Part shown: positions 1 to 10,206 of the stretch, one piece after another
How the letters are laid out: every line of letters begins with the position of its first letter
How positions within the stretch are numbered: position 1 is the first letter of the stretch
Virus record (IMG/VR): IMGVR_UViG_2713896909_000006
DNA: 10,206 nt
Direction: 5' to 3' (one strand)
From: a virus
Taxonomy: Duplodnaviria > Heunggongvirae > Uroviricota > Caudoviricetes
The notes under the pieces: generated by a model
Database searches by the model: none
Told to the model about the DNA's origin: nothing
The model's input: the letters and a program-made list of their open reading frames with translations, nothing else
Position numbers and translations under genes: made by a program

Positions 1-290
1 CCGTCAACACAGACTTTCAGCTCACCATATGTCGGGTGGACAAGCGTGCCGGGACCGGGTTTATTCAGCGCGTCAATCAGGCGATCGCGCTGGTCAAAGC
101 AGTCATCTCCCACCACATAAGCTGTGATGGACGGGCGGAAAGTGACTTTTCCCAGATCTTCGGTATAGGGCTTGTCGCGGTTCGGGTATTCATGTGTTTC
201 CACACGGCGACCGATTCCCGCACTTTCTTCTTCAACCTTAAACGGTACGCCGCGAAATGACGCATCCTGAAGCCTGTCTTTCCACGTCAT
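1..290 (-). CDS. Mu gpN-like DNA-circularisation / baseplate protein, N-terminal part (gene runs off the window start)
   Basis: Minus-strand frame with ATG at 290..288 preceded by GGAG (299..296, 5-nt spacer) and open to coordinate 1. Translation MTWKDRLQDASFRGVPFKVEEESAGIGRRVETHEYPNRDKPYTEDLGKVTF... resembles the N-terminal domain of Mu gpN-type proteins, and the position directly after tape measure fits Mu-like tail order. Absent from the ORF track because it has no stop in the window; track ORFs 36..260(+) and 77..265(-) are other frames of the same DNA. Confidence 0.6.
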   Translation of the reverse strand, partial: MTWKDRLQDASFRGVPFKVEEESAGIGRRVETHEYPNRDKPYTEDLGKVTFRPSITAYVVGDDCFDQRDRLIDALNKPGPGTLVHPTYGELKVCVD

Positions 291-305
291 ATAAACTCCG
301 GATAC

Positions 306-361
306 AAAAAACCCGCCAAATCTGCTTTGTCAGTTATTTACATCGCAGAAGATGTGGCGGG
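306..361 (-). terminator. Putative intrinsic terminator after the AT-rich cargo gene
   Basis: In minus-strand RNA: stem CCCGCCA (361..355) pairs with TGGCGGG (318..312), with extra inner pairing GCAGA (349..345) / TCTGC (325..321), immediately followed by T6 (311..306). It starts 20 nt after the cargo-gene stop (381..383). The loop is long, so strength is uncertain. Confidence 0.4.
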
Positions 362-380
362 AACCTAATATTTTTAATTA

Positions 381-872
381 CTATCTGAGTTGAACATCAA
401 TGGAATAAATATCACCACTCTTTATAAATTTAGAATCTGTCCTTTCATCAAAAGATTCAAATGACTGTACCTTTAAAAACTTTTTCATTTTATTTTCAAA
501 AATACTTTCATTAACACCAGTTAAATACTTGAACGCTCTACCAGCAAGGACCTCATTACTTAAATCCATTGTGTTTTTATTGTCTTTGAAAAACCAAACA
601 ATAACCTTTTGTGGGCATGATGGATTATAAACAGATATATAAAACTGCGGCTCATATTTTTCATCAGCGTCATCACTAAGCATTTCTTCAGAAGATAATT
701 CTCTTCTGAATTCATATTGCCGCTTAGTTATTCCTTCATCCTTTATTATCTCTTGCTTAACTGGTGCAATACCTATAGAAGAGATTAATTCTGACTCATT
801 AAAGCTGAACTTACACTCTTCCGCAGCCAAGTTAAAAGATAAAAGTGCAGATATAAAAACAAAGATACGCAT
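381..872 (-). CDS. AT-rich cargo (moron) gene: secreted/periplasmic protein of unknown function
   Basis: Track ORF 381..890; the likely start is the third ATG (872..870) because GAAGGG sits 6 nt upstream of it and the candidate -10 at 908..903 would leave no leader for ATG 890. N-terminus MRIFVFISALLSFNLAA/EEC has the n-, h- and c-regions of a Sec signal peptide; the mature part is about 146 aa with 2 Cys. Sampled 60-nt blocks are 27-32% GC against about 50% in flanking phage genes. I do not recognise the family. Confidence 0.6.
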   Translation of the reverse strand: MRIFVFISALLSFNLAAEECKFSFNESELISSIGIAPVKQEIIKDEGITKRQYEFRRELSSEEMLSDDADEKYEPQFYISVYNPSCPQKVIVWFFKDNKNTMDLSNEVLAGRAFKYLTGVNESIFENKMKKFLKVQSFESFDERTDSKFIKSGDIYSIDVQLR

Positions 873-902
873 AATCATCCCTTCAATCATTTGTAAGGAA
901 TG

Positions 903-908
903 ATTATA
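903..908 (-). promoter_or_regulatory. Candidate sigma70 -10 hexamer (TATAAT on minus strand) for the cargo gene
   Basis: Perfect TATAAT in the 81-bp AT-rich gap between the tape-measure stop (972) and the cargo ORF. The best -35 at 17-bp spacing is poor (GGTTTT), and AT-rich DNA gives many chance -10 matches, so this is weak. Confidence 0.25.
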
Positions 909-971
909 TTAACTACTTAAAGCTGAAAACCCAAATTATGCCAGACAAAAACACATTAATCATTTTGTACA

Positions 972-2804
972 CTACCTGAACCGCGTATAGCCAACATCAT
1001 GGCTGACATCAAAACCGCTGGATCGCGTTTCCATAACCCGCATACCCGGAGGCGAATTCACAAAAGATACCTTGATCTCGCCATCAACTTTTGGCACAGA
1101 AGCTTTGTTAATCATGAAGGGATTCGAGCCTGTGGCATCGGAGGCGTTGTTTGACTGAGCCGGATCCACCGCCGGATAAGGTGTGTATCCCCGCGCCGGT
1201 ATTCCCGTCCCATAAGCATCATAAGCACCCGCGCCCCACTGCGCAGAGTTAATGGCATCGACCGTGTCACCGGAACTGTCGGTAAACCACTCAATAATTG
1301 GCTTCAGCTTGTCCCACATATCCTGAAACCACTTAACAACCGGTCCCCAGTTATTGATTACCATCCCCAGCGGCGACCAGGCAAAAACCTTCTTCAGAAG
1401 TTCCCAGCCAGCCTCAAAATAAGGACCAATGGTTTCCCAGAGCTTCTTGAAATAAGGTCCGACAACATCCCAGTTAGTGATAATTAATCCCGCAGCCAGG
1501 GCTATCGCCGTCGCAATCATTCCAATCGGCGTCATCGACATGATCCTGCTGACAATACTGATGGCACCGCCAACGCCCATCAATCCCAGTTTCAGAATCG
1601 CAAGACCGGCAGCAAGCCCGACGACGCCGCGAATAACCCGGGGATTTTCATCCGCAAACTTCGTGAATTTTTCCCCTAACTCCCCCAGCCATTGCGTGAT
1701 ATTTTTGGCGTCACCAGAAAATGCGCCGCCAATAGCCGCAAGGCCGTTAGTTGCGGTCCCCGTCATTGCCTCCCACAGGTTGGACAGCGTACCAAGCTGT
1801 GCCTGAACACGTTTATTCAGGCTGGCCTGTTTATTCATCTTCTGCTGGATCTGATCGTAGCCATCCTTTCCTTTATCGATCAGCGCATTGACCACCTGAA
1901 GGGTTTCGGCATCATCACCAAATATTGCTTTAAGTACACCAGTTCGTTTAACGTCGGTCAGTTTTCGCAGCTTTGCCAGTTGCCTGAACATGTTATCAAG
2001 ACCGCCAAAACTCCCTTTGCCGTCAGTAAAATCGAGCTGTACCCCGAGTTTCTGGCGGGCCATGATTTTATTGACGTCCCTGATTTTCTTAACGCTTAAT
2101 CCGGACTGGATAACTTTTCGCAGGGCGTTACCTGCCGACTCCCCGTTCATCCCCATCTGATCCATCATGACGCTGATGGGGGCAAGGCTCTGTGCAGCCT
2201 GAAGACCGTCCCTGTTCACCATCTTCAGAACAGAGCTGGTTTTAGTGAAGAAGGACAACATGTTGGTATCGTCAACGCCCAGATAAAACGCCTTCTGGAT
2301 AGTGTCGAACAGCCCCATCATGTCTTCTGACGCCGTTCCGGTAGCATCCTGCATCTTTGCGGCAAACTCGGCAGCCGCTTCCGGTGTTTTTTTCAGTTGT
2401 ACCGCAAGATAAGCTGTCGCTTTACCCACACCGCCAAGAATGTTTTCTGCCGGGATCCCCTGACGCACCAGCATCTGCATCATGTTCTGAAAATCAGCCG
2501 TTGTACCGGGTAGCTGGTTACCCAGGCCAATAGCCAGTTTATTGATGTCCTGAAAGCTCTTTCCAACCTCGCCGTTCGCATCCATCATGGCGACTTTCAG
2601 CCCGATGGCGGCGTTTTCCTGATCGGCATAAGATTTCAGGGAAAGCGTCAGACCCGCTGCCAGTCCGCCACCAAGCGCCAGCCCACCCTGTGACGCTTCT
2701 TCCGCCTGGCGTTTAAATCCCCGGATTTTCTTTTGCATTTTCGACAGCGCGGGAGAAAGCCTGTCGACACCGGTGATCAACGCCTTAAGCTCAAATTCAG
2801 CCAT
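972..2804 (-). CDS. Tail tape measure protein
   Basis: 610-aa ORF directly downstream of the chaperone pair, with ATG 2804 and AGGAGA about 9 nt upstream. Gly/Ala-rich N-terminal region, long hydrophobic segment (GVVGLAAGLAILKLGLMGVGG...IALAAGLIITNW) and Trp-rich repeats (GPYFKKLWETIGPYFEAGWELLKKVFAW...WFQDMWDKLKPIIEWF), all typical of tape measure proteins; position matches Mu gp42. Confidence 0.8.
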   Translation of the reverse strand: MAEFELKALITGVDRLSPALSKMQKKIRGFKRQAEEASQGGLALGGGLAAGLTLSLKSYADQENAAIGLKVAMMDANGEVGKSFQDINKLAIGLGNQLPGTTADFQNMMQMLVRQGIPAENILGGVGKATAYLAVQLKKTPEAAAEFAAKMQDATGTASEDMMGLFDTIQKAFYLGVDDTNMLSFFTKTSSVLKMVNRDGLQAAQSLAPISVMMDQMGMNGESAGNALRKVIQSGLSVKKIRDVNKIMARQKLGVQLDFTDGKGSFGGLDNMFRQLAKLRKLTDVKRTGVLKAIFGDDAETLQVVNALIDKGKDGYDQIQQKMNKQASLNKRVQAQLGTLSNLWEAMTGTATNGLAAIGGAFSGDAKNITQWLGELGEKFTKFADENPRVIRGVVGLAAGLAILKLGLMGVGGAISIVSRIMSMTPIGMIATAIALAAGLIITNWDVVGPYFKKLWETIGPYFEAGWELLKKVFAWSPLGMVINNWGPVVKWFQDMWDKLKPIIEWFTDSSGDTVDAINSAQWGAGAYDAYGTGIPARGYTPYPAVDPAQSNNASDATGSNPFMINKASVPKVDGEIKVSFVNSPPGMRVMETRSSGFDVSHDVGYTRFR

Positions 2805-3215
2805 GTGTGCGTTTCTCCTGCTCTATCCTGTTTGCCTGACTGACCAGCAAGGGAATTTCACTGATCGGCATATTCAGCAATTCGAAGGGATTAATGCGCC
2901 AGTAGCTGGCGCAGTCAAAGAAGCGATCAGTGAGGTATTCAGCCGTCAGGCCTGGAGGAAAAAACCAGCCACAAGCCACGCCGCTGCATTCAGGTCTGCC
3001 GGAGACATCTGGTCGACAGAGCTTTGCGGCACTTTCGCCAGCCGCACAATGTATTTCGATACCACATGCGCCAGAAGTCTGACGGACTCATCCTGATTCA
3101 TCTGGTAGGGATACCCCAGCTCGCGGACATCTTTCCCGGTGGGCTCATCAAACTCCAGTACGGAGAGTGTCTCGCCATGAGCGGTAATCGGTTTCTTTAA
3201 CTCAAGCTCTTTCAT
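2797..3215 (-). CDS. Tail assembly chaperone, -1 frameshift fusion (GT-like long product, about 139 aa)
   Basis: A -1 slip at T_TTT_TTC (2964..2958) moves ribosomes from codon 86 of the 89-aa ORF into the overlapping track ORF 2797..2979, adding PPGLTAEYLTDRFFDCASYWRINPFELLNMPISEIPLLVSQANRIEQEKRTHG. That extension ends 8 nt inside the tape-measure start, the usual G/GT arrangement. Confidence 0.55.
2946..3215 (-). CDS. Tail assembly chaperone, short (G-like) product
   Basis: 89-aa ORF between the tube and tape-measure genes; its ATG (3215..3213) overlaps the tube stop as TAATG. Small acidic protein in the position of lambda G / Mu gp41, ending ...VAGFFLQA* just after a slippery heptamer. Confidence 0.7.
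   Translation of the reverse strand: MKELELKKPITAHGETLSVLEFDEPTGKDVRELGYPYQMNQDESVRLLAHVVSKYIVRLAKVPQSSVDQMSPADLNAAAWLVAGFFLQA
2958..2964 (-). other. -1 programmed frameshift slippery heptamer T_TTT_TTC
   Basis: Minus-strand sequence GCT GGT TTT TTC CTC in the zero frame; the heptamer T TTT TTC fits the X_XXY_YYZ rule and lies 4 codons before the zero-frame stop. A CAGGCCTG palindrome follows. Confidence 0.55.
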
Positions 3216-3571
3216 TACTGGTAATCCCCTTCTTCACCGTGAAATTCAATATCGACCGTGCCTTCTTCGGCATTATGGTTCGCTTCGCCGTGCAGCCCGG
3301 CTGACGACAATACATAGACCTGACCGTTCGCCAGCTCGGCAGTGATGGTCATCTCATCAGACGAGGTGATTTTGCTCACCGGAAAATTCTTCGGCACCTT
3401 GAAGGTCCCTTTGACATAAGGCGCACGGTGAGTTTCCTTGCGGTCCACTGAACCGTCCAGGCCGATGATGTCATCATTGACCGTCCTGTTCATGGGCACC
3501 TCAATGCCGCCGGTCAGCGATAGCTGTTGACCGTCAATTTTGAAATAACAGGTTCCCCCGATACGGGCCAT
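3215..3571 (-). CDS. Tail tube protein (Mu gpM-like)
   Basis: 118-aa ORF immediately after the sheath gene (TAATG overlap at 3571) with GAGGAG 8 nt upstream. Size and position match contractile-tail tube proteins; MARIGGTCYFKIDGQQLSLTGGIEVPMNRTVNDD... looks like a Mu-type tube. Confidence 0.75.
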   Translation of the reverse strand: MARIGGTCYFKIDGQQLSLTGGIEVPMNRTVNDDIIGLDGSVDRKETHRAPYVKGTFKVPKNFPVSKITSSDEMTITAELANGQVYVLSSAGLHGEANHNAEEGTVDIEFHGEEGDYQ

Positions 3572-5067
3572 TATGCAGACTCCTCTGAATACTGAAGACG
3601 GAACTGGTTAACCACGGCAAAGACACTCAACTGGTTAACATAGTCAGGCGGGAACAGCGTGTTCAGGCGGTTCGGATCGCTGGCATCACGCTCCACAACC
3701 AGGTACTGCTTAAACAGTTCGTAGTTTTCCACGATCCCCGCACGCTCAAGCTGACGGTAGGTTGCCAGCAGTTCCCCTTTGATTACCGCCGGGGTGACAA
3801 TCGCCTGACCGGGACCAAAGCGGGTACCGTCGCTGGCAAGCTTGTGACGCCCGTACTTACTGGTAATGACGGATTTCAGTTTGCGCAGTACATACGCACT
3901 GGTATGCAGCGTCTCGCTGTCGAGGTAGCTGTTATCCGCAACCCCGTAAGCATTTTTCCTGTACGTGGTGACATCACGCTGAATGCGCAGCACCCCGCTT
4001 TCGACATACGCCGTTGCCACGCCATGAGAGAGCAGGGTCTGCTGCTCGGTCATCGTGAACCGTTTCCCCTTCGGCGCAGGCAGCATACCCACCAGCTCAC
4101 CGGTCTGCGTGGGACGTGCCGGATCGTTGCGGATAAACACCGCTGCGCGGGCGGTACGGCTTGCCGCCAGCTCGTCGGCAGGCGTCTGGGTCTCTTTTTC
4201 GTATCCCGCCAGGGTAATGTGCTGCTGGTTAAACTGGTCACCTGCGGTCACCAGTTCTGACAGCGTGCCGATCTTTGCCGTATACACATGACCATACAGC
4301 TGACGCGCATAGCTCCAGCGACCGCTGGTATCGTTCATCTCGGTCACCAGCGTGTTAACGGAGGCTGTGTCGTTGAACGGCAGGCCGATATAATCAAACG
4401 GCTCATCCGCCATTGCAGCCACCGCGCCGGTGAGAACAGGAGCGCCCGTTCCGGCGGTACCCGTCGCCACGGCAATCTGTACGCCCGCTGGCAGCACTTC
4501 GCCCCCACCAAAGCCGTAGTAATTGAGGCTGACAGGAATTTCATTCCCGCAAAGCCCCTTATGACGCGCGGTCAGTGTGACCACGCCTGCCGAAGATGAG
4601 GCAGTAAACGGCAGGGTCGGAACGGCATTGATGGCATCTTTGATACTGCTGGCAATCGTCGCGACGTTATCGCCGTTGGTCACCGGTGCCTGCACGCGGG
4701 TACGTCCCACATAAACATTCACCGTGCCGGTTTCGGTTGCCGCGCCGGTCACCGTCAGCGTAACTGTTGCCGCCGCGCCCGTGGATTCAGGAACGGCAAT
4801 CACATACAGTTCACCAAACGGGTCGGTCTGGCGATAAGCCTCGACCATACGCGCCAGCTGACTTCCCGCACCACAAATCTGGCGTGCATAGTCTGCCGAT
4901 GGCATCAGCACCAGACTGTTGGCAACAATCTCTGCACCGTTATTGGCATGACCAATCAGCAGCGATGCTCCGCTGTCCTGTGCAGTATTCGCCGCCGAGT
5001 TATCCATTTCCGCATAAAAAATCGGAACCAGCGTATTCGACGGAATGGTGTTAAAGCTTATCGTCAT
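3571..5067 (-). CDS. Contractile tail sheath protein (Mu gpL-like)
   Basis: 498-aa ORF with AAGGTGA 7 nt upstream of ATG 5067, directly preceding the tube gene. Size and order are as in Mu-like myovirus tails. Confidence 0.8.
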   Translation of the reverse strand: MTISFNTIPSNTLVPIFYAEMDNSAANTAQDSGASLLIGHANNGAEIVANSLVLMPSADYARQICGAGSQLARMVEAYRQTDPFGELYVIAVPESTGAAATVTLTVTGAATETGTVNVYVGRTRVQAPVTNGDNVATIASSIKDAINAVPTLPFTASSSAGVVTLTARHKGLCGNEIPVSLNYYGFGGGEVLPAGVQIAVATGTAGTGAPVLTGAVAAMADEPFDYIGLPFNDTASVNTLVTEMNDTSGRWSYARQLYGHVYTAKIGTLSELVTAGDQFNQQHITLAGYEKETQTPADELAASRTARAAVFIRNDPARPTQTGELVGMLPAPKGKRFTMTEQQTLLSHGVATAYVESGVLRIQRDVTTYRKNAYGVADNSYLDSETLHTSAYVLRKLKSVITSKYGRHKLASDGTRFGPGQAIVTPAVIKGELLATYRQLERAGIVENYELFKQYLVVERDASDPNRLNTLFPPDYVNQLSVFAVVNQFRLQYSEESA

Positions 5068-5221
5068 CGGTATTCACCTTTTTATTCACGCGCCGGATAT
5101 CACCCGCTGCTTCACGGCGCAGCCAGTAGTTGTTCTCATCAACATTTCGCCCCTCGGCGGGCAAAAGGTCGCCGCGGGCAGGGTCAGGAACTGACCGCCC
5201 TTTAACAGGTTTCACAAACAT
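5051..5221 (-). CDS. Small conserved tail-region protein (Mu gp38-like; DUF2635-like)
   Basis: 56-codon ORF not in the track (presumably below its length cutoff), filling the otherwise empty 162-bp gap between the gp37-like and sheath genes. ATG 5221..5219 is 8 nt after the upstream stop, and its TAA (5053..5051) overlaps the sheath start by 17 nt. Translation MFVKPVKGRSVPDPARGDLLPAEGRNVDENNYWLRREAAGDIRRVNKKVNTDDDKL; Mu has a small gene (gp38) in the same position. Confidence 0.5.
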   Translation of the reverse strand: MFVKPVKGRSVPDPARGDLLPAEGRNVDENNYWLRREAAGDIRRVNKKVNTDDDKL

Positions 5222-5229
5222 GAAGATTC

Positions 5230-5790
5230 TCAGGAAGGAAGGGTTATTTCGGTGTGATGTTCGATATCGCCGTCAGGCCCGTTACCGGGATCGAGATAAT
5301 CAACATCAATCGCCAGCGTTCGCAGTTCATCCAGACTGTTCAGGTCATCCTGCTGGCGGGTATCGTCTTCGGTCAGCTCGCTGATGACCGAAAAATCGAA
5401 CTGATAAATCAGCTCATGACGATTCAGATCCAGCAGCGTGCCGCCGTCATAGGTAATCGGGTTACCGCACGCTTCCGGGTTCCAGCCCAGCAGAGCCTTA
5501 AAGAGCATCTGCCGGACATCGTCCACCACATCATACGAGGCAAACTGACCGCGCTCATCACGCCCGTTACTCAGTATGACAACCACGGAGAAGCCCTCTT
5601 TCAGCTCCTGCCAGTAGTCGGTCTGGCTTTTGTTTTCTCCCGGAGAGTCATCACCCGGTACCACATACGCCGCCGGGAGTCTCAGCTTTCCGACCTCCGG
5701 CAGATTTTTGAACTGTGCCGCGCCTGCCACCCGGTTTTCAAAATACGGGCAGCGGGCACGCAGCGCAGCAATAACAGGCGTCAGTTTCAT
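5230..5790 (-). CDS. Mu gp37-like tail protein (DUF1834-like; tail terminator/completion candidate)
   Basis: 186-aa acidic ORF between the neck proteins and the sheath, overlapping the upstream stop by 4 nt. Assignment is by position and size in a Mu-like tail module; the family call is from memory only. Confidence 0.5.
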   Translation of the reverse strand: MKLTPVIAALRARCPYFENRVAGAAQFKNLPEVGKLRLPAAYVVPGDDSPGENKSQTDYWQELKEGFSVVVILSNGRDERGQFASYDVVDDVRQMLFKALLGWNPEACGNPITYDGGTLLDLNRHELIYQFDFSVISELTEDDTRQQDDLNSLDELRTLAIDVDYLDPGNGPDGDIEHHTEITLPS

Positions 5791-6230
5791 CTGTGTCGTC
5801 GCTCCGGCTTCAGTGATTTACGCAATTCCCGCGCCAGAAAATACCAGCCGCTGCCACCGGATGCACCACGATGATGACTACGACGACGTTTTGCTCCTCC
5901 CCGGACACCAAAAAACAGAAACGCCGGATAGAAGTCACCAGAGATCATCCGGTTCCCCTTCCCGTTGCGCTGGTTAGGGGCAATGCGTGTCATAAAACCG
6001 GCTCGCTTTTTACTGGCTCTCGGCACCATGTAACCAATCGAACGAGCCAGGCGTCCGGTCTGATAACCGGGGTTTTCACCCGGTGCCGACCGCGCACGGC
6101 GCATCACCAGCCGACGGGCATCACGCATATGACGCTGCCCAATCGTGACAAACGCCCGCCGGACACGGGCGCGGTTAAAGCGCATCTCCGCGGGCTGCTG
6201 AACATCAACGTGAAAAAAGGGAGTCGCCAT
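5787..6230 (-). CDS. Neck/tail-completion protein (HK97 gp10-like or Mu gp36-like)
   Basis: 147-aa very basic ORF (Arg-rich, GENPGYQTGRLARSIGY motif) following the head-closure gene. Position and size fit the HK97 gp10 family; its start overlaps the upstream ORF by 26 nt, so the true start may be an internal Met. Confidence 0.5.
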   Translation of the reverse strand: MATPFFHVDVQQPAEMRFNRARVRRAFVTIGQRHMRDARRLVMRRARSAPGENPGYQTGRLARSIGYMVPRASKKRAGFMTRIAPNQRNGKGNRMISGDFYPAFLFFGVRGGAKRRRSHHRGASGGSGWYFLARELRKSLKPERRHR

Positions 6231-6615
6231 TGCTGCCTCCGTGACTCTGCGTAAATTCGCCCAGTTCCGTACACTCCAGCAGCAGAAAGCGCCGCGCCCC
6301 GTTCAGATCGCGCTGACGTTTCACCCGGTACACACTGTCATCACAGACCACCTCATAATCAGCAGTGATCCCCCGGCGGTAGCGAATGGTGATGTAATGG
6401 GTGATGGCGTCTCCGGTCTGCGCGGTTTCCTGCCAGGTGGTGGCACTGGTCTGGATAACCTTCGCCCATGCCCGGAACGCAACCGGGTATTGAGGCTCCA
6501 CGCCAAAGTTATCCGCGGGCATATCCACCCGCTGGCGGATCAGGACGCGTTTATTCAGTTCGCCGGGGTCCGGCAGAATGTAGGTTGCGCTGGTCTGCGC
6601 CTGACGAATTTTCAT
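6205..6615 (-). CDS. Head closure / head-tail adaptor protein
   Basis: 136-aa ORF after the gp6-like connector with a 4-nt overlap. Central region ...YPVAFRAWAKVIQTSATTWQETAQTGDAITHYITIRYRRGITADYEVVCDDSVYRVKRQRDL... is typical of phage head-tail joining (head closure) proteins. Confidence 0.6.
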   Translation of the reverse strand: MKIRQAQTSATYILPDPGELNKRVLIRQRVDMPADNFGVEPQYPVAFRAWAKVIQTSATTWQETAQTGDAITHYITIRYRRGITADYEVVCDDSVYRVKRQRDLNGARRFLLLECTELGEFTQSHGGSNGDSLFSR

Positions 6616-6935
6616 AGTGGTATAAGGCGATAAGGAACAACCAACCAGTTAAAACTCATTGGCAACTCCATTTTCTCAACGTCTGTAACCGTTGAGCGGT
6701 TTTCGTAGAAATGGCTGACAAGTAGCAGAAGCGCCAGCTTCACATCATCAGATATCACAAGCCCATCAGGATCATCCGCAGGCCTGTCATCTGCGGTTGC
6801 ATACAACTTACGGTTAAGGAAGTTTTCCGTACGACTCTGAGCGGCCTTACCAAGCAGTTCAAGCAACTCATCTTCATCAGAGAAATCATCATCCAGACGG
6901 AGCTGAAGCTTAATCTCTTCCATTTTTAACAGCAT
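6612..6935 (-). CDS. Head-tail connector protein (gp6-like)
   Basis: Track ORF 6612..6980, but the first 15 codons are just the translation of an intergenic hairpin. The likely start is ATG 6935..6933 (MLLKMEEIKLQLRLDDDFSDEDELLELLGKAA...), with GGAGG (6944..6940) 4 nt upstream; this N-terminus matches the gp6-like connector family. Confidence 0.6.
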   Translation of the reverse strand: MLLKMEEIKLQLRLDDDFSDEDELLELLGKAAQSRTENFLNRKLYATADDRPADDPDGLVISDDVKLALLLLVSHFYENRSTVTDVEKMELPMSFNWLVVPYRLIPL

Positions 6936-6944
6936 AAAACCTCC

Positions 6945-6988
6945 TGTGCCCGCCAGAACGCGGGCACAAAAAAACCGCATTACGCGGC
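6945..6988 (-). promoter_or_regulatory. Tandem stem-loops between the major capsid and connector genes (terminator/attenuator or mRNA-stabilising candidates)
   Basis: In minus-strand RNA: hairpin 1 GCCGC-GUAAU-GCGGU (6988..6974, 4 GC pairs plus one G-U) followed by U7 (6974..6968), then hairpin 2 with a perfect 9-bp stem UGUGCCCGC / GCGGGCACA and 6-nt loop (6968..6945), then GGAGG and the connector ATG. Confidence 0.4.
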
Positions 6989-7013
6989 GTGCTGTATTAC
7001 GTAAAAAGACTAA

Positions 7014-8243
7014 TCAACCACCAACGCTACCTTTCCCCACCAGCGCTTTAATGGCAGAGGTGTCTTCCAGGATACAGTCAAAACGATGGAAGGCCAGAAA
7101 ACCGGTCTGATCATATTCCGCGTAACGCTCAACCAGACGTTTAAGAATCATGTATCGCACACGACGGATAATGAAGCGATCAAAGTCACCACAGAACATG
7201 AATTTTTTACCCGCCCCGATATCATCAATTTCCTGATCAATGACATACGGTACATTCAACACTGAAGCAGGTGCCACACCAACAATATCCGGCAACCATA
7301 AAGGGCGTCCCTGACCGTCTTCCATCTCACTGATCAGTTTCAGCGTATTATCGTTAAACGCCAGGCGGAATTTAGGTCCGCGACGATATGCAGGATCAAT
7401 GCTGTGTTTCAGAGCCAGAATTTCCTGCCACTTCACCGCATTTGCCGCGGCAGTCTGTGTTGTGCCGGTCACTGATGCTGCCAGCCCTTTGGGTTGTTTA
7501 GGCGTACCAGCCCCCGTCCCCTGAATCAGATAACGGGCTTCACCACGACCAATACGTTCAGCAATGCGACGGGCAAGATAAGCTTCCATATCGATCGCAC
7601 TGTCCTGCAGCAACTCATTAGACACACGAATTATTTTCGATGTCATTTTGAGCGCCCCAAGGCTTCCCATACCGAAATCGGTGTCTTCTTCACCGGCTTC
7701 TTCATTTTCGCCCAGCAGAACACCAACTTCGGAAGTACCATCAGCTGTTGCCCACTCCATAGTGCGACCGTCAGAAGTGGTAAGAATCTGCGCCACACTG
7801 GCGATGCCACCGTAGGATTTCATCTTCTCAACAACTTTCGCCAGGAATGTTTCTGGTACGGTATATCCGCCCTTTTCATCCTGAGCTACGCCCTGGGCAC
7901 GAAGTTCACGCAACGCCTTTCGTTCTTCTGATGTCAGCTCACTGGCACCGTGACGCATCCACTTATCAAAAACCTGAGCTCGTTTCTCATCCTGTTGCGG
8001 ATTGTTTTCCGGATCAAGATTCTGACGCTGCTCTTCCTCATTGCTTTCAATGTACGCTTGATCCTGACGACGCAGTTCTTCTTCGCGTGCAATTCGTTCA
8101 TCAAGCGCTTCCAGTTCGGATTTTGCTTTGTTCCACTCAGTGCGCTGCTCTTCCGTCCATGCGTTATCACCAATTTTTTCATTCAGGGCGCGCATGTCAG
8201 TTGCGATAGTATTACGTTTCTGTTTCAGTTCATGCAGTTTCAT
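7014..8243 (-). CDS. Major capsid protein, HK97 fold, with N-terminal scaffold-like (delta) domain
   Basis: 409-aa ORF with AAGGA 7 nt upstream of ATG 8243, directly after the protease gene. The first ~110 aa are highly charged and helical (MKLHELKQKRNTIATDMRALNEKIGDNAWTEEQRTEWNKAKSELEALDERIAREEELRRQ...), as in HK97 gp5 delta domains, followed by a capsid-like core. Confidence 0.85.
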   Translation of the reverse strand: MKLHELKQKRNTIATDMRALNEKIGDNAWTEEQRTEWNKAKSELEALDERIAREEELRRQDQAYIESNEEEQRQNLDPENNPQQDEKRAQVFDKWMRHGASELTSEERKALRELRAQGVAQDEKGGYTVPETFLAKVVEKMKSYGGIASVAQILTTSDGRTMEWATADGTSEVGVLLGENEEAGEEDTDFGMGSLGALKMTSKIIRVSNELLQDSAIDMEAYLARRIAERIGRGEARYLIQGTGAGTPKQPKGLAASVTGTTQTAAANAVKWQEILALKHSIDPAYRRGPKFRLAFNDNTLKLISEMEDGQGRPLWLPDIVGVAPASVLNVPYVIDQEIDDIGAGKKFMFCGDFDRFIIRRVRYMILKRLVERYAEYDQTGFLAFHRFDCILEDTSAIKALVGKGSVGG

Positions 8244-8253
8244 GATGTTTCCT

Positions 8254-8856
8254 TTACGCGTTAAGAAGGGTCAGGACGCGTTCACGCGCCATACGTTGAT
8301 TAATGGCTTTCTGTAGCGCGCCGCTGTTGCGCGCCTCCTGCCATGCTTTCATGGAGCGAACAGCCGAGTCAGCCTCCTGATAGGCAGGATATGTCACAGG
8401 ACTGACATCCAGCAGACGGGAAAAGCGGGTTATCTCGCGAATAACAACCCCGTCCTCATCCTGATACCACTCCTCGCCGTCACGGGCGACACGGAAAGCA
8501 AAAGATGACTGGTTAATATCTCCACGTTGCATCGGGGCCAGCACCAGATCACGAATGGTCTGTGTCTCCGGAGCCTGGATGTCATAGCGCAATCCGCGCT
8601 CATCAACTGAAAGATTCAGCGTGCCTGCTGCACTACGCCCAAGAATAAAATTAGGATCGTGGTTAAACAGTGCGCGTACATCATCACCAAGCACATCGTC
8701 AAAAGCGCCGGGCCGGATGATTTCGCGGAATGAACCGAATATCAGCTCAGAACGACAGTCAAACACCGATCCATAACCGATAATGTGCGCCGGGTTATCG
8801 TCATGCCGCTCAGCACGCACCTCACCGCTGTAACAACGGATTTCACGGTCATTCAT
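8254..8856 (-). CDS. Prohead protease (HK97 gp4 family)
   Basis: Track ORF 8254..8913; the likely start is ATG 8856..8854 (MNDREIRCYSGEV...) with GAGGG 8-9 nt upstream and an 8-nt overlap with the portal stop. Motifs IIGYGSVFD, RPGAFDDVL and LFNHDPNFILGRS match the HK97-family prohead protease. Confidence 0.8.
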   Translation of the reverse strand: MNDREIRCYSGEVRAERHDDNPAHIIGYGSVFDCRSELIFGSFREIIRPGAFDDVLGDDVRALFNHDPNFILGRSAAGTLNLSVDERGLRYDIQAPETQTIRDLVLAPMQRGDINQSSFAFRVARDGEEWYQDEDGVVIREITRFSRLLDVSPVTYPAYQEADSAVRSMKAWQEARNSGALQKAINQRMARERVLTLLNA

Positions 8857-9959
8857 TGGTTTTTCCCTCATCGTTTTTTGGGGGCTTAAAATCTCCTGCC
8901 GGGTTAGCAGCATTCACGCTTACCAGCATCTCGTCCAGCCCTTCAACCGGATTCATATCCTCGAATGCGCGGGCCTCATTACGGCTCATCCATCCATCGG
9001 TGATAGCGAAGTGATAGAATTGCGCGCGCTCCTGCGGAGTTCCGCGTAAAAGCCCCGTCAGATTGAACCTGACGTAATACCCGGCGGCTAACTCAGCGCG
9101 GGTAAACAAGCGACGGTTAAGCTCCTGCTCCCAGTTCGTCACCCACGGCATCATCGATCATCATGTCAATGATCTGAGCGTCAACTGGCGACACAGTCAG
9201 TGCCTTGTAATCCAGATCGGCTGGCAGCAGCATGGTTTTGTTTTCCTGGCGGCGTAACGCCTGCGATGCCTTCTGCCACTGATCTTTAAGCCAGCCCCAG
9301 CTTTCCTTATTGAGTCCGCTTTTAACGGATACTATCCCCGCCGGACGGGCATTACCGCTGAAGAAGCTTTCTGTGTACTTCTGACCGCTCATCCCCATGC
9401 CTATTGTTTCGGCATGTTGCATAATCGGACTCAGCCCCATCTTCTGATTATTACCCAGCGCACGGATGTGGATCATATCGTCCGGACTGATCGCAAACGC
9501 CCCATATTCGTTGTACAAACCGTAGGTATATCGGCCACCAGTATTCATCAGCGTCGTTTCCCACGGCATACAGCAATCCAGGGATATGACTTCACCGCGA
9601 CGATTACGTTTCACCCAGGTATACCCATTCCCCCAGCCAAGGATGTGACGTTGCTTCAGTTCGCGCCATTTGTAGCTGGTTTGCCAGGTATTGGGCTCAT
9701 CATGAACCAGATAAAACGCAGGATGATCGCGTGCGGGTTCAACCTTCCCCTTGTACCTGCGCATAACATGCAACGGCATCTGGGCAAGGCTGGAAGACAG
9801 GACATAGATACAGGAATACACCGCAGCCAGTTTCATCGCAGTCTCAGGACTGACATAAACGTCTGCCCGGAACAGCCCATCAGTATCAACGGCATCCCCG
9901 GTTATCGGGGTGGAAGGATTCTCCAGTGATTTACTTCTGAACAGAGCATCAAGCAGCAC
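8849..9959 (-). pseudogene. Portal protein (HK97 family), reading frame disrupted; track fragments 9117..10007 and 8849..9154
   Basis: The N-terminal part (...SPETAMKLAAVYSCIYVLSSSLAQMPLHVMRR...) and the C-terminal part (PWVTNWEQELNRRLF...GYYVRFNLTGLLRG...) are both portal-like but lie in different frames that overlap at 9120..9157. The junction carries a 7-nt tandem repeat, GATGATC (9162..9156) and GATGATG (9155..9149). The likely start is GTG 9959 with AAGGGGGA upstream; the track's GTG 10007 adds an implausible W-rich N-terminus. Confidence 0.7.
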
Positions 9960-10110
9960 GCGTCCCCCTTCTGGCCATAGCCAGTGCGCCCACCAGCAGT
10001 AAAGCACCGGACAAAATCAGAGCCGGAGCCATACCAAACTGCAGGTAAACCCCGCACGTAAGCAGGCCAAAACCAGCCAGCCCGATAACATCAGCAATTA
10101 GTGATTTCAT
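9949..10110 (-). CDS. Small hydrophobic protein, two predicted transmembrane helices, unknown function
   Basis: 53-codon ORF not in the track: [53 protein letters not shown]. Its ATG (10110..10108) overlaps the stop of the upstream ORF (ATGA), and its TGA (9951..9949) overlaps the proposed portal start. No other frame is open across 10017..10107. Confidence 0.4.
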
Positions 10111-10206
10111 AGAATTAAGAGATCATCGTCCGGATCAAGAGATGAGAGGAAATCGTCAGGTTCTTTGAGCATTGCCCGACCGATCGTCATAATCAGTGCA
10201 ACCGCA
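10107..10206 (-). CDS. 3' end of an upstream gene (possibly terminase large subunit), partial
   Basis: Minus-strand frame open from the window edge to TGA at 10109..10107: ...[32 protein letters not shown]. Too short to identify; the terminase suggestion rests only on HK97-type gene order. Confidence 0.3.

What the first reader, a model, noticed from the sequence alone, without database searches (positions are those of the whole stretch)
2797..3215. Conserved -1 programmed frameshift in the tail chaperone at T_TTT_TTC (2964..2958)
Seen: the 89-aa chaperone ORF has a textbook X_XXY_YYZ heptamer 4 codons before its stop, and the -1 frame from that point stays open for 53 codons and ends inside the tape-measure start. 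Established: dsDNA tailed phages make G and GT-type chaperones by -1 frameshifting just upstream of tape measure, including Mu-like tails. Inference: two products are made here, about 89 aa and about 139 aa, at a fixed ratio.
Basis: partly seen in the sequence, partly recalled or inferred. Interest (0 to 1): 0.4.

Follow-up and report, generated by a model that had tools for sequence, protein, structure and literature searches.

The report
Tail chaperone -1 frameshift, P2 E/E+E' type
This is an ordinary but unannotated case of the programmed -1 ribosomal frameshift that tailed phages use to make a short and a long tail-assembly chaperone from one gene, here in an SfV-like prophage of E. coli/Shigella.

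Summary
On the minus strand an 89-codon ORF (3215..2946) carries T_TTT_TTC (2964..2958) in X_XXY_YYZ phase. The -1 frame then stays open for 53 codons to a TGA (2799..2797) that overlaps the tape-measure start (ATG 2804).

The window is about 98% identical to phages SfV, SfI and SfII. The ORF is a Pfam PF10109 tail assembly chaperone, the family of P2 gpE and Mu gp41.

Of 154 distinct related loci (down to about 40% identity), 153 could be evaluated. 150 of those keep T_TTT_TTY in phase with a -1 ORF of about 49-59 codons (one runs on into foreign sequence); among 64 representatives that ORF nearly always ends at the tape-measure start. The other three have G_TTT_TTY.

The extension is under purifying selection only in the -1 frame, and 34 of 64 representative loci have no start codon for it.

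The layout matches P2 E/E+E', which is annotated as a frameshift: 91/142 aa, TTTTTTG, and an 8-nt overlap with gene T.

Mu itself uses -2. No stimulatory element lies at canonical spacing. Efficiency and ratio are untested.

No public record I inspected annotates the frameshift. This is a new member of a known kind and of low interest.

A hairpin 44 nt downstream, conserved within this clade, remains unexplained. This copy's portal gene carries a 116-nt deletion.

The parts
2946..3215 (-). Tail assembly chaperone ORF, zero frame, 89 aa (gpE / gpG analogue)
   Evidence: Pfam PF10109 Phage_TAC_7, E=1.9e-16, 60.3 bits against a cutoff of 25. phrog_166 'tail protein', E=7e-24. PGAP names it 'phage tail assembly protein'.
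2958..2964 (-). Slippery heptamer T_TTT_TTC in X_XXY_YYZ phase (Gly84 third base, Phe85, Phe86)
   Evidence: Conserved as T_TTT_TTC (147) or T_TTT_TTT (3) among 153 evaluable distinct loci; the other 3 have G_TTT_TTY. The preceding codon always ends in T even when the amino acid changes (GGT 59, AGT 2, CGT 2, AAT 1).
2797..2958 (-). -1 frame extension, 53 codons plus TGA (E'/T-like domain: PPGLTAEY...FDCASYWRINP...QANRIEQEKRTHG)
   Evidence: pN/pS is 0.30 in the -1 phase against 1.17 and 1.14 in the other two phases. The same holds segment by segment, starting immediately after the zero-frame stop. phrog_32181, E=4e-40. Invariant residues A103, W106, P110, A128, R130, I131.
972..2804 (-). Tape measure protein gene, 610 aa; its start overlaps the end of the -1 ORF by 8 nt (ATGGCTGA)
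   Evidence: PF10145, E=1e-26. phrog_28 and phrog_17727, tape measure.
3215..3571 (-). Tail tube protein gene, 118 aa; its TAA overlaps the chaperone ATG (TAATG)
   Evidence: PF10618, E=2e-31. phrog_185.
3571..5067 (-). Tail sheath protein gene, 498 aa
   Evidence: PF04984, PF17482 and PF17481.
2895..2913 (-). 8-bp hairpin UGCGCCAG-CUA-CUGGCGCA, 44 nt 3' of the heptamer, within codons C-A-S-Y-W-R of the extension; role unknown
   Evidence: the 88-nt segment folds at z=-1.9; 11 of 200 shuffles fold as well. Conserved across the SfV-like clade. Stem third-codon positions TGC, GCC and CGC are invariant (one CGA exception) in roughly 30 distinct sequences, while the loop third position and flanking codons vary. 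The hairpin is absent in the ST64B, phiP27, BgVeeders33 and P2 lineages.

Best explanation
Ribosomes translating the chaperone mRNA mostly terminate at TGA 2948..2946 and release the 89-aa chaperone.

A minority slip back one nucleotide while tRNA-Phe occupies UUU (P site) and UUC (A site) of U_UUU_UUC. They re-pair on UUU and UUU, continue in the -1 frame for 53 codons, and release a 139-aa fusion. That fusion terminates inside the tape-measure start.

By analogy with lambda G/GT and P2 E/E+E', the shared N-terminal domain coats the tape measure protein. The -1-encoded C-terminal domain of the rare long form recruits the tail tube protein, which couples tube polymerisation to the tape measure. 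Neither product ends up in the virion.

Shown here: the sequence anatomy, family membership of the N-domain, conservation of the site and its phase, -1-frame coding selection, and the usual lack of an independent start codon.

Inferred: that slippage is ribosomal, its efficiency and product ratio, and the roles of the two domains.
For: Anatomy.

Family and gene order (sheath, tube, chaperone, tape measure).

The heptamer and a -1 ORF are present in every one of 20 genome loci down to 40% identity, including the betaproteobacterium Derxia. They are also present in phages AH07, F1055/ST64B, phiP27 and BgVeeders33.

In a wider set of 154 distinct loci, 150 have T_TTT_TTY plus a -1 ORF of 49 codons or more, 3 have G_TTT_TTY, and 1 is cut by a contig end.

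Among 64 representative loci:
- The extension is 49-59 codons in 63 of them.
- The -1 stop lies within -23..+15 nt of the tape-measure start, most often with an 8-nt overlap (36 of 64).
- 34 have no ATG, GTG or TTG that could start the -1 ORF; one search found the same in 14 of 22 loci and no Shine-Dalgarno where a candidate exists.

Purifying selection acts only in the -1 phase downstream and only in the zero phase upstream.

No locus has the two frames fused at the DNA level; the T-run is 6 in 147 loci and 7 in 3.

A profile of the fused proteins aligns end to end with P2 E+E', with GFF on GFF (hhalign E=9.8e-5). P2 is annotated with a -1 frameshift, E of 91 aa, E+E' of 142 aa, both products 'essential tail protein', and an 8-nt overlap with T.

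U_UU.U_UU.C is a measured -1 shift-prone motif in E. coli: 0.12% bare, 0.89% with the IS911 stimulator, 7.6% with the IS3 pseudoknot (PMC4066793 supplement; main text).

The general G/GT mechanism and its conservation are described in PMC5009743 and PMC3091744.
Against: - There is no experimental datum for this element or for SfV in the papers I could read.
- No stimulator lies at canonical spacing. The only structure 5 nt downstream is a 4-bp hairpin that is not conserved, and no Shine-Dalgarno-like sequence is conserved upstream.
- The bare motif gives only about 0.1% frameshifting in reporters, so the real efficiency is unknown.
- The -1-encoded domain does not match Pfam PF06528, the P2 E' domain. 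Its profile match to P2 E' alone is weak (E=0.006, probability 6.5%).
- Three near-identical prophage copies carry G_TTT_TTY.
- No public record I inspected annotates the frameshift.
Confidence: 0.9

Rival explanations
1. The same 139-aa product arises by transcriptional slippage. RNA polymerase adds one extra U while copying the T6 run, and ordinary translation of that minority mRNA gives ...GFFPPGL...
For: The site is a homopolymer run that is kept at 6-7 T in all 150 loci carrying the heptamer. Variant L052 keeps a T6 run although it is displaced by one base (G_TTT_TTT). The bare ribosomal motif is weak in reporters at 0.12%. The protein product would be identical, so mass spectrometry cannot separate the two routes.
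Against: From my own knowledge, not tested here: known productive bacterial slippage sites use longer runs, typically 8-9 or more A or T. The run sits in exact X_XXY_YYZ phase in 150 of 153 loci, and the base before TTT is T whatever the amino acid (GGT, AGT, CGT, AAT). That matters for tRNA re-pairing but not for the polymerase. The literature treats the homologous P2 site and the lambda site as ribosomal.
Confidence: 0.05
2. The -1 ORF is an independent small gene. It is the 60-aa ORF 2979..2797 starting at GTG 2979, which record ON470584 annotates as a hypothetical protein.
For: The window has an in-frame GTG 21 nt upstream of the slip point. One phage record calls it a separate CDS. PHROGs holds it as family phrog_32181.
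Against: No Shine-Dalgarno precedes that GTG. Fourteen of 22 loci and 34 of 64 loci have no start codon at all in the open part of the -1 frame. Yet the peptide is conserved and under purifying selection from the first codons after the slip site. The heptamer would have no reason to be conserved at synonymous positions.
Confidence: 0.03
3. The arrangement is a chance heptamer plus a chance open frame in an intergenic spacer, and only the 89-aa protein is made.
For: TTTTTTC is not enriched in the window. Most annotations leave 2945..2805 as a non-coding gap.
Against: The joint chance is on the order of 0.1% in this window. The arrangement recurs in lineages down to 40% identity, with -1-frame purifying selection.
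Confidence: 0.01

Closest known systems
Phage P2 gpE / gpE+E' (-1 frameshift at T_TTT_TTG; Christie et al. 2002 and Xu et al. 2004, as cited in PMC3091744)
   Same: - Same Pfam family for the N-domain, PF10109.
- Same position between tube and tape measure.
- A U6N heptamer on the same Gly-Phe-Phe residues, aligned GFF on GFF.
- Nearly the same sizes: 89/139 aa here against 91/142 aa in P2.
- The same 8-nt overlap of the long product's stop with the tape-measure start.
- No obvious stimulatory structure (for P2; here).
   Different: - The last base is C rather than G.
- The zero-frame stop follows 3 codons after the site here and 6 in P2.
- The -1-encoded domain is not recognised by Pfam PF06528, the P2 E' domain, and matches P2 E' only weakly on its own.
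- The surrounding tail module (sheath, tube, DNA circulation gene) is Mu-like, not P2-like.
Phage lambda gpG / gpGT (-1 frameshift at G_GGA_AAG)
   Same: Same logic: a short chaperone and a rare frameshift-extended form are encoded just upstream of the tape measure. The ratio is critical, and neither product is in the virion (PMC5009743).
   Different: I detected no sequence similarity to lambda; the only Pfam hit is PF10109. The heptamer is different. Lambda is a siphovirus with a non-contractile tail.
Phage Mu gp41 and its frameshift extension (-2 shift)
   Same: Same Pfam family name ('E, or 41 or 14'). Same gene order: L sheath, M tube, gp41, tape measure. The tail module here is annotated as Mu-like.
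   Different: The literature reports a -2 shift for Mu. In Mu the frame that stays open up to the tape measure is the +1/-2 frame. In the window that frame closes after 6 codons and the -1 frame is the open one. Mu gp41 is 144 aa, against 89 aa here.

Membership tests
PF10109 Phage_TAC_7 tail assembly chaperones (P2 gpE, Mu gp41) | Sequence match to the family profile above the curated threshold | tested here: met
   60.3 bits against a cutoff of 25, E=1.9e-16, covering residues 4-86 and profile positions 2-78 of 79.
Frameshifted tail chaperone pair (G/GT, E/E+E' type; Xu et al. 2004) | Gene lies between the major tail/tube gene and the tape measure gene | tested here: met
   Tube 3571..3215, chaperone 3215..2946, tape measure 2804..972. 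Same order in SfV, SfI and E. coli records.
Frameshifted tail chaperone pair (G/GT, E/E+E' type; Xu et al. 2004) | [quoted passage not shown] | tested here: met
   T_TTT_TTC at 2964..2958. Present in 150 of 153 evaluable distinct loci as T_TTT_TTY.
Frameshifted tail chaperone pair (G/GT, E/E+E' type; Xu et al. 2004) | Overlapping shifted-frame ORF that codes for protein, lacks its own start, and ends at the tape measure gene | tested here: met
   53 codons. pN/pS 0.30 in the -1 phase only. No start codon in 34 of 64 loci. The stop overlaps the tape-measure start, with an 8-nt overlap in 36 of 64 loci.
Frameshifted tail chaperone pair (G/GT, E/E+E' type; Xu et al. 2004) | Both products are made, at a low fixed ratio, and both are required for tail assembly | not testable with these tools
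   Needs a reporter assay, western blot or mass spectrometry, and genetics. Only general reporter values for the motif are available.
PF06528 Phage_P2_GpE (the E' domain of P2 E+E') | The -1-encoded domain matches the family profile | tested here: not met
   P2 E' scores 78.7 bits. The window's extension and two distant homologues give no hit even at E<=10. The profile match to P2 E' alone gives E=0.006 and probability 6.5%. The full-length fused profile against P2 E+E' gives E=9.8e-5 and probability 58%. Homology of this domain is therefore suggested but not established.
Mu-type -2 frameshift | The extension is encoded in the +1/-2 frame | tested here: not met
   In the window the -2 frame stops after 6 codons (TGA 2941..2939). 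In Mu the +1 frame is the open one.
Canonical stimulated -1 PRF signal (dnaX / IS3 type) | Stem-loop or pseudoknot 5-9 nt downstream, or a Shine-Dalgarno-like sequence 6-17 nt upstream | tested here: not met
   Only a non-conserved 4-bp hairpin lies 5 nt downstream. The conserved 8-bp hairpin starts 44 nt downstream. No Shine-Dalgarno-like sequence is conserved upstream.

The most novel reading that the evidence does not exclude
The clade-specific 8-bp hairpin at 2913..2895, 44 nt downstream of the heptamer, shows suppressed synonymous variation in its stem. It could be a functional RNA element acting at non-canonical distance. One possibility is that it tunes frameshift efficiency, for example by slowing a leading ribosome or by long-range pairing. 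Another is that it sets tape-measure translation or mRNA stability. If the first is true, it would help explain how P2-type U6N sites without a nearby structure reach useful efficiencies, given that the bare motif gives about 0.1% in reporters.
Probability: 0.1. Interest if true: 0.45.

Novelty: new member of a known kind. Interest (0 to 1): 0.15.

Why it matters
The main value is for annotation. This prophage family is present in about 940 of 5426 complete E. coli genomes and in the Shigella serotype-converting phages. None of the 11 phage and RefSeq records I inspected annotates the 139-aa product. They either leave a roughly 140-nt 'intergenic gap' or call the -1 ORF a separate hypothetical protein. 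PHROGs holds the -1 ORF as an 'unknown function' family (phrog_32181), and Pfam has no model for this E'-like domain.

Recognising the frameshift assigns a function to that sequence. It also adds a well-sampled clade, with natural G_TTT_TTY variants, for studying how U6N sites without a nearby structure reach useful frameshift efficiencies.

Biologically it is the expected, textbook mechanism.

Tried and rejected
- Primary papers were not held: Xu et al. 2004, the SfV genome paper PMC134923 and Christie et al. 2002 PMC135442. I therefore could not check whether SfV was already listed as a frameshift case. Statements about them come from citing papers.
- NCBIfam has no model for the short, fused or extension proteins.
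- The protein database holds 'fused' proteins of 137-139 aa (P0001-P0003). Their sequences show scattered indels, so they are assembly errors and not evidence for a fusion.
A single-sequence AlphaFold model had pLDDT 46.5 and was not used for fold search.
- A profile search of solved structures gave nothing meaningful.
- The first viral-contig scan returned only copies that were 100% identical over the 89-aa chaperone protein. Two more scans with divergent queries were needed.
- I looked for a stimulatory structure in 2900..2957 and for an upstream Shine-Dalgarno-like sequence. Nothing conserved lies at canonical spacing.
- The 221-nt region around the site does not fold better than shuffles (z=-0.8).
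- Pairwise BLASTP against P2 E+E' was not significant (E=0.37). Only the profile comparison was.
Full report
**1. The observation**

On the minus strand, ATG 3215 opens an 89-codon ORF that ends at TGA 2948..2946. Its last codons are GCT GGT TTT TTC CTC CAG GCC TGA. T_TTT_TTC therefore sits at 2964..2958 in exact X_XXY_YYZ phase, with three sense codons before the stop.

Re-reading C2958 opens the -1 frame, which translates to PPGLTAEYLTDRFFDCASYWRINPFELLNMPISEIPLLVSQANRIEQEKRTHG. This frame runs 53 codons to TGA 2799..2797. That stop lies inside ATGGCTGA, where ATG 2804 starts the 610-aa tape measure ORF. The fusion product is 139 aa. The -2/+1 frame closes after 6 codons.

Background in this window:
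- Eight in-phase heptamers occur in 3170 gene codons.
- Only 4.3% of codon positions have a -1 frame open for 53 codons or more.
- This is the only heptamer followed by a long open -1 frame.

**2. What the locus is**

The region is 98-99% identical to the Shigella/E. coli temperate myophages SfV, SfI, SfII, SKA5 and vB_EcoM-689R6. It occurs in about 940 of 5426 complete E. coli genomes.

The gene order is as follows:

| Gene | Coordinates (minus strand) | Evidence |
|---|---|---|
| Sheath | 5067..3571 | PF04984, PF17482, PF17481 |
| Tube | 3571..3215 | PF10618 |
| 89-aa ORF | 3215..2946 | PF10109 |
| Tape measure | 2804..972 | PF10145 |

The 89-aa protein matches Pfam PF10109, 'Phage tail assembly chaperone proteins, E, or 41 or 14', at E=1.9e-16.

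None of the 11 records I inspected annotates a frameshift: SfI, 689R6, SfV, a RefSeq E. coli chromosome, AH07, F1055, phiP27, ST64B, BgVeeders33, and by product names SfII and SKA5. They leave 2945..2805 unannotated. Only ON470584 annotates the -1 ORF, as a separate 60-aa hypothetical protein. PHROGs files the -1 peptide as phrog_32181, 'unknown function'. NCBIfam has no model.

**3. Comparative test**

Twenty genome loci at 100% to 40% identity, from Enterobacterales to the betaproteobacterium Derxia, all keep T_TTT_TTC or T_TTT_TTT in phase. All have a 50-59-codon -1 ORF that ends at the tape-measure start. The same holds in phages AH07, F1055/ST64B, phiP27 and BgVeeders33.

After three scans of IMG/VR, 154 distinct loci were available:

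| Category | Loci |
|---|---|
| T_TTT_TTC with a -1 ORF of 49 codons or more | 147 |
| T_TTT_TTT with a -1 ORF of 49 codons or more | 3 |
| G_TTT_TTY (near-identical E. coli prophage copies) | 3 |
| Truncated by a contig end | 1 |

Over 64 loci with distinct extension peptides:
- The codon before TTT TTY ends in T whatever it encodes (GGT 59, AGT 2, CGT 2, AAT 1).
- The extension is 49-59 codons in 63 of them.
- The tape-measure start lies within -23..+15 nt of the -1 stop. An 8-nt overlap occurs in 36.
- 34 have no ATG, GTG or TTG that could initiate the -1 ORF. One search found the same in 14 of 22 loci, and no Shine-Dalgarno where a candidate exists.

No locus has the two frames fused in the DNA, and the T-run is 6 (147 loci) or 7 (3 loci).

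Substitution patterns:
- Upstream of the site, pN/pS is lowest in the zero frame: 0.18 against 1.6 and 2.5 in the other two phases.
- Downstream, it is lowest in the -1 frame: 0.30 against 1.17 and 1.14.
- This -1 signal already holds for codons 5-14, right after the zero-frame stop.

The fused proteins align with invariant F85 and F86 at the site, and with A103, W106, P110, A128, R130 and I131 in the extension. Together these results show that 2958..2797 encodes protein in the -1 frame. The only conserved way into that frame is the heptamer.

**4. Relation to known systems**

P2 is annotated with E (91 aa) and E+E' (142 aa, 'shares amino terminus with gpE; -1 frameshift; essential tail protein'). 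Its slip site is T_TTT_TTG, and its long product overlaps gene T by 8 nt. That matches the layout here.

A profile of the fused SfV-like proteins aligns over 122 columns with P2 E+E', with GFF on GFF (hhalign E=9.8e-5, probability 58%). Pairwise BLASTP is not significant.

The extension alone does not match Pfam PF06528, the P2 E' domain. It aligns only weakly with P2 E' (E=0.006, probability 6.5%). The pattern D-x-A-x-x-[FW]-[WH]-x-x-P-x-E-L...A-x-R is shared. Homology of the C-domain is therefore plausible but not established.

Mu, whose tail module this prophage otherwise resembles, uses a -2 shift according to the literature (PMC2628397; PMC5009743). In the Mu sequence the frame open up to the tape measure is indeed +1/-2.

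The lambda G/GT mechanism supplies the functional model: G binds the tape measure, and the T domain recruits the major tail protein. The ratio in lambda is about 30:1 and is reported as 2-3-fold higher in P2-like phages.

**5. Mechanism and its weak points**

U_UU.U_UU.C is a measured shift-prone motif in E. coli. It gives 0.121% without a stimulator, 0.89% with the IS911 stimulator and 7.6% with the IS3 pseudoknot. P2's U6G gives 0.118%, 0.25% and 0.77% (PMC4066793 supplement; main text).

I found no stimulator at canonical distance. The 4-bp hairpin 5 nt downstream is not conserved. No upstream Shine-Dalgarno-like sequence is conserved. The wider region does not fold better than shuffles. 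This matches reports for P2 and its relatives. Efficiency and ratio therefore remain inferences.

Transcriptional slippage on the T6 run would give the identical protein and cannot be excluded by sequence. The strict phase and the conserved T before TTT argue for tRNA re-pairing, so I give this rival 0.05. I give independent initiation 0.03 and chance 0.01.

**6. The unexplained hairpin**

An 8-bp hairpin, UGCGCCAG-CUA-CUGGCGCA (2913..2895), lies 44 nt downstream of the heptamer in the codons for C-A-S-Y-W-R. It is kept throughout the SfV-like clade. Stem third positions (TGC, GCC, CGC) are invariant apart from one CGA in roughly 30 distinct sequences. The loop third position (AGC, AGT, AGA) and flanking codons vary.

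The hairpin is absent from the ST64B, phiP27, BgVeeders33 and P2 lineages. I saw no compensatory changes, so the evidence is conservation only. It is too far from the site to be a classical stimulator.

**7. Verdict**

This is the standard tail-chaperone frameshift of the P2 E/E+E' design, sitting in a Mu-like tail module. It is well conserved and was not annotated in any public record I inspected.

It is a new member of a known kind. It would be 'already known' if Xu et al. 2004, which I could not read, already lists SfV. Interest is low; the value lies in annotation and in a possible test bed for U6N sites that lack a nearby structure.

Noticed in passing
window ~9157 (minus strand); ORFs 9117..10007 and 8849..9154: The portal gene is broken. 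Relative to SfV the window lacks 116 nt net (SfV locus L230 1150..1266), which splits the portal into a 296-aa ORF and a 101-aa ORF. The best-matching complete E. coli genomes all carry the missing segment. This copy is therefore probably a defective prophage, or the assembly has an error. Induction of this strain would not be a good test of the frameshift.
   Followed up: yes
window 381..890 (minus strand): A 169-aa ORF lies between the tape measure gene and the DNA-circulation gene. It is absent from SfV, SfI and SfII but present in phage SKA5. It has no Pfam hit and matches only phrog_8976, 'unknown function'. It looks like a moron-type insertion inside the tail operon.
   Followed up: partly
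window 2895..2913 (minus strand): A conserved 8-bp hairpin lies 44 nt 3' of the heptamer. Its stem positions show suppressed synonymous variation within the SfV-like clade, and it is lost in more distant lineages. Its function is unknown.
   Followed up: partly
L052, L083, L089 (IMG/VR prophage copies), position ~951 of each locus: These are natural variants of the slip site in otherwise near-identical prophages. GGT has become GGG, giving G_TTT_TTC (L083, L089) or G_TTT_TTT (L052). The U_UUY A-site tetramer is kept but perfect P-site re-pairing is lost. They would make useful natural mutants for measuring efficiency.
   Followed up: partly
L050 (IMG/VR), downstream of the slip site: The -1 frame runs on for at least 200 codons into unrelated sequence instead of ending at a tape-measure start. 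This indicates a rearranged prophage.
   Followed up: no
proteins P0001-P0006 from the protein database: Apparent 'fused' or elongated chaperone proteins (107-139 aa) are products of indel-ridden assemblies rather than real fusions. They illustrate how homopolymer errors can mimic frameshift products.
   Followed up: yes
window 8867..8888 (minus strand), 3' end of the portal fragment ORF: Three in-phase slippery-type heptamers (CCCAAAA, AAAAAAC, GGGAAAA) cluster in the last 8 codons. The -1 frame there closes after 1-2 codons, so no extended product is possible.
   Followed up: no

What the first reader, a model, noticed from the sequence alone, without database searches (positions are those of the whole stretch)
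6936..7013. Two consecutive stem-loops directly after the major capsid gene
Seen: 24 nt after the capsid stop the minus-strand RNA can form a short GC hairpin followed by U7, then immediately a perfect 9-bp GC-rich hairpin, then GGAGG and the connector start. Established: hairpin plus U-tract is the intrinsic-terminator signature, and partial terminators or 3' stabilising hairpins after highly expressed capsid genes are a common way to set capsid-to-minor-protein ratios. Inference: an attenuator or decay barrier giving the capsid mRNA a higher steady-state level than the downstream neck and tail genes. The track's 45-nt 5' extension of the connector ORF (6936..6980) is the translation of these hairpins and is probably not coding.
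Basis: partly seen in the sequence, partly recalled or inferred. Interest (0 to 1): 0.4.

Follow-up and report, generated by a model that had tools for sequence, protein, structure and literature searches.

The report
Terminator-like hairpin pair after capsid gene
The two RNA hairpins after the capsid gene are real and conserved, but this is an ordinary post-capsid terminator/stabiliser site that the public record of phage SfV, 99.5% identical to this window over the 801 bases compared, already marks as a putative terminator.

Summary
The window is 99.5% identical to Shigella/E. coli phage SfV over the 801 bases compared. The 78-nt capsid–connector spacer (6936..7013, minus strand) holds:
- hairpin 1 (6974..6988), with 4 G-C pairs plus one G·U;
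- a U7 tract (6968..6974);
- hairpin 2 (6945..6968), with 9 bp;
- AGGAGG (6940..6945) and the connector ATG (6933..6935).

The spacer folds far better than shuffled sequence (z about -3.8 to -4.3). The design recurs in 27 distinct relatives and occurs once in the SfV genome.

That ATG lies in the loop of hairpin 1 and is absent in most relatives. Near-identical relatives also differ by single-T indels in the T tract.

The functional reading (partial termination, 3' decay barrier) is plausible but untested. It is not new: the SfV record annotates a 'putative rho-independent terminator' here, although its coordinates cover hairpin 2, not the conserved hairpin 1 plus T tract. SfV encodes a Q antiterminator, so post-transcriptional roles may matter more than termination. 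These include exonuclease blocking and masking of the ribosome-binding site by U-tract:AGGAGG pairing. Interest is low.

The parts
7014..8243 (-). Major capsid protein gene (409 aa, HK97-type); stop TGA at 7014..7016
   Evidence: ORF list. Pfam Phage_capsid E 7e-65. Annotated as capsid in SfV, SKA5 and RefSeq.
6989..7013 (-). 25-nt unstructured spacer between the capsid stop and hairpin 1
   Evidence: Sequence. Unpaired in the fold of the spacer alone. Highly variable among relatives. Long enough for hairpin 1 to lie outside a terminating ribosome's footprint (inference).
6974..6988 (-). Hairpin 1: GCCGC-GUAAU-GCGGU (4 G-C pairs plus G·U), about -7.5 kcal/mol
   Evidence: The CCGC/GCGG core is almost invariant in 27 relatives, while loops vary (GTAAT, GTTAA, GTAA, GAAA, TCCG, CCGA and others). 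No compensatory changes were seen.
6968..6974 (-). U7 tract directly after hairpin 1; together they form the conserved intrinsic-terminator signature
   Evidence: The tract is T6-T8 in every relative spacer examined.
6945..6968 (-). Hairpin 2: U-GUGCCCGC-GUUCUG-GCGGGCAC-A (8 G/C-rich pairs plus U-A), -18.8 kcal/mol for the 8-bp stem
   Evidence: Three of its pairs show changes on both sides in relatives: G-C/A-U, U-A/U·G/C-G and C-G/A-U. This is essentially what the SfV record marks as a putative terminator (5547-5584 = window 6931..6968).
6940..6973 (-). Extended helix in the predicted minimum-energy fold: U tract (6968..6973) paired with AGGAGG (6940..6945), stacked on hairpin 2
   Evidence: Model pairing probability for AGGA at 37 C is at least 0.97. 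The added stability is only about 2-4 kcal/mol. The same masking is predicted in most relatives. In silico only.
6940..6945 (-). Shine-Dalgarno AGGAGG of the connector gene, abutting the 3' arm of hairpin 2
   Evidence: Sequence. A purine-rich RBS at 0-2 nt from hairpin 2 is present in all relatives.
6612..6935 (-). Head-tail connector (gp6-like adaptor) gene, 107 aa, true start ATG 6933..6935
   Evidence: Pfam Phage_connect_1. SfV orf6 and the PGAP WP_000924829.1 coordinates. Relatives' N-termini begin MLLK/MLLS/MLLT.
6936..6980 (-). 45-nt 'extension' of the mechanical ORF 6612..6980; non-coding (it is the translation of the hairpins)
   Evidence: One search lists the long ORF. The ATG is missing in most relatives and single-T indels occur in the T tract. 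Only the SKA5 record annotates the long form.

Best explanation
The spacer is a conserved RNA punctuation element between the head module and the neck/tail module of an SfV-type temperate phage.

Hairpin 1 plus U7 is a weak intrinsic terminator. Polymerases that are not Q-modified, or are no longer Q-modified, release the transcript around 6968.

Most late-operon polymerases are expected to read through. In that read-through RNA the hairpins persist as structures. Hairpin 2, much the more stable of the two, blocks 3'-to-5' exonucleases once the downstream RNA is cut. The capsid segment therefore outlives the neck/tail segment. Hairpin 2 extended by U-tract:AGGAGG pairing also partly hides the connector ribosome-binding site.

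The net effect is more capsid protein than connector and downstream proteins.

Shown: the sequence anatomy, the folding excess, conservation, single-copy status and the correct gene start.
Inferred: termination, stabilisation and translational damping.
For: - Folding excess: z -3.8 to -4.3.
- Both hairpins are listed by the terminator scan.
- The layout hairpin 1, T6-8, hairpin 2, RBS is kept in 27 distinct spacers. Their flanking genes are only 50-80% identical, and the spacer is often more conserved than the coding flanks.
- 96.5% of pair cells are standard pairs, against 31-52% when partners are slid. Three pairs in hairpin 2 show changes on both sides.
- The covariance model finds one hit in the whole SfV genome, and the site is the only terminator annotated inside the 17.7-kb structural operon.
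- More distant capsid homologues also carry a hairpin directly after the capsid stop. Dickeya Sucellus has a hairpin plus T7, then the RBS. Ralstonia phages and Burkholderia KS9 have a GC hairpin without a T tract.
- The SfV authors annotated a putative terminator here.
- A terminator right after the capsid gene is described for T7-like phages (PMC10134795) and at the end of the P22/L procapsid module (PMC8022706).
- SD masking is predicted with P at least 0.97 at 37 C, and is largely lost (SD bases 66-98% unpaired) when the U tract is replaced.
Against: - No transcript, 3'-end or protein data were available.
- SfV encodes Q and Q-type upstream terminators, so termination at hairpin 1 may be minor during lytic growth.
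- Hairpin 1 is weak (-7.5 kcal/mol), is not better than shuffles on its own, and shows no compensatory changes.
- In prophages L005-L009 the capsid stop codon lies in the loop of hairpin 1, so a terminating ribosome would cover it. L008 and L009 also have a mismatch in the stem.
- The U-tract:SD helix adds only about 2-4 kcal/mol. Any U run will pair with any purine-rich RBS placed symmetrically around a hairpin, so the pairing may be a by-product.
- The stem cores are invariant at the sequence level. That could reflect recombinational homogenisation at a module junction rather than selection on RNA structure.
Confidence: 0.55

Rival explanations
1. Insulator against non-antiterminated transcription. 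The hairpin 1 plus U7 terminator stops spurious or leaky transcripts made by unmodified host polymerase, for example in the lysogen. Q-modified polymerase ignores it, so it does not set capsid:neck ratios during lytic growth.
For: SfV has Q and a lambda-like late layout. This possibility is stated explicitly for the analogous terminator in phage L/P22 (PMC8022706). The T tract is strictly conserved.
Against: It does not explain hairpin 2 or its fixed position against the RBS. It gives no obvious reason to place an insulator after the capsid gene rather than at the operon start. High-GC relatives keep a hairpin without any T tract.
Confidence: 0.15
2. Hairpin 2 is mainly a translational control device for the connector gene. 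The terminator's U tract acts as a fourU-type anti-Shine-Dalgarno clamped by a stable GC stem. Alternatively, the U tract acts as a single-stranded standby/S1 site. Either way, it tunes connector synthesis, possibly with temperature.
For: The minimum-energy fold pairs U6 with AGGAGG. Pairing probability is at least 0.97 and is largely lost (SD bases 66-98% unpaired) when the U tract is replaced. The RBS abuts hairpin 2 in all relatives and is predicted to be mostly paired. In L005-L009 hairpin 1 is compromised while the T tract and hairpin 2 are intact. FourU thermometers pair four U with AGGA (PMC3185406).
Against: The extra stability is only 2-4 kcal/mol. In the model AGGA stays paired up to 50 C, so no physiological switch is predicted. 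In some relatives the RBS instead pairs with CUCCU in the early coding region. There was no Rfam match to FourU or any other family. The pairing is an expected by-product of the geometry.
Confidence: 0.15
3. Tandem terminators: both hairpins terminate. Hairpin 2, extended by U:AGGAGG pairs, is followed by UUUUAUGCUGUU and acts as a second, back-up terminator. This is in effect what the SfV record annotates.
For: The top hit of the terminator scan is the 14-pair extended hairpin followed by TTTTATGCTG. The SfV feature 5547-5584 covers it. Unrelated phage contigs show true tandem terminators with a second T run, for example L111 and L134.
Against: The U-rich tail after hairpin 2 is not conserved: relatives have AAAAUAUG, AUCCUAUG or UCUUAAUG. 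Six purines separate the solid stem from the U run. Termination there would also cut off the connector RBS region, although the connector gene is needed.
Confidence: 0.08
4. No RNA function of its own. The conserved GC-rich inverted repeats and T tract persist because the spacer is a homologous-recombination joint between head and neck modules, or are left over from duplication of a terminator hairpin.
For: Three different exchange breakpoints map inside the spacer: window/L004, L004/L217 and L217/L081. The stem cores are conserved as sequence rather than by covariation. The two hairpins share the CCGC...GCGG core.
Against: Loops and flanks diverge freely while stems, the T tract and RBS adjacency are kept. 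Compensatory changes occur at the ends of hairpin 2. Unrelated capsid lineages independently place a hairpin at the same spot.
Confidence: 0.07

Closest known systems
The 'putative rho-independent terminator' annotated between orf5 (capsid) and orf6 in the phage SfV record U82619.2 / NC_003444.1
   Same: It is the same locus. The window is 99.5% identical over the 801 bases compared, and the feature 5547-5584 maps to window 6931..6968.
   Different: The annotated span is hairpin 2 plus AGGAGGTTTTATGCT. The element conserved across relatives as a canonical terminator is the unannotated hairpin 1 plus T7 just upstream. The function was never tested, as far as the record shows. The original paper could not be read.
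Intra-operon terminator at the end of the procapsid module of P22-like phages (phage L), and the T7-type terminator immediately after the major capsid gene
   Same: A terminator-like hairpin sits directly after the capsid gene inside a single late transcription unit. It is proposed to lower mRNA for downstream genes (PMC8022706; PMC10134795).
   Different: T7-like phages use their own polymerase and a strong terminator. In SfV the host polymerase is presumably Q-modified and hairpin 1 is weak. The roles of such terminators in lambdoid late operons are stated to be unknown.
Intercistronic stem-loops that give differential segment stability in polycistronic mRNAs (malE-malF REP, puf and pap operons; my own knowledge, not checked here)
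   Same: A very stable GC hairpin (hairpin 2, about -19 kcal/mol) at the 3' end of the highly expressed upstream cistron is the kind of structure that blocks PNPase and RNase II.
   Different: It is not a member of a repeated family. There is one copy per phage genome and a median of one per E. coli genome that has it. No decay data exist.
FourU-type RNA thermometers
   Same: A run of U pairs with the AGGA of the Shine-Dalgarno sequence in a hairpin in the 5' leader of the regulated gene (PMC3185406).
   Different: Here the U run is also the terminator's U tract and is stacked on an 8-9 bp GC stem. No melting is predicted in the physiological range and there is no Rfam hit. This is a resemblance only.

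Membership tests
Intrinsic (Rho-independent) terminator: hairpin 1 + U7 | G+C-rich stem-loop with a short loop (3-8 nt) | tested here: met
   CCGC/GCGG plus G·U, a 5-nt loop and -7.5 kcal/mol. This is at the weak end of the range and is not better than shuffles on its own.
Intrinsic (Rho-independent) terminator: hairpin 1 + U7 | Run of U directly (0-2 nt) after the stem | tested here: met
   U7 abuts the stem. The tract is T6-T8 in all relatives.
Intrinsic (Rho-independent) terminator: hairpin 1 + U7 | Located after a stop codon on the coding strand, clear of the terminating ribosome | tested here: met
   It starts 25 nt after the TGA. This is not met in L005-L009, where the stop codon lies in the loop.
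Intrinsic (Rho-independent) terminator: hairpin 1 + U7 | Transcript release or 3' ends at the U tract | not testable with these tools
   Needs Term-seq, 3' RACE or in vitro transcription.
Intrinsic terminator: hairpin 2 (as annotated in the SfV record) | Run of U directly after the stem | tested here: not met
   AGGAGG separates the 9-bp stem from UUUU. Adjacency holds only if six U:A and U·G pairs extend the stem, and the U-rich tail is absent in relatives (AAAAU, AUCCU, UCUUA).
FourU RNA thermometer | At least 4 consecutive U paired with AGGA of the SD in a leader hairpin | tested here: met
   Predicted only: P(paired) at least 0.97 at 37 C.
FourU RNA thermometer | Melting of the SD helix across the physiological temperature range | tested here: inconclusive
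   In the model AGGA stays at least 84% paired at 50 C, and only the last G opens. Thermodynamic models are a poor guide here.
FourU RNA thermometer | Match to the curated family model | tested here: not met
   No FourU or other meaningful Rfam hit at E up to 10. The best match was isrK at 12.4 bits against a threshold of 50.
REP/BIME-type extragenic palindromes | Many dispersed copies per genome | tested here: not met
   There is one covariance-model hit in the SfV genome. E. coli genomes that have the element carry a median of one place, always between the capsid and connector genes.
Protein-coding N-terminal extension of the connector (MRFFCARVLAGTGGF) | Start codon and reading frame conserved in relatives | tested here: not met
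   The ATG is absent in most relatives and there are single-T indels between near-identical spacers. The Pfam profile starts at the short N-terminus.

The most novel reading that the evidence does not exclude
The terminator's own U tract is used a second time as a fourU-like anti-Shine-Dalgarno strand, clamped by hairpin 2. Transcripts that escape termination would then be throttled at translation of the connector gene, a two-level gate built from one T run. In addition, the sequence 'T7-RTGCCCGC' after terminator hairpins is a recurrent, so far unexplained design in many unrelated phages. It gives at least 120 hits in at least 49 unrelated contexts, against 17 hits for each of two composition-matched controls.
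Probability: 0.15. Interest if true: 0.45.

Novelty: already known. Interest (0 to 1): 0.2.

Why it matters
How phages with one long, antiterminated late transcript make hundreds of capsid subunits for every dozen connector subunits is only partly understood. The role of terminator-like hairpins inside such operons is explicitly described as unknown (PMC8022706).

This site is a clean, single-copy, well-conserved example with useful natural variants:
- T6, T7 and T8 tracts;
- hairpin 1 inside or outside the coding region;
- hairpin 2 with or without a U-rich tail.

It would make a convenient test case. By itself it changes nothing. It refines an annotation by identifying which hairpin is the conserved terminator, and it corrects one over-long gene call in phage SKA5.

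Tried and rejected
- Rfam at a permissive threshold over 6700..7300 found nothing meaningful. This gives no support for a known sRNA, a thermometer or a put-like antitermination RNA.
- The SfV genome paper could not be retrieved by DOI, PMC id or PubMed id.
- The scan of genome contigs with the connector protein gave only 4 loci, none with the tandem design.
- A plain MAFFT alignment misaligned hairpin 2 where loop lengths differ, so RNAalifold recovered only hairpin 1. I therefore used a covariance-model alignment, which leans towards the modelled structure.
- In the window, the minimum-energy fold pairs the start-codon region with sequence 5' of hairpin 1. This is not reproduced in relatives, so I dropped it.
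- A mini-ORF starting at the RTG after the T tract has inconsistent frames and stops in relatives and in unrelated hits, so I rejected it.
- I tested a general rule that a copy of the terminator's 5' arm follows the T tract, using unbiased terminator samples. It was not supported. CCCGC follows 2-7% of terminators, and the downstream sequence does not track the arm sequence.
- A terminator for the opposite strand is rejected: on the plus strand hairpin 2 is followed by A7, not U.
- No promoter-like site lies in the spacer.

Full report
**What is there.** All genes in the window lie on the minus strand: portal, prohead protease, major capsid (7014..8243), a gp6-like head-tail connector, head closure protein, tail terminator, sheath and tube. 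The 801 bases around the finding are 99.5% identical to Shigella/E. coli phage SfV and 98.6% identical to phage SKA5. A 271-base query across the junction matches 331 of 5426 complete E. coli genomes, with a median of one place per genome.

After the capsid stop (TGA, 7014..7016) the RNA has these features in order:
- 25 unstructured nt;
- hairpin 1, GCCGC-GUAAU-GCGGU (6974..6988);
- U7 (6968..6974);
- hairpin 2, GUGCCCGC-GUUCUG-GCGGGCAC, which is 9 bp with the flanking U-A pair (6945..6968);
- AGGAGG (6940..6945), UUUU, then AUG (6933..6935).

**Is it more than chance?** The 78-nt spacer folds at -30.3 kcal/mol against -19.9 +/- 2.8 for dinucleotide shuffles (z -3.76, 0 of 200). A 101-nt context gives z -4.34. 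Hairpin 2 alone gives z -2.86. Hairpin 1 alone is unremarkable (z -1.49). The consensus terminator scan has no discriminating power by count (13 found, 10.1 expected), but its top hit and another hit are these two hairpins.

Comparison with relatives is the stronger test. I collected spacers from three sources:
- diverged E. coli prophages;
- IMG/VR contigs encoding capsids 90-100% identical;
- contigs found by a DNA pattern.

Every one of the 27 distinct spacers upstream of a gp6-like connector (26 of them relatives of the window) keeps the same order: hairpin 1, T6-8, hairpin 2, then a purine-rich ribosome-binding site touching hairpin 2. Hairpin 1 ranges from -5.0 to -10.3 kcal/mol (-7.4 or better in all but L009) and hairpin 2 from -15 to -24 kcal/mol. 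Loops and flanks vary freely, while the stems and the T tract are nearly invariant.

On a covariance-model alignment, 96.5% of pair cells are standard pairs, against 31-52% when partners are slid. Three pairs, all in hairpin 2, change on both sides: G-C/A-U, U-A/U·G/C-G and C-G/A-U. Hairpin 1 shows none (this alignment leans towards the model). The model hits the SfV genome exactly once.

An unbiased look at more distant capsid homologues gave the following:
- Klebsiella phage Kp4872-1 and Escherichia phage Evi (about 70% capsid identity) have the tandem design.
- Dickeya phage Sucellus has a single hairpin plus T7, followed directly by the RBS.
- Ralstonia phages and Burkholderia KS9 have a single GC hairpin with no T tract.
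- One phage has nothing.

A hairpin right after this capsid gene is therefore common. The tandem form is an enterobacterial variant.

**The gene start.** The mechanical ORF 6612..6980 starts at an ATG inside the loop and 3' arm of hairpin 1. Several lines of evidence show that the extension 6936..6980 is not coding:
- Most relatives have loops without an ATG.
- Near-identical spacers differ by a single T in the T tract (L075/L082, L005/L007, L008/L009), which a coding region would not tolerate.
- The Pfam connector profile begins at the short N-terminus.
- AGGAGG sits 4 nt before the ATG at 6935.
- Both the SfV record and PGAP use that start.

Only the SKA5 record uses the long form.

**What is already known.** The SfV record annotates a 'putative rho-independent terminator' at 5547-5584, which maps to window 6931..6968. 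That span is hairpin 2 plus AGGAGGTTTTATGCT. It is the only terminator annotated inside the 17.7-kb structural operon. The record also annotates a Q antiterminator with terminators downstream of it.

Comparison shows that the canonical, conserved terminator signature is the unannotated hairpin 1 plus T tract. The U-rich tail after hairpin 2 is not kept in relatives (AAAAUAUG, AUCCUAUG, UCUUAAUG).

The general phenomenon is described in the literature:
- A strong terminator lies immediately after the capsid gene in T7-like phages (PMC10134795).
- A putative terminator lies at the end of the procapsid module inside the single late operon of P22/L. [quoted passage not shown] They suggest either partial termination or a block to non-antiterminated transcription (PMC8022706).

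**How it most likely works.** Late polymerases in a Q-type phage are expected to resist terminators (PMC3851460; PMC8022706). Hairpin 1 is also weak. I therefore think termination at U7 is partial at most and applies mainly to unmodified polymerase.

The element probably acts largely after transcription, in two ways.
- Hairpin 2 is a good barrier to 3' exonucleases. It would stabilise the capsid segment once the RNA is cut downstream. The A/U-rich stretch around the start codon and the U tract resemble RNase E targets (my own knowledge, not tested).
- In the predicted fold the U tract pairs with AGGAGG on top of hairpin 2. Pairing probability is at least 0.97 at 37 C and is largely lost (SD bases 66-98% unpaired) when the U tract is replaced. 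The extra stability is about 2-4 kcal/mol, which would modestly lower connector translation.

Both effects push in the direction the virion needs: far more capsid than connector. All of this is inference; no transcript or protein data could be consulted.

Points against this reading are the lack of covariation in hairpin 1 and the L005-L009 prophages, where the capsid stop lies in the loop of hairpin 1. The U:SD pairing is also an almost unavoidable by-product of the geometry.

**Rivals.** I considered four alternatives:
- an insulator against spurious transcription in the lysogen;
- a mainly translational device, either fourU-like (PMC3185406) or a standby site (PMC5934652);
- true tandem terminators;
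- a recombination joint with no RNA function.

The last draws on a real observation, because exchange breakpoints fall inside the spacer:
- Window vs L004: capsid 3' end 66% identical, connector 97%.
- L004 vs Evi: 99% and 61%.
- Evi vs L081: 68% capsid, 93% hairpin 2, 97% connector.

**A side observation.** The string GG-T7-RTGCCCGC occurs in at least 120 IMG/VR stretches (the scan was truncated). These give 107 distinct contexts in at least 49 flank clusters, and 97% follow a terminator-grade hairpin. Two composition-matched controls each give 17 stretches.

The representative non-SfV hits I checked lie before scaffold-like, major-tail-like or other genes, none after a recognisable capsid gene. 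Fewer than half have a partner for a second hairpin. A simple rule that the terminator's arm is repeated after the T tract failed on unbiased terminator samples. I leave this unexplained.

**Verdict.** The feature itself is an ordinary, already annotated post-capsid terminator/stabiliser. The small refinements are the identification of the conserved terminator hairpin, the possible RBS masking and the module-junction role. Novelty: already known. Interest: 0.2.

Noticed in passing
window 6933..7013, compared with L004, L081, L217: The capsid-connector spacer is a mosaic junction. Window vs L004 is 66% identical in the capsid 3' end but 97% in the connector. L004 vs phage Evi is 99% and 61%. 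Evi vs L081 is 68% in the capsid, 93% in hairpin 2 and 97% in the connector. At least three exchange breakpoints therefore fall inside the spacer.
   Followed up: partly
IMG/VR loci L095-L214 (pattern hits); controls L224-L257: GG-T7-RTGCCCGC after terminator hairpins is about 3-7 times more frequent than composition-matched controls: at least 120 vs 17 and 17 stretches, and at least 49 vs 7 and 15 unrelated contexts. It occurs in many phages unrelated to SfV. GCCCGC there is often not the arm of a second hairpin. The cause is unknown.
   Followed up: partly
L002 1921..2289 (phage SKA5, OR670062.1): The SKA5 record annotates the over-long 122-aa ORF, which starts in the loop of hairpin 1, and names it 'DNA packaging'. 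SfV and PGAP use the 107-aa connector.
   Followed up: yes
window 6205..6615 (-); SfV orf7 6014..6310: The head closure gene starts with an ATGA overlap on the connector stop (6612..6615) and encodes 136 aa, in both the ORF list and PGAP. The SfV record's orf7 starts 111 nt further in and looks truncated at its 5' end.
   Followed up: no
L005-L009 about 596..656 (E. coli prophages with a 45-46-nt spacer): In this lineage the capsid ORF runs into hairpin 1. Its stop codon TAA is in the loop, the 5' arm is coding, and L008/L009 carry CCAC instead of CCGC. The T tract, hairpin 2 and the RBS are intact. These are natural variants for separating the roles of the two hairpins.
   Followed up: partly
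L215 (SfV) 5547..5584 = window 6931..6968: The terminator feature in the SfV record covers hairpin 2 and the connector RBS and start, not the conserved hairpin 1 plus T7 at 5527..5547 (window 6968..6988).
   Followed up: yes
window 6940..6988: The two hairpins share the same core (CCGC...GCGG). The 3' arm of hairpin 1 could therefore also pair with the 5' arm of hairpin 2, with the U tract as the loop. This may be a trace of a terminator duplication. No function is evident, because that pairing can form only after the termination decision.
   Followed up: no
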